Part shown: positions 1 to 64,000 of the stretch, one piece after another
Layout of the letters: each line of letters starts with the position of its first letter
Position numbering within the stretch: position 1 is the first letter of the stretch
Origin: Alphaproteobacteria bacterium
GTDB taxonomy: Bacteria; Pseudomonadota; Alphaproteobacteria; Micavibrionales; Micavibrionaceae
Direction of reading: 5' to 3'
Length of the DNA: 64,000 nt
NCBI GenBank assembly: GCA_030432025.1
Contig: JAUIIA010000002.1
Span: 207,276 to 271,275, forward strand
The notes under the pieces: generated by a model
What the model was told of the DNA's origin: nothing
The model's input: only the letters and a program-made list of their open reading frames with translations
Databases searched by the model: none
Position numbers and translations under genes: made by a program

Positions 1-1
1 A

Positions 2-160
2 ATCCACGAAGCCTACACGAACCTGCAAACCCGTGAAAAACGTGCAACATACAATCAACAATTACGCAGATTGCGGGCACGTAATGATAACTCAGCGAAC
101 AAAAGCCTGTTCGGTGCGTTTGGCCGATTGTTCAAGACTAGCCAAAGAAGACGGGGCTAA
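2..160 (+). CDS. J-domain protein, C-terminal fragment (5' end outside window)
   Basis: Open frame from the window edge to TAA 158-160. Translation IHEAYTNLQTREKRATYNQQL fits the helix III/IV signature of J domains (EAY..L.d..kR..Yd). Confidence 0.4.
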   Translation: MHEAYTNLQTREKRATYNQQLRRLRARNDNSANKSLFGAFGRLFKTSQRRRG

Positions 161-166
161 AGAGAC

Positions 167-1324
167 ATGAGCAAGGACTTTTACAAAACCCTCGGCCTTG
201 AAAGCGGTGCCAGTTCTGATGAAATCAAAAAAGCATACCGCAAGCTGGCGATGAAATATCACCCGGACCAGAACAAGGACAATCCGGAGGCAGAAGCCAA
301 GTTTAAGGAAATCAGCGAAGCTTACGAAATCCTGAAAGACGAGCAAAAGCGCGCAGCATACGACCGTTACGGCGCTGCGGCCTTTGACGGCTCCATGGGC
401 GGAGGCCCCGGGGGCCCTGGTGGCATGGGCGGAATGGGCGGAATGGGCGGTGCCGGCGCATTCTCCGATATTTTCGAGGACATGTTCGGCGACTTCATGG
501 GCGGACGCGGTCCGGGCGGTGCGCAACGCGGCTCAGACGTGCAATACACGCTCGAGCTAACCATGGAAGAAGCCTTCAAAGGCAAAGAAGCACAAATCAA
601 AATCCCTCTGGCCGATACTTGCGACCAATGTAAGGGAAGCGGTGCCAAAGACGGCTCGACAGCCGGAAGATGCTCGACTTGCGACGGCGCGGGACGTGTG
701 CGCCAACAACAAGGCTTCTTCACAATCGAACGCACCTGCCCGACCTGTCAGGGACAAGGCAACATCATCACCGACCCTTGTACAAAATGTGGCGGTGAAG
801 GACGCCTCAAGAAAGAAAAAACACTGAAGGTCAAAATCCCTGCAGGTGTTGATACAGGTCGACGCATCCGCCTGACAGGTGAAGGCGAAGCCGGAACACA
901 AGGCGGCCCCAAGGGCGACCTTTATGTCCTGCTGGCGATCAAGCCACACAAACTGTTCAAGCGTGACGGCGCCAACCTGTTCTGCCGTGTGCCGATCACG
1001 GTAACCAAAGCCTCGCTAGGCGGTGAAATGCAAGTCCCGACCATCGAAGGCAAGGTCACAAAAGTTAAAATCCCTGCGGGAACGCAGACGGGGCAGCAAT
1101 TCCGCCTTAAGGGAAAAGGCATGACCGTTCTGGGCAATGATGCGCGCGGTGATATGTATATCGAGGCCTTTGTCGAAACCCCCGTTAATCTGGACAAAAA
1201 ACAACAAGACCTGATGAAAAAGCTGGATAAAGACTTCGAAGACGACACGTCAGGAAAACACTCCCCCGAAGCCAGCGGTTTTTTCGGAAAAATGAAAGAT
1301 TTCTGGGACGATCTTAAAGACTAA
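167..1324 (+). CDS. dnaJ: Molecular chaperone DnaJ
   Basis: N-terminal J domain with HPD (KYHPDQN), a G/F-rich linker, four CxxCxGxG zinc-finger repeats and a typical C-terminal domain; 385 aa. Confidence 0.95.
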
Positions 1325-1363
1325 CCTCTTTAATTTCGGGACATTTTTACGTATAAGGCTTAT

Positions 1364-1774
1364 ATGGCCGAAGACACCCTTCTCACCCCTCTAAACTTTA
1401 ATGCTGCCGTCATTGGTAAGACTTTAAATGATGCTAAAGTCGGGGTAGATATCATTTTTGGCTATATCAGCGGGATGCCGCCGGACATTGCTGAAATCTC
1501 CGAAAATTATAACGATCTGGCAATCGCACTGATGGACCGCGGAATCGGTCAGGCGAATCTAGACAGAGCCTGTCAGGACCTTGCCGGACAAGTCCTCACC
1601 GCTGACTTCGATATCATGATCACCAAAAGCGACCTGCCCTTTGATGCCAGATGGTACTTAATCGGCGACTTAAAGGCGTTGATCGAAGCCGCCGAGACAG
1701 ACAGCGTCTCCCTCCCTTTTAGTGATTTCATGTGCGAAGACGTTAAAAATCACCTCAGCACCTACGGCGGCTAA
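1364..1774 (+). CDS. Hypothetical protein (136 aa)
   Basis: Clean ORF in the gap between dnaJ and dapB; no recognisable motif. Confidence 0.45.
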   Translation: MAEDTLLTPLNFNAAVIGKTLNDAKVGVDIIFGYISGMPPDIAEISENYNDLAIALMDRGIGQANLDRACQDLAGQVLTADFDIMITKSDLPFDARWYLIGDLKALIEAAETDSVSLPFSDFMCEDVKNHLSTYGG

Positions 1775-1960
1775 AGATAGATTCTTCCAACAATAAGACG
1801 AATGGCTTATGCTCGACCCGCAGCACAGAATTGACTATGCTTGCAACCACGGCCGCTTGGCGGCCCGCTAGCCCGAACAGGACGATGACGAAGACTTTGA
1901 AGATTCGTTCGCCATAAAGGCCGGCATCATCTTACAACCGCATACAAGTATGAGCGAAAA

Positions 1961-2725
1961 ATGAAAATAGGTGTTACAGGATATACAGGGCGTGTTGGCC
2001 AGCTTCTCATCCAGGAGTTGATCATGGGCAACTGGAAAACGTTGGAACTCGCAGGCGGCAGCGCACCCGATGCCTCCAAAGCCAGCTACTTCACAACGAA
2101 AGACCCGGTCGAACTATTCAAGAAAGCCGACGTGGTCGTAGATTTCAGCCGCCCCGAAGCCACACTGAAAAACCTTGAGCTTGCGGTTAAAACGGATACA
2201 AAGCTGGTAATCGGTACAACAGGCCTCAGCCATACTGATGAAGAAAAACTGCACAGCGCCGCCAAAGAGACCTCCATTGTCTACGCCGCCAATATGAGCG
2301 TCGGAGTAAATATCCTGCTCGCACTGGTCGAAAAAGCCGCTGCAGCCCTCGGCCCTGAAACTTGGGATATCGAGATATTTGAAAGCCATCATAAACACAA
2401 AGTCGATGCGCCGTCCGGCACAGCCCTCGCTGTCGGTAAAGCCGCCGCTAAAGGACGAGGCGTCGACCTTGAAGATGTTCGTGTTGCGCCGTATGACGGC
2501 ATTACCGGCGAACGGGAAGAAGGCTCAATCGCATTCTCCGTTGCGCGTGGCGGTGATGTCGTGGGTGAGCACACTGCTTACTTCTATGCTGAAGGCGAAC
2601 GCATCGAACTGACACACATTGCGACCAACCGTGCGCTATTTGCCAAAGGCGCGCTGAGAGCAGCACAATGGGTCGGCGACAAGCCTGCTGGTCTGTATTC
2701 AATGAAAGATGTATTGGGCCTATAA
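1961..2725 (+). CDS. dapB: 4-hydroxy-tetrahydrodipicolinate reductase
   Basis: N-terminal GxxGxxG (GVTGYTGRVG) and the conserved ESHHKHKVDAPSGTAL motif; 254 aa. Confidence 0.9.
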   Translation: MKIGVTGYTGRVGQLLIQELIMGNWKTLELAGGSAPDASKASYFTTKDPVELFKKADVVVDFSRPEATLKNLELAVKTDTKLVIGTTGLSHTDEEKLHSAAKETSIVYAANMSVGVNILLALVEKAAAALGPETWDIEIFESHHKHKVDAPSGTALAVGKAAAKGRGVDLEDVRVAPYDGITGEREEGSIAFSVARGGDVVGEHTAYFYAEGERIELTHIATNRALFAKGALRAAQWVGDKPAGLYSMKDVLGL

Positions 2726-2735
2726 ACCCTGCTGA

Positions 2736-3341
2736 TTAATGCGCTTCGGCGACCAATGCTGCCGCACCGCCGTCATCTGGCGGCGTTGGCTGCGGTGAAG
2801 ATCGGTAATCATCCAGTTGAACAACCTCACCCGATGAAATTTGCCCCTCAGTTTTGCCATGCGCGGAAAACGCTGCTCTGGATATTGTAGCGGGCGTTTC
2901 ATACTTATGCTCTTCGCCTCTGAATGACGCTTTCATCAAGCTGTGCGGCACGCTTTTCCATACGGCATCGAACTTTTCGCGATCCTGTTCCGGCCAGTCT
3001 TCATGCTCAAACACAGCACGGAATATACCTTCAACCTTGTCAGACACCGCTTCGTCTTCAAATGTGTACAGAGGCGCACTCGTACGAACGCGACCGGACG
3101 GGCCAATCGGCACATGCCTGCGCGCCCTTACGGCTTCTTCCAAACTGTCAAAATACATTTTGAATTCATCGACCGATTCATCCGGTGTCGGTGGATGTTC
3201 CACCAAGGCATCAAGCCACGGATGAATAATCTTGATTGTAGAAGGCGCTTCCTGTTCCGCAGATCCGCCAAAGGATGACCGTAGCGGCCATTTCATAAAA
3301 CCTAAACCCATTAAACCGTCTTTACTCGTAGCGTTACTCAA
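2736..3341 (-). CDS. Hypothetical protein (201 aa)
   Basis: Longest ORF in the interval; overlapping plus-strand ORFs are shorter and low-complexity; no family recognised. Confidence 0.45.
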   Translation of the reverse strand: MSNATSKDGLMGLGFMKWPLRSSFGGSAEQEAPSTIKIIHPWLDALVEHPPTPDESVDEFKMYFDSLEEAVRARRHVPIGPSGRVRTSAPLYTFEDEAVSDKVEGIFRAVFEHEDWPEQDREKFDAVWKSVPHSLMKASFRGEEHKYETPATISRAAFSAHGKTEGQISSGEVVQLDDYRSSPQPTPPDDGGAAALVAEAH

Positions 3342-3421
3342 TATTAGTGATACAGAATGTGTAACAAAATTATTATTTTATGTCAAACAAACTACACTAA
3401 TTAGTAATTTTTATGCCAAAA

Positions 3422-4255
3422 TTATAGACGACCTTCAAGCCCTAGGAGCAATTGTTTACGTGGGCTTCCCCAACCATAGTTATCGATAATGCCCGTTGAA
3501 CGGATGACACGGTGACAAGGAATAAGCAATGAGACGGGATTTGCCCCCACAGCATTGCCAACGGCGCGGGATGCTTTACGGGTGCACACCTCCTCCGCGA
3601 CGTCCATGTAAGTGACTGTTTCGCCTAACGGAATTCTCAAAAGCGCTTGCCACACCTGTATCTGGAAATTTGTACCATAGAGATCAAGCTTGAGCTTATT
3701 TGCTGCATCCCCCTGCCCGCGCCAGATTTGCATGATATGGGCGTTATCATTAGCGATAGCCTCATCATCATGCTCAAAATCAGCCAGTGGCCAATGCGCG
3801 TGGATACGACGCAGAACCTCTTCACGGCTTTCATCAACAATAAAACCGAGCCAGCATACGCCGCGCTCCGTGCGGCCAATACAAATCTCACCCAGAATTG
3901 TCGGCTGAAACCCGTAAGTGATGCGCAACCCCTTTCCTCGCCCCTGCACGTTACCTGGGGTTACCCCCTCACATGACACGAACAAATCATAAAGTCGCCC
4001 CGTCCCCGAAAGCCCCGCTTCCAAAGCGACATCCAGCGTCCCTTGCCCGTCCTCCAGCAGCTTTCTGGCCTGACGCATATGCATATACTGACAAAGCCTC
4101 TTCGGGCTGATCCCGACATGCTCCTTAAATAGCTTTTGAAAATGCGTCGGCTCATACCCCGCCCGTTTTGCCAGAAACTCAAGACTCGGATTATCCTGAT
4201 AATGCGCGACCAGATAATCGATACTTTCCGCAATTGTTTGATATGCAACGCTCAT
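3422..4255 (-). CDS. AraC-type HTH fused to methylated-DNA--protein-cysteine methyltransferase (Ada/Ogt-like)
   Basis: N-terminal AraC HTH (HFQKLFKEHVGISPKRL) and a C-terminal MGMT domain with the active-site motif IPCHRV; 277 aa. Confidence 0.85.
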   Translation of the reverse strand: MSVAYQTIAESIDYLVAHYQDNPSLEFLAKRAGYEPTHFQKLFKEHVGISPKRLCQYMHMRQARKLLEDGQGTLDVALEAGLSGTGRLYDLFVSCEGVTPGNVQGRGKGLRITYGFQPTILGEICIGRTERGVCWLGFIVDESREEVLRRIHAHWPLADFEHDDEAIANDNAHIMQIWRGQGDAANKLKLDLYGTNFQIQVWQALLRIPLGETVTYMDVAEEVCTRKASRAVGNAVGANPVSLLIPCHRVIRSTGIIDNYGWGSPRKQLLLGLEGRL

Positions 4256-4335
4256 AGGACTAATCTACTCTGAGCAAACAAAGTGTGCCAACCCGATTCT
4301 TGTGCAGGGAATTGGCAACAGCAGGGAAAATACGT

Positions 4336-5199
4336 ATGGCCGAAAATTTTTCAATGGGCCAGATTCTGGATCTTGTAACCGATGTTGGTGACAACATCGT
4401 GATGAAGTACTTTCAAAAAGTCGACAGCATCGACAAAGACGATGGCTCGCCTGTCACAATCGCCGACAAGGAAGCCAGCGCCGCTATCATAAAAGGTTTG
4501 GGTATTATCACGCCTGACATTCCTGTGGTTTCCGAAGAACAAAGCATGGAAAAAAACCTCGCAGCTATCCGTTCATCGAACCGTGCCTGGGTTACGGACC
4601 CCATCGACGGCACACGCAGCTTTCTGGACGGCTATGACGGGTTCGGGGTGCATGTCGGCCTCATTGAAAACGGCGTTCCCGTACACGGCGTGGCTTACTT
4701 CCCTGCCCAGCAACGCGCTTACTTCACATGGGATGACGGCAAAGCCTATATGCAGCACGGCTTCGAAGACGCAGAACAGATACAGGCGCACCGGCATCTG
4801 GATGGCCCGTTACGTGTCGCCGTACCATGGAAACGCAATAAACCGCCGGAAACCATTAACGGCCACCCCTATGAACAAGTGCGCGGTGTCGGCGGAGAGC
4901 AAGTATGCTTTACAGCCGCGGGCAAAGTCCACCTCTTCCCCTATGACGGCCGCCACGGCGATACCCCGCCCGAAGAGCGCCTCGTCTATGCATGGTGGGA
5001 TGTAGCCGCCGCCCATGCCGTTTTAAAACGTGCAGGCGGTGATATGTACGGCCTATTTGATGGTCAACCGATACGGTATAACGACGACAGCCTCGCAGTC
5101 AGGCCGCTGGTGGCCGGTACCCCAACACTACTAAAGCAGCTCGGCTTCAATATTAACGACGGCCCGACCGCCACAAACGCACCCACCGCCGAACAATAA
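4336..5199 (+). CDS. Inositol monophosphatase family protein (CysQ-like 3'(2'),5'-bisphosphate nucleotidase)
   Basis: Motifs EEQ and WVTDPIDGTRSFL. The ORF opens at GTG 4285; the first ATG is at 4336, and the start is uncertain. Confidence 0.75.
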   Translation: MAENFSMGQILDLVTDVGDNIVMKYFQKVDSIDKDDGSPVTIADKEASAAIIKGLGIITPDIPVVSEEQSMEKNLAAIRSSNRAWVTDPIDGTRSFLDGYDGFGVHVGLIENGVPVHGVAYFPAQQRAYFTWDDGKAYMQHGFEDAEQIQAHRHLDGPLRVAVPWKRNKPPETINGHPYEQVRGVGGEQVCFTAAGKVHLFPYDGRHGDTPPEERLVYAWWDVAAAHAVLKRAGGDMYGLFDGQPIRYNDDSLAVRPLVAGTPTLLKQLGFNINDGPTATNAPTAEQ

Positions 5200-5240
5200 G
5201 CCCTTGAGCTTGGGAGCCGATATGCGTATTCAAAATATCT

Positions 5241-5897
5241 ATGGCTGAATTCAAAACCAAAAAGATGAGCAAAGAAGCCGTGCATGAGTTTTTTGCACGT
5301 TTGCGTGAAGACAACCCTGAGCCGAAAAGCGATCTGGAATGGACGAACGCCTATACATTACTGGTTGCTGTGACCCTGTCCGCACAGGCAACAGACGAAG
5401 GCGTAAACCGCGCCACAAAGGATCTGTTTAAGATCGCAGATACGCCGCAAAAGATGCTAGACCTCGGCTTGGATGGGCTGAAGGAACATATCAAAACCAT
5501 CGGCCTGTATAACAATAAGGCCAAAAACGTCATCGCCATGGCGGAAATCCTGATCAAGGACCATAACGGCAAAGTCCCCGACACGCGCGAGGAATTGGTC
5601 AAATTACCGGGCGTTGGCCGCAAAACTGCGAATGTAGTCCTGAATATCGTGTTCAAAGAGCCGACCATGGCCGTGGATACGCATATATTCCGTGTTTCCA
5701 ACCGCACGGGCATGGCCAAAGGCAAAAACCCCGATCAGGTCGAACAAGCGTTACTGAAGGTCGTGCCGGATGAATTCGCGCTGCATGCGCACCACTGGCT
5801 CATCCTGCAAGGACGTTACACATGCAAAGCCCGCAAACCCGATTGCGGCGTTTGCAAAGTCTACGACCTGTGCAATTTCAAAGAAAAGACAGCCTAA
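5241..5897 (+). CDS. nth: Endonuclease III
   Basis: HhH-GPD motif LPGVGRKTANVVL and a C-terminal 4Fe-4S cluster CxxxxxxCxxCxxxxxC; 218 aa. Confidence 0.92.
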   Translation: MAEFKTKKMSKEAVHEFFARLREDNPEPKSDLEWTNAYTLLVAVTLSAQATDEGVNRATKDLFKIADTPQKMLDLGLDGLKEHIKTIGLYNNKAKNVIAMAEILIKDHNGKVPDTREELVKLPGVGRKTANVVLNIVFKEPTMAVDTHIFRVSNRTGMAKGKNPDQVEQALLKVVPDEFALHAHHWLILQGRYTCKARKPDCGVCKVYDLCNFKEKTA

Positions 5898-6464
5898 TTA
5901 CTGGGATTTATAGATTGATTCAAAGCTGACGAAGCGGCTTGGCGTTGTATCGCGTACGAGGTTGCTGACGCAGTTGTCATTCGCATATTCCTCTGTCACC
6001 TCATCATGACGCGGACGGGCCTCAAAATGAACGACAGGCGCTTTAAGAGCTTTTGCAGATGGCGTAGTGAAGTACAGGTCCACAACACAAGCCTCATTGC
6101 GGTACTGCCAAACAATCGTCGGCGCATCACGGCGGACCAGCTCAGGCTGATCAAGCACCGCACGGATCTCTGCACCCGTCAAATTAAACAACTCTTCATG
6201 GTTACGAAGGATTTTCTGACGGATCATGCGTTTCTGCGGCAAAGAATAACGGCCGTCTTCGACGATCATGCGGCCACCAAACGATGTAGACGACGCCAAC
6301 GCGTCACGCTTGATCATCACAAATGACTGTAACGCAATAAACAATACGCACGTCGCCGCGCATGCGCCAATAAAACTCAACTGTTTTCTATTCATATCTA
6401 CTCTTAAAGCGGCCGTTTCAAAACTTCGTGGCGCTCGCTTTAACCTCGTGTTCTTCAAGAACAC
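5898..6464 (-). CDS. Hypothetical membrane-anchored protein (188 aa)
   Basis: ORF with one N-terminal hydrophobic helix (LSFIGACAATCVLFIALQSFVMI); no family recognised. Confidence 0.5.
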   Translation of the reverse strand: MFLKNTRLKRAPRSFETAALRVDMNRKQLSFIGACAATCVLFIALQSFVMIKRDALASSTSFGGRMIVEDGRYSLPQKRMIRQKILRNHEELFNLTGAEIRAVLDQPELVRRDAPTIVWQYRNEACVVDLYFTTPSAKALKAPVVHFEARPRHDEVTEEYANDNCVSNLVRDTTPSRFVSFESIYKSQ

Positions 6465-6571
6465 TGTGCCCTTTTAAAATAAGAACCAGGCCGCGAAGCC
6501 TGGTTGCTTAAAAAATCTGTATGGGGGTATACCCTGTTTATGCGCTAAATGCCAAGAAAAATCTTTAAAGG

Positions 6572-7375
6572 TTACTCAGCAGCAGCTGTCGCCTTGCTGA
6601 ACAGCTCACCATCGCTGTTTGCAGGCTCTGGAGCTTTCTCACTTTTTGCTGCTGGCTTTGCTTGAGCTTTTTGCGCCGGCTTTTTTGCCGCTGTCGCCGG
6701 CGCTGCCGCTAAAGGGGTCAGCTTACCGTCAACTGTAGCACCTGCTTCGATCTCGATTTCTTTGTAAGAGATAGAGCCTGTAACAGCACCACCGGATGAG
6801 ATTGTCAGACGACCATTTACTGTGATGTCGCCTTCGAAACGGCCAGCAATGTTGGCTTCGTTGATTTCAACAGTACCGTAGAATACGCCTGCTTCGGCAA
6901 TTTCAAGGACGTTAGCGCCTTTAAGAGCGGCTTCAACTGTACCTTCAACCAAAAGATAATCACAAGATTCGATCTCACCGGACATTGTAATGCCAGGGCC
7001 GATTGTCAAACGACGGTCAGAAGCAGACGCTTCGGATGATGTGCTCGCTGTTGCTGCTGCACCTGGGTATGCGCCCGGGTAGCCGCCTGTGCGCACTGCC
7101 GCTTGTGGGGCACGCTGGTAAGTCGTCGCAGGTGTAGGTTCCTGTGGTGTTTTTTCTGGTTCAGTCATTGGTGTTTCGTCCTTTTGGTCTTGGGTCTCTG
7201 GAGTTGCTTGAGTGGTTTGTCCCTGTGATGCCTGCGACGTTGCAGGATTATTATTCTGTGATGACGCAGCGCTGGCTGTTTGGCTTTGCGATGCGGATTC
7301 TGTTTGTTGTTCGTCGTCTTGTCCTTCAGACTTTACTCTGTGAAACATAGGAATCAAACCTCTCATAAAAGGCAA
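6572..7375 (-). CDS. Bactofilin family cytoskeletal protein
   Basis: Central beta-helical bactofilin core (GTVEINEANIAGRFEGDITVNGRLTISSGGAVTGSISYKEIEIEAGATVDGKL) flanked by Q/T/S-rich and A/K/P-rich low-complexity tails. Confidence 0.85.
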   Translation of the reverse strand: MPFMRGLIPMFHRVKSEGQDDEQQTESASQSQTASAASSQNNNPATSQASQGQTTQATPETQDQKDETPMTEPEKTPQEPTPATTYQRAPQAAVRTGGYPGAYPGAAATASTSSEASASDRRLTIGPGITMSGEIESCDYLLVEGTVEAALKGANVLEIAEAGVFYGTVEINEANIAGRFEGDITVNGRLTISSGGAVTGSISYKEIEIEAGATVDGKLTPLAAAPATAAKKPAQKAQAKPAAKSEKAPEPANSDGELFSKATAAAE

Positions 7376-7528
7376 ATACGTATTCGTATTTGCAGTTGTT
7401 AAACGAATGTTGTGATTTTTCGGAACGTAACACGAGGCCTTAAAACCCGCAAGATATCTTTGAGGCTTTTCTTATAAAATTTTGATTTATCAGGAAAAGT
7501 TTTTGTGAGTTAAAGTTATTTCTTAAAA

Positions 7529-9394
7529 TCAATGAAAGTGATCATAAATTTTCTGCGCGACCGATTTTGAAATCCCCTCGACCTTCTGCAGGTCCTCAAC
7601 CGCCGCACCCGAAACCGCCTTGGCCGAGCCGAAATAATGCAGAAGCGCCTTCTTACGCTTTGCCCCCACACCCGGCACCCCGTCCAGCGGTGAAGACGTC
7701 AACTGTTTTTGCCTGCGCGCACGGTGAGTACCGATTGCGAAGCGGTGAGCCTCATCGCGCAAACGCTGCAAATAATGCAGTCCCGCATCGTTTTCCGGCA
7801 ACATAAAAGGTTGCTTACCAATCATATGGAACTGCTCCCGCCCTGCATTTCTGTCCGGCCCCTTGGAGATCGCCACAACGGTCAAAGCATCAAGCACACC
7901 GTAATCTTCCAACACCTCCCGCACCGCGTTGAGTTGCCCCAAACCGCCGTCAATCAGCAATAAATCAGGCCAGTCCGCGCCCTCCATGTCCGGCGTTTCC
8001 TTCAATGCACGCTTGAAGCGGCGCTCCATAACCTCTCGCATCATGCCGTAATCATCGGCCTCATCCGCGGTTTTAATATTGAATTTGCGATATGCGTTTT
8101 TCGCGAACCCCTCTTGGTCCGCCACAATCATCGCTCCAACCATATTCGTACCGGAAATATGCGAGTTATCATAAACCTCGATACGCTTTGGCGGGTCATC
8201 CATTGTAAATGTTTCCGCAACGCTTCGTATCAATTTACTTTCATTGGCAAGTCTGCTCGTCCGGCGGTCCAGTGCCGCCAAGGCATTACGTTCCACGAAA
8301 TCAATCACGCGCTTACGGTCTCCGCGTGATGGCTTGGATATTGTCACCTTGGACTCCAGCTTCGTCGCGAGCGCCTCTTCCAAAACCCCTTTACCAGAAG
8401 GCGCTACATTCACCAGAATATCCTTAGCGGTTGGCTTACTCTCATAGAACTGCGCAAGGAAAGCGCCCATAATATCTTCGACGATGTCATCCTTACCATG
8501 TGATGGAAAATACGACCGGTTGCCGTAATTTTGCCCTGCACGGAAAAAGAACACCTGCACACATGTCGTGCCTTCTTTCTGAACCAGCGCGAACACATCG
8601 GCATTTTTAAGACCTTCAATATTGATGTCCTGCTTCGCCTGAATAGAGGTCAAAGCACTAATGCGGTCGCGGAACGCCGCTGCCTGCTCATAATCCATCG
8701 CATCACTGGCCGCACTCATCTTCTTCGATAAGCGCTTCTTGATCGCATCGCTCTTACCTTCCAGAAACTCTTCCGCTTCCCTAACCTGTTCCGCATACTC
8801 ATCCTTCGCGACTTTACCGACACACGGCGCGGTACAACGTTTGATGTGGTACTGCAAACACGGGCGGCTACGTTGTGCGAAATAACTGTCGGTACAGTTA
8901 CGGATCATAAACACACGTTGCAGAATTGCGATGGTACGGTTTACATCCCCTGCACTCGCAAAAGGCCCGTAATACTTACCTTTCGGCTTCTTGGCGCCAC
9001 GGTGTTTGACGATTTGGGGAAAGTCGTGGTCATCACGTAACAATATAAAAGGAAAGGACTTTCCATCCCTGAGAAGGATGTTAAAGCGCGGCTGAAGCTT
9101 CTTGATCAGGTTGGATTCCAACAACAACGCCTCTACTTCCGTCGCCGTATGTACAAACTCCATCCTTTCAGTCGACGCAACCATTCGTTGTATTCTAAAA
9201 GATAGAGCTTGCGGGCGCGTGTAGGAACTCACCCGCTTCTTTAAAGACTTAGCCTTACCGACATACAAGACCTCGCCGTCACTCGCCAGCATGCGGTACA
9301 CACCAGGCGTATCAGGCAAGCGGTCAACATAGCCTTGTATAACCTCACTGCCTCTTGTTATCGGCGATTTCTGCTTTTCACTCATACTCTTCAA
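7529..9394 (-). CDS. uvrC: Excinuclease ABC subunit C
   Basis: GIY-YIG N-terminus (GVYRM...VLYVGKAKSLKKR), a UVR domain, an endonuclease V-like domain and a C-terminal (HhH)2; 621 aa. Confidence 0.95.
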   Translation of the reverse strand: MKSMSEKQKSPITRGSEVIQGYVDRLPDTPGVYRMLASDGEVLYVGKAKSLKKRVSSYTRPQALSFRIQRMVASTERMEFVHTATEVEALLLESNLIKKLQPRFNILLRDGKSFPFILLRDDHDFPQIVKHRGAKKPKGKYYGPFASAGDVNRTIAILQRVFMIRNCTDSYFAQRSRPCLQYHIKRCTAPCVGKVAKDEYAEQVREAEEFLEGKSDAIKKRLSKKMSAASDAMDYEQAAAFRDRISALTSIQAKQDINIEGLKNADVFALVQKEGTTCVQVFFFRAGQNYGNRSYFPSHGKDDIVEDIMGAFLAQFYESKPTAKDILVNVAPSGKGVLEEALATKLESKVTISKPSRGDRKRVIDFVERNALAALDRRTSRLANESKLIRSVAETFTMDDPPKRIEVYDNSHISGTNMVGAMIVADQEGFAKNAYRKFNIKTADEADDYGMMREVMERRFKRALKETPDMEGADWPDLLLIDGGLGQLNAVREVLEDYGVLDALTVVAISKGPDRNAGREQFHMIGKQPFMLPENDAGLHYLQRLRDEAHRFAIGTHRARRQKQLTSSPLDGVPGVGAKRKKALLHYFGSAKAVSGAAVEDLQKVEGISKSVAQKIYDHFH

Positions 9395-9640
9395 ACTATG
9401 CGCGGATTAGCCCCTTAACAAGATCAAAATACAATTAAAATCAATGATTTCCAGCGTCCCGCCTATACCAAAGAATACTTTTTTCTTGACAAACTTTCAT
9501 TTTTGGCAACTATTGATTGAAAAAAACAAAACAAGTACACATTATAAAAAATGACGTGGGGTTATTTTATGATGTCGATACGAATAGAGGTGATGTGTGT
9601 GGGATTTCAAAACAACGCAGACTTTGGGAGAAAACGCTTT

Positions 9641-10258
9641 ATGAAGCATTATCAAATCCGTTCCATTGAAAAACGAACGATCTTATTCGAGGGATTTTTT
9701 GAAAATTTTAAAACCTGCCTCGAAAACGCCGTTGCGGATAAAGCAATCTTAAACCACGCAGACCTCACCAACCGGAATCTAACAAATGTGAATTTGGATG
9801 ACGCAATCATGCCCGGCGCTAATTTCACCAACTCCAACCTTACCGGTGCCAATATGTCTGAAGCCTATTTTAAGGATGCGCGCTTTAACGGAGCCGCGCT
9901 TTACAACACCTGCTTTTATGACAGCAACCTGACAGGGTGCGATTTTACAGATGCCTCCTTCGGCGCCACCGATATTTTTGGTACCATTATCAGCAACGCC
10001 CGTTTCTCTACACTCTCCTGCTTCACTTTAGACTTTCAGAGTGTCCGCAACATGGACGGATGCCTCTACATAAGCCGTGACGGCCATATATGCCGCATGT
10101 CCAAACCACCGCTTGTCGTCCACGGCTACACCCGCAAGCCGATTATCTTCATGGATGATCACGTGAAAGCCGGACACAATCTCATCGACTCAAAACGCCT
10201 AAAACCATTGGCAAAAAAGTTGACTAGCCGTTTAATTAATACACGCCTCGCCAGATAG
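9641..10258 (+). CDS. Pentapeptide repeat protein
   Basis: Run of A(D/N)LxX pentapeptides (ADLTNRNLTNVNLDDAIMPGANFTNSNLTGANMSEAYFKDARF...). The ORF opens at 9551, but ATG 9641 has a GGGAG about 10 nt upstream. Confidence 0.8.
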   Translation: MKHYQIRSIEKRTILFEGFFENFKTCLENAVADKAILNHADLTNRNLTNVNLDDAIMPGANFTNSNLTGANMSEAYFKDARFNGAALYNTCFYDSNLTGCDFTDASFGATDIFGTIISNARFSTLSCFTLDFQSVRNMDGCLYISRDGHICRMSKPPLVVHGYTRKPIIFMDDHVKAGHNLIDSKRLKPLAKKLTSRLINTRLAR

Positions 10259-10412
10259 TGCGATTGCCGATTGCATCGCGAAAGCCCTTTCTTTATAAAG
10301 CGAAGACTATGTTGAAAAGATTGCGTTTTTGACTAGGCACGACGAGCAAAATGTATAAAACATACATGAGCGATGAAATCACGCTGACACTAACGCAAGA
10401 TAGAAGCAAAAT

Positions 10413-10498
10413 GGGCCCGTGGCGGAATGGTAGACGCTGCAGACTTAAAATCTGTTGTCCGTAAGGACGTGCGAGTTCAAGTCTCGCCGGGCCCACCA
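10413..10498 (+). tRNA. tRNA-Leu (anticodon UAA), type II with long variable arm, CCA encoded
   Basis: Hand-folded. Acceptor GGGCCCG/CGGGCCC, anticodon stem GCAGA/TCTGT with loop CTTAAAA, T arm GCGAG-TTCAAGT-CTCGC, discriminator A plus CCA. Closely parallels the E. coli tRNA-Leu(UAA) layout. Confidence 0.9.
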
Positions 10499-10587
10499 CC
10501 CTTTGCAGGATGTTTATCTTTAAAAACACGCTGCATGTGCGATGAAGTGAACTCGCATTGTTTATAAAAGCATTCGCGGGAGCGAAT

Positions 10588-10614
10588 GAGTTCAAGTCTC
10601 GCCGGGCCCACCAC
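10588..10614 (+). repeat. Exact 27-nt copy of the tRNA-Leu 3' end (T-loop to CCA); att-like direct repeat
   Basis: GAGTTCAAGTCTCGCCGGGCCCACCAC occurs at 10473-10499 (inside the tRNA) and again at 10588-10614. No matching 5' acceptor strand precedes the second copy. Confidence 0.85.
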
Positions 10615-10623
10615 TCCCCTCAA

Positions 10624-11385
10624 TCAACCTATCCGCGGCTGACCGTTAGAGGCGTTTACCCCGCCATCGACAGGCAGAACCACGCCGTTGACAAACCGCG
10701 CGTCATGCCCGGCCAAAAACGCAATCACATCACCGATCTCTTCCGGCTCGGCTGGACGACCCATCGGTATACGGTCTTCGAACTTCTTCATCATTTCCGC
10801 ATCACTGGTCAGACCTTCCGTCATATCTGTACGAGTCAAAGATGGTGCAACGGCGTTTACACGCACGCCCTTCGCCCCAAGATCCAACGCTAGTGCGCGC
10901 GTAACGTTGCTAACCGCGCCTTTGGTGGCGTTGTAAGAAAACAACCCCCAATCGCCCCCAATACCGGATACGGACGACACATTTACAATATTCCCTTTTA
11001 CCTTCTCCAAATGCGGCAAAGCTTTCTTGATTGTCAGGAATACCCCGCCCGCGTTAATCGCCATTTGCTTGTTCCAATCCTCTAGAGAGACGTCATCTAT
11101 GCCACCCATGACGGCAATCGCGGCATTATTGACCACAACATCAATGCGCCCGAACTTCTCCACCGTAGTGTTGATGAGCCTCTCCACATCCGCCTCCGAG
11201 GCAACATCTCCTGCAACAATAATGACATCATCCGGCTTGCTTATAGCATCGGCAACTTTCTGCAGCTTGGCTTCCGTACGACCGTTCAGAACAACTTTAT
11301 ATCCGTCATTGGCAAAACGTTTAGCTGTTGCCTCACCGATCCCCGAACCTGCGCCCGTAACAATTACAACCTTGTGATCTGTCAT
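10624..11385 (-). CDS. SDR family oxidoreductase
   Basis: TGAGSGIG cofactor motif, NNAA, and the catalytic S...YxxxK (YNATK); 253 aa. Confidence 0.9.
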   Translation of the reverse strand: MTDHKVVIVTGAGSGIGEATAKRFANDGYKVVLNGRTEAKLQKVADAISKPDDVIIVAGDVASEADVERLINTTVEKFGRIDVVVNNAAIAVMGGIDDVSLEDWNKQMAINAGGVFLTIKKALPHLEKVKGNIVNVSSVSGIGGDWGLFSYNATKGAVSNVTRALALDLGAKGVRVNAVAPSLTRTDMTEGLTSDAEMMKKFEDRIPMGRPAEPEEIGDVIAFLAGHDARFVNGVVLPVDGGVNASNGQPRIG

Positions 11386-11532
11386 TTTTTATCCTTTTAG
11401 AAGTTTAATAATCATGAATGTTTGATACAGGTAGTTTTGAATTTGTAATTGTGAAGCAATTGGCCTAAACCTCCTGATAGGAACCAAAAATAGTCACGGA
11501 CGTAGACTTCACAAACAAAGACAGGAACTCCT

Positions 11533-11967
11533 ATGCCCTTAGCCGCTAATTTAGTCATGCTCGCCGTTTACGGTCAGGTTGCCCTGACACTTGCCCTGCT
11601 CTTCATGACAGGAAAGCGTCGTATAAACGCGCTAAAAGACAAGAAAACCACCGTCGCTGAAATCGCATTGAACCCGATGGCTTGGCCGGAAGACGCACTA
11701 AAAGCCGCTAACTCCTACAAAAACCAGTTCGAAGTTCCCGTCTTGTTTTACATTGTATGTTTGATGTTTATGGGCTTTTCCAACCCTGACATGATTGTCG
11801 CCGTATTAGCGCTACTATTCACGCTATCGCGCTATATCCATGCATTTATTCACATCAACAGCAACCATGTGATCAAACGTGCGAGAGCCTTTTTCGCCAG
11901 CGCCCTTTTGGTAGGGCTGATGTGGCTATACCTGCTCTACTCACACATTCTGTCGTTACTGGGTTAA
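11533..11967 (+). CDS. MAPEG family membrane protein (putative)
   Basis: 144 aa with about four TM segments; NQFEVPVLF and LSRYIHAFIH resemble MAPEG signatures. Confidence 0.55.
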   Translation: MPLAANLVMLAVYGQVALTLALLFMTGKRRINALKDKKTTVAEIALNPMAWPEDALKAANSYKNQFEVPVLFYIVCLMFMGFSNPDMIVAVLALLFTLSRYIHAFIHINSNHVIKRARAFFASALLVGLMWLYLLYSHILSLLG

Positions 11968-12722
11968 TCGAGCGGAACCTGAAAGACTTCGGAAAGCACT
12001 TCACCCCCGCGATCACCAACAAGGTCGAGAACATCTTGCGTTGCTGTTTTAAGCACCGCCTCATCGACGGACCGAAGCACCACACTGACATTCAGGATAC
12101 CGCCACGAAAACTGGGGTAACTACCTATATCAACATTGTCGTACTGTTTCTGAACCTCGCCAAGCCCCTCGGCCATTATGCTTTCCTGCAAGTTACAACT
12201 GATCGTATTTGACTTGATCGTTTCACCGGGCCTGATATCCGCAACAACATTCTCCAGCATCGCCTGCATAATGCGCGGGACACCGGCCATAACAAATACA
12301 TTCTCCACACGAAAACCGGGCGCCCCCGAAACGGGATTTGGAATAAGGGATGCCCCCTCCGGCATATCCGCCATTGTCGCACGCGCATCGGTCAACTCCT
12401 CCGGGCCGTAATATTCCAGTAAAACCTGATACGCTTCCTCATGGCGGCCAAACGGCAAATCAAAAGCCTTTGCCACACATGACGACGTAATATCGTCATG
12501 CGTCGGACCAATACCGCCCGTGGTAAACACATAATCATATTCCTGACGGAAGGCATTCACGGCCTCGATAACCTTGTCTTCTATATCCGGCACCACACGA
12601 ACCTCGGCCAACGGCACACCATGCGCGGCCATCTTCTCACCGATCCATGCAGTATTCTTGTCCTGCGTTCGTCCTGAAAGTATTTCATTGCCTATGATAA
12701 CAAGCGACGATTTTTGCCCCAT
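11964..12722 (-). CDS. CinA-like molybdopterin-binding (MoCF biosynthesis) domain protein
   Basis: N-terminus IIGNEILSGRTQDKN and TTGGIGPTHDDIT are typical of the CinA N-terminal / MoaB-MogA fold; 252 aa. Confidence 0.8.
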   Translation of the reverse strand: MGQKSSLVIIGNEILSGRTQDKNTAWIGEKMAAHGVPLAEVRVVPDIEDKVIEAVNAFRQEYDYVFTTGGIGPTHDDITSSCVAKAFDLPFGRHEEAYQVLLEYYGPEELTDARATMADMPEGASLIPNPVSGAPGFRVENVFVMAGVPRIMQAMLENVVADIRPGETIKSNTISCNLQESIMAEGLGEVQKQYDNVDIGSYPSFRGGILNVSVVLRSVDEAVLKTATQDVLDLVGDRGGEVLSEVFQVPLD

Positions 12723-12804
12723 CTCTATAAAATCCTTGGTTTTTGGTCCTTGAGCACTATGATGCTTTCAAGATAATACGAAACGACAGAAGATAAAGAC
12801 TAAT

Positions 12805-13647
12805 ATGAAAGATGCCGCAATGAATGCAGAACCCAAATACACGCGCGAGGGTATCCAGCTTCACACAGAAAGCGACTTTGAAGGCATGCGCAAAGCAGGG
12901 GCTTTGGCGGCCGAAATTCTGGATATGATCACACCACACGTCCAGCCTGGTGTCACAACCGAGGAGATCGACCGTATCTGCCATGAATATGCGACGGAAA
13001 AAGGCGCGATTCCAGCACCACTCGGCTACGGCGCAGGCAACGGCCGTCCGCCATTCCCAAAGGCCACCTGCACATCCGTAAACCACGTTGTTTGCCACGG
13101 AATTCCGGGCGATAAGAAACTCGCCGAAGGCGACATCATGAATTTAGATGTCACCGTTATCGTTGATGGCTGGCACGGCGACACCAGTCGTATGTATCTT
13201 GTCGGTGATAAAATTCCGATCAAAGCCAAACGTCTTGTCGATGTGACTTATGACTCCATGATGAAGGGAATCGAGGTAGTAAAACCCGGCGCAACATTGG
13301 GTGATATCGGTCATGCTATCCAATCCTATGCCGAAAGCCAGCGTTTCTCCGTTGTTCGCGATTTCTGCGGTCATGGGCTGGGCAAAGTATTCCACTCACC
13401 GCCTTCGATCATGCATGTCGGTACACCAGGCACAGGAACTGTGTTGGAACCGGGCATGTTTTTCACAATCGAGCCGATGATCAACGCCGGCGCTTACCAG
13501 ACAAAAGTACTGCAGGATGGCTGGACCGCCGTCACCCGTGACCGCAGCCTCTCAGCGCAGTTTGAACATACATTGGCCGTAACCGATGACGGGTTCGAGA
13601 TTTTCACCAACTCTCACAAAGGCTACACAAAACCACCTTATACTTGA
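12805..13647 (+). CDS. map: Type I methionine aminopeptidase
   Basis: Metal-ligand context (VCHGIP, DVTVIVDGWHGD, FCGHGLG, FTIEPM, QFEHT); 280 aa. Confidence 0.93.
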   Translation: MKDAAMNAEPKYTREGIQLHTESDFEGMRKAGALAAEILDMITPHVQPGVTTEEIDRICHEYATEKGAIPAPLGYGAGNGRPPFPKATCTSVNHVVCHGIPGDKKLAEGDIMNLDVTVIVDGWHGDTSRMYLVGDKIPIKAKRLVDVTYDSMMKGIEVVKPGATLGDIGHAIQSYAESQRFSVVRDFCGHGLGKVFHSPPSIMHVGTPGTGTVLEPGMFFTIEPMINAGAYQTKVLQDGWTAVTRDRSLSAQFEHTLAVTDDGFEIFTNSHKGYTKPPYT

Positions 13648-13654
13648 TCCTGAT

Positions 13655-14350
13655 ATGACAGCCAAACGCCAGCCAAAAGCACCGCACTACAAAGGACACC
13701 GTGACCGTCTACGCGGACGTTTCCTTGAAAACGGGCCGAGTGCGTTACAGGATTATGAATTACTGGAGTTAGTGCTCTTTTTGGCTATACCGCAAAAAGA
13801 CGTCAAACCACTGGCAAAAGACCTGATTGCCCAATTTGGTGATTTAGCGGGCGTTATGAATGCTCCAATTGAGGAATTAACCAAAGTCGACGGTATAAAA
13901 GAAAAGACAGCCATCGCCCTCAAATCCATCACCGCCTTATCAAACAGAGCCGCCAAAGCAGAATTAATGAACAAGCCTGTGCTCAATTCATGGACGCGTT
14001 TGATGGATTACTGCATGACCTCTATGGCACATGAACAAAAGGAACATTTCCGTATCTTGTTTCTGAACAAAAAGAACGAGCTGATCGGCGATGAAATACA
14101 AAGCTCCGGAACGGTTGACCACACCCCGGCCTACCCGCGTGAGATCATGAAACGCGCACTAGAGCTTAGCGCAACAGCATTGATACTGGTCCACAACCAT
14201 CCTAGCGGAGACCCCAAACCCAGCGAAGCCGATATATATATAACACGGGAAATCATTCGCGCAGGCGAGCCGCTTGGCATCACCATCCATGATCATGTTA
14301 TAGTCAGCCGTGGGGGATACAGCAGCTTTAAATCTTTGGGGTTAATCTAA
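13655..14350 (+). CDS. radC: RadC-family JAB-domain protein
   Basis: JAMM motif HNHPSGDPKPSEAD and an N-terminal HhH-like region. ATG 13655 lies just after the map stop; the upstream part of the 13586 ORF overlaps map. Confidence 0.88.
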   Translation: MTAKRQPKAPHYKGHRDRLRGRFLENGPSALQDYELLELVLFLAIPQKDVKPLAKDLIAQFGDLAGVMNAPIEELTKVDGIKEKTAIALKSITALSNRAAKAELMNKPVLNSWTRLMDYCMTSMAHEQKEHFRILFLNKKNELIGDEIQSSGTVDHTPAYPREIMKRALELSATALILVHNHPSGDPKPSEADIYITREIIRAGEPLGITIHDHVIVSRGGYSSFKSLGLI

Positions 14351-15141
14351 TGAACTTGAGAATGCTTTTGGCCATTTTTTTAGCAGTGTTATTTACGCTG
14401 TCCTACATGGTGTATTTCTCACAAGGCCATAACCCGCTCGAAGCTGTCACACCGGACACGGAAACAAACGGGGCCATCGCCGAAAAAGATGACTTCGTCT
14501 ACAAAGTCGACCCCCGTCGCTTTGACCAAACCCCAAACAACGTCGCGATCACAGAAAAATGGACAGACGACAAAGATGTCATGGTTCTTATAAAACCGGA
14601 CAATCCTCGCGTTCGCCCGTATTACATCGACGCCTATGAGGCCACAATCTCCAACTACCGCGCCTGGTCTGTACCCGGACAAACACCCACGGACAAGCTC
14701 AGACCTGTTGATGCACAAGTTGCATGCGAAGCGGCCGGAAAGCGGCTTTGCAGCCAAACAGAATGGCAAACTGCCTGCCGTGGCGGCTCAACGAAGAAGA
14801 AGCCTTACACGATTGCTGCGGAACTCATGAAAATCTGCGACTTCGCACGATCAAAGGGATATGACAGAACCGACTACGTCAACAAAACCGATTCCCACCC
14901 GAAATGCACACCCCATGGTAGTTACCCGCTTCACCACATGCTTGGCAATCTGAGTGAATTTGCAGAGGATGACCGCGGTCGTGTTATGATACTCGGCCTT
15001 ACATACTATGATGGGAAGATGCGTGACAAAGCCACCAGAATGCGTCATGGTTGTGAGCGCATCGTTTCCGGAGGAGGACAATACCCGCCGGAACGTTTTA
15101 ACAAAGGATTGGGGTTCAGATGCTGCAAAACTGCGAGATAA
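14350..15141 (+). CDS. Formylglycine-generating-enzyme (SUMF1) domain protein, N-terminally anchored
   Basis: N-terminal TM/signal segment, HHMLGNLSEFAED and a C-terminal GLGFRCC typical of the FGE-sulfatase fold. The start overlaps the radC stop (TAATG). Confidence 0.65.
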   Translation: MNLRMLLAIFLAVLFTLSYMVYFSQGHNPLEAVTPDTETNGAIAEKDDFVYKVDPRRFDQTPNNVAITEKWTDDKDVMVLIKPDNPRVRPYYIDAYEATISNYRAWSVPGQTPTDKLRPVDAQVACEAAGKRLCSQTEWQTACRGGSTKKKPYTIAAELMKICDFARSKGYDRTDYVNKTDSHPKCTPHGSYPLHHMLGNLSEFAEDDRGRVMILGLTYYDGKMRDKATRMRHGCERIVSGGGQYPPERFNKGLGFRCCKTAR

Positions 15142-15641
15142 CAAACAGCAACCATTACGAGTATACAACCAACAGCTTATACCTGAGCGCTGAAGATATA
15201 CCCGCAGACCAATCGCATGCAGAACAAATCCGCGATCTTTTAAACAAAAAATCCCTTGAGCAACCCAAAGTCCTGATGATCGAAGACTCACAATTCGATA
15301 TGGTGCTCATCAAATCTTTGGTCGAAGAATATTTCCCGCTAACGCTCATTGATCACGCCCCCACCCGCGTGGATGGCCTTCGTCTTTTGAAGTGCGAACA
15401 ATACGACATGATCCTTCTTGACCTATACCTGCCCGACTCCGTCAGTCTGCAGGACATTCAGGATTTCAGAGATCTGGCACCCGAAACCCCGTTATTCATC
15501 TTCACAAGCATGTACACCACTGCCACACAAAAAGCGGCAAAGGAATATGGAGCCAACGGGATCGTCAGCAAAGAAGAGCTCAATAGAAGCACATTCGATA
15601 GCATCGTCAAAAATGCTGTCGACAATGTGGTTAACGCCTAA
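15120..15641 (+). CDS. Stand-alone response regulator receiver protein
   Basis: REC pattern VLMIEDS...DMILLDLYLPD...LFIFTS...K; no output domain; 173 aa including a ~55-aa N-terminal leader. Confidence 0.75.
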   Translation: MLQNCEITNSNHYEYTTNSLYLSAEDIPADQSHAEQIRDLLNKKSLEQPKVLMIEDSQFDMVLIKSLVEEYFPLTLIDHAPTRVDGLRLLKCEQYDMILLDLYLPDSVSLQDIQDFRDLAPETPLFIFTSMYTTATQKAAKEYGANGIVSKEELNRSTFDSIVKNAVDNVVNA

Positions 15642-15683
15642 ATTCATATATACACCCCGATGATGCGTGACTAAAATGGGGCC

Positions 15684-16409
15684 ATGCGTGCCCTGCTTTT
15701 CATATGTTTATTACTTACATCCGCCTGTGCGGCATCCCTTCCCAGCTCTGAACAGCTCGAGCTTGTAAAAGCGGCACGTGAGGAACCGCTCAAACTTGCG
15801 GTCGCTGAACGCGGCTTTGAATACGGCGCACCGGTCTTCTTACGCATCTTCAAAACCGAAGGACTGCTCGAAGTATGGATGCGGGACGAACACTCACAAA
15901 TCTACGCGCTGTATAACACTTACCCGATCTGTAAATTCTCGGGCAGCCTTGGCCCCAAACTTTACGAAGGCGATGAGCAAGCACCCGAGGGATTCTACAC
16001 AGTCACGGCAAAGGGCATGAACCCATGGAGCCGCCACCAACTGTCTTTCAATATCGGCTTCCCGAACGAATACGACCGCGCTCACGGTCGTACAGGCAGC
16101 CTTATCATGGTGCATGGCGGCTGCACCTCAATTGGCTGCTACGCAATGACTGACCCTGCGGTTGAGGAAATCTATCTACTCGTCGAAGCCAGCATCGAAA
16201 ACGGCGCAAACGTGCCCGTCCATATCTTTCCGTTCCGCATGACGGGCCGAAACATGACAAAAGCAATGCATAACGAATGGTTTCCGTTTTGGGCAAACCT
16301 GAAAGACGGCTATGATACGTTCGAACTGTACAGAATTCCTCCACGCGCTAGACACGAGGACGGAAAGTATGTATTTGAAACACCAAACAATAAATACGTA
16401 GCTTTTTAG
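15684..16409 (+). CDS. L,D-transpeptidase family protein (YafK-like)
   Basis: Signal peptide and the catalytic motif HGGCTSIGC (HxxxxSxGC); 241 aa. Confidence 0.8.
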   Translation: MRALLFICLLLTSACAASLPSSEQLELVKAAREEPLKLAVAERGFEYGAPVFLRIFKTEGLLEVWMRDEHSQIYALYNTYPICKFSGSLGPKLYEGDEQAPEGFYTVTAKGMNPWSRHQLSFNIGFPNEYDRAHGRTGSLIMVHGGCTSIGCYAMTDPAVEEIYLLVEASIENGANVPVHIFPFRMTGRNMTKAMHNEWFPFWANLKDGYDTFELYRIPPRARHEDGKYVFETPNNKYVAF

Positions 16410-16411
16410 AC

Positions 16412-17725
16412 ATGATCCCACGTTACTCACGGCCCGAGATGGCCAACATCTTCGAACAAGAAAACAAATTCCGCATCTGGCTGGAAGTTGAAACACTCGC
16501 ACTTGAGAAAATGGCGGAAATGGCCATTGTCCCGCAAAGCGCGGCTGAAGCCTTACGCCAAAAGGGCGATTTCGACATCGACCGCATCAACGAGATCGAA
16601 GCCGAAGTCAAACATGATGTCATCGCCTTTCTGACATCGGTTGCTGAATTTGTCGGTGAAGATAGCCGTTACGTTCACCAAGGCATGACATCATCGGATG
16701 TGATCGACACCAGCTTCGCCGTTATGCTGACACAAGCAGCCGACATCATCATTGAAGATCTGGATAAAGTACTGGAAGCCCTCAAAAAGCGATCCATGGA
16801 ACATAAGGATACGCTGTGCATTGGCCGCTCCCACGGCATTCACGGCGAACCGACAACATTCGGGCTGAAGCTCGCCGGCCACTACGCCGCCTTCAAGCGT
16901 GCGAAGGAACGCATGATCCGTGCGAAGGAAGAGGTTTCCACCATCACAATTTCAGGTGCAGTCGGCACATACGCCACCGCAGACCCCGCAATCGAGGAAC
17001 ACGTCGCCGACCAGTTAGGCTTGAAAGCTGAAACCGTCGCCACACAGGTTATTCCCCGCGACCGGCATGCCATGTTCTTTGCGACACTCGGAATCATCGC
17101 CAGCTCAATCGAAAACCTCGCCGTTGAAATTCGCCACCTGCAAAGAACCGAAGTCCGCGAAGCCGAGGAATATTTCGATCCGAAACAAAAGGGTTCCAGC
17201 GCGATGCCGCATAAGCGTAACCCGATCGGCTCCGAGAACCTGACAGGGCAAGCACGCATCATCCGCTCCGCCGTTATTCCCGCACTGGAAAATGTGGCCC
17301 TCTGGCATGAACGCGATATTTCCCACTCTGCCGTTGAACGCACGATACTGCCCGATGCATGTATCTCTTGTGATTACGCCCTGAACCGTCTGGCGAAACT
17401 CGTCGACAACCTGCTCGTCTACCCTGACCGTATGAAGCACAATCTGGAAATGACAGGCGGCCTAGTATTCTCCCAACGCACAATGCTGGCACTTACACAA
17501 GCAGGTATCCTGCGCGAGGACGCTTACCGCATCGTCCAGCGTAACGCGATGAAAGTGTGGGAGGACCGCAGCGGCGGACAAGGCTCCCTCACACTCCGAG
17601 ATGCGCTTGAGAATGATTCACAAGTCACTGAAAAACTTGACAAAGAAGCGCTCGACGCTATTTTTGATTACAGTGCTTACACAAAGAATATCCCCTCAAT
17701 TTTAGACCGAGCACTCAAAGAATAA
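16412..17725 (+). CDS. purB: Adenylosuccinate lyase
   Basis: Fumarate-lyase signature [11 protein letters not shown] and N-terminal RYSRPEM; 437 aa. Confidence 0.95.
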
Positions 17726-17735
17726 GGAGATCCGC

Positions 17736-18227
17736 ATGAAAGGCGATAAGAAGGTAATCGAATATCTAAATCAGGCACTCAAAAAAGAACTGGGTGCGAT
17801 TAACCAGTATTTCTTACATGCACGCATGCTCGACGACTGGGGCGTTACCAAGCTAGGTAAGCACGAATACAACGAATCCATCGAGGAGATGAAACATGCG
17901 GAAGAACTTATCGACCGTATCCTTTTCCTCGGCGGCATTCCGAACCTGCAAGAAGTTGCGAAACTTCACATCGGTGAAAACGTTAAAGAAATTCTGGAAT
18001 GCGACCTCAAGATCGAAATTGATGGCGTCAAAAACTACAAGGAAGCGGTCGCCTATGCCCGTGAAGTTCAGGATTTCGTATCAGAAGATCTGTTCAAAAA
18101 GATTTTAGCTGATGAAGAGGGTCACGTTGATTACCTCGAAACACAGCTCGAACTTGTCGAACAAATCGGTATTGAGCGTTACATTCAGTTGAATTCACAA
18201 AGTCCGCTAGACTCCGAAGGCGCGTAA
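17736..18227 (+). CDS. bfr: Bacterioferritin
   Basis: [12 protein letters not shown]...[14 protein letters not shown], ferroxidase ligands (E..H pairs) and the heme-axial Met context; 163 aa. Confidence 0.93.
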
Positions 18228-18231
18228 AGGC

Positions 18232-18762
18232 TTAAACCAGCCCGCGCCCCGGCTGCAAAATCCCCAAAGACGGATCATTGTCTTCGATTTTGGCATCCTG
18301 TGAGGCCGCCAACTCTTGAGCGCGTGCCTCCAATGCTGCTTCGTGCGCCGCCTTGGATTCCGCATCGAGGTTGTTGATATCCATAGATGACAAACCGGCT
18401 TCAGCCAATAAATCCGCACCTACGGACTCGCCATCAACGATAGCATCTTCAAGAAACGTAATAGCGTCGACGGGTGATAGCTCCGATGCGTCAAAACCAT
18501 CAGCTTCGAGGAAATTCGTTGCGCCTGCTTTCATGTCGGCACGCGCCATACCGTCATCATTAAACGCGCCCCATACACCGGGAAGGTTACCTAACGCTTC
18601 CACGCTAAAAGTAGGCGAGCTGGCACTGTCATCAACCGAAACAACAATCGCCTCGGGAATACCGTTAACCATGCGCACCAGCGTAACTTCGTGCGTAACA
18701 ATATCATCGGGACCATCTTGGCCCGGACCTAATTCAACATCTGTATCAATATTTGTAACCAT
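18232..18762 (-). CDS. Hypothetical acidic protein (176 aa)
   Basis: ORF with coding-like composition, very D/E-rich; no family recognised. Confidence 0.5.
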   Translation of the reverse strand: MVTNIDTDVELGPGQDGPDDIVTHEVTLVRMVNGIPEAIVVSVDDSASSPTFSVEALGNLPGVWGAFNDDGMARADMKAGATNFLEADGFDASELSPVDAITFLEDAIVDGESVGADLLAEAGLSSMDINNLDAESKAAHEAALEARAQELAASQDAKIEDNDPSLGILQPGRGLV

Positions 18763-18772
18763 CTCTACCCCT

Positions 18773-19081
18773 CTAATGTACTAGCGCTGAAAATTTCAAA
18801 AGTTTCGGCTTACGAATAGCCATGTTATCCGTCAGTTCGATCATCATCACTTCACGTGTTTTCATGAGTGAACGAAGCATTGAGTCATTCAGTGACAACC
18901 CCAAATCCTGAAGTTTTCCATCTTCGGTAACTAATTGTACGGAATCCGCATACTGGTCATACTGTACCCAGATATAATCGTGCTGAGCGCGGCCTTTATG
19001 AACAATTGCAACGCTTCCCGTTCTGGAAACGACAAACTCCACAGGCATGTCTTGTGATAATGGATTGAGAAGCATATACAC
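18773..19081 (-). CDS. Hypothetical protein (102 aa)
   Basis: ORF 10 nt upstream of the previous gene on the same strand; no family recognised. Confidence 0.5.
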   Translation of the reverse strand: MYMLLNPLSQDMPVEFVVSRTGSVAIVHKGRAQHDYIWVQYDQYADSVQLVTEDGKLQDLGLSLNDSMLRSLMKTREVMMIELTDNMAIRKPKLLKFSALVH

Positions 19082-19295
19082 CCTACTTATTAATTTTTAT
19101 TTTGATTATGGTAACAAAACGGGGCTCAAAAGTAAAGATTTTAACCCTTCACTCTAAATACAGCTTGGAAAAGTGTGAATTTCTATCATTTTTTAATGAG
19201 AATGACTTGCAATCACATAAATTTAGGACATATAGTGAAGTATGTGAGTAAGAATCACTCGCACTCACTACAGACAATTGAAAGACTGCTTATTT

Positions 19296-19484
19296 ATGTT
19301 CGTGTGCTTGTGTAACCCGTTTAGCGACAAAAAGGTCAAGGAACACCTTGAGGGCCACGGAAAACGTGCCCGTGTCGGGGATACTTACCGTGCATGCTCA
19401 GGCGGCGAAAACCCGAACTGCTGCCAATGTCTGGAAACACTCAAAGACATCGTTAAAAGCCATAACGACACGGTCAGCGCCTAA
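19296..19484 (+). CDS. bfd: Bfd-like (2Fe-2S)-binding protein
   Basis: MFVCLCN...CCQC cysteine pattern (CxC ... CxxC) of bacterioferritin-associated ferredoxin. The ORF opens at 19278; the start is uncertain. Confidence 0.75.
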   Translation: MFVCLCNPFSDKKVKEHLEGHGKRARVGDTYRACSGGENPNCCQCLETLKDIVKSHNDTVSA

Positions 19485-19492
19485 TACGCGAC

Positions 19493-19735
19493 ATGCACGC
19501 TTGCTATTGCAACAATTTCAACCGACAAGTTATCGCAGACACCCCCACCATGAAGGGCCCTGCCCCAGTCCCCGAAGACAATCGCACAATTCTAAAAATC
19601 TATCTGGAAGCATCTCAAGGCAAACGCCCGAACTGCTTTAATTGCAAAGGCCATATAGTAGAGATGATCCGCGAGAAAAACGGAGATGCGGCAGCAACCG
19701 CTTCCTCCGGATCAGACGGCCAGCCTCCACCCTGA
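19493..19735 (+). CDS. Second Bfd-like (2Fe-2S)-binding domain protein
   Basis: MHACYCN...NCFNCKGHI shows the same CxC...CxxC pattern, with a longer linker and tail. Confidence 0.65.
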   Translation: MHACYCNNFNRQVIADTPTMKGPAPVPEDNRTILKIYLEASQGKRPNCFNCKGHIVEMIREKNGDAAATASSGSDGQPPP

Positions 19736-19840
19736 CATTCGCCACCTGACATCCACAGCCAATTTGTGCAAACTCTTGCAATCCCAACGCCTCTGTGGCA
19801 CCTCTATTGTATTCAAATCAATATGTGGAGATATACACAC

Positions 19841-20443
19841 ATGCTTAGATCATTCCTTTTGACCCTAATCGGGAGTTTTGTACTTATGACTGCCAATGCA
19901 GACGCCGCAGAACCGGCGAACACACTTGTTCTTGAACTTTCCACTGGTGGAAATGTTGAAATCGAAATGCTGCCTAACCGCGCACCCGGTCACGTTGACC
20001 GTATCAAAAAGCTGACACGTGAAGGTTTTTACGATGGTATCGTATTCCACCGTGTAATTGACGGCTTCATGGCGCAAACTGGCGACCCGACAGGCACAGG
20101 CACAGGCGGCAGCGATGAGCCGGACCTGACAGCTGAATTCACTGACTACCCTTACAAGCGTGGTACTGTCGGCATGGCCCGTACAGCTGCCCCTAACACA
20201 GCGAACTCACAGTTCTTCATCTGCTTCACAGATGACGGCTGTAGCTTCCTGACAGGTCAGTACACAGTATGGGGCCAAGTCACAAGCGGCATGGAGCATG
20301 TAGATGCGATTGCCAAAGGTGAACCACCTGCTAACCCTGACAAAATCGAAAAAGCTTACATTGCGGCTGACGCTGCCAATGACGCTGAACCTGCTGCCGG
20401 CGAAGAGCCAGCTGCCGAGGACGGCGAAGCTGCTGCTGAATAA
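19841..20443 (+). CDS. Periplasmic cyclophilin-type peptidyl-prolyl cis-trans isomerase
   Basis: Signal peptide from ATG 19841 (MLRSFLLTLIGSFVLMTANADA); FHRVIDGFMAQTGDPTGTG and NSQFFIC motifs. Confidence 0.9.
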   Translation: MLRSFLLTLIGSFVLMTANADAAEPANTLVLELSTGGNVEIEMLPNRAPGHVDRIKKLTREGFYDGIVFHRVIDGFMAQTGDPTGTGTGGSDEPDLTAEFTDYPYKRGTVGMARTAAPNTANSQFFICFTDDGCSFLTGQYTVWGQVTSGMEHVDAIAKGEPPANPDKIEKAYIAADAANDAEPAAGEEPAAEDGEAAAE

Positions 20444-20452
20444 GGCAGCCTA

Positions 20453-21145
20453 ATGAAGACTATCGGACTTCTGGGAGGGATGAGCTGGGTCTCATCCCTT
20501 TCTTATTATCAGTGGCTTAATGAACTGGCGCAGAATAAATACGGTGCACGCCACCCTCTGACTATCCTCATGAGCTCGGTAAACTGGGCTCTTATCCAAG
20601 AATACCAACGCAATGCGGAATGGGACAAAGCCGCTGCCTATCTGGCTGACGAAGCCAAAAAACTCGAAACCGCCGGTGCGGGCTTGATGCTGATCGGGAC
20701 CAATACAATGCATAAAGTCGCCGACGAGGTTCAAGCGGCACTCGACATCCCCCTGCTGCACATCGCCGACGCCACCGCCAAACGCATCAAAGACAAAGGC
20801 TTGAAATCCATAGGCCTGCTCGGCACCAAATACACAATGGAGCAGGACTTTTATAAAGGCCGCCTCGAAGACCAGGGCATCGAAGTCCACACCCCCGCCG
20901 GTGAAGATACGGACCGCGTCAATCAGGTTATCTTTGATGAATTATGCTGCAACATAGTGAACGACAATTCGCGCGAAGAATATATCCGCATCACACATGA
21001 TTTATTTGACAGAGGCGCCGAAGGCGTCATCTTGGGGTGTACCGAGATAACCATGCTGATCGGCCAAGATCATTTCGACAAACCCGTCTTCGACACGACA
21101 ATGATCCATGTCGAAGAGGCCTTCGCCGCAGCACAGGAGGATTAA
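20453..21145 (+). CDS. Aspartate/glutamate racemase family protein
   Basis: IGLLGGMSW N-terminus and the second catalytic Cys context ILGCTEI; 230 aa. Confidence 0.85.
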   Translation: MKTIGLLGGMSWVSSLSYYQWLNELAQNKYGARHPLTILMSSVNWALIQEYQRNAEWDKAAAYLADEAKKLETAGAGLMLIGTNTMHKVADEVQAALDIPLLHIADATAKRIKDKGLKSIGLLGTKYTMEQDFYKGRLEDQGIEVHTPAGEDTDRVNQVIFDELCCNIVNDNSREEYIRITHDLFDRGAEGVILGCTEITMLIGQDHFDKPVFDTTMIHVEEAFAAAQED

Positions 21146-21928
21146 ATGAAACTGGACATCTATCAGGCAGATGCCTTTACATCAAAGGTTTTCGGCGGCA
21201 ACCCAGCCGCCCTAGTGCCGCTGAAGGAATGGTTGCCGGACGAGACATTGCTCAACATCGCGATTGAAAACAACCTATCCGAAACCGCCTACACGGTGAA
21301 ACAGGATGATAAATATCACCTGCGCTGGTTCACACCGGGTGGCGAGGTACAGCTATGCGGGCATGCAACATTGGCCACCGCATTCATCATGTTTGAAGAG
21401 CTTGGTCATGACGACGACACGATTACATTCACCACCCTTTCCGGTGATCTTTTTGTGCACAAAACCGATACAGGCCTGATGATGGATTTCCCAGTCTGGG
21501 AACGCAAAAAAGTAGAAACACCAGAGGAAGTCATCCTCGCATTCGGCCGTGAACCGATTGCGTATTTCGAAGGCCACGATGACATGGCCGTGTTCGACGA
21601 CCCTACATTCATCCGCAGATTAAAGCCAAATCTGGAGGCTCTAAAGGCGTTATCAGCCCGCGGAGTGCTCGCCACCGCACAAGGTGATGAACATTACGAC
21701 TTTATTTCCCGTGCCTTCTTCCCGAAGCTCGGCATTAACGAAGACCCGGTAACCGGCTCGGCACACTGCATCCTCACGCCCTATTGGGCTGACCGTTTAG
21801 GCAAAAACAAATTGGTTGCGCATCAGGCCTCGGCCCGCGGCGGCAATATTTTATGTGAGCTTAAAGGCAACCGCGTCGAGATTACAGGCCAGGCCGCCAT
21901 GTATATGAAAGGCAAAATCTATGTCTAA
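21146..21928 (+). CDS. PhzF family isomerase
   Basis: IYQADAFTSKVFGGNPAA, SETAY, CGHATLA and GSAHC are motifs of the PhzF/DAP-epimerase-like fold; 260 aa. Confidence 0.85.
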   Translation: MKLDIYQADAFTSKVFGGNPAALVPLKEWLPDETLLNIAIENNLSETAYTVKQDDKYHLRWFTPGGEVQLCGHATLATAFIMFEELGHDDDTITFTTLSGDLFVHKTDTGLMMDFPVWERKKVETPEEVILAFGREPIAYFEGHDDMAVFDDPTFIRRLKPNLEALKALSARGVLATAQGDEHYDFISRAFFPKLGINEDPVTGSAHCILTPYWADRLGKNKLVAHQASARGGNILCELKGNRVEITGQAAMYMKGKIYV

Positions 21929-23510
21929 CGTCGATTGGTGGCGCGGGGCATGTATATACCAAATCTATCCCCGCTCCTTTTACGACAGCAGTGGCGATGG
22001 TATCGGTGACCTGAACGGCATCACCGACCATCTCGATTATGTTGCGGATTTAGGCGTTGACGGCATCTGGATCTCGCCCTTCTTTACCTCGCCGATGAAA
22101 GACTTCGGATATGATGTCGCCGACTATCGTGATGTCGACCCGATCTTCGGTACGTTGAACGACTTCAAGAAGTTGCTGCACAAAGCCCACGAGTTAAACC
22201 TGAAGATTATAATCGACCTCGTGCTCTCCCACACTTCCGACCAACACCCATGGTTTACTGAAAAACCCGAATACTATGTATGGGCCGACCCGAAACCCGA
22301 TATGTTCGGCGTGCTAACACCACCCAACAACTGGGTGTCCGTCTTCGGCGGACCTGCATGGACATGGGATGAAAAACGCGAGCAATTCTACCTGCACAAT
22401 TTCCTAAAAGAACAACCGGACCTCAACTTCCACAACCCCGATGTGCAGCAAGAAGCTCTCGATGTTGCACAATTCTGGCTGGATATGGGTGTAGACGGCT
22501 TCCGCCTCGACGTCGTAAACTTCTACGTCCACGATAAGGAACTACGAGACAACCCGCCGCGCGATGCCGACCTCGGCCCTGCTGTACAATTCGAAGGTGA
22601 CGACCCATATTCGCAGCAAAACCATATCTACGACAAGTCCCGCCCCGAAAACCTCGACTTCCTGCGCAAACTGCGCACACTCATGGATCAATATCCCGGC
22701 ACATTTACACTGGGCGAACTTGGTGACGACCACCCTTACGAACGCACAGTCGAATACACAGGCCAAGGCCTGCTCAACACCTGCTACAACACGCAACTCA
22801 TGAGCGGCAAACACAAAGACCTGACCACCGACCTGATCCGTGAACCCATCGAACATTTCCAAAGCCTGTCAGATAACAACTGGCCGAGTTGGGCGTTTTC
22901 CAATCACGATGTTGTGCGCACAGCATCACGCTGGCTGCCTGACAGCGACGGGTTCTCGCATAACCCTGACTGCTCGAAAATGCTCATTGCCCTGCTCGGC
23001 TGCCTGCGCGGTACGGTCTTCATGTATCAAGGCGAAGAACTCGGGCTACCCGAAGCCAAACTCAATTTTTACGACCTGCAAGACCCGTGGGGCAAACATC
23101 TATGGCCGGAATGGCAAGGGCGTGACGGTTGCCGCACACCGCTTTCATGGAACGGCAAAGAACCGGATGGCGCATGGCTGCCGATCGCCGAAGAGCACAA
23201 AGAAATGTGCATCGAACAGCAGACAAAAAACGATCAATCAGTTCTGAATTTTACACGTGAATTTTTAGCTTTCCGAAAGCAACAAACCGCGATCACGAAG
23301 GGTGCGATGTCTTTCCTCAGCGAGGATCAGGAAGTCCTTCAGTTCGAACGAGGACATGACGGAACAAATTTATTTTGCTGCTTTAACCTGACCGATAAAG
23401 CGCAGCATGTGCAAACATTCCTGCTCGGAAATCCTGAAGTTCTATTTTCGAATAATTTTGAAGGGGAAACGCTAGAAGCTTTTGGTTTTGCAATCATTCA
23501 GACGCATTAG
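21921..23510 (+). CDS. GH13 alpha-glucosidase / oligo-1,6-glucosidase
   Basis: WWRGACIYQIYPRSF, DLVLSHTS, GFRLDVV, GELGD and SNHD correspond to GH13 conserved regions I-IV; 529 aa. Confidence 0.9.
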   Translation: MSNVDWWRGACIYQIYPRSFYDSSGDGIGDLNGITDHLDYVADLGVDGIWISPFFTSPMKDFGYDVADYRDVDPIFGTLNDFKKLLHKAHELNLKIIIDLVLSHTSDQHPWFTEKPEYYVWADPKPDMFGVLTPPNNWVSVFGGPAWTWDEKREQFYLHNFLKEQPDLNFHNPDVQQEALDVAQFWLDMGVDGFRLDVVNFYVHDKELRDNPPRDADLGPAVQFEGDDPYSQQNHIYDKSRPENLDFLRKLRTLMDQYPGTFTLGELGDDHPYERTVEYTGQGLLNTCYNTQLMSGKHKDLTTDLIREPIEHFQSLSDNNWPSWAFSNHDVVRTASRWLPDSDGFSHNPDCSKMLIALLGCLRGTVFMYQGEELGLPEAKLNFYDLQDPWGKHLWPEWQGRDGCRTPLSWNGKEPDGAWLPIAEEHKEMCIEQQTKNDQSVLNFTREFLAFRKQQTAITKGAMSFLSEDQEVLQFERGHDGTNLFCCFNLTDKAQHVQTFLLGNPEVLFSNNFEGETLEAFGFAIIQTH

Positions 23511-24394
23511 GATTTTTTCGCGCCCTTTTTGCTGCCCTTTTTCGCCGCTTCTTTTTTAGGGGCATCTTTTTTCTTATCTTTGGCAGCATCATCGTCAGAG
23601 GCTTTATCTTCCGTGCCCTCTTCTGCAAGAGCTTCCTCTACGGTCAGTTCCTCGACCTCAGTCGCTTCTGCCTCGTCTTCCTCAAGCGATAGGCCTGAAT
23701 CTGCGCCATCCTCATCAAGCATAAGATTTGAATCCTCTGCCAGACCTTTTGCCTCCTCACGCTCAATCACGGCACTTTCGCCGGACTTCAACTCCAGCGT
23801 CTTCGCGGACTTGATCATCAACTCAATCAAACGGTCGAGATAATCAGGTGAGGTAAGCGGATCGGGCGTATCAATACGAAGCAACAAACGCTCGGCACGG
23901 AAAATCAAAATCATCCAGCTGTTCTTGATCCGCATCATACGAATAAGAGCGTCCAGACGCTCGGGTGTAAGGTAGGCTTTTAATGCGCGTCCATTATCAC
24001 CTGCGGCGATATATGAACGGTTCCAGTGTTCATGCTCCGGCTTAATTTCAACCTTAAAGCCCAGCTCTTTCACCAACGGGATCATCCCGCCACTGGCAAC
24101 AGCACCATCGATAGGAAGAGTGCTGTGCAAGCTCACTTCGATCGCAGTCAGCTTCCGGCTGGAGCGCGCATTCTCTATTATATGTTCACTGGTAAAAATA
24201 TCGATCTTGTAACCGTCAATACTGCCATCAACTTCGGGGCTATCCATCGTGGCCTTCTTGCGGTAACGCAGCTTATGCTTGGCGGCAAAGCCCTTCCATG
24301 TCTGTTTCTGCTTATGCAGCACGAACAGTGACCAGGCCAGAAAGCCCAGAAGCACAATCGAAACAACCACCCACAAAGCAAGCCAAACTGACAA
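23507..24394 (-). CDS. Hypothetical membrane-anchored protein with an acidic then Lys-rich tail (295 aa)
   Basis: N-terminal TM helix (WLALWVVVSIVLLGFLAWSLFVL) and C-terminal E/D-rich and K-rich low complexity. Confidence 0.55.
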   Translation of the reverse strand: MSVWLALWVVVSIVLLGFLAWSLFVLHKQKQTWKGFAAKHKLRYRKKATMDSPEVDGSIDGYKIDIFTSEHIIENARSSRKLTAIEVSLHSTLPIDGAVASGGMIPLVKELGFKVEIKPEHEHWNRSYIAAGDNGRALKAYLTPERLDALIRMMRIKNSWMILIFRAERLLLRIDTPDPLTSPDYLDRLIELMIKSAKTLELKSGESAVIEREEAKGLAEDSNLMLDEDGADSGLSLEEDEAEATEVEELTVEEALAEEGTEDKASDDDAAKDKKKDAPKKEAAKKGSKKGAKKS

Positions 24395-24637
24395 GAAAAA
24401 TCCCCGTAAATAAAGTTACTTACACTAGTTTAATCTCCTTCAGCGGATTTGACCAGTACACGCATAAAAATGTACACGTATTTGTATCGCTTGAAAAAAA
24501 GCCTTAAATGATAAAAAAGCACTCTTTAACTGTACAAAACACAAACAAAAGTCACCCAACTAACTTTTTTTACAATTTTGTTTGACTTTATGTTTTGCTG
24601 TCACGCAATATAGTAAAAACGTTTGGGAACAAATATT

Positions 24638-25306
24638 ATGCTTACAATCGAACAGTGCAGAGCTGCGCGCGGTCTTTTAGGATGGACGCAGCAAGATCTG
24701 GCGGACGCTTCCGGCCTGTCTAAAACCGCTATCAACAACTTTGAAAAAGGTCACTCGGACATCAAGGTCGAATCCTTGCGTGCAATCCGCGTCGCTTTTG
24801 AAAGGTCAGAGGTTGAGTTTGAAGGTGATGCAGGCTTACGCAAACGCTCGGAACAGACACGCCTCATAAAAGGCTCAAAAGCGCTCGGGATCATCTTGGA
24901 TGATATCCGTAACACCATGGCCAACCAGGAAAGTGAAATCCTGATCATGAACGCGGACACAACACTCTCCAGCAAAGTGACGTCACAAAAACTGTTCGAT
25001 CACATCCAGTTCCTGAAACAAAACAACATCCGCCAGCGTGTTTTGTGCGCCGATAACATCAAAAACATACTAAGCCCGGATGATGAATGCAGATGGTTGG
25101 GTGCAGAGGCCCAGCAGAACGCAAAACTGACATTCGTCTACGGCACCAAAGTCGCAATACAGCTATGGGAAGAATCCATGATCGTGTTGATCGACAGCCC
25201 GGATGCAGTAACCGCGGAGATCGCCAGATTCGAAAAGCTGTGGGCGGAAGCCAAATCCCCCGACGCGAACGACAACGCGAATTACTCGGAACAAAAAACG
25301 GCATAA
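24638..25306 (+). CDS. XRE-family HTH transcriptional regulator
   Basis: LTIEQCRAARGLLGWTQQDLADASGLSKTAINNFEKG is a Cro/C1-type HTH. The ORF opens at TTG 24623; the first ATG is at 24638. Confidence 0.75.
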   Translation: MLTIEQCRAARGLLGWTQQDLADASGLSKTAINNFEKGHSDIKVESLRAIRVAFERSEVEFEGDAGLRKRSEQTRLIKGSKALGIILDDIRNTMANQESEILIMNADTTLSSKVTSQKLFDHIQFLKQNNIRQRVLCADNIKNILSPDDECRWLGAEAQQNAKLTFVYGTKVAIQLWEESMIVLIDSPDAVTAEIARFEKLWAEAKSPDANDNANYSEQKTA

Positions 25307-25334
25307 AAAAACGGGCCCTTACGTCTAAGAGCCC
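25305..25334 (-). terminator. Rho-independent terminator between convergent genes
   Basis: Minus strand reads GGGCTCTTA-GACG-TAAGGGCCC (9-bp stem with one G-U pair) followed by G plus T7. Confidence 0.6.
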
Positions 25335-25380
25335 GCCTAAAAGCTGACCGGTTGGGTCAGGATTTTATGTTCACATCATA

Positions 25381-26022
25381 TCAATGGAAACTGACTTCTT
25401 CTTCACGTTCGCCGTGATAAGCGAAGTGCTGAAGGTTATTTGGCATGTTCAAGTGCAGCTCCTGACCAGACATCATTGGTGTCTGCAGTTGCTTGGACTG
25501 AATATTATCCGCCAGAGTGCTGACCTGTGACAGCAGGTCTTCCGCGTGTGCAACGAGTGCTTCGGCTTTACCTGTACTGATCAAGTCATTCTCAGCAGAC
25601 TTCTCGAGCTTCTCAGCCACGATTTCCTCATGCTTATCCGTAGTGTCAATTTTCTTTTCCAGCTTATGCAACGCATCGCTGAAGAAACCGGTTTGCTTGT
25701 CTACGACATTCACCTTTTTCTCAAGCTGCGACACTGTATCGCTGAAAATATTAGCCTGATCACCGACATTACTGACTTTCGCTTCCAGCTGTCCGATTGA
25801 TTGACTAAAGTTTTGTGTCTGCTCGTCCACAATCTCGACCTTTTGCTCAAGCTTGTGAATAGCATCACTGAAAAATCCGGTCTGGTTCTTAACGACTTCA
25901 AAGCCGTTACGTAACCGCTCAAACCCGGCACCTAATACTAAAGAAGTTCCCACCGCGGCCACGGCAGAGAACACGGCCATCATTAAAGAGACAGCCACAA
26001 TTGTTTCGACATCCATTGTCAT
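25381..26022 (-). CDS. Membrane-anchored coiled-coil repeat protein (213 aa)
   Basis: N-terminal TM helix followed by four tandem 21-residue repeats (QTGFFSDAIHKLEQKVEIVDE-like). Confidence 0.6.
   Translation of the reverse strand: MTMDVETIVAVSLMMAVFSAVAAVGTSLVLGAGFERLRNGFEVVKNQTGFFSDAIHKLEQKVEIVDEQTQNFSQSIGQLEAKVSNVGDQANIFSDTVSQLEKKVNVVDKQTGFFSDALHKLEKKIDTTDKHEEIVAEKLEKSAENDLISTGKAEALVAHAEDLLSQVSTLADNIQSKQLQTPMMSGQELHLNMPNNLQHFAYHGEREEEVSFH
25633..25884 (-). repeat. 4 x 63-nt (21-aa) in-frame tandem repeats within the CDS
   Basis: Residues 47-67, 68-88, 89-109 and 110-130 align as Q-x-x-x-F-S-[DQ]-x-[IVL]-x-[KQ]-L-E-x-K-[VI]-x-x-[VT]-[DG]-x. The DNA copies have diverged. Confidence 0.7.
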
Positions 26023-26229
26023 GAGAGTCCACCCTTTCTAATCTAGGATTGTTTTGTTGATGTTTTCTGTGTTCAACGCCATCAACTAATTTTAAATCTA
26101 CATGCTATCAGCACATATTTGGCATAGCCGTGAATCCATGCCCTACAATTATTATGTTAAATAACTTGGTTTAAAGCTTGGTTATTTTTGCAGACAATCA
26201 AAATCAAAATCGCATAAACTTTTAGCCAA

Positions 26230-26556
26230 ATGGATATAGAAAAACTGAAACAAACGCTGCTGCAGCGACAAAAAGAGCTGCAGGATCATAGCAAAAAATC
26301 GAAGGAAACCCGCGCCCCCGTGGAGTTAGACCAAACCCGCATGGGTCGCCTTTCGCGGCAAGACGCCCTGCTGCAACAATCCATGGCTGAGGCCACAGAG
26401 CGCAAAAGAGAAGCAGAATTAATTCGAATTAAGGCTGCACTGCAACGAATTGAAACCGATGATTTCGGTTTTTGCGCCCTATGTGATGAAGAAATTTCCC
26501 CGGCAAGAATGAACAACGACCCCGCGGTATCAACCTGCATCAAATGTGCTAAATAA
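26230..26556 (+). CDS. DksA/TraR family C4-type zinc-finger protein
   Basis: Coiled-coil N-terminus and a C-terminal CxxC-N17-CxxC (CALCDEEI...CIKC); 108 aa. Confidence 0.8.
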   Translation: MDIEKLKQTLLQRQKELQDHSKKSKETRAPVELDQTRMGRLSRQDALLQQSMAEATERKREAELIRIKAALQRIETDDFGFCALCDEEISPARMNNDPAVSTCIKCAK

Positions 26557-26613
26557 AAAATTATGAGCGCTCTGCTACTGCCCAACCCACAGCAATAGAG
26601 ATTGTGACCTTAT

Positions 26614-27132
26614 TTAGGCCCTAACGGGGTCCGCGCTATCCAACCCGGCAATGATGCAACGATTATGTGCCGCGACCTGATTTAGCCTATAAGGCAAACC
26701 GCTTCGGCGCGCCAATCCTTCGATGATACTGATCGTCTCGCCTGTAACCCCCATAACGGGAACAGGTTCACTTTCATTGGCGACCTTAGTTAACGCGGCA
26801 AATTCATAACCTGCATTAACTGCGAAATTATCAACGGTCTCCGCACGCGCCTCTTCGAAAAAGCGAATGACGTTTCTTAACGTATCCTCATCGCACGCAT
26901 TAATATAGACGACCTTCTCATAAGCCAGATCGGTTTCACCATCATGGTGATTAAACCCGCGAAGCCACAGGGCAGAACCACCCAGCTTCAGGTTCTCTCT
27001 AATATCCTTAAAGGTATCGATTTCCGCATTTTCCAAATCCGAGATTTGCGCGCAAGCAGGTCCGGCGAAAGGCAGCAATGCCGCCCCCACCAAAAGCTTA
27101 AGAGAATTTCGCTTATCAAGATCGATTGTCAT
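26614..27132 (-). CDS. Hypothetical secreted protein (172 aa)
   Basis: Signal-peptide-like N-terminus (LKLLVGAALLPFAGPACAQ); no family recognised. Confidence 0.5.
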   Translation of the reverse strand: MTIDLDKRNSLKLLVGAALLPFAGPACAQISDLENAEIDTFKDIRENLKLGGSALWLRGFNHHDGETDLAYEKVVYINACDEDTLRNVIRFFEEARAETVDNFAVNAGYEFAALTKVANESEPVPVMGVTGETISIIEGLARRSGLPYRLNQVAAHNRCIIAGLDSADPVRA

Positions 27133-27174
27133 AATGCGTGGTTATATACAAGCATTATGAAAAAATCAAATATT

Positions 27175-28047
27175 TTACGATGTCACTTTGAATTCCGTCC
27201 TGAACGGCGGCAATTGCGGCTTAGCACCCTCAACACCACCCAGCGCATACACACGTTCATAAAGCGCATCACATAACGCATCACGGCTACTATATTCAGG
27301 CAAAGAAGCATAAGGCAGCGGATCACCGAACCGAAGGCGCACCTGCCCGCCTATACGGGCCGCCGTCTCCCTGAAAAACAGAGACAAACGCAGCACCATT
27401 GAGAACACACTCGCCCACTGAAACAGCATGCTGTTTTGTCCCTCGATGAATACAGGCAGGATTGTCGGCTTTGCCTGCATTAACAAGCTGCCAAAGAATG
27501 GCTGCCACGCCCTATCCCACGCATGCAGATTGCCCCATTTTCCGATATCGGCCACACCACCCGCCGGGAATATAATCAAACAATGCCCGTCTTTTAGCCA
27601 TTGCCTCGCATCTTTGCGGCTTTGCAAATTCGTCTCGATAGCCTCCCGCGTACCGCTAAAATCAATCGGCAACATATATTGAGCAGCCTCATCAACGTGA
27701 CGCAGCACAGAGTTAATAAGGATTTTATGGTCGGGGCGTTTACGCGATATCAAATCACATAAGGCCACCCCGTCGATTATGCCGAACGGATGATTAGCCA
27801 CAACAATTAAAGGACCGCCCTCGGGAATAGCATCCAGCTTCTCCTGATCATAATCCAGATCAAGCCTCAACTTACGAACCGCCGCCCCCCAAAAAAACTC
27901 GTCACTGCTTGGTTCGTCCTGATACTCACGGTAAACCTGCCACAGCTTACCCTTACCTGTTACAGCCTCGATCGTGCGTACAATCGCGCGCACGTAAGCT
28001 GGTTGATCCTGATCGGCATATGAAAATGAATGTTTATCGAGTGTCAA
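27175..28047 (-). CDS. Lysophospholipid (PlsC-type) acyltransferase family protein
   Basis: HX4D-type motif VVANHPFGIIDG and a downstream FPAGG block; 290 aa. Confidence 0.75.
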   Translation of the reverse strand: MTLDKHSFSYADQDQPAYVRAIVRTIEAVTGKGKLWQVYREYQDEPSSDEFFWGAAVRKLRLDLDYDQEKLDAIPEGGPLIVVANHPFGIIDGVALCDLISRKRPDHKILINSVLRHVDEAAQYMLPIDFSGTREAIETNLQSRKDARQWLKDGHCLIIFPAGGVADIGKWGNLHAWDRAWQPFFGSLLMQAKPTILPVFIEGQNSMLFQWASVFSMVLRLSLFFRETAARIGGQVRLRFGDPLPYASLPEYSSRDALCDALYERVYALGGVEGAKPQLPPFRTEFKVTS

Positions 28048-28072
28048 AACTGAGGAGTAACCGGAAAACCTG

Positions 28073-28420
28073 TTACTTCATCTGCTTTTCGTGGAAGATC
28101 TCTTCCGCATCCTGCGCAACCGGCTCCGGTGGCTCCTCAACTACAGGCTCCTCGGCAGGTGGCTCGGGAATATCTTCAATAATCTGTTTTGTTTCCTGAA
28201 TCGGCTCAGGCTCAGTACGCGGCGCGACAGGCTGCAAAATAGGCTCTGTCTTTGGCGGCAACAATTTCGCCAGAACATAGGCATATCCTGTACCAGCTGT
28301 TCTTTGGTTACCGTATGGCATCATATTCTGTGTCGGTACAAGCTCATACCCCTCACCACAAGCGGCAAGAAGCATAGGGGAAGCCAATAAAAGGGCGCGG
28401 AACGTTTTCATCGCGGTCAT
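28073..28420 (-). CDS. Putative lipoprotein (115 aa)
   Basis: Lipobox LLAAC after a signal sequence; Pro/Glu-rich C-terminus. Confidence 0.6.
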   Translation of the reverse strand: MTAMKTFRALLLASPMLLAACGEGYELVPTQNMMPYGNQRTAGTGYAYVLAKLLPPKTEPILQPVAPRTEPEPIQETKQIIEDIPEPPAEEPVVEEPPEPVAQDAEEIFHEKQMK

Positions 28421-28557
28421 CCTCGTCGAAAATTGATATTGGGAAAGCAGTAAGACTGTGCGTTAACACATTCTTAATATACCCGCATTTGTGGAAAACT
28501 ACAATGACCTAATATTTATGAGAGATTCCGCTTTATTCACAGAATTACACACAAGTG

Positions 28558-29130
28558 CTATTTTTTCGCCCGATACAGGACAAAATCACCCAGCGGATGT
28601 CCTTTCGGCAAGGTCGGGTAATGGAAATCACCCTTCTCATCTCGCTTCATGCCAATTTTTTCCATCAGGTAAATCGTCCGGGTATTGTCATGCACTGTAA
28701 AGGCGACGATCTCCTTCAATCCGATCTCGTCAAAGCCATGGTTAAGCACAGCCTGCGCACCTTCGCTACCATATCCCTGCCCCCACATCTCATAATCCAG
28801 CCGCCACGCAATCTCTGTCGCGGGCTTCTTCGGTGATGTAAAATGTGCCTTGAACGGCACACGGTTCAAACCGATAAATCCGGCAAACTGCCCCGTGTCC
28901 TTCACCTCGACCGCATACAAGCCATAGCCGTGCTCTTGCAGGTGCTCTTGGAACTTGTCAACAAGGTGGTTGCTCTCCTTTTCATTCAGAGATCTGGGTA
29001 GATACTCCATCACCAAAGGGTCGGCATTCATACGCGCAAACGGCGCACGGTCCTCGTCCTTCCATTCACGAAAAATTAAGCGTTCAGTCGTAAGATAAGT
29101 AGTCATATTAGCAAAGGCTAAGCCTTTCAT
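28558..29130 (-). CDS. GNAT family N-acetyltransferase (RimJ/RimL-like)
   Basis: TERLIFREW N-terminus and the acetyl-CoA motif region WGQGYGSEGAQAVLNHGF; 190 aa. Confidence 0.85.
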   Translation of the reverse strand: MKGLAFANMTTYLTTERLIFREWKDEDRAPFARMNADPLVMEYLPRSLNEKESNHLVDKFQEHLQEHGYGLYAVEVKDTGQFAGFIGLNRVPFKAHFTSPKKPATEIAWRLDYEMWGQGYGSEGAQAVLNHGFDEIGLKEIVAFTVHDNTRTIYLMEKIGMKRDEKGDFHYPTLPKGHPLGDFVLYRAKK

Positions 29131-29274
29131 TCTGCGTTCACAAGCCCGAAATCTGAGTTGCCCCCAGTATAGAAATCAAAGCGGGGTCTAGGCATGCGCC
29201 AACTTGTGAACAGCTAATCGGACAATTCTTGCAGAAAGCATAGGAAAATGAGACCATTGAACTTGGAAAATTTT

Positions 29275-30021
29275 ATGACACCTTCTCTGACGCGCTTCGT
29301 CGTCGCACTCGCATTCACAGTTTCTTCTCCCGCTTTGGCCACGGATATGGGCAAGGCCGGTAAAATGCCGCCTGCAGAGCGCGGCGGCCTATACACTGCC
29401 GCATCCATGGACAAGAAGCAGCTGAAGGAAGTCCGCGAGGTTCTCGGCAAGATCAACACGGAGTTAAAAAACTCTGACTTGAAGGCAGATGAGGACATGG
29501 TCGTTGCATACGCCGATACTCAGGTCACCACGACCGAAGTCATTCAAACGGAAACAATCGTAGCGACGGAATCAGTCAACAACTACAGCGCTTATAAAAC
29601 TCTACAGCTCAGCTACGAAGGGGATGTCGAAATGCAATGCGGCGACCTTTCGAAAGAAGCGGGAACCATGCGCGACATCATCTACGCAACACAGGACGTA
29701 AAAGACAAAGCCAAAATGCGTAAAAACGGCATCAAGGCGGCGGGCGCAATCGGGTCATTCCTTGTCGGCTCTGTAACTGGCGGTGTCGGCTTGGCTGTCG
29801 GCGGCTTCCTGCTCGACCAAGGCGTCGACGAAACCCGTACAAACGCGGATGAGTTTCAGGACACGGCCGAACAACGCCGTACACTGATGATGGGAATTTA
29901 TAACGCGAAGGGATGCTACGGCCCGCTGGACCACGCCATGCAAAACCCGGATATTTTTGACCCGTTGGCAATCAAAATCACAACCGCGACCCAGCGCGAC
30001 GATTACGACCTGAACAAATAA
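29275..30021 (+). CDS. Hypothetical secreted protein with a C-terminal glycine-zipper segment
   Basis: Signal peptide (MTPSLTRFVVALAFTVSSPALA) and a Gly-zipper hydrophobic stretch GAIGSFLVGSVTGGVGLAVGGFLL. The ORF opens at 29248. Confidence 0.5.
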   Translation: MTPSLTRFVVALAFTVSSPALATDMGKAGKMPPAERGGLYTAASMDKKQLKEVREVLGKINTELKNSDLKADEDMVVAYADTQVTTTEVIQTETIVATESVNNYSAYKTLQLSYEGDVEMQCGDLSKEAGTMRDIIYATQDVKDKAKMRKNGIKAAGAIGSFLVGSVTGGVGLAVGGFLLDQGVDETRTNADEFQDTAEQRRTLMMGIYNAKGCYGPLDHAMQNPDIFDPLAIKITTATQRDDYDLNK

Positions 30022-30561
30022 TTACTTAATACGTTCATCGGACAATATCTTACCGTTGATTGCATCGACATAAATGCGATGCTCCTTCGACGATTGCTTC
30101 AAATCAAACACATAAGCCAAACGACGATTATGTACTGTCCTTAAACTTTCTTTCACACGGATCGGCAAAATTTTGCGCGTCTTATCCTTCATATGCGACA
30201 CAGCAATCGCTTCTAACATTTCGGGTGTCATCGTCTTGAACGGAATGACAGGATCCACGCCCAGGCGCTCAACCTCGATCTCGTATAGCTCTCCGCTGGT
30301 CGCATCGATCTCCACTTCAAAGATCGAGTCATCAGGACGGCGGATCAGATATTCGTAATAGACATCATCGCCCTGCTCTCTGAACATGCCACGGCCTATA
30401 ACCTCTCCGCTCATCACTTTCAAGGCATAGCCTTCCGCTTCATCCATGGTAAAGCGCCCCAGCTTGCCCGAACCGTGTTCCGGCAGCTCGTTCTCAGCTA
30501 CATCCTGTGCGTATGCAGGAACGGCCAGAAACGCCAAAGCTAAAAACGTCAAAATCCTCAT
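30022..30561 (-). CDS. PepSY domain-containing secreted protein
   Basis: Signal peptide and two PepSY-like units ending in ...EVEIDATSGELYEIE and ...RIYVDAINGKIL. Confidence 0.6.
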   Translation of the reverse strand: MRILTFLALAFLAVPAYAQDVAENELPEHGSGKLGRFTMDEAEGYALKVMSGEVIGRGMFREQGDDVYYEYLIRRPDDSIFEVEIDATSGELYEIEVERLGVDPVIPFKTMTPEMLEAIAVSHMKDKTRKILPIRVKESLRTVHNRRLAYVFDLKQSSKEHRIYVDAINGKILSDERIK

Positions 30562-30677
30562 ACAAAAAACTATAGATCAGCACAGTGATTTGTAAATGCA
30601 CATGAATGCCGACAACTTGCGTTTTTTCAAGACACATGCCACAGTCCTGTAACATTCCAATTTTCGGAGGAGAGACC

Positions 30678-31022
30678 ATGTATTTAAAAAGCATTTCACT
30701 GGCAACAGCCGCAGTATTAATCACACTCACAGCTCCGGCCCACGCCGGCCTGTTCGACCGCATAAACGAAACCATGGATAAAATCGATAATGCGATCACA
30801 GAGACCGAAGACACAATTGACCGCGCATCCGGCACAGCCGAACGCCTGAACACAGAAGAACCTGCTGCCGGTGACGAGCAATCCAGACGTCAGCAACGCA
30901 TTAACGAGCGATTAGACGCACAACAACAAGCGCCCACTGTAAAAACACGCGAAACACAGCCCGCATCCTCCTCATCGAACAGCGGAGAAGGCACAGGCCT
31001 GCGTATGCGAAATCGTCGCTAG
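30678..31022 (+). CDS. Hypothetical small secreted protein
   Basis: GGAGGAGAG RBS upstream of ATG 30678; signal peptide MYLKSISLATAAVLITLTAPAHA. Confidence 0.55.
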   Translation: MYLKSISLATAAVLITLTAPAHAGLFDRINETMDKIDNAITETEDTIDRASGTAERLNTEEPAAGDEQSRRQQRINERLDAQQQAPTVKTRETQPASSSSNSGEGTGLRMRNRR

Positions 31023-31044
31023 CCCATATGCTTACAAGATCAGG

Positions 31045-31073
31045 AAAGCGCGCCCCAACGGCGCGTTTTTTTT
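31045..31073 (+). terminator. Rho-independent terminator
   Basis: AAAGCGCGCC-CCAAC-GGCGCGTTT stem-loop followed by a T-run (8 T in total). Confidence 0.7.
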
Positions 31074-31183
31074 GTTCCTACGGGCAGAACCTATGCCATC
31101 GATTGGCAGTCGACTAATCGACTTAACCCTATCTTCATTTTTGCACCGCATTCTAAACAAAGCATAATTTGGGGGAAACATAG

Positions 31184-32266
31184 ATGCGCAAAATTCTAGC
31201 AAAATCGCTTTTAGCGGCAACACTCATTACAAACACCGCTTATGCTGATGAGAACACACAACCAACCGCTGAAGATCGCGGAGCCACGTCCGCGAAAGTC
31301 CACATCCAAATCAACCCCGAGCTTTCCAAAAGAGAAGATGCGTACAAACAAGCCGTAGAAAAGCTTTCCGCCGAACAGCAGAAACAGCTGGAGAACCTTG
31401 ACACTCAAATCACTCAAGCACACGAGCCGGAAATATCAGTTGCCGTACAAAGTTCGGTTTTTAAAGCATGCGCAGCTATCGAGCCTGAATTTGAAAAAGC
31501 TTATAAAGACAAGCTCACGTCCTTTCGACTAAAAAAACAAGAAGAGCTCTTCGATAGCCTTGCGACTTTAAGCAAACAAAAACGCGAATACGAATTTATC
31601 GATCAAAAATTAATAGGCGGACATCACGCGTTTCAACGTAGTCTACAAATGCAGTTCATCTCGGGAACCGCTAACGTTTTAAGCGAAGGCATAAAAAGCA
31701 ACCCCGAGAACACCCAAGCCTGCGACGAGCTTAAGACAGAACTTTCAGAAGAGTTTAAAGAACCTTATTTTGTTGATGCCAATACTGGACAACCTGGTTT
31801 CAACTCCAACAACTTGATGGGACAAAAAATGTGCGGCATTGGCTTCAAACACAAAGCCCCCTCGGGAGACGACATCTCCATCGGTATGATTTACTTTAAA
31901 GAAGGTGGACAATATCACTTCGATGTCAGCGCGAAAATCCTCGCCCCCTCGCCGGCAGGCGAAGTTAAAAGCTTACCTGTCGAAGACGCATGGGTTGATT
32001 TCGGAGCAATCAATACCCAATTCTGGACGAGGAAGCGTCAACCTTACCCTTCACTTTATATTATGAGCTTTGAAAAGCAGAAAGTCGTGAATGTATTACA
32101 CCAAATGCGTCAATACCCAACCTACGTCAGCACAAAAAACCCCGACTGGGAGAACAAGGTCGTCTTTTCTTATCAATACCCGCCCAGCGAAATAGAAAAA
32201 ATGGCTAAATGCGTCACCGAAGTTGACAGCGAAATGGCTAAACCTTTGAAAGATGCAGGCTTTTAA
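31184..32266 (+). CDS. Hypothetical secreted protein (360 aa)
   Basis: Signal peptide (MRKILAKSLLAATLITNTAYA); no family recognised. Confidence 0.55.
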   Translation: MRKILAKSLLAATLITNTAYADENTQPTAEDRGATSAKVHIQINPELSKREDAYKQAVEKLSAEQQKQLENLDTQITQAHEPEISVAVQSSVFKACAAIEPEFEKAYKDKLTSFRLKKQEELFDSLATLSKQKREYEFIDQKLIGGHHAFQRSLQMQFISGTANVLSEGIKSNPENTQACDELKTELSEEFKEPYFVDANTGQPGFNSNNLMGQKMCGIGFKHKAPSGDDISIGMIYFKEGGQYHFDVSAKILAPSPAGEVKSLPVEDAWVDFGAINTQFWTRKRQPYPSLYIMSFEKQKVVNVLHQMRQYPTYVSTKNPDWENKVVFSYQYPPSEIEKMAKCVTEVDSEMAKPLKDAGF

Positions 32267-32886
32267 GCCAAACCATTCTGCGCCGGTCCATCAGCACCGG
32301 GTAGCCAGCCACGCATACGATCAACCAAAGCTTCCGCCTTACCCGCCAGAGTTTCCTCTGCACGATATTCCTGAGCTCCCGCCTGTTTAATGCTGTCGAT
32401 CAATTGTGGCGTGATTGCCGAAAATTTCGTAAGCGCGGTTTCGCACAAAGCAATGCCACCATTAATATCACTGAAATCACGGCCCAGGTCACTTCGGCTT
32501 TCCAGCGCGTCAGGGGTAAAATCCGCGACCAAACGATCGCGCACAACCTGTAAATTCTCGGACAACTCCTTAAACTGCTCCTCACGAACAGCATAATCCA
32601 CCGGCACCGCACCCGGTTTTCCGTGATCTTCAAAGGCCGTCAGCGTCGCATAAACCTCACCATCACTTGAAAACTTCATGTCCACGCTTGTGCCTTCATA
32701 GAATTTACGGGTAAATGCGCGCGCATTCCGGTCTAGCGGATAATCGGAGCGGCTGTAAGATTCCGGATTCATGCGTACCGGAGACCCTTCAGGCAATTCA
32801 AGTGGAAGTTCTCTTTGGCTGTCAGCTGTCTGTATCATAACGGTCCCTGTATTGTTAATTTTGCAGGACCTTAGCATATTTAACAT
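32263..32886 (-). CDS. Hypothetical protein (207 aa maximal ORF)
   Basis: ORF convergent with and overlapping the previous gene by 4 nt. Alternative start at ATG 32838 (MIQTADSQ). Confidence 0.5.
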   Translation of the reverse strand: MLNMLRSCKINNTGTVMIQTADSQRELPLELPEGSPVRMNPESYSRSDYPLDRNARAFTRKFYEGTSVDMKFSSDGEVYATLTAFEDHGKPGAVPVDYAVREEQFKELSENLQVVRDRLVADFTPDALESRSDLGRDFSDINGGIALCETALTKFSAITPQLIDSIKQAGAQEYRAEETLAGKAEALVDRMRGWLPGADGPAQNGLA

Positions 32887-32965
32887 AACAATTCAAAGTT
32901 AGCTCATATGCCAGCCCCCAAACAGCGCCCTCAGCACTCCTAAGGCATGCACGCACCGATTAAAT

Positions 32966-32995
32966 TTGACAGCCGCACGGAAACCTGCGCTTAAT
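32966..32995 (+). promoter_or_regulatory. Candidate sigma70-type promoter for cspA (long 5' UTR)
   Basis: TTGACA (32966-32971), an 18-nt spacer, then CTTAAT (32990-32995). This would give a ~220-nt leader, as is usual for csp genes. Confidence 0.3.
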
Positions 32996-33222
32996 GCGCG
33001 TAGTTTGAATACCACGACACGACGACACGACTTTATAAGAGACCGCTGCCGCTTTCATCATTAGAAACCCGCAGCTTCGGACCAAAAACTCCCCCCTTTT
33101 AGAAAATCTGTTTGAACGACGTTACGGCTATGCGCCCCTTATGGGTTCAGGCCACTCAAACATAAAGCTCCAAGCGCATGGTGCGCACGGGGCTCAACCG
33201 AATTGCTAAAAGGAGAAATATC

Positions 33223-33429
33223 ATGGCAACCGGAACAGTAAAATGGTTTAACCCAACTAAAGGCTTTGGCTTCATCGAACCTGACGAAGGTGGCAAGGAT
33301 GTATTCGTACATATCTCTGCTGTTGAAAAAGCAGGCATGCGCAGCCTGAACGAAGGCGAAAAGATTGAATACGAAATTCAATCAGAACGCGGCAAAGACT
33401 CTGCCCAAAACCTAAAGAAAGCTGCATAA
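33223..33429 (+). CDS. cspA: Cold-shock protein
   Basis: [34 protein letters not shown] contains the RNP1/RNP2 motifs; AGGAGA RBS 6 nt upstream. Confidence 0.95.
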
Positions 33430-33433
33430 TTAC

Positions 33434-33586
33434 ATGCAAACACACACGAAGAACGACGATGAAAAAGTACTGAAGCCTGTTCAGGCCGGCGATTACGGGC
33501 AACCTGCCCCTAGCATGGCCAAGGAACAGGACGCCGACAGCTCGGATACGGACGGCCGCAAGGTCCTCTCCCTCTGGAGCCATTAA
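33434..33586 (+). CDS. Possible small ORF (50 aa) between cspA and its terminator
   Basis: ATG 33434 to TAA 33584-33586 (MQTHTKNDDEKVLKPVQAGDYGQPAPSMAKEQDADSSDTDGRKVLSLWSH). It fills most of the cspA-terminator gap; no obvious RBS. Confidence 0.25.
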   Translation: MQTHTKNDDEKVLKPVQAGDYGQPAPSMAKEQDADSSDTDGRKVLSLWSH

Positions 33587-33617
33587 AGCGCACTACAGTA
33601 CATAAAGAATTATAGAC

Positions 33618-33647
33618 AAACGGGAGGCCACGGCTTCCCGTTTTTTT
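33618..33647 (+). terminator. Rho-independent terminator
   Basis: AAACGGGAGGC-CACG-GCTTCCCGTTT (11-bp stem with one G-U pair) followed by TTTT. Confidence 0.75.
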
Positions 33648-33711
33648 ACGCCCATTCCGATGCCGAGCCTAAACATTTGACATATTGCGAAAGCTTTATT
33701 AGTATCCTCGA

Positions 33712-34059
33712 ATGTTCACACAAGATGTAAAGCTGCATATCTTTACAACCATCATGGGCTTCAGCAATTCAGAAGTCGTCCTGATGGCCGAAACGGCTGA
33801 GCGTATGGTCCATAATATGGAGTTTCAACGCAGCGCCGATCCTGACCTGAACGACAACGCCGAATTCCTCTACAATATGGACGGCGCAAAACTTGCCCTC
33901 GTCATCGCACAGCAACGGGTAAAGGACCTCGGCAAACCCGCCGCCGAACAGGCACAAAACATGCGCGGCCTGTGTGCCATGCTCGAAATCGAATTTTACG
34001 AGCAAATGCCCGCACCCGAAGATCTCCCCGATCTCGGCGAATACGGTCTCAAATTTTAA
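33712..34059 (+). CDS. Hypothetical protein (115 aa maximal ORF)
   Basis: ORF with host-like composition; no family recognised; start uncertain. Confidence 0.45.
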   Translation: MFTQDVKLHIFTTIMGFSNSEVVLMAETAERMVHNMEFQRSADPDLNDNAEFLYNMDGAKLALVIAQQRVKDLGKPAAEQAQNMRGLCAMLEIEFYEQMPAPEDLPDLGEYGLKF

Positions 34060-34071
34060 CGGATTAAATCT

Positions 34072-34308
34072 CTAGAAATCGTAGCCATAGCCATCATTGT
34101 CACGGGACGGCTCGTCCTTGCGGCGGTAACCCCCATCGGGGTCAGGCTCCCACCCGGGCGGTATTTCCTGAACATGGTCGTGTAGAGGAATTTGAACGGA
34201 GGAGCGTTCCTCGCGCTCACGGCGCTGTTTCTCGATTTCATGAATGATATGCGGCGGCAAAACCGGTTCGGCAGCATTCCATGTCGGCTGAAGGTCGGGA
34301 GCACTCAT
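34072..34308 (-). CDS. Hypothetical protein (78 aa)
   Basis: ORF with host-like G+C (33/60 at 34141-34200); Pro/Glu/Arg-rich. Confidence 0.4.
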   Translation of the reverse strand: MSAPDLQPTWNAAEPVLPPHIIHEIEKQRREREERSSVQIPLHDHVQEIPPGWEPDPDGGYRRKDEPSRDNDGYGYDF

Positions 34309-34346
34309 ATACGCAATTCCTGTTCTTATTATTAATTGATCTTGTA

Positions 34347-34378
34347 ATATTAATGCGCCTGAACGCGGTAAATGTCAA
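34347..34378 (-). promoter_or_regulatory. Candidate sigma70-type promoter for the 34308 gene
   Basis: Minus strand reads TTGACA (34378-34373), an 18-nt spacer, then ATTAAT (34354-34349). Confidence 0.3.
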
Positions 34379-34421
34379 GATTTGCGAGAATGCAGGGGTT
34401 TCTTCTTGTTTTGTCAATTTT

Positions 34422-34862
34422 TTAGTGATGCTTCTTGATGCCAAGCGTCTTCCTTAAATTTTTAGCCTTTGAACCAATAAGAAGTATTCTCGGGTTTTCA
34501 AAAGCGACAAAATCGCGATTTGGATCATCAAACCCCTCACTAGTGATGGCTTGACGATATTCTATCAAAGCTGACTTGTTTTTTTCTTTTTTCTGATTAA
34601 TTCGCCAACCAAGAGTTTTAATTTTAGACAAAATCTTTATGGCTCGAAAATGATTGTTACTGTCAGCAGAAGGGCTGCACCAATGCTCAATGGCAAGCTC
34701 TTCAATTTCTTGAATAAGATCAGATAAATTGGATTTTTTAGAATTGGATTGATGCCATAAAAAAGCACCGCCACCGATTAAACTGCTTATGAGAGGCCCA
34801 ATTATAGCAGCTTGAATATTGGTTTCTTTAAGCCAGCCAAAAACGGAAAATTCATCGGCCAT
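34422..34862 (-). CDS. Small single-pass membrane protein, third gene of the AT-rich islet
   Basis: 146 aa with a TM helix IQAAIIGPLISSLIGGGAFLW near the N-terminus. The ATG overlaps the upstream stop (TAATG). The region has ~36% G+C. Confidence 0.6.
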   Translation of the reverse strand: MADEFSVFGWLKETNIQAAIIGPLISSLIGGGAFLWHQSNSKKSNLSDLIQEIEELAIEHWCSPSADSNNHFRAIKILSKIKTLGWRINQKKEKNKSALIEYRQAITSEGFDDPNRDFVAFENPRILLIGSKAKNLRKTLGIKKHH

Positions 34863-35188
34863 TAATTCACTCCGTCAATATACCCCATAATTTCATCAAT
34901 GAGAGAAGGATCGTCTTTAGATACAAAAGATATCTTAGTTAAAACCTCTTCTTTGTCGAAGCCCTCAACCCTTATCAAATTTGCAAAAGCTTCATCCAAA
35001 AAAGAGGATCCATAACCTTCCGTGCCATCTAACTCAATTATGACGGCGCTATGCTCTTTCAGAGCAGGTATTAAAAAGTTTTTTCGAAATGTTTCGCCAC
35101 TCGTTTCGCTATATTTGTCAAGTCGCCCATACGGAAACCTACTAAAATCATTAGCAATATTAATAACTATTTTTGACATACCATTCAT
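34862..35188 (-). CDS. STAS-like (DUF4325-type) domain protein
   Basis: 108 aa. FPYGR...VIIELDGTEGYGSSFLDEAF...ISFVS resembles DUF4325/anti-sigma-antagonist topology. ATGA overlap with the upstream gene. Confidence 0.65.
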   Translation of the reverse strand: MNGMSKIVINIANDFSRFPYGRLDKYSETSGETFRKNFLIPALKEHSAVIIELDGTEGYGSSFLDEAFANLIRVEGFDKEEVLTKISFVSKDDPSLIDEIMGYIDGVN

Positions 35189-36252
35189 TCACAAGTGTTT
35201 AAACAGATACTCCAAACGACCAAAGTACCGTAAAGAGTCGCATTGACATTTTTAGCTTCCCAGTTGCCTTCATCGTCAAAAGAGTATGCTCCTTTATAGC
35301 TAAAAATACTCAAAACACCATCAGAACTTTCACGAATAAGCTGTTGCATATCATATGATCCTTGCCCGCGCCCTTGTACCTTTGTGCTACTACGACCTTG
35401 AGACATAGCAAAAGACAGTTTTTCATCATCATAGGGCTCCCTCATAAGCTTTGAAGTTAGCTCCTCCAATTTTTCATTCCAGTTAACCTTTAACGTATTT
35501 GGAATGCCTGCCCCCTGGTCATACAGAACCATAACAATTGTATTATTATCATTAAGCTTAAAACCAGCGCGCCACCAAACGGGAATGCATGTAACATGAT
35601 TTTCGTCTTTATAAACTTCGGGATAAGCATGCTCGACAGCATTAGCCATTGCTTCAGTAAGAGCTCTATATATTTTACCAGAGTAAGGCGAAGCAGGTTT
35701 TACACCGTCTTCATAAAAAAGCTCCTTAATCCCTCTCATGAGGCTTTCTGGATTGTCTGAACCATACTTCAATCTAACAACATCTACTTCTGGCAATTCA
35801 TCAAAAGCAGGTTTGGAAGATTTGATTCCTAAAAGCTGAAAAAAGCCTAATTCATTAAGCATAAAATATACGTCAGAATCATCAGGGTAAGAACCAATGA
35901 TGCTTTTAGGTTCCTTTTTATTACAACGGTCAATCTCAGCAGCAAGGACAACGCATGTTTCCGCAGATATTTCTTCGCATTCGGAGAAATTCAAAAAGAC
36001 GAATAATTCATCTACAAAAATAATCTCTCTAATGAGATTAATGAAAGCTACAGTCTCCTCATAATTATCAAATAAACTCATTATGCGAGGCACTTTTATA
36101 TGCCGTCTGGAACCAGCTTTATTTAAGAGCCGCAACAGACCCTGCTTACGGCGCCTTAGGCGTTCCGGCCTAGTCTCTTCGCGTTTGTGAATGTTTCTGG
36201 CATGAATCGTATGCCATGACTTTGATTTTAACCCCATACGCAGCTCACTCAA
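35185..36252 (-). CDS. GHKL-superfamily ATPase, RsbW/SpoIIAB-like (putative Ser kinase) with an uncharacterised N-terminal region
   Basis: N-box LTEAMANAVEHA (aa ~198-209), G1 YDQGAGIP (aa 244-251) and G2 GRGQGS (aa 294-299). Maximal ORF from TTG 36252; alternative starts at ATG 36237 and ATG 36081. Confidence 0.7.
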   Translation of the reverse strand: MSELRMGLKSKSWHTIHARNIHKREETRPERLRRRKQGLLRLLNKAGSRRHIKVPRIMSLFDNYEETVAFINLIREIIFVDELFVFLNFSECEEISAETCVVLAAEIDRCNKKEPKSIIGSYPDDSDVYFMLNELGFFQLLGIKSSKPAFDELPEVDVVRLKYGSDNPESLMRGIKELFYEDGVKPASPYSGKIYRALTEAMANAVEHAYPEVYKDENHVTCIPVWWRAGFKLNDNNTIVMVLYDQGAGIPNTLKVNWNEKLEELTSKLMREPYDDEKLSFAMSQGRSSTKVQGRGQGSYDMQQLIRESSDGVLSIFSYKGAYSFDDEGNWEAKNVNATLYGTLVVWSICLNTCE

Positions 36253-36273
36253 TACCCCTTGAATATAAGTATG

Positions 36274-38361
36274 CTAAAGCCCCAACTCCGCCTCTTCAAG
36301 TTTTTTGACTTCATCGCGCAGTTTGGCGGCTTCTTCAAATTCCAAATTCTCCGCATGTTTGAGCATTTTCGCTTTCAGCTCCGCAATGCGTTTTTGTAAC
36401 GCGGCGGGGTCGTGGGCGAATTCCAGCATCTCCACATCATGCACGGTGCGTTCCTTCGGCTCTTCCTGCGTCCAGATCACCTCGCTCAAATTCTTCCGCA
36501 CACTTTCAGGGGTGATGCCGTGCTCCTCGTTATAGGCGATCTGTTTCTCGCGGCGGCGCTCGGTTTCATCAATCGCATATTGCATGCTTTCGGTAATGCG
36601 GTCGGCGTATAAAATCGCCTTGCCATCCACGTTCCGCGCGGCGCGTCCAATCGTCTGCACCAGCGAGGTCTTGCTGCGCAAAAATCCTTCCTTATCCGCA
36701 TCCAGTATCATCACGCGCATACATTCGGGAATGTCCAATCCCTCCCGCAGCAGGTTGATCCCGACCAGCACGTCGAACTCCCCTTTGCGCAAATCGTTGA
36801 TGATCTCTATCCGCTCCAGCGTATCAACATCGGAGTGGAGGTAGCGCACGGCAATGCCGTTTTCATTGAGGTATTCGCTCAACGCCTCCGCCATTTTCTT
36901 GGTCAGCGTGGTGACGAGCAAACGCCCGCCTTTCGCGATGACCTCTTTCGCCTCATGCATCAGATCATCGACCTGATGCTCGGTCGGGCGGATTTCGACA
37001 GGCGGGTCAATGAGGCCCGTCGGGCGCACGACTTGCTCGGCGAATTCACCGCCCGTTTGCTCCAGCTCCCAATCCCCCGGCGTGGCGGAGACATAGATGG
37101 TTTGGGAGCGGAATTGCTGCCACTCCTCGAATTTCAGCGGGCGGTTATCGACGGCGGCGGGCAAGCGGAAGCCGTGCTCCACCAGTGTGGATTTACGCGC
37201 GCGGTCGCCCTTATACATGCCGCCGATTTGCGGCACCATGACGTGGCTTTCATCCAGAAACATCAACGCATCATCGGGCAGGTATTCGATGAGGGTTGGC
37301 GGTGGCTCCCCCGGTGCGCGGCCCGTGAGGTAGCGGGAGTAATTCTCGATACCCTTGGTCGTGCCCGTGGCCTCCAGCATCTCCAGATCAAATGTCGTGC
37401 GCTGATCGATGCGCTGCGCCTCCAGCAGCTTGTTGTTCTTCTCGAAAAACTCGATCTGGATTTTGAGGTCGTTTTTGATCTGTTTGATCGCCTGCTGCAT
37501 CGTCGGACCGGGCGTGATGTAGTGCGAGTTCGCGAAGATACGCACCCCTTCGAGGTCGGCGAATTTCTCACCCGTCAGCGGGTCAAACTCGATGATCTTT
37601 TCAATTTCATCACCGAACATGTCGAACCGCCATGCGCGCTCGCTCATGTGGGAGGGGAACAGCTCCACCACATCGCCGCGCACACGAAAACACCCACGCT
37701 CGAACGCAATGTCGTTGCGCGTATATTGCAACATGACCAGACGCTGGATCAGTTCCTGACGGTCGATTGTATCCCCACGCGTGATGTTGAAGCTCATCGC
37801 GGCGTAGTCTTCCTTCGACCCGATACCGTAGATGCAGGACACGGAAGCGACGATAATCACATCGCGGCGCTCGAACAACGCACGGGTCGCGGCGTGGCGC
37901 ATACGGTCGATCTGCTCGTTAATGGAGCTGTCTTTCTCGATGAACGTATCCGTGCGTGGCACATAGGCCTCGGGCTGGTAGTAATCGTAATAGGAGACGA
38001 AATATTCAACCGCATTATCGGGGAAAAAGCTTTTGAACTCCGCATATAACTGCGCGGCGAGTGTCTTGTTCGGCGCGAGGATGAGCGCGGGGCGCTGCAT
38101 TTCCTGAATTACATGCGCCATCGTGAAGGTCTTCCCCGAGCCCGTAACACCGAGCAAAACCTGATCGGTCAGCCCGTCCTGAACCCCCTCCACCAGTTGC
38201 TTGATCGCCTTGGGCTGATCGCCGGTGGGGGTGAAGTCGGTATCGATGCGGAACGGGATAGTCGGCTCCGTGCCCGTTTTCTGCATCTCGACTGCTGTCT
38301 GATTTAATTCAACTACGCCTCGCATACCCTTAGATATAGGACGCAGCGACTCGAATGCCAA
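36274..38361 (-). CDS. uvrB: Excinuclease ABC subunit B
   Basis: [10 protein letters not shown], Walker [13 protein letters not shown] box, helicase motifs and a C-terminal UVR domain ([12 protein letters not shown]). TTG start at 38361; the start is uncertain. Confidence 0.95.
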
Positions 38362-38604
38362 TGAAATTCCGCGAGAACGAGTTCAAATATATGTCAAATA
38401 GACTCGTGTATTCAAAAAAACTCATAAGCAGAGAAAAAACGAAATTATTTGGAGCCGTTTTAATGGATTGAAAATGTCCTGAGACCCCTCTGCAGGCCAT
38501 TTTTTTTACTTTCTTCGCAACTGCAAAATTTTTCTTTGCAATTTAAAAATTAGGGGCATATACAAGCGCCGAAAACACAAACCTGCGTACACGGAGCAGA
38601 TACT

Positions 38605-40257
38605 ATGAAACGGTTAGACCCTAACGTCTACGAGACTTTCCAAAGTCGTATCGGCGAAACTGCAGCTTATTTTAGACCCGACAGACCAAGCACAATCGTC
38701 AGCAAAGCGGACGATCCGGAAGATCCGGATATCTACGCCGGCCTGATGGTAAATACTGAAGGGATTTATCGGCTGGCGTTAGACAAAGTAAACAACGCAG
38801 TCGTCATGCTGCACTCAAAAGTAGCAGACAATTTACGCGGAGAACGGGACAAAGAAACAGGAGAGATAAGACCAACAGATAAAGGCCTCAGACGAACATA
38901 CGGAATATCCGCCCAAAGAATTACCCCCGGCAGCACCATCCTCCCGCCCCAGCGTGCTCAAAACTTTCGAAAAACAATGATCGCGCACAATAGCGAAATC
39001 AGAAAACTCAATACAGAATACCTAAACATATATGGAATGCGCTTTGACGGCTTAACCGTCTACGGGAATAAGCATATGGCTTACGCCATACAGCAAACCG
39101 GCGAGGACAAATTCAATGTCGATGTCGTAATCCCCAGAAACAAGCGTGGAGAAGGCTTCCTGCCGACAGGTGTCGAACCGGGTAAGATGGCCTCTGTGAT
39201 GAGTAAAAACCTGGGCAAGAACGTATCCCAAGCCGAAGCTCAAACCATCTTTGCCAAACATTGGCAAGAAGTCACGTCCCGCATGTGGGATGCCGACGAT
39301 CCTTACAAAGATCAGAACATGCGACTGAAAAGGGCCATTGCCGACATTGGCATTTACACGCAAAAGCGCGGATTATTTTTGAGCGGTGGCTTCCTGGTCG
39401 CAGGTGGCTTTCTCGCGGTAAAAGACCCCACTTTAGGCGCCGCGATCGGAGCTTTGGCAGCAGGCCACGTTACACTGGACATCATCTTCCATGAAAGTGC
39501 ACACGGCATAGGAAAGTGGTGGGACAAAAAACAAGACCCGCGAGACCCTATGGACATCGACACCTACGGCAATGGCGAGGCTATCGATTTTTATCTGGAT
39601 AAAGATCCTGCCAATTTGAAAAGACTAGCGCGCCATATCGATGTAGAAAAATGCAAAGCCGAAGATTTCAGGTTCCTGACAATCGAAGAGATGCGACACA
39701 TGTTACCCCCCAATACAGATTTCGAGGAACGCTTGCAGCCAGCATCCCTTAGATCTCTGGTAGCAGACGGCAGCCGCAGGGGCTTCACGCCAAAAGTCAC
39801 GTTTCCAGCGCCTTATACGCAACTTGAAGTATTTCAAAGCGGCCTGGTCGTTTTAAAGCACTCCATGGAGGATGGACGCATTTTGATGTTCGCGACAGAC
39901 CGAGAAGAAGCCTGCTTGAAAGACGACGTAAGGCTGCCGTGCGCATATGTTGACCAAATCAATGACGGTGGACCGATCCAGAGGATTGTCTACAACCCAC
40001 GTCATGTGGGCTCTTATGGCGATAGCTTTGAACAAGAAGCAGTAACGTTTGAAGAAATGCAAAAAGAACTACGTGCTCAGCTATTCACGGTCGACAAATC
40101 TTCCCGCATCTATACGGGAGAGATATCTCCCAGATTTCAAGCCGAGGGGTTTGAAGCCATAAAAGGGTATTTTGACCCTGATATCGACCGAAGCCAACCC
40201 GAACTGTATATGGGGGGCACGGAACCGATGGTGCCGAGTTACCGCAATCTGGCATAG
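38605..40257 (+). CDS. Hypothetical protein (550 aa) with a central Gly-rich hydrophobic segment and an HExxH motif
   Basis: Long clean ORF. GLFLSGGFLVAGGFLAV...GAAIGALAAG is followed by FHESAHG (39490-39504). No family recognised. Confidence 0.55.
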   Translation: MKRLDPNVYETFQSRIGETAAYFRPDRPSTIVSKADDPEDPDIYAGLMVNTEGIYRLALDKVNNAVVMLHSKVADNLRGERDKETGEIRPTDKGLRRTYGISAQRITPGSTILPPQRAQNFRKTMIAHNSEIRKLNTEYLNIYGMRFDGLTVYGNKHMAYAIQQTGEDKFNVDVVIPRNKRGEGFLPTGVEPGKMASVMSKNLGKNVSQAEAQTIFAKHWQEVTSRMWDADDPYKDQNMRLKRAIADIGIYTQKRGLFLSGGFLVAGGFLAVKDPTLGAAIGALAAGHVTLDIIFHESAHGIGKWWDKKQDPRDPMDIDTYGNGEAIDFYLDKDPANLKRLARHIDVEKCKAEDFRFLTIEEMRHMLPPNTDFEERLQPASLRSLVADGSRRGFTPKVTFPAPYTQLEVFQSGLVVLKHSMEDGRILMFATDREEACLKDDVRLPCAYVDQINDGGPIQRIVYNPRHVGSYGDSFEQEAVTFEEMQKELRAQLFTVDKSSRIYTGEISPRFQAEGFEAIKGYFDPDIDRSQPELYMGGTEPMVPSYRNLA

Positions 40258-40291
40258 CTGAAGAACATGCATAACGGCAAAAATACTTTGC

Positions 40292-40320
40292 TTGCCTTAT
40301 AGGGGGTTGCTATAAGGCAA
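40292..40320 (+). promoter_or_regulatory. Perfect 11-bp hairpin that sequesters the Shine-Dalgarno of the DUF481 gene
   Basis: TTGCCTTATAG-GGGGTTG-CTATAAGGCAA. The AAGG lies in the 3' arm 6-9 nt before ATG 40324. No T-run follows. Confidence 0.4.
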
Positions 40321-40323
40321 GTC

Positions 40324-41256
40324 ATGCCTAAACAAAATTTTCAGCTCTTTGCCCTCTGTGCAACCGCAAGCGCTTTAATTGCGCCTTCGGCCCTCGCACA
40401 GAACCCGTTCCCCTCTCACGACCAGTCCGTCACTATTTTCAGCCTTGATGGACCCGTGGAGCCTGTGCAATACGAACCGCCGCGTGAACGCCCTGCCCGC
40501 TATGTCGCCCCGCAAACAGTGTCAGTTAGTGAGGTAGAACCGGTCGATGTTGTTGATGCAGCCCCCAACCCCGACGCAGGACTATGGGGCGCAGTCTGGT
40601 CCGGTCGTGCAAATCTGGGCGCGACACTACAGGACGGAAATTCGAACGAAAAAACAATTAATGCCGACGCTGAAGTTCAGGCCGAATGGATGGATGGTGA
40701 TAAACCCAAACACCGTGCAACGATAAAAGCCGACTACGACCGCGAAGAAGATAACGGCACAAAGACTGAAGATAACCGCTCTGTCGAAGGTTTGTATGAC
40801 TACTTCTTTGCCCCTAAATGGTTCTTGGACGTCAATGCAAAATACGAAGAAGACGAAATCAGCGATCTTGATCACCGCATCACGACAGGTTTCGGTCTGG
40901 GTTATCAACCTTATAAACAAGACGATCTGAACCTACAGTTCATTCTTGGCCCGTCTTACTTACGTGAAGAATTCGCCAACGGTGACACAGAAGATTCAGC
41001 CGCCATCCGTGAGGCAACAGAATACGACCAGAAATTCTGGGACGATCTGATCCAACTGTTCCATGAACATGAATTACTGGTTCCTACTGACGACACCGAT
41101 GCTTTTGTCTTTGAAAGCGAAAGCGGTGTGCGCGTTCCTCTCCGCAAAGGTCTGGTTGCAACTGCCGAAGTCGAATATGACTGGGATAACGCACCGGCCC
41201 CGGGCGTGGAAGAGGATGACACCACCTACGCCCTGAAGCTCGGATACGAATGGTAA
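40324..41256 (+). CDS. DUF481 (YdiY-like) outer-membrane beta-barrel protein
   Basis: Signal peptide, alternating beta-strand pattern (ANLGATLQDGNSNEKTINADAEV...), and the C-terminal ALKLGYEW aromatic terminus. Confidence 0.65.
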   Translation: MPKQNFQLFALCATASALIAPSALAQNPFPSHDQSVTIFSLDGPVEPVQYEPPRERPARYVAPQTVSVSEVEPVDVVDAAPNPDAGLWGAVWSGRANLGATLQDGNSNEKTINADAEVQAEWMDGDKPKHRATIKADYDREEDNGTKTEDNRSVEGLYDYFFAPKWFLDVNAKYEEDEISDLDHRITTGFGLGYQPYKQDDLNLQFILGPSYLREEFANGDTEDSAAIREATEYDQKFWDDLIQLFHEHELLVPTDDTDAFVFESESGVRVPLRKGLVATAEVEYDWDNAPAPGVEEDDTTYALKLGYEW

Positions 41257-41294
41257 CTCGCTGCACTGTATAAAAACAGCGAGCAACCAAAACT

Positions 41295-42197
41295 TTATGC
41301 CGCTAGGTCGAGACCAAAGTCGTTATGGTCATGCTGCTCGGCTTCGTATTCAGTAATCGCACTCATCACCTTCATGAAGCGCTCTTGCAGTTCGCTCTGA
41401 CGCATATCTACAACATCACGACGGACTCCGAGTCCTTCATGCGCAAATGTGACAGCTTCTTGAGCGTAGCTGTTGATTGTGCGGCCACCGTAGCTCGGCC
41501 CGTCATCATCATTAGCAGCAACAAGTTGGAAAAATTCAGGCATAGCAACCTTGAGGTCCGCGAGGAATTCCGTGCTCTCAAACTCATCCATACCATCAAG
41601 CTTGGAAGCCACAGCCTCGACAAAGCTGGTAAAAGACGGTGTGTCGTTAACAGGTGCTGAAAAGACATTTGCCGGTTCTTCGGCAGTAAAAACCGCAGGC
41701 ATCTCCATCACATCTTCCAAACGCGATTTCGTATCAATGTCATGATACTGCGTCACGGAGTTCGCATATGTTGTACCAAGAACAGCTGCAATACTATCAC
41801 CTGCACTGCTTTTAGAGGCAGAGCTACCGGCAGCGGATGACTTACCACCATCAAAAGATGTACTAACAGAACGACCGCTGGATGCACTGGATGACATTGT
41901 GCCCAACTGCTTGCCGCCTTTAGTTTCGATCTTTGTGACAGCAGTAGCACCTTTCCAGTCCGCCATGTCTATGTCTGCGATACCGTCAGAACCATCAACT
42001 TCAATCTCCTCGGGTTCAAAGCCAAAAACTTTCGAGAGGGCTGTCTCTTTCTTGAGAACAGTCGTGGTCTTTACTGAGTTTTCGCTCACTCCGGACTTCC
42101 GCGCCGCCTGCATCTCTGCTTGCTTGGCTAGGCCTGCGTACTGGTCCGTAGACACATTGAACAAAAAATTACCGTGGGTTTGAGTTTCTAGGCTCAT
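41295..42197 (-). CDS. Hypothetical protein (300 aa), Ser-rich centre
   Basis: Clean ORF; no family recognised. Confidence 0.5.
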   Translation of the reverse strand: MSLETQTHGNFLFNVSTDQYAGLAKQAEMQAARKSGVSENSVKTTTVLKKETALSKVFGFEPEEIEVDGSDGIADIDMADWKGATAVTKIETKGGKQLGTMSSSASSGRSVSTSFDGGKSSAAGSSASKSSAGDSIAAVLGTTYANSVTQYHDIDTKSRLEDVMEMPAVFTAEEPANVFSAPVNDTPSFTSFVEAVASKLDGMDEFESTEFLADLKVAMPEFFQLVAANDDDGPSYGGRTINSYAQEAVTFAHEGLGVRRDVVDMRQSELQERFMKVMSAITEYEAEQHDHNDFGLDLAA

Positions 42198-42605
42198 TGT
42201 TTAGTCATCCATTTTTTTGATTGATTAAGTATAGATTTGATGTTGTGACTATAAAAAAGCGCCACAACAAATACAGTTGCTTCAGGTTATAGTTAAATAC
42301 ATGAAAAAATGCAACTTTCAGCAAGTATAAATGCGTTTTCAGCCACTTTTTTACTACAAGAGAATGGCAATTTTGCTATATATATGATTTAAAACTAATA
42401 TAAAACCAAAGTAAAAAAGCATCAAATAAAGTAAAGAAAATTTATACAAAAAACTTTTACTAGGGACACATTGCTAACCCTACACTGGCTATTACGCGAT
42501 TATTAAAAAGTCGTTTATTTTCAATGACTTACAAAAACCCAAAAAATGGCAGATTTCTGCGGCTTTCAAAACAGGATTCGCACTCAGCGCCGTTTATAGC
42601 CCAAC

Positions 42606-42634
42606 AAAAAACGCGGAGCCAAAGGCCCCGCGTT
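42606..42634 (-). terminator. Rho-independent terminator of the Lys-rich gene
   Basis: Minus strand reads AACGCGGGGCC-TTT-GGCTCCGCGTT followed by TTTT. Confidence 0.7.
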
Positions 42635-42659
42635 CTTGCTCACAAAATCGAAAGAGTGG

Positions 42660-43337
42660 TTACTTTTTCTTCTTTGCAGTTGTCTTTTTCTTAGCCGCTG
42701 GCTTCTTCGCGACCTTCTTAACAGTTTTAGCAGCAGAGGCAGCACGCTTAACGGCTGTCACTTTTCTATTACTGTTTGCAGCTTTTTTCTTAACTGTGGC
42801 TTTGCCCGCAACTTTCTTGGTTACTGACTTTTTAGCCGCAGCCTTCTTAGGAGCCGCCTTTTTCTTTGCCGCCGGCTTTTTAGCTACAGTCTTTTTCTTG
42901 GCTGTAGTTTTCTTCGCCGCTGTCTTCTTAGGGGCTGCCTTTTTCTTTGCCGCCGGCTTTTTAGCTACAGTCTTTTTCTTGGCTGTAGTTTTCTTCGCCG
43001 CTGTCTTCTTAGGGGCTGCCTTTTTCTTTGCCGCCGGCTTTTTGGCTACAGTCTTTTTCTTGGCTGTAGTTTTCTTAGCAGCTGTCTTTTTAGCTGTTGT
43101 CTTCTTGTTGGTATTCGCCGCTGACTTCTTTACGACTTTCTTTTTAACTGCAGGCTTCTTCGCCGTAGTCTTTTTAGCTGTAGTTTTCTTAGCAGCAGCT
43201 TTTGTCGTAGACGTTTTAGGCTTCACTGCTTTTTTAGCAGGCGCTTTCTTTGACGCAGGTTTTTTAGTCGTTGCTTTTTTTGCTGCAGGTTTTTTAGCCG
43301 CAGGTTTTTTGGCAACTTTCTTGGTAGTCGTAGCCAT
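42660..43337 (-). CDS. Lys/Ala/Thr/Pro-rich histone H1-like (AlgP/Hc-like) basic protein
   Basis: 225 aa made almost entirely of [12 protein letters not shown] units, with internal 27-aa repeats; a terminator lies downstream. Confidence 0.8.
42846..43075. repeat. 81-bp tandem repeat, ~2.8 copies, in frame (27 aa)
   Basis: Unit starts at 42846, 42927 and 43008. Copies differ at only 1-5 positions (for example TTAGCTAC vs TTGGCTAC). Confidence 0.85.
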
Positions 43338-43582
43338 GGTTTTTCTCCTGAAAAGTTTTTGATCGAGAAACGATCTCTGAATGTGAAGTGGTCGAGTGAC
43401 CGAAAAGGAAGGAAGCGAAATAAAAATTATTTCTACATGAAACTATACGTTGATTTGCAATAAGAAACAAAAAGTTTTTTACCAGTCCAACTTCAACAAA
43501 CACCGGTGAATTACTTGCAGCATGCTTGCAGTGCAGCATACTGCTTTAACTAAGTGTTAATCATAAAGTGCTAATTAAAAGC

Positions 43583-44395
43583 ATGCACAGGGACTTTGAG
43601 AGTATAACTAATAATATAAATAGTACTCACGAAACATCTTCTTCAGACGACGCTTCGTGGCGTATAGAATTTGTTGAGAAACCCCTGGAACTCGGCTTCA
43701 TCGATAATCTGATTTTTAGAGGACGCGATGCAGGACATTCTTTTCTTCGACTCGTCGATCAATACGACAAAGTGCGCGGCGAATTACATGGTTATAGTTA
43801 CGACCCTGACAAAGAACAAATCTCCGACGCAAACTTCAATCCATGGAAACGCGCAAAACACAGATTCAAAAGATCGGCGTTACCGTTTTCTCCGAACACA
43901 TTGAAAGTTTTTCATTTCGGTTTTCATCGCAGTCGTCACCCTGAACAAAAATCACAAACCGTTCTGGAAGGCCAGCGCAACGACATGATTGCAAGTTGGA
44001 TGAAAGCGATTAACCGCGGCATGGATATCAATGCCGAAGATCATGAATATCGCCCGCTTGCATGGTTACAATTAAAGAGCGCGCAAAATTGTCACACCGT
44101 TACATCGGACTTACTCGATGCGATGGATGTGCCGAGTGACCTGATAACCGAATATGCGTCGCCGGGCTTTAAGAACAGCATCGAAACATCACCCGATATC
44201 AGCGGCAGCATCATGCAGCACCCTGCACCGAAGCACTTGCGTAACCTCTATCATGCTATGGCTTCATGGAGTGAAAAACTCATTCCCAACGTATCGGCCT
44301 CCCTCCGCAGCAGCGCAGATGACATGCGGGCCGTCCTGTCCCGTGACAACTGCGAACTGGATCTGGGCGAAGACGGCCTCAACCCTATTATCTAA
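43583..44395 (+). CDS. Hypothetical protein (~270 aa)
   Basis: The ORF opens at GTG 43568; the first ATG is at 43583. No family recognised. Confidence 0.5.
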   Translation: MHRDFESITNNINSTHETSSSDDASWRIEFVEKPLELGFIDNLIFRGRDAGHSFLRLVDQYDKVRGELHGYSYDPDKEQISDANFNPWKRAKHRFKRSALPFSPNTLKVFHFGFHRSRHPEQKSQTVLEGQRNDMIASWMKAINRGMDINAEDHEYRPLAWLQLKSAQNCHTVTSDLLDAMDVPSDLITEYASPGFKNSIETSPDISGSIMQHPAPKHLRNLYHAMASWSEKLIPNVSASLRSSADDMRAVLSRDNCELDLGEDGLNPII

Positions 44396-44446
44396 CACTA
44401 TCTGCCAGATTGACTTTCCGCGCAAAGCTGCTTATCCCTCTTATTC

Positions 44447-46117
44447 ATGAGTGATATTGATCAAGACATAGCCAATAAATGCCGTGCTTGGCCCTTCGAA
44501 GAGGCCAAAGCTGTTATCAAACGCCTGCGCGCAATGAACCGCGGAGAGATCAAACCGAACGACAAAGGATACGTTCTGTTCGAAACAGGATACGGCCCGT
44601 CCGGGCTGCCCCATATCGGCACATTCGGTGAGGTCGCCAGAACGACGATGGTGCTTCGCGCATTTAAACGTCTGGCACCCGATATCCCTGTAAAACTGAT
44701 TTGCTTCTCCGATGACATGGATGGCTTCCGTAAGGTACCAACCAATATCCCTAATCAGGACGAGATGAAAAACTATCTCGGCATGCCTCTGACATCCGTG
44801 CCGAACCCGTTCGAGACCGAACATGAAAGTTTCGCCGCACATAACAACGCAAAACTTTGCGAGTTCCTCGACAGCTTCGGTTTCGATTACGAATTCATGA
44901 GCTCAACCAAAGACGGTTATAAAAACGGCCGCTTCAATGAAACACTCGGATTGATGCTCGAAAAATATGAAGAGATCCGTGGTGCTGTTCTTCCTATTCT
45001 GGGTGAAGAACGTGCCGCCACCTACTCTCCGATTTTCCCGATCATCGATGTCGATGGCAAACCTTTTATTCTGCATAACGCGGTTTTAAAATCCGTCGAA
45101 GATGCATCAACAGGAACGGCGACATTCGAACTCGCCGACGACAGTGAAAAAGACAAAACAGGTTTGGGTAAAGGCGAGATCATCACCCAAAGTATTTTCG
45201 ATGGCGGATGCAAAGCACAATGGAGAGCCGACTGGGCCTTACGTTGGTATGCTCTCGATGTTGATTACGAAATGGCAGGTAAAGACCTCGTCACGGCTGC
45301 GGATATCTCTGCCAAGATTGTTCAGATTTTGGGCGGTCGCGGGCCTGCTGGTTTCCGCTACGAAATGTTCCTCGATGAAAAAGGCGAGAAGATTTCCAAA
45401 TCAAAAGGTAACGGTTTGACGATGGAGGAATGGCTGACCTATGCCCCGCATGAGTCCCTCGCCTATTACATGTATCAACGCCCGACCTCGGCGAAGAAAC
45501 TCTACTTCGATATCATCCCGAAGGCCGTAGACGAATACATCACCTTCGTCGATAAATTGCCCGAACAAGATGATGCAAAGAAATTGGAAAACCCGTCATG
45601 GTATATCCACGATGGTTCGATCCCGAATTCACAACACACACCGATTTCATTCGCACTGCTTTTGAATTTGGTCAACGCCGCGAACACAGATGACCCGCAA
45701 ACATTGTGGAAGTTCATCAACGCCTACGCGCCCGAAGCGAACCCGGACAACTCCCCGTTCCTCGACCGCCTTGTTGGTTACGCGATCAAGTACTATCAAG
45801 ACTTCGTATTGCCGGAGAAAAACTACCGTGAAGCAGACGAGCGTGAACGCGCCGCCCTCACCGATCTTGCCAACCGCCTCGAAGGCATGGAAGCCGGCCT
45901 CAAAGCTGAAGACTACATGACCGAGGTTTTCAGCGCAGGTAAAGAAAACGGCTACGAAAAAGACGAACTTCGCGATTGGTTCAAGGCTATTTACGAAGTC
46001 TGCCTCGGCCAGACACAAGGCCCGCGTTTCGGCTCTTTTATCCAGCTTTACGGCGTAAAAGACACCGCTGCGCTCATCCGTGACGCCCTCGACGGCAAGT
46101 TTTCCAAAGCCGCCTAA
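44447..46117 (+). CDS. lysK: Class I lysine--tRNA ligase
   Basis: Class I HIGH-type motif (PSGLPHIGTFGE) and KMSKS-type motif (KISKSKG); the 556-aa length and layout are typical of alphaproteobacterial/archaeal class I LysRS. Confidence 0.9.
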   Translation: MSDIDQDIANKCRAWPFEEAKAVIKRLRAMNRGEIKPNDKGYVLFETGYGPSGLPHIGTFGEVARTTMVLRAFKRLAPDIPVKLICFSDDMDGFRKVPTNIPNQDEMKNYLGMPLTSVPNPFETEHESFAAHNNAKLCEFLDSFGFDYEFMSSTKDGYKNGRFNETLGLMLEKYEEIRGAVLPILGEERAATYSPIFPIIDVDGKPFILHNAVLKSVEDASTGTATFELADDSEKDKTGLGKGEIITQSIFDGGCKAQWRADWALRWYALDVDYEMAGKDLVTAADISAKIVQILGGRGPAGFRYEMFLDEKGEKISKSKGNGLTMEEWLTYAPHESLAYYMYQRPTSAKKLYFDIIPKAVDEYITFVDKLPEQDDAKKLENPSWYIHDGSIPNSQHTPISFALLLNLVNAANTDDPQTLWKFINAYAPEANPDNSPFLDRLVGYAIKYYQDFVLPEKNYREADERERAALTDLANRLEGMEAGLKAEDYMTEVFSAGKENGYEKDELRDWFKAIYEVCLGQTQGPRFGSFIQLYGVKDTAALIRDALDGKFSKAA

Positions 46118-46285
46118 ACACGCTAAAACCCGCAGAATACTGGGAAAAACGACGTTTTACTCACAATTCATGTAAAATTTAGATAAAATTTTAGATAAAT
46201 TTAAAATGTATTAACCATTTCGGTATTACCATAAAATTAGAGGTTACTAATTTCCTCTTTGAATTTACTGTTGTTGGGGCAACGT

Positions 46286-46789
46286 ATGTTTGGATTTCAA
46301 TTTTTACAAATAAAGCCTGAAAAGGTCCTTCGCCGCTTAAAAGACTTCGAGCTTTTTTGCCTGGACGAAAAGCACATGTCCCCTGAGCATTTTCAAACAC
46401 TGAACGAAGAATTATCCATGAGTGCGGTACTGCATATCGGTACACGCCATTACCGCAAGGAAATGGATGGTAAGCACCTCATCTGGCAAGGGCTGGACTC
46501 TCGTGAACATGATCTGGGGCTTATTGACGACCTGCAACTGCGCCATACCGGACCCGGTTTCCATCGCTCATCGACAAATGCTCTGGCTGGTGAAAATGTC
46601 GCAAAATCCGATGTCATCGAATTACCCAAAAGCAAACGCCAAGTCAGCCTGGTCATCATGAAGGACGGTACCACCGGTGTTGGACCTGACTATAAAACGG
46701 CCCTGCGCAGCGCTGCTCTAAAGATGCATCTCAAACAAACTTTCGAGCAGCAAAACAAGTCCAGTATCTGGGAACGCTATTACGGCTAG
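46286..46789 (+). CDS. Hypothetical protein (~167 aa)
   Basis: The ORF opens at TTG 46259; the first ATG is at 46286. No family recognised. Confidence 0.45.
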   Translation: MFGFQFLQIKPEKVLRRLKDFELFCLDEKHMSPEHFQTLNEELSMSAVLHIGTRHYRKEMDGKHLIWQGLDSREHDLGLIDDLQLRHTGPGFHRSSTNALAGENVAKSDVIELPKSKRQVSLVIMKDGTTGVGPDYKTALRSAALKMHLKQTFEQQNKSSIWERYYG

Positions 46790-46847
46790 CGCGCGCTAAA
46801 AAAACTTTCTTGCACTCAGCACTCAATTACCATAAAAAACCCAACCT

Positions 46848-47318
46848 ATGGGAAAATATGTCGACTATTTCAAGGTATTCGCGACCGACCTAAGTACTGC
46901 CGATGGCTTTATGCGCTGGGATCAGGCCGAACAATTAATGACAGAACTGCGTTCAGCACCGAGCATGCGGCTGCCGCACACTGATGGCGGCTGTAAACAG
47001 CGCGCATCCCTGCTCAACCATATCTTCGACAGAAACGGCTTCGAAACGCGCCGTGCTTACGCCAGCTTCGACACCCAAGACCCGCGCAACCTCTATAAAT
47101 GGTTTAAGCATGTCGCGGCTGCAGCAGCAGCGGGACCTGACGAACACATTGTTTTCGACCTCACTGTTTGTGATCGTCCGGTAAGATTTGAGGAATGGTC
47201 GGAGACCATGATTTCAATGGGCGCCTATCCGATGTACACGGAAATTCAAAACGAACGTGTTTTTGCAGAACATCCCCCAACGACTTGGTTGGAGCAACTG
47301 GATATACTGGCAGCTTAA
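46848..47318 (+). CDS. Protein-glutamine glutaminase-like (papain-fold Cys-His-Asp) protein
   Basis: DGGCKQRASLLNHIFDRNGF and WFKHVA...IVFDLT parallel, from memory, the catalytic segments VDGCYARAHKMRQILMNNGY and WSYHVA...IIDPS of Chryseobacterium protein-glutaminase. No signal peptide. Confidence 0.5.
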   Translation: MGKYVDYFKVFATDLSTADGFMRWDQAEQLMTELRSAPSMRLPHTDGGCKQRASLLNHIFDRNGFETRRAYASFDTQDPRNLYKWFKHVAAAAAAGPDEHIVFDLTVCDRPVRFEEWSETMISMGAYPMYTEIQNERVFAEHPPTTWLEQLDILAA

Positions 47319-47320
47319 AA

Positions 47321-47998
47321 TTACGAGCGCTTCACCACGCTGACATCCGTCTCGGGGAAATCAAATTTATCCATGTGATATTCGTCGCCTTTTTTGATCG
47401 GCGTTTGCGGCCCCCAATGCGTAACGATTTTATTCAGATCAGGGCGCTCGCGCTCTTCCTGAACGCCTTCCGGCGCAGTACCGATGTAAAAGAAACCGGC
47501 AACAGCATCATTCTCACTGATACCCAACTTCGCCTTCACAGCTTCATCATAAGCATACCATTCCGTAAGCCATTGCACGCCGTATCCATGCGCATTCGCC
47601 GCCAGAACCAGATTTTGCGAAGCCGCTCCGACCGTCATCAACTGCTCCCACAGCGGCTTTTTACTTTTACGCATTCGCATGACCAAACCAACCACAAGCG
47701 GCACGCGCATGAAGCGGTTACGCTCGCGCTCTACTTGCACGCCCTCAGCCTCAGGATTATTCTTGGAATACACCTCACCAAATACATCGCCCGCATGCTT
47801 GCGCGCATCCCCCTGAAAAACCAGGTGGTAAAACGGCACGACTTTACCGTGATCGGGCACGCGGGAAGCGGCCGTTAATATCTCCGATAACTGCTCCTCA
47901 CTCGGCCCCGGCTCCACCAAATCATCCGCCTTTACGCTGCGGCGCTTCAGTAAATATTCGAGCGTTTCATTGCTGGGTTTTCCTGACCATGTGTCCAT
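47321..47998 (-). CDS. Nitroreductase family protein
   Basis: LLKRRSV FMN-binding N-terminus and a conserved core. The ORF extends to 48190, but ATG 47998 (MDTWSGKP) avoids overlap with the divergent MscS gene. An alternative ATG is at 48025. Confidence 0.8.
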   Translation of the reverse strand: MDTWSGKPSNETLEYLLKRRSVKADDLVEPGPSEEQLSEILTAASRVPDHGKVVPFYHLVFQGDARKHAGDVFGEVYSKNNPEAEGVQVERERNRFMRVPLVVGLVMRMRKSKKPLWEQLMTVGAASQNLVLAANAHGYGVQWLTEWYAYDEAVKAKLGISENDAVAGFFYIGTAPEGVQEERERPDLNKIVTHWGPQTPIKKGDEYHMDKFDFPETDVSVVKRS

Positions 47999-48050
47999 GC
48001 TATATCCTTCGTAGTTTTCAAACATATGGCGAATAAGGAGCGGCAAATCA

Positions 48051-49208
48051 ATGCCTGAAGATTGGGAAGAGCTAAAAAACATAACCCTCGAAGTGTGGGA
48101 ACATGGCTTTATGGGCATAGATGTCGGCAGCATCATTATCGCTATCGTCATTTTCGGCGCATTTCTCATACTACGCGGGTTCTTTAGCAAATTCGTGCTC
48201 TACCGCTTTCAACTCTGGGCACAAAAATCCGAAACTAAAGTCGACGACAAAGTTGTCGAAGCCCTTATTCCGCCCGTTAAATTCATCCCTGTTATTCTGG
48301 GTGTATTTTTCGCCACACAATATTTGAACCTAAACCCCGATCTTGCCGAATTCGTCCAACGCGTCGAAAAATCCATGATCGCATTTGCGATCTTCTGGGC
48401 AATCCACCGCGCGTCCGAACCGCTTAGCCATTCCATCAAACGTCTGGAAAGATTACTTACACGTTCCATGGTGCAATGGGTCTTCAAGGCATTGCGCGTA
48501 ATCATCGTCTTTATTGGCGCCGCCGTGATCCTCGAAATCTGGGGCATCGCAGTCGGTCCGTTACTCGCGGGTCTGGGCCTGTTCGGTGCCGCCGTTGCAC
48601 TGGGCGCACAGGATCTGTTCAAAAACCTCATCGGCGGCATCACCATTCTGGCCGAAAAACGTTTCCATCCCGGCGAATGGATTTGCGTCGACGGTGTCGT
48701 AGAGGGAACCGTCGAGGATATCGGCTTTCGCTCCACCAAGGTCCGCCGCTTTGACAAGGCACCTGTCCACGTGCCGAACTCGCAACTCGCCGATGTCGCG
48801 GTCACAAACTTTTCCCGCATGACCTTCCGTCGCATCTACTGGAAGATCGGTGTGGAATACCGCACCACAACCGAACAACTAAAAATCATCCGCGACGGCA
48901 TTTTAAAATATATCGAGGAAAGCGATGATTTCGAAAAGAGCGATGCGGTCAACACCTTCGTCCGTGTAGACAGCTTCAACAACAGCTCGATCGACATCAT
49001 GGTCTATTGCTTCACCCGCACCGTGATATGGGGCGAGTATCTGGAAGCTAAAGAGAAATTCGCTTTTGAAATTAAAAAAGTGGTCGAGGAAGAAGCAGGA
49101 ACAGGCTTCGCCTTTCCTTCACAAAGCATCTATCTGGAAAGCTTCCCGTCCGATGCGGCTGAAATTTTTAATCCGCCTGCGAAGAAATCTGCTAAAAAGG
49201 TTGCATGA
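48051..49208 (+). CDS. Mechanosensitive ion channel (MscS family)
   Basis: Several N-terminal TM helices, the pore-helix region GLGLFGAAVALGAQDLFKNLIGGI and a beta-domain (GTVEDIGFRSTKVRRFD); 385 aa. Confidence 0.88.
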   Translation: MPEDWEELKNITLEVWEHGFMGIDVGSIIIAIVIFGAFLILRGFFSKFVLYRFQLWAQKSETKVDDKVVEALIPPVKFIPVILGVFFATQYLNLNPDLAEFVQRVEKSMIAFAIFWAIHRASEPLSHSIKRLERLLTRSMVQWVFKALRVIIVFIGAAVILEIWGIAVGPLLAGLGLFGAAVALGAQDLFKNLIGGITILAEKRFHPGEWICVDGVVEGTVEDIGFRSTKVRRFDKAPVHVPNSQLADVAVTNFSRMTFRRIYWKIGVEYRTTTEQLKIIRDGILKYIEESDDFEKSDAVNTFVRVDSFNNSSIDIMVYCFTRTVIWGEYLEAKEKFAFEIKKVVEEEAGTGFAFPSQSIYLESFPSDAAEIFNPPAKKSAKKVA

Positions 49209-51979
49209 TTCCGGACCAGAAACCGCCTTCAGCACAGAAAATAGACCTGCCCGATATTCCGGCTCTATGCCTGAACGCAAAGCAGGCTTATGTGATGACA
49301 AGCGACGGAGAGCTGAAAACCCTCAGCCATGAACAAGCCACCTCCCTGCTCCACAAAAAACCTGTGCTCGTTTGCCACGCACCATATACGCGCGGACGTT
49401 TAGGCACAGATGCCGACTTCTATGCTTTCGATGTTCTTGAACTCTTTGCGTTCGTCCATCCCGGGCAATTCGCCACGCCCACCGTGCACGGTGTTTGCAA
49501 CGCCATCGGCCTACCGGAACCAGACGGCTACGACGATGCGCCGATGTCATTGATGGAGATCGCCCGCGCTCTCCTCTCCGACCTGAAAAACGATCCGCAC
49601 AAGGCAAAAGCCGACCCGCTGGAAATTGCACAAGTGATGGGCCTGCAAGGCAAAGGCTGGCCGTGGGCACCGTATATCTTTTCCGCACTGGGGGAGACAT
49701 ATGACGAGACAATCGCGATCAACAGCAAGTCCGGCCTCAATGTCTGGAAAAACCTGCCCGAATGGGCGGAAGAAGCCCCCGAACCACCAGCATCCCACCA
49801 TCCTGTTACAGGTGACGAAGCACGTGACCGACTGCAAAAACTCCTCGGCCATGATGCGGAACAACGCCAACCGCAGGTCGAATACGCGACACAAATCACC
49901 GCCGCATTCGCACCATTGAATGAGGCCGAAGAACCCAAAGTCGTTTTGGCAGAAGCGGGAACGGGCGTAGGTAAAACCCTCGGCTACCTCGCCCCTGCAT
50001 CCGTATGGGCGGAGAAAAACCAAGGTACGGTATGGATTTCCACCTACACAAAAAACCTGCAGCGCCAGATCGATCAGGAACTTGACCGCCTCTACCCCGA
50101 TCCGCACTTAAAGGACACGCATGTTGCGACCAGAAAAGGACGCGAAAACTACCTCTGCCTTCTCAACCTTGAAGAAACGGCAACGGGTGCAGGTCTCGCT
50201 AAAGATATACGCGCCGTCATCGGTGCCGGCATCATGGCGCGCTGGACTGTCGCCACCAAGGACGGCGATTTAACAGGCGGACAATACCCCGGCTGGCTGA
50301 CGACCATTTTGGGGTACCGTTACAGCGCAGGCATGTCCGATACGCGCGGTGAATGTGTATACTCCGCTTGCGATCACTACCATCAATGTTTCGTTGAACA
50401 CGCGGTCCGCAAATCCGAACGCGCCCGCATAGTCGTTGCCAACCACGCATTGGTGATGATCAATTCCGCGCTTGCAGGACCGGGCGAAGATATGCCATCC
50501 CGCTATGTATTCGATGAAGGACACCATCTCTTCGATGCTGCCGACAGTGCGTTCGCCGCACATTTGACGGGGCGCGAAACCCGCGACCTGCGCCGCTGGA
50601 TATTGGGTAATGAAGGCGGGCGCAGACAATCCCGCGCACGTGGCCTTAAGCGCCGCGCCGAAGATCTGGCCGAAGGCATGCAGGATGCCGAAGAAGCTTT
50701 GAACAAAATCCTCAACGCGGCCGAAGTACTACCGATGGAAAGCTGGACCCGTCGACTTCGTGATGGCGTCCCCAGCGGCCCGACTGAAAAATTCCTCGCC
50801 GAAATTTACAAACAGGTTTATGCCCGTGCCGACGGACGCGACGGCCCATACTCGCTGGAAACCGAAGCGTTCCCGGTAGACGACAATGTTCTGGAGCAAG
50901 CCCGCAAACTCAAATCCGCTCTGACCTCTCTGCAAAAACCAATGCAGGAACTCAGCTCTATTTTCGCGAAAAAACTGGAGGAAGACGAAGGCTATCTCGA
51001 CAGCGATACACGTAAACGTCTTGAGGCCGTATCAAACTCGCTTGAACGACGCAGCATGCTCACCCTGCAAGCATGGATATTGATGCTCGAAAATCTTGAT
51101 AAGGGCGAAACACCTACACAATATGTCGATTGGATGGAGATCGAGCGCAACGACGGCCGCGCTTATGATGTCGGCCTCTACCGCCACCATGTCGACCCGA
51201 TGAAACCGTTTGCAACATCCGTAAAACCGCATCTACATGGTATGGCTGTAACTTCCGCAACGCTGCGCGACAAAAGCGGCGATGAGGATGCAGATTGGGC
51301 CAGCGCCCGCCAACGCAGCGGAGCAATTTACCTCACCCCTGAAAGCCACGATGTCAGCTTCACCTCCCCGTTTAACTACGCCGAACAAACCAAGGTCTAT
51401 ATCATCAACGACGTGCGTAAAGACGACCTGCGCCTTGTCGCAAGCGCCTACAAATCCCTATTCAAAGCAGCAGGCGGCAGCGCGCTTGGCCTCTTCACCG
51501 CGATCTCCCGTTTACGGGCCGTACACGAAAACATCGCCGAGGATTTGGAAGAAAATGGCATCCCGCTCTACTCGCAACATGTTGATGAAATCGACACCGG
51601 CACGCTGGTTGATATGTTCAGGGAAGATAAACACGCCTGCCTGCTCGGCACCGATGCCATTCGTGACGGCGTAGACGTTCCGGGTGATTCTCTGCGCCTT
51701 ATCGTATTTGACCGCGTTCCATGGCCCCGCCCGACCATTTTGCACAAGGCCCGCCGTAACGCATTCGGCGGTCGCACCTATGACGAGATGATTACACGCC
51801 TGAAGCTCAAACAAGCTTTCGGCCGTTTGATCCGCCGCGGCGATGACAAAGGCGTGTTCGTGATGATGGATTCGATGCTCCCCTCACGCCTACAAACCGC
51901 CTTCCCGCCCGAGGTCGAAATCATCAAATGCGGTCTGGCAGAGGCCGTAACAGGCATTACCGACTTTATCGGTAAATAA
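49205..51979 (+). CDS. DinG/Rad3-family ATP-dependent DNA helicase with a long N-terminal extension
   Basis: Walker A AEAGTGVGKT, DEGHH (DEAH-like) box and a C-terminal helicase motif GRLIRRGDDKGVFVMMD; 924 aa. ATGA overlap with the MscS gene. Confidence 0.85.
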   Translation: MIPDQKPPSAQKIDLPDIPALCLNAKQAYVMTSDGELKTLSHEQATSLLHKKPVLVCHAPYTRGRLGTDADFYAFDVLELFAFVHPGQFATPTVHGVCNAIGLPEPDGYDDAPMSLMEIARALLSDLKNDPHKAKADPLEIAQVMGLQGKGWPWAPYIFSALGETYDETIAINSKSGLNVWKNLPEWAEEAPEPPASHHPVTGDEARDRLQKLLGHDAEQRQPQVEYATQITAAFAPLNEAEEPKVVLAEAGTGVGKTLGYLAPASVWAEKNQGTVWISTYTKNLQRQIDQELDRLYPDPHLKDTHVATRKGRENYLCLLNLEETATGAGLAKDIRAVIGAGIMARWTVATKDGDLTGGQYPGWLTTILGYRYSAGMSDTRGECVYSACDHYHQCFVEHAVRKSERARIVVANHALVMINSALAGPGEDMPSRYVFDEGHHLFDAADSAFAAHLTGRETRDLRRWILGNEGGRRQSRARGLKRRAEDLAEGMQDAEEALNKILNAAEVLPMESWTRRLRDGVPSGPTEKFLAEIYKQVYARADGRDGPYSLETEAFPVDDNVLEQARKLKSALTSLQKPMQELSSIFAKKLEEDEGYLDSDTRKRLEAVSNSLERRSMLTLQAWILMLENLDKGETPTQYVDWMEIERNDGRAYDVGLYRHHVDPMKPFATSVKPHLHGMAVTSATLRDKSGDEDADWASARQRSGAIYLTPESHDVSFTSPFNYAEQTKVYIINDVRKDDLRLVASAYKSLFKAAGGSALGLFTAISRLRAVHENIAEDLEENGIPLYSQHVDEIDTGTLVDMFREDKHACLLGTDAIRDGVDVPGDSLRLIVFDRVPWPRPTILHKARRNAFGGRTYDEMITRLKLKQAFGRLIRRGDDKGVFVMMDSMLPSRLQTAFPPEVEIIKCGLAEAVTGITDFIGK

Positions 51980-52118
51980 CCCCCTGATTTAAAAAGCATA
52001 ATATATGCTGTTGAAAAAAGATTTTTGAGTCTTGCAGTGCCTCAAAGCCTTCTTTAATGTCTGGTTTGATAGCAATAATAGACATCAATAAGAATCTTTT
52101 TGAGGGAGAAATATCGCT

Positions 52119-53567
52119 TTGAAACCGTTTATCCGGGAACTGCCGTTTAAAGACCCGATAGCCGTGTTTAGCGCACTGCAACACCTTCCCTATTCCATTA
52201 TTTTCGACAGCGCCGACAGCGACCACCCCAACGCCCGTTATTCTTTCATCGTCTCCCACCCGATCGAGACTTTGGAATATAAAGACGGCGAAATGCTGGT
52301 CACAAACTGGGAAGAACAAACCCGCATAAAAGGCGAGCCGTTCAAGATCGTTCAAGACCGCCTAAAACACTGGATACCGGAAAGCGAACCCGCAAAAGGC
52401 ATGCCGCCATTTCAAGGCGGCGTAGCAGGGTATTTCGGCTATGACCTTGGCCGCGCTTTGGAAGAACTACCGGAAGACACCAAGGACAGCCCCGACCTGC
52501 CGGACCTCGCGCTCGGTATTTACGATCAAGTCATGGCCTTTGACCATGAAAAAGATCAGGCATGGATCATCACTCATGCGCCGAGCTATCACGAAGCCCG
52601 TAAAAAACAGGATTACCTGCTTTATCTGATCTCCCGCCCAGCAGAGATAGAAGCTTTTGAAGGTGCCGATCTGGATTGGGAATCAAATTTCGATGCGCCG
52701 GATTACATCGATATGGTCGACAAGGTCATCGATTACATCAAGGACGGCGATATCTTCCAGGCCTGCGTCGCACAACGCTTTGATACCAAGCTACCTGCGG
52801 GCTTTGACCGCTTCGCCCATTACTGCTACTTGCGTGAAGTCAATCCTGCACCGTTTGCGGCCTATATGAACTGCGGAGACATTGCGATCTCTTCCGCATC
52901 CCCTGAACGCTTCCTGACCGTGAAGGACCGCAAGGTCGAAACACGTCCGATCAAAGGTACACGCCCGCACATCGCTAACGAAACGCTGGACCGCCGTTAC
53001 CGTAAGGAACTCGCGGAGAGCGAAAAGGAACGCGCGGAAAACACGATGATCGTCGACCTGCTGCGCAATGACTTATCCAAATCCTGCCTTGCCAAAAGCG
53101 TGCAGGTAACTGAGCTATGCAAGCTGGAAACCTTTGCCAGTGTGCATCACCTCGTCTCCACCGTACGCGGCGAATTGAAGAAAAACAGAACATCTCTCGA
53201 CCTACTCAAAGGATGCTTCCCCGGCGGCTCCATTTCAGGCTGTCCGAAAATCCGCGCCATGGAAATCATCGAAGAACTTGAACCCACACGCCGCGGGCCC
53301 TATTGCGGCGCGTTCGGCTATGTCGGTTTTAACGGCAACATGGATTCCAGCATCCTGATCCGCACACTGGTCTATGAAGGTGACAAAGTCAGCTTCTCGG
53401 TCGGCGGCGGTATCACGGCCGATTCCGATGCTGATGCCGAATATCAGGAAACCTTCGACAAGGCCGAAGGCATCTTCCGCAGCTTCGACGTAGACACATA
53501 CGAATCCTACGAAGAAGAGCCGATCACCTACAACGAAGTCGCCAACGACGTTCAAATGGCCGGCTAA
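52119..53567 (+). CDS. pabB: Aminodeoxychorismate synthase component I (anthranilate synthase component I not excluded)
   Basis: Chorismate-binding motifs (SPERFL, RPIKGTRP, ENTMIVDLLRND, FPGGSISGCPK, RGPYCGAFGY); TTG start; followed by the amidotransferase subunit. Confidence 0.75.
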   Translation: MKPFIRELPFKDPIAVFSALQHLPYSIIFDSADSDHPNARYSFIVSHPIETLEYKDGEMLVTNWEEQTRIKGEPFKIVQDRLKHWIPESEPAKGMPPFQGGVAGYFGYDLGRALEELPEDTKDSPDLPDLALGIYDQVMAFDHEKDQAWIITHAPSYHEARKKQDYLLYLISRPAEIEAFEGADLDWESNFDAPDYIDMVDKVIDYIKDGDIFQACVAQRFDTKLPAGFDRFAHYCYLREVNPAPFAAYMNCGDIAISSASPERFLTVKDRKVETRPIKGTRPHIANETLDRRYRKELAESEKERAENTMIVDLLRNDLSKSCLAKSVQVTELCKLETFASVHHLVSTVRGELKKNRTSLDLLKGCFPGGSISGCPKIRAMEIIEELEPTRRGPYCGAFGYVGFNGNMDSSILIRTLVYEGDKVSFSVGGGITADSDADAEYQETFDKAEGIFRSFDVDTYESYEEEPITYNEVANDVQMAG

Positions 53568-53609
53568 GCCAAAGCAGAAAAACCTTCACATTTCCAATGA
53601 TTTGAGCGT

Positions 53610-54218
53610 ATGATCTCGCCTATGTTTTTGGTCATCGACAACTATGACAGCTTCGTACACAACCTCGCCCGCTACTTCGAAATAGCAGGCGTGGAAACGC
53701 AACTTGTACGCAACGATGCCATAACACTTGATGAAATCGAGGACATGGCCCCCGATGCCATTATCCTTTCTCCCGGCCCCTGCACGCCGCAGGAAGCCGG
53801 TATCTGCATCGACACTATCCGCAAATTTGGTGCAAACACCCCTATTCTGGGCGTGTGTTTAGGGCATCAAGCCATCGGAGAGGCCTATGGCGCCAGAACG
53901 ACACATGCGGATAAGTGCCACCACGGCAAAGCCAGTATAATTCAGCATAACGGAACGGGTGTATTTAACGACATCCCAAGTCCGATGCGCGTTGGCCGTT
54001 ACCACTCGCTAATCGTTGAACCGAACGACACATGTCCGCTAGACGTGCTTTCAACCACCGAAGACGGCGAGATCATGGCTTTCAAGCACCCGACACATCC
54101 CGTTTATGGCGTTCAGTTTCATCCTGAATCTGTCTTAACCGACCATGGCCAAGCCATGATCAACAATTTTGTCAAACTTGCCCTTCACCACTCAGCCCCA
54201 CAACAAGCTGCCGCTTAA
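53610..54218 (+). CDS. pabA: Class I glutamine amidotransferase component II (PabA/TrpG)
   Basis: VIDNYDSF, GVCLGHQ (catalytic Cys) and the HPES triad; 202 aa. Confidence 0.85.
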   Translation: MISPMFLVIDNYDSFVHNLARYFEIAGVETQLVRNDAITLDEIEDMAPDAIILSPGPCTPQEAGICIDTIRKFGANTPILGVCLGHQAIGEAYGARTTHADKCHHGKASIIQHNGTGVFNDIPSPMRVGRYHSLIVEPNDTCPLDVLSTTEDGEIMAFKHPTHPVYGVQFHPESVLTDHGQAMINNFVKLALHHSAPQQAAA

Positions 54219-54221
54219 AAC

Positions 54222-55121
54222 ATGAATACAATAAAAACCCTGACTGTTTACCTTGGCTCCTCCGGACATGCGCGTCCGGTTTTTCGTGAATCCGCTACCA
54301 AGCTCGGTGCACTTATCGGCGAAGGCGGCTATAAGCTGGTCTATGGTGGCATGGATGCCGGATTAATGGGGTTAATAGCCTTATCTGCACTCGAAAACGG
54401 CGCCCACGTTACGGGCATTATTCCGCGTAAATTAAAGGACAGCGAACGCATTCTTTCAAACCTCAACGAAACCGTAATGGTCGAGGATTTATGGGACCGC
54501 AAAAAGCGTATGTTCAAACAAGCCGACGCGATTGTGTCCCTGCCCGGCGGCTACGGCACGTTGGATGAAAGTCTTGAGATGCTTTATTGGGCGAAACTCA
54601 ATCTGCATAACAAGCCGCTCGTGCTGGTGAATGTAGAAGGGTACTGGAATGATTTGGTGCAATATCTCCACACTCTCCCCGACTTTGATGACCGTTACCT
54701 GATCGTTGTCGATACACCCGAAGAGGTCATCCCCGCTCTCGAAGCTTATGAAGTACTGCCGAGCGTTGAAGAAACGGACCGCTACCCGCATTTTGAGGAC
54801 GAGATTTGCCGCGAAACAGCCGAACCTATCGTCGTTGATAAAGCCTCGGTCGAAAACTCTTACTACGTTATCTGTGCACTCGGCCTGAAACAGCTGCATA
54901 AACATAAACGCCCGATTGGCTTTCTGAATACTGACGGCCAGTTTGACGGATTACTGAAATGGATTAACACAGCGGCGGAAGAAAAGTTCATAACCCAAAA
55001 CTGCCTAAAGCTCTTCAACGCGGGCACAGATTTAACCAAATTGCGTGAGACGCTTCATAATCAGGAATATGTAGAAGTGGATCTGCACAACGCCAAATGG
55101 GGCCCGCCGGAAGAAAAATAA
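54222..55121 (+). CDS. LOG family (TIGR00730) protein with a ~120-aa C-terminal extension
   Basis: VYLGSS, GGMDAGLMG and PGGYGTLDE motifs. At 299 aa it is longer than the ~190 aa usual for LOG proteins. Confidence 0.8.
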   Translation: MNTIKTLTVYLGSSGHARPVFRESATKLGALIGEGGYKLVYGGMDAGLMGLIALSALENGAHVTGIIPRKLKDSERILSNLNETVMVEDLWDRKKRMFKQADAIVSLPGGYGTLDESLEMLYWAKLNLHNKPLVLVNVEGYWNDLVQYLHTLPDFDDRYLIVVDTPEEVIPALEAYEVLPSVEETDRYPHFEDEICRETAEPIVVDKASVENSYYVICALGLKQLHKHKRPIGFLNTDGQFDGLLKWINTAAEEKFITQNCLKLFNAGTDLTKLRETLHNQEYVEVDLHNAKWGPPEEK

Positions 55122-55127
55122 ATCCGC

Positions 55128-55505
55128 TTAGTCCAGGGTATAAGCGGTAACGCCGGTAATATCTTCGATATCAATGATATGAACAGCCTTCACGTCTGTT
55201 TCTCTTGGTCCTGTCCGTGTTTTATCAAGCATCACAACATAAGAACCGCTGACCTGTATAATCGACCCAGTGAAAGCGTGGGAATACGTATAAACAGTGA
55301 CATTTGATTTGAACAAACGTCCTTTGCTCTCATACAGCTCTTCTAATATAGAACTGTAATTACGCGTATCGTTGAATTCATAAACTTTAAAACCACCGCG
55401 GGCTACATAAGCTTCAAGCTCTATAGCGCTCTCCTGCTGCGCATGCGCAGGAAAAATCAAAAAAACTGAAAGAAAAAGAGACAGGAATAATGCGTCTCTA
55501 AACAT
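55128..55505 (-). CDS. Hypothetical secreted protein (125 aa) 4 nt downstream of atpC
   Basis: Signal peptide (FLSLFLSVFLIFPAHA); no family recognised. Confidence 0.5.
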   Translation of the reverse strand: MFRDALFLSLFLSVFLIFPAHAQQESAIELEAYVARGGFKVYEFNDTRNYSSILEELYESKGRLFKSNVTVYTYSHAFTGSIIQVSGSYVVMLDKTRTGPRETDVKAVHIIDIEDITGVTAYTLD

Positions 55506-55509
55506 GGAG

Positions 55510-55914
55510 TTAGGCGGCCTTAGCGCTGATTTTGGCTTCGGTCATCACAATATGACGCTGAAGACGGGCTTTATCACTCGCTTCTTCGGCCAATTCAAGA
55601 TCATGGCGAAGTTCTTTAAGCTGCTTTTCCAATTTAGCAGGGTCCAAATCGGCAACATTAATCGCCTCTTCCGCGAGTACTGAACAATTTTCAGCCGTTA
55701 CATCCGCAAAACCGCCCGCAATAAAGATTTTCTGCGGCTCACCGTCTTTTTCTTTATACAGCTCGACGATGCCTGCCTTCAAGGACGCGACGAGTGAAGC
55801 ATGACCAGCCATAACGCCGAATTTGCCTTCCTCACCGGGAATGATGATCATATCGACAGGCTCGGACACCAATCGGGCTTCGGGGGATACAAGTTCAAAA
55901 TTAATCTGTGTCAT
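55510..55914 (-). CDS. atpC: F0F1 ATP synthase subunit epsilon
   Basis: FELVSPE...IPGEEGKFGVMAGHA is the typical epsilon N-terminal beta-sandwich. ATG 55914 overlaps the upstream stop (TAATG); an alternative ATG is at 55929. Confidence 0.9.
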   Translation of the reverse strand: MTQINFELVSPEARLVSEPVDMIIIPGEEGKFGVMAGHASLVASLKAGIVELYKEKDGEPQKIFIAGGFADVTAENCSVLAEEAINVADLDPAKLEKQLKELRHDLELAEEASDKARLQRHIVMTEAKISAKAA

Positions 55915-56135
55915 TATTCTGGTTTCCACTTAATTTGGAATTCAATCTCTTCTTCGTCTTCACCGCGTTCATGTTCAATAGTAAAACGCGCACGATCGGG
56001 TACATAAACACGCTCACCGTCGATCTGGATCTCGAAATTTTCGCCACTTTCGATGCAATCAGCCAAACGACGGATTTTTTCGACGAATTCTTTGTTCGTA
56101 TATTCTTTTTCTACATCACGTTGTACGACGGCCAT
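55914..56135 (-). CDS. Small acidic protein (73 aa) with an amphi-Trp-like motif, inside the atp operon
   Basis: FVEKIRRLADCIESGENFEIQIDGERVYVP...EEEIEFQIKW resembles the amphi-Trp domain pattern. The stop overlaps the atpC ATG by 1 nt. Confidence 0.55.
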   Translation of the reverse strand: MAVVQRDVEKEYTNKEFVEKIRRLADCIESGENFEIQIDGERVYVPDRARFTIEHERGEDEEEIEFQIKWKPE

Positions 56136-56146
56136 TGTGTTTCTCT

Positions 56147-56416
56147 CTAGCGGTTTAAGCGGACATATTCACGAACATCGTCAATCAGACGGGCCATATC
56201 ATCCAGACAATCAATATCGACTTCACAATATTCGCGGTCAATTTCATGCCCTTCATCTTCTTGCAGAACAAGAACGAGCTTTTTCATCCCGCCCTTTTCG
56301 TTGACGATGAAGCTCAAAGCACTGCGGTTAACTTCCGATAAAGGCGCAGAGTCAAACTCATGTACGGTCTTACCGTATTTGCCTTCCGAAAGATTTTGTA
56401 TCAGCGATTTGAGCAT
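56147..56416 (-). CDS. Small acidic hypothetical protein (89 aa) inside the atp operon
   Basis: ATG 56416 is preceded by AAGGA that overlaps the atpD stop (spacing ~9 nt). The ORF track starts at TTG 56422. No family recognised. Confidence 0.5.
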   Translation of the reverse strand: MLKSLIQNLSEGKYGKTVHEFDSAPLSEVNRSALSFIVNEKGGMKKLVLVLQEDEGHEIDREYCEVDIDCLDDMARLIDDVREYVRLNR

Positions 56417-56428
56417 CGTCAATTGTCC

Positions 56429-57931
<1,503 letters not shown>

Positions 57932-57951
57932 TTATTTAAACTCTTCTCTCT

Positions 57952-58137
57952 TTATTGTTCCAAAGTCGTCCCGAAGATCGCTTCGCTCGCCCTTGGATGG
58001 GTAAATTCAAATTCTGTATCACTCTCTCCGTTTAAATCGCCTTTTTCAGCGATATCTTCAGAAGTCGGTGGATTGTCATCAACAAATTCCTCAAACAACC
58101 TCAACTCGCCTGCTTTAGTCACGCGAGGCTTGGTCAT
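57952..58137 (-). CDS. Small acidic ORF (61 aa) filling the atpG-atpD spacer
   Basis: The ATG overlaps the atpG stop (TAATG). The ORF ends 32 nt before the atpD ATG, just before its AAGGAAG RBS. No family recognised. Confidence 0.45.
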   Translation of the reverse strand: MTKPRVTKAGELRLFEEFVDDNPPTSEDIAEKGDLNGESDTEFEFTHPRASEAIFGTTLEQ

Positions 58138-59045
58138 TACACCGCCTCCGCACCGGAGATAATTTCGATCAATTCCTTCGTAATGTGGGCCTGACGCGCA
58201 CGGTTGTACTCCAGCGTCAAACCATCAATCATTTCGCCCGCATTCCGTGTGGAGTTATCCATCGCAGTCATACGCGCGGCTTGCTCACCCGCAGCACTAT
58301 CCAGCAATGCACGGAAAATCTGTACACCGAGGTTACGCGGCAACAAGGCTTCCAGAATACGCTCTTCTTCCGGTTCGAAATCATACGGAGAAACCTGCTC
58401 GGCCTTCGCATCATCATCGTCCTCGGACGCCTCTTCACTGGCTTCAGGAAGTGCAAATGGAATCAATTGGTTAACAGTCGGCTTCTGCGTCAGAACAGAC
58501 ACGAATTCGTTGTAAATCAGGCTGCATACATCGAAGTTTCCGGCTTCAAACTCGTCCAGAATATAATCAGTAACCTTCGACGCATCCGCATATTCAACAC
58601 GGGAGGAGCCCATGAGACCGATAAAGCTTTGTGCAATCAAACCGGAATAGCCGCGTTTCAGGGAATCACGACCTTTACGACCGACACAAAGAACGGAAAC
58701 TTCTTTGCCTTCGGTAGTCAGTTCCTGAATTCTGGCAATCGCTTTTTTGACGAGGTTGGCGTTAAAACCACCACACAAACCACGGTCAGCAGTCACAACC
58801 ACCAACAAGTGGCGCTTATCTGAGCCCGTACCGGCCAAAAGCTTGGATGAACTTTCATTGATCACGACATTAGCCGCAACACGGGACAGCATCTCGCTCA
58901 TCGCTTGGGCGTAAGGCTGGCTGGCTTCCGCCTGCTCCTGCGCCTTACGCAGCTTTGATGCCGCAACCATCTTCATGGCCGACGTGATCTTTTTAGTCGA
59001 TTTGACCGACTTAATCCGGTCTCTATAGTCGCGTAGACTTGGCAT
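58137..59045 (-). CDS. atpG: F0F1 ATP synthase subunit gamma
   Basis: [37 protein letters not shown]-terminus and [15 protein letters not shown]-terminus. Confidence 0.95.
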
Positions 59046-59069
59046 TACTTAACGTCTCCGATCCCCTGA

Positions 59070-60626
<1,557 letters not shown>

Positions 60627-60656
60627 GTTCGTTTTCCTTCTTTCGTTCTCTTAAAC

Positions 60657-61244
60657 TTATGATACTTCTTTTAAACTGATGTTTTCGTTGGCGCTTGAGC
60701 CCATTGAGACTTTCAAACGTTCCAACTTACGGCGTACGGAATCATCAATCATGTGTGATCCGACGGTAACGATAATACCGCCAAGAATGCTAGGCTCGAC
60801 ACGGGCGTTGATCGCCACATCCTTACCGATAGCCTTTGACAGTGCATCTTCCAGCGCTTTTTGCTGCTTGGCGCTCATATCCTGTGCGACTTGAACATCG
60901 ACAGTAATCGCACCGCGGCGCTTATCCATGGCTGTGTTTACAGCCTTGATAATACCCGGCAACAGCTCCAAACGGCCGTTCTGGGCGACAACACCGAGAA
61001 AACTTTGTGTGATTTCAGCAAATTTGGCTTTGCCAGCAATAGCCACAATAGCGTCCATCTGCGTCTTGGGATCATTAAGCGGGGATTCGATAAGGAATTT
61101 AAGATCTTCGGAACCGTCAATCATCGCGGACAATTCGCCGAGGTCCTTTTCAACGTCTTTAAGAACCTTTTTCTCTTCCGCCAATTCGATTAAAGCATTG
61201 GCATAACGACTAAATATTACTGATGATTGCCCCGAGGTCGACAC
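60657..61244 (-). CDS. atpH: F0F1 ATP synthase subunit delta (OSCP)
   Basis: RYANALIELAEE N-terminus and C-terminal GGIIVTVGSHMIDDSVRRKL; first gene of the atpHAGDC order. Confidence 0.9.
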   Translation of the reverse strand: MSTSGQSSVIFSRYANALIELAEEKKVLKDVEKDLGELSAMIDGSEDLKFLIESPLNDPKTQMDAIVAIAGKAKFAEITQSFLGVVAQNGRLELLPGIIKAVNTAMDKRRGAITVDVQVAQDMSAKQQKALEDALSKAIGKDVAINARVEPSILGGIIVTVGSHMIDDSVRRKLERLKVSMGSSANENISLKEVS

Positions 61245-61494
61245 GTCTTTCTAAACTCCTTCTTTACAACTGTTGGCGTGGATTTAGCACAGGGAAACAC
61301 CCGTGACAAGCCCCTTATAACACTTAATGAGTGCGTTTTTTGACGTTTTCGCCTTTGCTGTAAACTTCATAAAAACCACATTCCGCAGAATCCTGATGAT
61401 AAATGTCTGAAATTGCACATATAGCCACCTGACAGCCGACGATCTTTCATGCTAAACCTGACAACAGATAATACGCCGTCACGACAGGACTTTT

Positions 61495-62973
61495 ATGAAC
61501 GCCACCTCACTCTCTCGCTCCCTGACCGAACGAAAAAGCATTCTGGCGATCTTTATCCTGATCATTCTTGAAGGTTATGTCGTTCTATCCTCCGAATTGC
61601 TCGCGATTCGCCTCAGCATCCCCTTCGTCGGCAGCGGAACGGACACTGTCTCTGTCATCATCGCCGCCGTGCTTATGCCTCTGGCTTTTGGTTATTATTA
61701 CGGCGGGCGTTTCAAACCCGGCATACATTTCGATGTGTTTTCCTGGGGCGAGCGATATATCGGAATACGGGAAAAGCTGATCCGCAACATGATCATAGCG
61801 CTCGTCTTTCTGCTTTTCGCCATCAGCTACGCGTTCTTGCGCCTTATGTTCGTACAGACATTTACATTGGGCCTGACACACCGCGTGTTAGTCACAGCCA
61901 TATACTCGGCTATTTTCATCGCCCCGCCAGTATATCTGCTGGGTCAAACGATCCCGCTGGCGTGCAACTTCTTCACGCAGGAAAAACTATCGCAAATCAC
62001 GGGAAAGATTCTGTTCTTCTCTACGCTCGGCTCATTCCTTGGCGCTGTATTCTCTACAATTGTCCTGATGTCCACAATCGGTGTTCATCACACGGCCGCA
62101 CTGAACTTCATTATACTGGCACTGCTCATCGCCATGCTCAGCAAACCAAGCGCCTACATGCGCACAACAATGGTATTCTTGCTGGCGATCGCCGGTGTCG
62201 TGTTCAACTCCGACATCGCCCTGCGCAGTTACAAAATTGTGGCCAACAACCAGTACAACACCATTTCGGTATTACACAGCAAAGGCGAACGTCACCTGTT
62301 TATCAACGGTAACTATTCATCCAAATTCAGTGATGATGCGCGCAAATACCCCTATATCGAATTCATCGAAAAAATCGCGATCACACCGACGCTGGAACAA
62401 AACATGGATCCCAAGGATATCCTCATTCTGGGTGCGGGCGCCTTCACCATCGGTTCCGAGGACACGCAAAACCACTATGATTTTGTCGATATTGATAAGG
62501 ATTTGAAGGATATCGCCGAAAAACATATCCTGAAAAGGACGATCGGCCCAAACAAGGAATTCCACGCCATGCCCGCACGTGCATTCCTGACTGAAACCGA
62601 CAAGAAATATGATGTCATTGTACTGGATGCCTATTCAGGTGCCCTGACCGTGCCAGAGCACCTCATCACTATCGAATTTTTTGAAGCCGTGAAAAGCCGC
62701 CTGAAGCCAGACGGACGCGTAGTCGCCAACATGGCACTTTCCCCCGGCTATCTTTCAAAAATCAGCCGCAGGGTTGATAACACCTTCCGCGCCGTATTCC
62801 CGCACATCTCCCGCCACGTCATCCGTGACACTTACGGCTTATGGGATGCAGACGATTCCCGAATCGCGAATGTCATGTATATTTACCGCCAGAAAGAAGA
62901 CGAAGACACCAGCGCGGTTTACAGCGACATCAAGAACACGGCCTTTATCGACCGCCCCCGTCACAGGCCATAA
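61495..62973 (+). CDS. Membrane-fused spermidine synthase-like (SAM-methyltransferase fold) protein
   Basis: About 7 N-terminal TM segments followed by ILILGAGAFTIG (GxGxG) and DVIVLDAYSG motifs of the spermidine synthase fold; 492 aa. Confidence 0.7.
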   Translation: MNATSLSRSLTERKSILAIFILIILEGYVVLSSELLAIRLSIPFVGSGTDTVSVIIAAVLMPLAFGYYYGGRFKPGIHFDVFSWGERYIGIREKLIRNMIIALVFLLFAISYAFLRLMFVQTFTLGLTHRVLVTAIYSAIFIAPPVYLLGQTIPLACNFFTQEKLSQITGKILFFSTLGSFLGAVFSTIVLMSTIGVHHTAALNFIILALLIAMLSKPSAYMRTTMVFLLAIAGVVFNSDIALRSYKIVANNQYNTISVLHSKGERHLFINGNYSSKFSDDARKYPYIEFIEKIAITPTLEQNMDPKDILILGAGAFTIGSEDTQNHYDFVDIDKDLKDIAEKHILKRTIGPNKEFHAMPARAFLTETDKKYDVIVLDAYSGALTVPEHLITIEFFEAVKSRLKPDGRVVANMALSPGYLSKISRRVDNTFRAVFPHISRHVIRDTYGLWDADDSRIANVMYIYRQKEDEDTSAVYSDIKNTAFIDRPRHRP

Positions 62974-62993
62974 AGCCAACGTCCGTTAGTTTC

Positions 62994-63842
62994 CTATACA
63001 ATCTTGAAGAAGAATTCCTGCAAGGCCTGAAACGCGAATAACCGCGCCTCGAATGGCACAAAGCGTTCAGGCTGCGTCAATACAACGATGATACGCAGAA
63101 CAATCAGGTGAACCACATAAATTTCCAGCGTGTAACGGCCCGTAAACTGCACCAGATGTAGCGGGAAGAACTTCTTGGGCGTCCAGCCTTCGAATTCGTG
63201 CCTATCAAAACGGTGTAGAATAACCTGCAAAACAGCCATACCGATCACCAGCGTCACAAACTGTATCTGGCTCAGCTGCGGCATTAACAAGCCCTGCACC
63301 AGCACATATGCAAACAGGCACGCGGCATGAAACATCAACAACATCCAGCGCGGGGCCAGCACCTTATCGCGGTTGCGGCAAATCGCCCCCATCAGGGTAA
63401 ACAACATGCCCAGCGTCCCGTATTCGGTAAAAATCAGCGTTGGGCCACTCAGCAAGAACAAGAAGAAAAACATCCCCGCAAACGCCTCGCGGTTTCTCAA
63501 AGCCCGCTGATACAACCAATCGGCAACCATCCGCGCCATAATCAGCGTAAACAGGATATTGACCGGAAACAGGTATTCCCCCGCCGCCACGGTCGACAAC
63601 ATGACCAAAACCGCCGCGATCCAGAATAACCGAGGCACATCGCGGGTGGTGGAAAACCCGATCAGGAAAAACCAGATCGGCACACTGAAACGCCCGACCA
63701 CCCGAAACCACATCATCTCGGGATAAAAGAAATACCCGATATGGTCGACGATCATGAAAATGATTGCGAGCGTCTTCAGCAGGTCATAAGACGTAAGCCC
63801 TGCAGGAAAGGATTTGCTTTTATTAAGAATTGAATACACCAT
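62994..63842 (-). CDS. Polytopic membrane protein, TraX-like (tentative)
   Basis: LLKTLAIIFMIVDHIGYFF near the N-terminus resembles the TraX-family signature; ~8 TM segments; 282 aa. Confidence 0.45.
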   Translation of the reverse strand: MVYSILNKSKSFPAGLTSYDLLKTLAIIFMIVDHIGYFFYPEMMWFRVVGRFSVPIWFFLIGFSTTRDVPRLFWIAAVLVMLSTVAAGEYLFPVNILFTLIMARMVADWLYQRALRNREAFAGMFFFLFLLSGPTLIFTEYGTLGMLFTLMGAICRNRDKVLAPRWMLLMFHAACLFAYVLVQGLLMPQLSQIQFVTLVIGMAVLQVILHRFDRHEFEGWTPKKFFPLHLVQFTGRYTLEIYVVHLIVLRIIVVLTQPERFVPFEARLFAFQALQEFFFKIV

Positions 63843-63900
63843 GAAAAGCGACTGTGTGAGTTGCCAAGAACGAAATCAACAAAATCAAGTATACCTGAAT

Positions 63901-64000
63901 ATGAAGAAAACGCTGCCCGTCTTTTTGCTTTTTGTCATCATTGTACTCGAAGGCTATGTTGTCCTGTCTTCCGAACTCCTCGCTATCCGCCAGACCATAC
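63901..64000 (+). CDS. Paralogous membrane spermidine synthase-like protein, N-terminal fragment (continues beyond the window)
   Basis: MKKTLPVFLLFVIIVLEGYVVLSSELLAIRQTI aligns with residues ~16-48 of the 61495 gene product (ILEGYVVLSSELLAIR is identical). Confidence 0.6.
   Translation, partial: MKKTLPVFLLFVIIVLEGYVVLSSELLAIRQTI

Follow-up and report, generated by a model that had tools for sequence, protein, structure and literature searches.

A kinase, a STAS-like protein and a small membrane protein behind uvrB: a candidate membrane-effector counterpart of VapKSC

A sensor pair made of a kinase and a STAS protein, described as recently as 2026, was reported to act only through either a repressor or a PIN toxin as its output (PMC13373217). 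In the VapKSC system, VapK is the kinase, VapS is the STAS antitoxin, and VapC, the product of the third gene, is the PIN toxin and the effector (Chambers et al., EMBO J 2026; PMC13373217). Either the substitution S48E in VapS or the loss of its C-terminal tail frees VapC, and cells are protected from phage Bas42 by 2 logs when they carry the system (PMC13373217). In the CapK-CapS pair, a STAS-GHKL kinase phosphorylates the conserved Ser of its STAS partner, and signalling after mitomycin C needs uvrA and uvrB specifically (PMC13373217). Both kinases have an aromatic residue at the groove between STAS and GHKL, F54 in VapK and W68 in CapK, that is required for activation by ssDNA (PMC13373217).

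Here we analyze three genes, K, S, and T, located behind uvrB in the window, that is, in the whole 64,000-nt stretch of DNA under study. A first-pass annotation presented them as an undescribed module. This has to be narrowed, as the kinase/STAS core (CapK-CapS, VapKSC) was published in 2026, and it is the variant with a membrane protein alone that is unnamed. Our literature searches found no description of a triad of GHKL, DUF4325, and TM proteins. On balance, we lean toward reading the K-S-T islet as a horizontally acquired and self-contained three-gene module, the membrane-effector counterpart of VapKSC. The genes and their upstream neighbour are as follows.

34422 to 34862, minus strand: T, a 146-aa bitopic membrane protein, the predicted effector (ORF, family HMM)
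34862 to 35188, minus strand: S, a STAS-like protein of 108 aa (DUF4325), predicted to be phosphorylated by K and to inhibit T (Pfam)
35185 to 36252, minus strand: K, a 355-aa Ser-kinase candidate in which a basic helix precedes STAS-like and GHKL domains (ORF, AF2, hhalign)
36253 to 36273, minus strand: spacer of 21 nt from the uvrB stop to the K start (sequence)
36274 to 38361, minus strand: uvrB, the upstream neighbour, of native composition (ORF, GC3 0.73)

The three minus-strand genes are translationally coupled, as can be read directly from the sequence: the stop of K and the start of S share ATGA, and the stop of S and the start of T share TAATG, just as the annotation had described. 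Their base composition is foreign, as it had also claimed. The islet has a GC content of 0.384 versus 0.494 for the window, of which it is the lowest-GC stretch, and none of 1,170 non-overlapping windows of 1,831 nt is as GC-poor; the GC3 of its genes is 0.31-0.34, versus the 0.73 of uvrB. The five G+C hand counts given in the annotation (22, 21, 31, 37, and 33 per 60) are exact. Since the composition is still so strongly foreign, the acquisition is likely to be recent. The uvrB flank of relatives, where the annotation proposed to look for an empty site, has no triad, and uvrB and csp are only 325 nt apart there; none of 80 metagenome loci with a 63-80% identical UvrB includes K, S, or T. Downstream of T there are unrelated small ORFs of native composition. 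Within about 5 kb, the ORF list of the window includes no sigma factor, PP2C phosphatase, integrase, or transposase, in agreement with the annotation, and no phage genes surround the triad among the window ORFs. We looked for att-like direct repeats flanking the islet and found none.

The start of K is a TTG at 36252, and an alternative in-frame ATG at 36237 agrees with the N-termini of its relatives. The AF2 model of K (pLDDT 82, pTM 0.80) and its alignments delimit three regions, the last of which carries the ATP-binding motifs.

36112 to 36252, minus strand: K aa 1-47, a long basic alpha-helix (residues 2-47 helical in the AF2 model)
35758 to 36105, minus strand: K aa ~50-165, a STAS-like alpha/beta domain (model, alignment with the VapK STAS domain)
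35203 to 35685, minus strand: K aa ~190-350, a Bergerat-fold (GHKL) ATP-binding domain (Foldseek, sub-threshold Pfam)
35626 to 35661, minus strand: N-box LTEAMANAVEHA, starting at aa 198, with E200 and N204 (conservation)
35500 to 35523, minus strand: G1 box YDQGAGIP, aa 244, with D245, G247, and G249 (conservation)
35356 to 35373, minus strand: G2 box GRGQGS, aa 294, with G296 and G298 (conservation)

The relationship of K to VapK extends over both domains. In a profile comparison using hhalign, the K family matches VapK with a probability of 96.3% and an E-value of 1.9e-9 over 245 columns, covering residues 73-350 of the window K and 33-288 of VapK; the VapK and VapS query sequences were taken from the AF3 model file that accompanies PMC13373217. 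The region at aa ~58-190, which the annotation could not recognize, is thus a STAS-like domain with a homologue in VapK, a beta-alpha-beta-alpha-beta arrangement in the model, preceded by the basic helix. Pfam detects the GHKL domain only below threshold (HATPase_c E 1e-4, HATPase_c_2 E 3e-5), and the predicted structure confirms the Bergerat fold despite those scores. Foldseek finds SpoIIAB with a target-normalised TM-score of 0.62-0.73, CheA P4 with about 0.5, and further Hsp90 and GyrB, so that the RsbW/SpoIIAB-like GHKL assignment of the annotation stands, with SpoIIAB as the closest fold. The N-box LTEAMANAVEHA, the G1 and G2 boxes, and the GYGSSFLDE of S are all found where they had been placed. 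E200 and N204 are invariant in the 135 unique homologues (135/135) and correspond to E156 and N160 in VapK. In G1, D245 and G247 occur in 135/135 and G249 in 133/135 (VapK D190, G192, G194); in G2, G296 and G298 occur in 135/135 (VapK G237, G239). The alignment shows that K keeps every ATP-binding and catalytic residue of VapK.

K differs from the described kinases at the N-terminus and at the groove. The basic helix of about 50 aa is specific to the K family, and VapK does not have one; aa 1-47 include 16 K/R versus 4 D/E, and the aligned N-terminal region of 131 homologues has a median net charge of +12. CapK has instead an N-terminal HTH, for which K gave no hits, its N-terminus being a single long helix in the AF2 model. 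The ssDNA-stacking aromatic is not conserved either. The column of VapK F54 and CapK W68 has E94 in the window, and among the 135 homologues 32 K, 17 E, 14 R, 12 S, 9 Q, and 7 Y. A position that is variable and mostly charged suggests that the trigger of K may differ from that of VapK and CapK. In PHROG terms, K is family 3364, of unknown function, and the triad as a whole matches only PHROGs of unknown function.

S is the best conserved of the three genes. It matches PF14213 (DUF4325) with an E-value of 1.5e-14 and 53.9 bits, above the cut-off of 23, which bears out the family that the annotation had named, and VapS matches the same family with an E-value of 2.7e-17. A direct hhalign comparison of S with VapS alone is weak (E 0.024), so that the link between them rests on their common Pfam membership. 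The annotation had further singled out a Ser pair at the phospho-acceptor position, and the alignment with VapS agrees.

35003 to 35008, minus strand: codons of S61-S62, the candidate phospho-acceptor in GYGSSFLDE (hhalign and MAFFT versus VapS S48)

S61 falls on VapS S48 whether the alignment is made with hhalign or, independently, with MAFFT; there is a Ser at S61 in 99 and at S62 in 106 of 107 unique S proteins. [quoted passage not shown] The C-terminal wHTH of CapS is absent, as S gave no HTH hits. Searches of K and S against PDB chain sequences, by phmmer and by profile, reported nothing significant, a generic STAS protein being the best match (E 0.4-1.2), and the VapS-VapC entry 9Z7O was not matched in them.

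The triad is shown to be kept as a tightly coupled unit across phyla. S is present in 74/80 viral loci, where 70/71 third genes belong to one family; among genome loci, S is present in 39/44 and T in 30/44. The order is K, S, and third gene with overlaps of 1-4 nt, identical to that of the vapK-vapS-vapC operon. To place the antitoxin before the toxin is the usual gene order. The neighbourhood survey that the annotation had proposed thus finds the triad co-localised as a unit, and in mobile and defence contexts. In contrast to VapKSC, the third gene does not encode a PIN nuclease; and in contrast to CapK-CapS, whose genes directly precede the immune operon under their control, T alone occupies that place here. 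The kinase/STAS pair apparently has a third output, and the most abundant one, a small membrane protein without a known relative or fold class. This extends the notion that immune sensor modules are re-used with exchanged effectors.

How would such a triad work? The annotation had suggested an effector held in check by phosphorylation state, and the same mechanism has been shown experimentally for the homologous VapKSC (PMC13373217). By this analogy, it is most likely that S restrains T until a cue of infection or DNA damage makes K phosphorylate S, which frees a membrane effector. In the unstressed cell, T would be anchored in the membrane and kept inert by S bound to its cytoplasmic four-helix bundle, as VapKSC suggests. 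Infection or DNA damage would activate K, again by analogy with VapKSC, and the cue may be a nucleic-acid species that is sensed with the help of the basic N-terminal helix. K would then phosphorylate S at S61 or S62, phospho-S would release T, and free T would perturb the inner membrane by oligomerisation or depolarisation. The outcome would be either arrest or death of the cell (abortive infection), or a RexAB-like block of superinfection from the same genomic position. A search of PADLOC-DB v2.0.0, another check proposed in the annotation, found no match to any of the three proteins at E <= 1, so that no defence phenotype is recorded for the K-S-T family.

T belongs to the third-gene family of the viral loci (E 2.2e-16 for the window T versus the T-family HMM), and its AF2 model has a pLDDT of 87.9. 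The single N-terminal TM helix reported in the annotation is recovered both as a hydrophobic segment of the family and in the model.

34755 to 34817, minus strand: T aa 16-36, a single TM helix (hydrophobic segment conserved across the T family)
34446 to 34754, minus strand: T aa 37-139, a four-helix bundle with a predicted cytoplasmic location (model)

The helices of the model span residues 4-62, 70-87, 93-106, and 124-139. K-rich residues follow the TM helix, and by the positive-inside rule the predicted topology is N-out, C-in. The conserved motifs are E..HW and (Y/L)RQA.T, with T107 invariant and R103 and Q104 nearly invariant. Above threshold, Pfam finds neither PIN nor any other domain in T; a match to alpha-acetolactate decarboxylase (Pfam E 6.6e-4, below cut-off) was rejected, T being an all-helical TM protein. 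No PDB fold matches significantly (best E 0.46), and the fold search recognizes a generic helical bundle, with no pore, enzyme, or toxin fold. That T is the effector we infer from its analogy with VapC.

Alternatively, T could be an anchor or a sensor in the inner membrane, to which it would tether K or bring S, while K and S signal to an unlinked output, for example upon the envelope perturbation of phage DNA entry. We consider this unlikely. The fold of T is about as near to histidine-kinase sensor domains of the four-helix-bundle type (QseE, KinB, NarQ, Tar) as to anything, but all these matches are non-significant (E > 0.4), and the bundle is predicted by the positive-inside rule to be cytoplasmic, not periplasmic. 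The strongly basic helix of K could equally touch acidic lipids. One metagenomic contig, P0029, has a natural K-T fusion without an S gene. The fusion implies physical proximity of K and T, and the lack of S would be difficult to sustain were S indispensable as an antitoxin. However, the effector is the third gene in the homologous VapKSC, and the neighbourhoods of the loci surveyed include no conserved fourth gene that could act as the output. P0029 was rejected as a two-gene variant, since the triad is complete in P0028, the relative closest to it.

The position behind uvrB deserves attention of its own. The scan for promoters and terminators, which was at chance level otherwise and is usable only for this purpose, reports no minus-strand terminator-like signal between uvrB and K; together with the 21-nt gap, this indicates that the triad is probably co-transcribed with uvrB, a nucleotide-excision-repair (NER) gene. 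Other triads are found near repair genes: the triad of locus L102 precedes uvrA by 31 nt and has ssb on its other side, those of L109 and L117 converge with uvrA, and at L005 a distance of 4 kb separates the triad from ssb-uvrA. It was unexpected to find independent triads directly beside uvrB or uvrA. Such recurrent adjacency provides independent genomic support for the reported reliance of such kinases on the early steps of NER.

The triads beside uvrA or uvrB could therefore also be seen as a domesticated host checkpoint for DNA damage, not directed against phages, in which ssDNA from NER activates K, and T pauses growth or division. The independent NER-adjacent triads (the window, L102, L109, L117, L005), the dependence of CapK signalling on uvrA and uvrB after mitomycin C, and the uvrB-K junction without a terminator all point this way, but the adjacency statistic is post hoc. 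Moreover, the strongly foreign composition of the islet indicates a recent arrival, and prophages or defence islands house most K-S-T members. The region upstream of K shows no general enrichment of LexA boxes: in about 130 loci, gamma-type SOS boxes show no enrichment there, and perfect alpha-type boxes a weak excess (4 vs. about 1.1 expected). In the window, neither the islet nor the uvrB promoter has an alpha-type SOS box in its vicinity, with window-wide counts at chance. Taken as a whole, we find a host checkpoint quite improbable.

The K family is predominantly prophage-borne, and otherwise it is found in defence islands. In 9 of 10 sampled prophages, a CI-type repressor is directly upstream of the triad on the same strand, an arrangement that we also observe in phage AS1 and in the Francisella phage KIRK. 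Among 150 flanking ORFs there are 18 Peptidase_S24 and 8 integrases. The defence genes that flank triads include MADS, R-M, PARIS, ShosT, DruA, and GmrSD; like VapKSC, K-S-T is often close to other defence genes and comes without a phosphatase or a sigma factor.

In phage lambda, RexA-RexB are lysogen-expressed exclusion cargo located directly downstream of cI on the same strand, and the prophage K-S-T usually occupies the same post-cI slot. The likeness is a positional and functional analogy only, with a logic of cytoplasmic sensor and membrane effector proposed for both; no sequence or fold relationship was detected between K-S-T and RexAB. RexB is polytopic whereas T is single-pass, and to our knowledge phosphorylation gating is not part of the Rex model. 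Tentatively, and with more doubt than confidence, we propose that K-S-T is a large, unnamed, mostly prophage family of exclusion or abortive-infection systems in the rexAB slot, whose kinase would sense nucleic acid from repair or replication and free a single-pass membrane effector of a new type via DUF4325 phosphorylation, and which would have been captured repeatedly into uvrA/uvrB operons. If true, NER, which feeds CapK, would be physically tied to a membrane-level growth-arrest switch. We also compared WonAB and VcSduA (a GHKL-Shedu fusion) of V. cholerae, and they are unrelated.

A prophage position also allows for a role in the life cycle of the phage, in which the triad would adjust the upkeep of lysogeny, its induction, or the timing of lysis, and T would target holins or the membrane while the prophage is being induced. 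Triads do adjoin CI/S24 repressors, and the E. coli triad lies between the antiterminator Q and the holin, but it is oriented there against late transcription, as a moron would be. This triad spans 6596-8462 of locus L144 and recurs in strains PSUO2, FDAARGOS_1267, and B1172. Triads also exist in the absence of phage genes, as in the window, between aroA and gyrA, between the T2SS E and F genes, and in defence islands, which indicates that the triad is autonomous. We regard a life-cycle module as very improbable. The chances of a canonical RsbW/SpoIIAB and RsbV/SpoIIAA partner switch for an alternative sigma factor are close to negligible: the SpoIIAB-like kinase fold, which is the best structural match, and a STAS-like substrate with its Ser at the start of helix 2 are shared, but K scores 12.8 and 12.7 bits with the NCBIfam RsbW and SpoIIAB equivalog models (cut-offs 145 and 135), it has domains beyond those of the anti-sigma kinases, and the flank of the triad in the window is free of sigma factor and PP2C genes, as are the neighbour families seen most often at 31 genome and 56 viral loci.

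The membrane-effector reading reaches well beyond this islet. Triad-bearing temperate phages span many phyla, and include those of E. coli and Klebsiella, with the triad in a classic lysogen-expressed position; the reading offers a concrete hypothesis, cheap to test, for thousands of prophage genes annotated as 'hypothetical'. Nor is the family rare. An exhaustive profile search puts the kinase family at a minimum of 1,422 clusters at 50% identity (at least that many), which makes K-S-T much larger than the 289 reported vapKSC loci. The apparent rarity of K (35 clusters) and T (5 clusters) in a word-indexed search was a sensitivity artefact, as judged by the profile search and by iterated HMMs.

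The islet behind uvrB consists of three genes, all on the minus strand and present exactly as the first-pass annotation had read them:

35185-36252, minus strand: K, candidate kinase, an ORF of 355 aa with a TTG start
34862-35188, minus strand: S, STAS-like protein, an ORF of 108 aa
34422-34862, minus strand: T, membrane protein, an ORF of 146 aa

K has an alternative in-frame ATG at 36237, and the resulting N-terminus agrees with that of its relatives. The translational overlaps proposed earlier are both read in the sequence, ATGA for the K stop and the S start, and TAATG for the S stop and the T start. The K motifs (N-box, G1 and G2, starting at aa 198, 244 and 294) and the S61/S62 pair of S are where they had been quoted. 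The five 60-nt hand counts of G+C are all exact on recount, and the sharp drop in composition that they indicated extends over the whole islet: its 1,831 nt have a GC of 0.384 vs 0.494 for the window, below each of 1,170 equally long, non-overlapping windows. The islet genes have a GC3 of 0.31-0.34, vs 0.73 in uvrB and 0.60-0.61 in two small ORFs on the opposite flank. These two ORFs (33712-34308; 115 aa plus, 78 aa minus) lie between T and a cold-shock gene, are of native composition, and lack counterparts in the 80 uvrB loci closest to that of the window. Among the window ORFs there is no mobility gene near the islet, and a search for repeats flanking it found none.

The proposal that K is a GHKL kinase resembling RsbW/SpoIIAB is borne out by structure. 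The Pfam matches to HATPase_c and HATPase_c_2 are both sub-threshold, and the scores of the NCBIfam models for RsbW and SpoIIAB do not rise above noise. An AlphaFold2 model built from 27 homologues (pLDDT 82, pTM 0.80) begins with a long helix (aa 2-47), followed by an alpha/beta domain (aa ~50-165) and, as the third and C-terminal part, an alpha/beta sandwich. All Foldseek matches in the PDB are Bergerat-fold proteins; the anti-sigma Ser kinase SpoIIAB has the best target-normalised scores (0.62-0.73), and CheA P4 comes lower (~0.5). Residues E200, N204, D245, G247, G296 and G298 are invariant in 135/135 unique homologues. The 108-aa product, assigned earlier to the STAS-like DUF4325 family, is a bona fide member at 53.9 bits vs a cut-off of 23.

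The closest characterised systems come from Chambers et al. (EMBO J 2026, PMC13373217). The kinase CapK (HTH-STAS-GHKL) acts on the STAS-wHTH repressor CapS, phosphorylating it in the presence of ssDNA from DNA repair. VapKSC is a related three-gene operon in which VapK is a STAS-GHKL kinase and VapS, a STAS protein that ends in a short helix, inhibits the PIN toxin VapC by binding to it; the phosphomimetic substitution S48E in VapS sets VapC free, and the operon gives ~2 log protection against phage Bas42 (PMC13373217). Using VapK and VapS sequences transcribed from the AF3 model file of that paper, we find that the K-family profile aligns to VapK over both domains (96.3% probability, E 1.9e-9, 245 columns), and therefore the region of K that the first reading could not place is the STAS-like domain of this kinase class. 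VapS also matches DUF4325 (E 2.7e-17), which explains an earlier description of a PIN subgroup as 'transcriptionally coupled to DUF4325 genes'. Its acceptor S48 aligns with S61 of the window protein, both by hhalign and by an independent alignment with MAFFT, in keeping with the earlier placing of the Ser pair at the phospho-Ser position; among 107 unique S proteins, Ser is found at S61 in 99 and at S62 in 106. K and S are homologues of an experimentally characterised kinase/antitoxin pair, and their catalytic and acceptor residues are intact.

There are also differences. K begins with an additional basic helix of ~50 aa (median net charge +12 in 131 homologues), which VapK does not have, and the aromatic residue needed for ssDNA activation (VapK F54, CapK W68) corresponds in the K family to an alignment column that varies and is mostly charged. 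Above all, the third gene encodes a PIN nuclease in VapKSC but a membrane protein here. T has no domain match. Its model (pLDDT 87.9) contains the single N-terminal TM helix that had been predicted, at aa 16-36, running on into a cytoplasmic four-helix bundle for which there are no significant structural neighbours (best E 0.46, all generic bundles).

We lean towards a mechanism in which S would bind the cytoplasmic bundle of T and keep T inactive. A nucleic-acid or damage cue would switch K on, active K would phosphorylate S61 or S62, and the freed T would act on the inner membrane, leading to arrest, death or exclusion. The principle of an effector held in check by phosphorylation state, put forward in the first-pass annotation, has experimental support in VapKSC, the nearest relative, and may apply here by analogy. 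T could also be an anchor or a sensor and not the effector; the third gene of VapKSC encodes a toxin, and we regard this alternative as unlikely.

The three genes are a conserved unit, and every neighbourhood examined has K, then a DUF4325 gene, and usually then a T-like gene. A word-indexed search gave only 35 K clusters, so that the family looked tiny; an exhaustive profile search gives, at 50% identity, 1,422 clusters for a cut-off of E <= 1e-30 and 3,101 for one of E <= 1e-10; the majority are ~350-380 aa long and match end to end. At least 110 viral contigs in IMG/VR contain a relative. The second gene is present in 74/80 fetched viral loci and matches the S HMM in 74/74, one family holds 70/71 of their third genes (iterated HMM), and the window T matches that third-gene HMM with E 2.2e-16. 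In named genomes, S is found in 39/44 loci and a detectable T in 30/44. Hosts include Alpha- and Gammaproteobacteria, Akkermansia, Desulfobacterota, Flavobacteriaceae, Planctomycetota, Nitrospinota and Binatia; the nearest K relatives (62-65% identity) are in Micavibrio-like and other alphaproteobacterial MAGs, and T has homologues in E. coli, Klebsiella, Providencia, Serratia and Buttiauxella. The triad is rare among complete E. coli genomes (6/5,426) and on plasmids (2/72,556). None of K, S and T matches a PADLOC v2 model, all three fall in PHROGs of 'unknown function', and RefSeq labels the E. coli copies 'hypothetical protein' (x2) and 'STAS-like domain-containing protein'.

Fusions also occur. 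P0029 (472 aa, L013:5507-6925), in a satellite-like island with integrase, AlpA and primase, is a natural K-T fusion with the TM-plus-bundle T and no S gene. A two-gene K-T clade was rejected, since the closest relative of P0029, P0028, has the normal three genes; this single fusion argues for K and T in proximity. The S proteins match phrog_5816 at ~337-441 of its 441 positions, DUF4325 covering only the C-terminal ~100, and its length suggests that some phages may encode K-S fusions.

Several triads adjoin nucleotide excision repair genes, uvrB in the window and uvrA in three other loci in two arrangements:

Window 36253-38361, same strand: uvrB (36274-38361), 21 nt, then K-S-T
L102:7436-12772 (Rhodospirillaceae MAG): triad exactly between divergent ssb and uvrA, ending 31 nt before uvrA
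L109:7686-12018 and L117:7707-12831 (Sphingomonadales): triad convergent with uvrA, 59-88 nt apart
L005:8001-16768: triad 4 kb from ssb-uvrA

The 80 uvrB loci most similar to that of the window (63-80% identity) all lack K, S and T. Two of these have a cold-shock gene convergent just downstream of uvrB, and the gap is 325 nt in one (L153) vs 2.85 kb in the window. The triad-free relatives, together with the composition, support an insertion behind uvrB, though they are too distant to give the exact empty site. Nothing in the metagenome collection exceeds 80% identity to the window UvrB (compared over the C-terminal 408 aa), and the source appears to be a poorly sampled alphaproteobacterium.

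Judged by sequence, the uvr-adjacent triads are separate insertions, as their K proteins are only ~28-57% identical to the window K. Three independent immediate adjacencies are seen vs ~0.07 expected, a rough, post hoc estimate (two genes, two sides, ~3,000 genes, ~55 loci) that ignores kinship. The adjacency gains weight because CapK-CapS signalling after mitomycin C specifically needs uvrA and uvrB (PMC13373217). These copies might even be a domesticated, repair-coupled checkpoint, which we find improbable. A scan gives no terminator-like signal between uvrB and K. LexA boxes show no general enrichment in the upstream regions of K, so any coupling would go through co-transcription or the activating ligand, not a shared SOS operator.

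The lifestyle of the strictly linked, translationally coupled genes is mobile, lysogen-expressed and associated with defence islands. The 150 ORFs that flank 56 non-redundant viral loci belong most often to Peptidase_S24 (18), HTH_3 (13), Phage_integrase (8), HTH_31 (7) and Phage_CI_repr (6), and a CI-type repressor is the immediate same-strand upstream ORF in 9/10 sampled. In prophages the genes run cI, K, S, T, and cro is divergent, an arrangement equal to cI-rexA-rexB of lambda; it is found too in Marinobacter phage AS1 and, per the authors' table, in Francisella phage KIRK. The lambdoid prophages of E. coli that carry the triad have it as a moron between the genes for antiterminator Q and the holin, on the strand opposite to late transcription:

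L144:6596-8462 (GCA_032247875.1); also NZ_CP011915, NZ_CP069522 and NZ_CP120549: E. coli triad in the moron slot

The stx genes of Stx phages occupy this slot. The chromosomal triads lie within integrase/AlpA/primase islands and adjoin genes for HsdR, an OLD-like ATPase, GmrSD and SLFN, as well as MADS (mad2/3/8), type I/II/IIG R-M, PARIS, ShosT, DruA and PDC candidates (120 flanking ORFs, 31 genome loci). A place next to cI would also suit a regulator of the prophage life cycle; with these chromosomal copies in view, we consider that very doubtful. A canonical sigma partner switch we set aside as scarcely credible, the RsbW-type models giving only noise-level scores on K.

The interpretation in the first-pass annotation was largely right, except that the K-S core is already described (CapK-CapS, VapKSC), the unplaced part of K is a STAS domain, and the family is large, not rare. 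For the K-S-T architecture, its proposed membrane effector, the rexAB-like position and the uvrA/uvrB association, no description was found in searchable literature or databases.

At L227:3538-8409, the P0028 locus, the triad separates the T2SS/T4P ATPase gene (T2SSE) from the platform gene (T2SSF), and is another insertion into a housekeeping operon. Among named relatives, the triad nearest to that of the window is in an alphaproteobacterial MAG (L097:4254-5404); there a DUF4411 (PIN-like) gene (E 1e-56) lies directly upstream of K, and is probably another toxin-type module of the same island.

Follow-up and report, generated by a model that had tools for sequence, protein, structure and literature searches.

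Two conserved small genes between atpD and atpC in a Micavibrio-like F1 operon are probably passengers rather than ATP synthase parts

Why do two small open reading frames stand between the genes for the beta and epsilon subunits of an F1-ATPase, and do their products serve the ATP synthase? The locus lies in a window, by which we mean the whole 64,000-nt stretch of DNA that was analysed, and comprises a complete F1 operon in the order atpH-atpA-atpG-(orf61)-atpD-orf89-orf73-atpC, assigned by Pfam. Its features are as follows.

60657-61244, minus strand: atpH, first gene of the complete F1 operon
59070-60626, minus strand: atpA, between atpH and atpG
58137-59045, minus strand: atpG, between atpA and orf61
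57952-58137, minus strand: orf61, a 61-codon ORF that fills the atpG-atpD spacer
56429-57919, minus strand: atpD (F1 beta subunit), 496 aa, Pfam ATP-synt_ab at E 6e-71, TAA stop at 56431-56429
56426-56430, minus strand: AAGGA, Shine-Dalgarno-like site for orf89, read from the sequence
56147-56416, minus strand: orf89, 89 aa, ATG at 56416-56414 and TAG at 56149-56147
55914-56135, minus strand: orf73, 73 aa, amphi-Trp domain protein (PF20068 and TIGR04354)
55912-55916, minus strand: TAATG, overlap of the orf73 stop and the atpC start, read from the sequence
55510-55914, minus strand: atpC (F1 epsilon subunit), 134 aa from its ATG, Pfam ATP-synt_DE_N at E 7e-25

The reading that we favour is that orf73 and orf89 are probably genuine, expressed small cytoplasmic proteins whose genes travel as passengers in the atpD-atpC spacer and do not encode components of the ATP synthase. 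It takes coding status, family membership, distribution, context and spacer variability as established, and goes beyond them in three inferences: that the genes are co-transcribed, how they were captured and that they have no role at F1.

A sequence-only reading of this DNA had described two small acidic ORFs of 89 and 73 aa filling ~500 bp between atpD and atpC, and this layout holds, with 514 nt on the minus strand from the atpD stop to the atpC start. The AAGGA ribosome-binding site that it placed across the atpD stop is found at 56430-56426, where it shares bases with the TAA of atpD and lies 9 nt ahead of the orf89 ATG. A purine-rich stretch of 11 nt separates the orf89 stop from the orf73 ATG. 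The proposed overlap of the orf73 stop with the atpC ATG (TAATG) is likewise present, at 55916-55912, with one base common to the TAA (55916-55914) and the ATG (55914-55912). The ORF list takes orf89 back to a TTG (91 aa) and atpC back to a GTG (139 aa); we chose the ATG for orf89 because all 13 of its relatives start with MLK or MLR, and the ATG for atpC because alignments to the atpC of relatives begin at MTQ. The atpD of the window is 83-97% identical to that of relatives. A scan of the cassette found no promoter- or terminator-like sites above shuffle expectation.

Judged by their conservation, orf89 and orf73 are real genes under strong purifying selection, in agreement with the earlier claim of coding status. 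The dN/dS of orf73 against relatives is ~0.06-0.13 with saturated dS, and that of orf89 is 0.03-0.06 at dS 0.8-2.8, both resembling the values of atpD and atpC. The opposing idea, that both frames are open by chance, or are remnants in decay, within a long non-coding spacer, draws on the neighbouring spacer, where orf61 has no homologue in 40 relatives, so that some spacer ORFs are not conserved genes. It can be practically dismissed for orf73 and orf89, which have low dN/dS (0.03-0.13, with saturated dS), homologues in the hundreds, HMM matches above curated cut-offs (orf73: PF20068, TIGR04354) and confident AF2 models; these conservation data already refute it for both. The acidic orf61 itself (57952-58137, minus strand), the start of which overlaps the atpG stop, has homologues in 0 of the 40 relatives, close ones included, and no Pfam, NCBIfam, PHROG or PADLOC match; because homologues and profile matches are absent, we do not regard it as a conserved gene, unlike orf73 and orf89.

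The resemblance of the 73-aa product to the amphi-Trp domain, noticed earlier from the letters, proves to be a true HMM match. orf73 scores 32.3 bits against PF20068 (cut-off 27) and 49.6 bits against TIGR04354 (cut-off 31, residues 8-71), and by exceeding both curated cut-offs it can be assigned to the amphi-Trp family. It is the single amphi-Trp copy found in a scan of the whole genome. The protein is acidic (pI 4.6) and has no hydrophobic segment, and its AF2 model (pLDDT 86) shows one helix packed on a four-stranded sheet. Specifically, the C-terminal segment E63-I-E-F-Q-I-K-W70 (EIEFQIKW) alternates acidic and hydrophobic residues and ends in Trp, and AF2 places a strand at residues 62-69, covering this amphipathic segment. 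Among 20 diverse amphi-Trp relatives 26 residues are invariant; these include E63, E65, F66, Q67 and W70, and the charged ones are R6, D7, E9, K10, R22, R23, E54-H55-E56-R57, E63 and E65. Such invariant charges suggest that amphi-Trp proteins may bind a conserved partner or ion. orf73 thus shares with the family (PF20068, TIGR04354) its size, its C-terminal strand with the invariant Trp and its single-domain build. No structural relative emerged: the best Foldseek match of the amphi-Trp model in the PDB has an E value of only 2.4, and the family profile has no meaningful match among PDB sequences. An EcfG-type general-stress promoter motif was found upstream of 1 of 113 amphi-Trp genes, that is, essentially of none.

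A search of 5.8 billion proteins recovered relatives of orf89 in 13 clusters at 56-93% identity, none of which (0/13) carries a Pfam domain, and orf89 represents an orphan family confined to Micavibrio-like bacteria. The protein is acidic (pI 4.7) and soluble, has no hydrophobic segment, and is modelled by AF2 (pLDDT 85.5) as a short helix, four strands and a long C-terminal helix. Foldseek against the PDB returned only a weak beta4-alpha resemblance to PC4/PUR-like folds (E 0.09-0.7), which we do not consider credible because orf89 is acidic, and the orf89 family profile has no meaningful match among PDB sequences. The arrangement is always atpD-orf89-amphiTrp-atpC, with orf89 known from no other position and lying 11-31 nt from the downstream amphi-Trp gene in two genera and in metagenomic contigs, two of which carry an orf89 of ~60% identity in the same order. 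This strict adjacency, orf89 never standing alone, and the purifying selection on both proteins speak for a self-contained pair of proteins (a binder with its modulator, say) that forms a module unrelated to ATP synthase and gains only expression from the operon. We hold this to be rather unlikely, since orf89 is missing beside most amphi-Trp genes inside and outside the order, and amphi-Trp must therefore work without it; moreover, two acidic proteins do not suggest an electrostatic pair, and neither profile similarity nor a known pairing was found. A paralogous relation of the two was rejected, with a profile-profile probability of 0.4%. A partnership of orf89 and amphi-Trp would in any case be compatible with the passenger reading and with an F1 role.

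The distribution of the two genes was followed in a sample of 201 genomes of the order, in which amphi-Trp genes were placed by comparing their coordinates with those of atpC and were called atp-linked when on the same strand within ~650 nt upstream of atpC. atpC is found in 194 of the 201 genomes and amphi-Trp in 36, of which 28 have it just upstream of atpC, seven elsewhere (G004, G036, G052, G131, G141, G152, G208) and one at a place that could not be assigned. The atp-linked copies belong to several genera of the window's family and to one genus of a second family. orf89 occurs in 5 of 201 genomes, in two genera, each time directly between atpD and amphi-Trp. Of 21 genomes in the window's own genus, 9 carry amphi-Trp and 5 carry orf89. 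The comparison of atp operons across relatives that had been proposed earlier thus gives a patchy picture (atp-linked amphi-Trp in 28/201, orf89 in 5/201), and this patchy presence (36/201 and 5/201) favours passengers.

A lineage-specific accessory or regulator would account for the same position differently: orf73, with or without orf89, would bind F1 and modulate ATP hydrolysis or assembly, possibly while these predators are in their non-growing attack phase, and expression would be matched through the place in the operon. Several observations fit this, namely that the beta-epsilon position is kept in 28 genomes of two families, that the coupling signals AAGGA and TAATG are present, that both ORFs are under strong purifying selection and that orf89 is absent from all other contexts. 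Micavibrio raises the expression of its ATP synthase genes during the feeding phase (PMC3189940), which makes a regulator of the idle enzyme conceivable. Nevertheless, we consider such a role improbable. Amphi-Trp is missing from 165 of 201 genomes, from the atpC position in 173 of 201 and from 12 of 21 genomes of the same genus; among the loci examined, none from another phylum links a nearly identical protein to atp genes; carriers and non-carriers alike keep the zeta inhibitor; orf73 and orf89 have no similarity to zeta or to other F1 regulators in Pfam; and the same spacers hold unrelated genes.

Beyond the order, this amphi-Trp subfamily comprises 1619 clusters at 90% identity, with at least 555 loci confirmed among species-representative genomes, and the protein keeps ~70% identity between Alpha- and Gammaproteobacteria, Bacteroidota, Planctomycetota, Verrucomicrobiota and others. 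Of 80 genome loci examined, 15 show the order atpD-amphiTrp-atpC, all labelled Micavibrio or Alphaproteobacteria; they include L060, in which amphi-Trp is flanked by an inserted gene and atpC. At the other 65, which include Shewanella, Halomonas, Bacteroidota and Planctomycetota and three loci labelled Micavibrio, Alphaproteobacteria or Rhodospirillales, amphi-Trp is mostly monocistronic with unrelated, lineage-specific neighbours, and none (0/65) has an atp gene within 4 kb. These 65 of 80 loci again favour passengers: a dedicated ATP synthase factor would co-occur with atp genes wherever its family is found, and amphi-Trp is atp-linked at 15 of 80 loci. The gene of this genome, with those of 27 other sampled genomes of the order, therefore differs from the stand-alone genes of the 65 other loci in lying inside an F1 operon. 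Three Pfam-annotated amphi-Trp contexts have nothing in common and differ between taxa. Domain fusions are uninformative because almost all of the 831 representatives at 50% identity are single-domain, and two long representatives that were checked have no recognisable second domain. The Micavibrio-like arrangement is the sole recurrent gene linkage of amphi-Trp that we found, and for this reason it is the sole available lead to a partner, if a weak one.

Two other origins were considered and rejected. A phage or defence protein was not indicated (best PHROG match at an E value of only 0.08, no PADLOC match and no phage record), and a plasmid search bearing on a mobile origin gave three distant matches only (41-46% identity), on large non-mobilisable replicons. 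Among the amphi-Trp relatives, the 130-aa protein P0149 has a Lys/Ala-rich, histone-H1-like N-terminal tail of ~58 residues; a separate Lys/Ala-rich protein is encoded in the window at 42660-43337. On the ENA contig ctg301483_2x_l (L098, 1054-1300), a frameshift splits an amphi-Trp gene so that residues 1-37 and 34-73 lie in different frames, and because the contig name indicates 2x coverage, a sequencing error and a pseudogene are equally likely.

The zeta subunit of F1 (PF07345, ATPaseInh_sub_z), with which the sequence-only reading drew an analogy, is likewise small, soluble and alphaproteobacterial, and orf73 and orf89 could act on F1 as it does. However, zeta is a helical bundle, unlike the predicted helix-and-sheet folds of orf73 and orf89, and neither matches PF07345 even at E values up to 1. 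As the sequence-only reading had supposed, the inhibitor is encoded away from the operon: this genome has the gene on a different contig (G000:C5:351352-351657), and 166 of the 201 genomes possess it, cassette carriers and non-carriers alike. A complementary distribution of amphi-Trp and zeta was thereby rejected, and because zeta is present among carriers and non-carriers, amphi-Trp does not replace it; that zeta is encoded regardless of the cassette favours passengers. AtpTheta of cyanobacteria and IF1 of mitochondria, short helical peptides encoded away from the operon, are small, as orf73 and orf89 are, and suggest the same idea of preventing wasteful ATP hydrolysis; no Pfam match and no PDB sequence or fold match ties the two ORFs to them. 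The products of atpI and atpZ/urf6 are non-subunit proteins whose genes are co-transcribed with ATP synthase genes, as is probably true of the two ORFs; they are membrane proteins encoded at the head of the Fo operon, whereas the two ORFs stand between the beta and epsilon genes and encode acidic, soluble proteins that lack hydrophobic segments.

The history of the cassette is only loosely constrained, because the amphi-Trp tree (100 sequences, 71 columns) is poorly resolved. A single group for all 27 atp-linked copies is not rejected (p-AU 0.54), and the non-atp copies of the order (G004, G036, UBA6147) fall in a separate clade with sequences labelled Acidovorax and Xanthobacteraceae. Taken together, a single origin of the atp-linked copies that is not rejected and a different clade for the order's other copies speak for passengers. 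One capture followed by many losses fits these data, and so does recombination within the conserved flanks, atpD and atpC, that spread the cassette among relatives. Under either history, most members of the order can do without the cassette. In addition, GC and GC3 of both ORFs lie below those of atpD (GC3 of orf73 is 0.365, against 0.455 for atpD), which is a further point for passengers.

The F1-operon spacers of the order are insertion-prone and permissive. Across 39 Micavibrio-like loci, 23 to 1018 nt separate atpG from atpD, and 36 to ~1300 nt lie between atpD and atpC. Amphi-Trp is by far the commonest tenant of the atpD-atpC spacer. Apart from amphi-Trp and orf89, the spacers harbour genes for small membrane proteins, for a protein resembling lipoproteins and for several orphan proteins, secreted or membrane-bound; the gamma-beta spacer of many genomes (L018, L019, L033, L114, L115 and others) holds a secreted PAP2-family (acid-phosphatase-like) protein of 270-310 aa, and PDDEXK_3 (GxxExxY-type) genes occupy either spacer (L060, L104). 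Many genomes, with or without amphi-Trp, have a palindromic hairpin of ~104 nt directly after the atpD stop (for example, L009, L012, L100, L102, L113, L114). Of the 32 pairs in this element, 16 show compensatory changes, and it matches no Rfam family; because a covariance model finds it scattered through the genomes of 24 of 41 relatives, with 1-25 copies in each, we regard it as a REP/MITE-like repeat. It is not in the window's own operon and has a weak match at window positions 10305-10408. Such variable, crowded spacers, with unrelated tenants and a dispersed repeat, favour passengers. In this order, a core and highly expressed operon can thus acquire, in its spacers, small genes that have nothing to do with it as well as a mobile palindromic repeat, a lesson for caution before operon membership is equated with function.

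The passenger reading suggests the following course of events. F1-operon spacers of Micavibrio-like bacteria would tolerate insertions, and an amphi-Trp gene, stand-alone and patchily distributed elsewhere, would have been captured in one, possibly a single time. Repeated losses, or passage among relatives by recombination via the atpD and atpC flanks, may have followed, and orf89 would have joined upstream of amphi-Trp in a sublineage now seen as two genera. The atp transcript probably carries both genes, given gaps of 9-11 nt and no terminator-like site between them; orf89 and orf73 would each use a ribosome-binding site of their own, and in this genome termination of orf73 may be coupled to translation of atpC through TAATG. 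What the passengers would gain is strong, growth-linked expression. Consistent with amphi-Trp needing high expression, the 20 most abundant proteins of Dissulfuribacter thermophilus include an amphi-Trp protein (PMC13490349); this is the one incidental mention of the family that we found in the literature. The sequence-only reading had left open whether the two ORFs encode accessory or inhibitory subunits or are hitch-hiking genes; the evidence sides with hitch-hiking (28/201, unrelated contexts, zeta kept, crowded spacers) and lends the subunit option little.

Several observations pull against the passenger reading. The arrangement persists across at least two families under strong purifying selection; amphi-Trp is the commonest tenant of the spacer and orf89 is known at no other position; the stop/start overlap links atpC translation to orf73; and the extreme conservation of surface charge across phyla fits a universally conserved partner, for which F1 is one candidate. 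A bolder proposal builds on such a partner: amphi-Trp would bind F1-ATPase or another universally conserved energy-coupling machine, and Micavibrio-like predators would have wired amphi-Trp and orf89 into the F1 operon for a control beyond zeta. We rate it as distinctly improbable; an F1 role, if true, would be the first function, or functional handle, for the whole amphi-Trp family.

On the other side of atpC, a 125-aa protein with an N-terminal signal-like segment and no Pfam match is encoded at 55128-55505 on the minus strand, beginning 7 nt past atpC. It is kept behind atpC in close relatives (33-82% identity; L002-L004, L012), and could be one more tenant that is co-transcribed with the operon.
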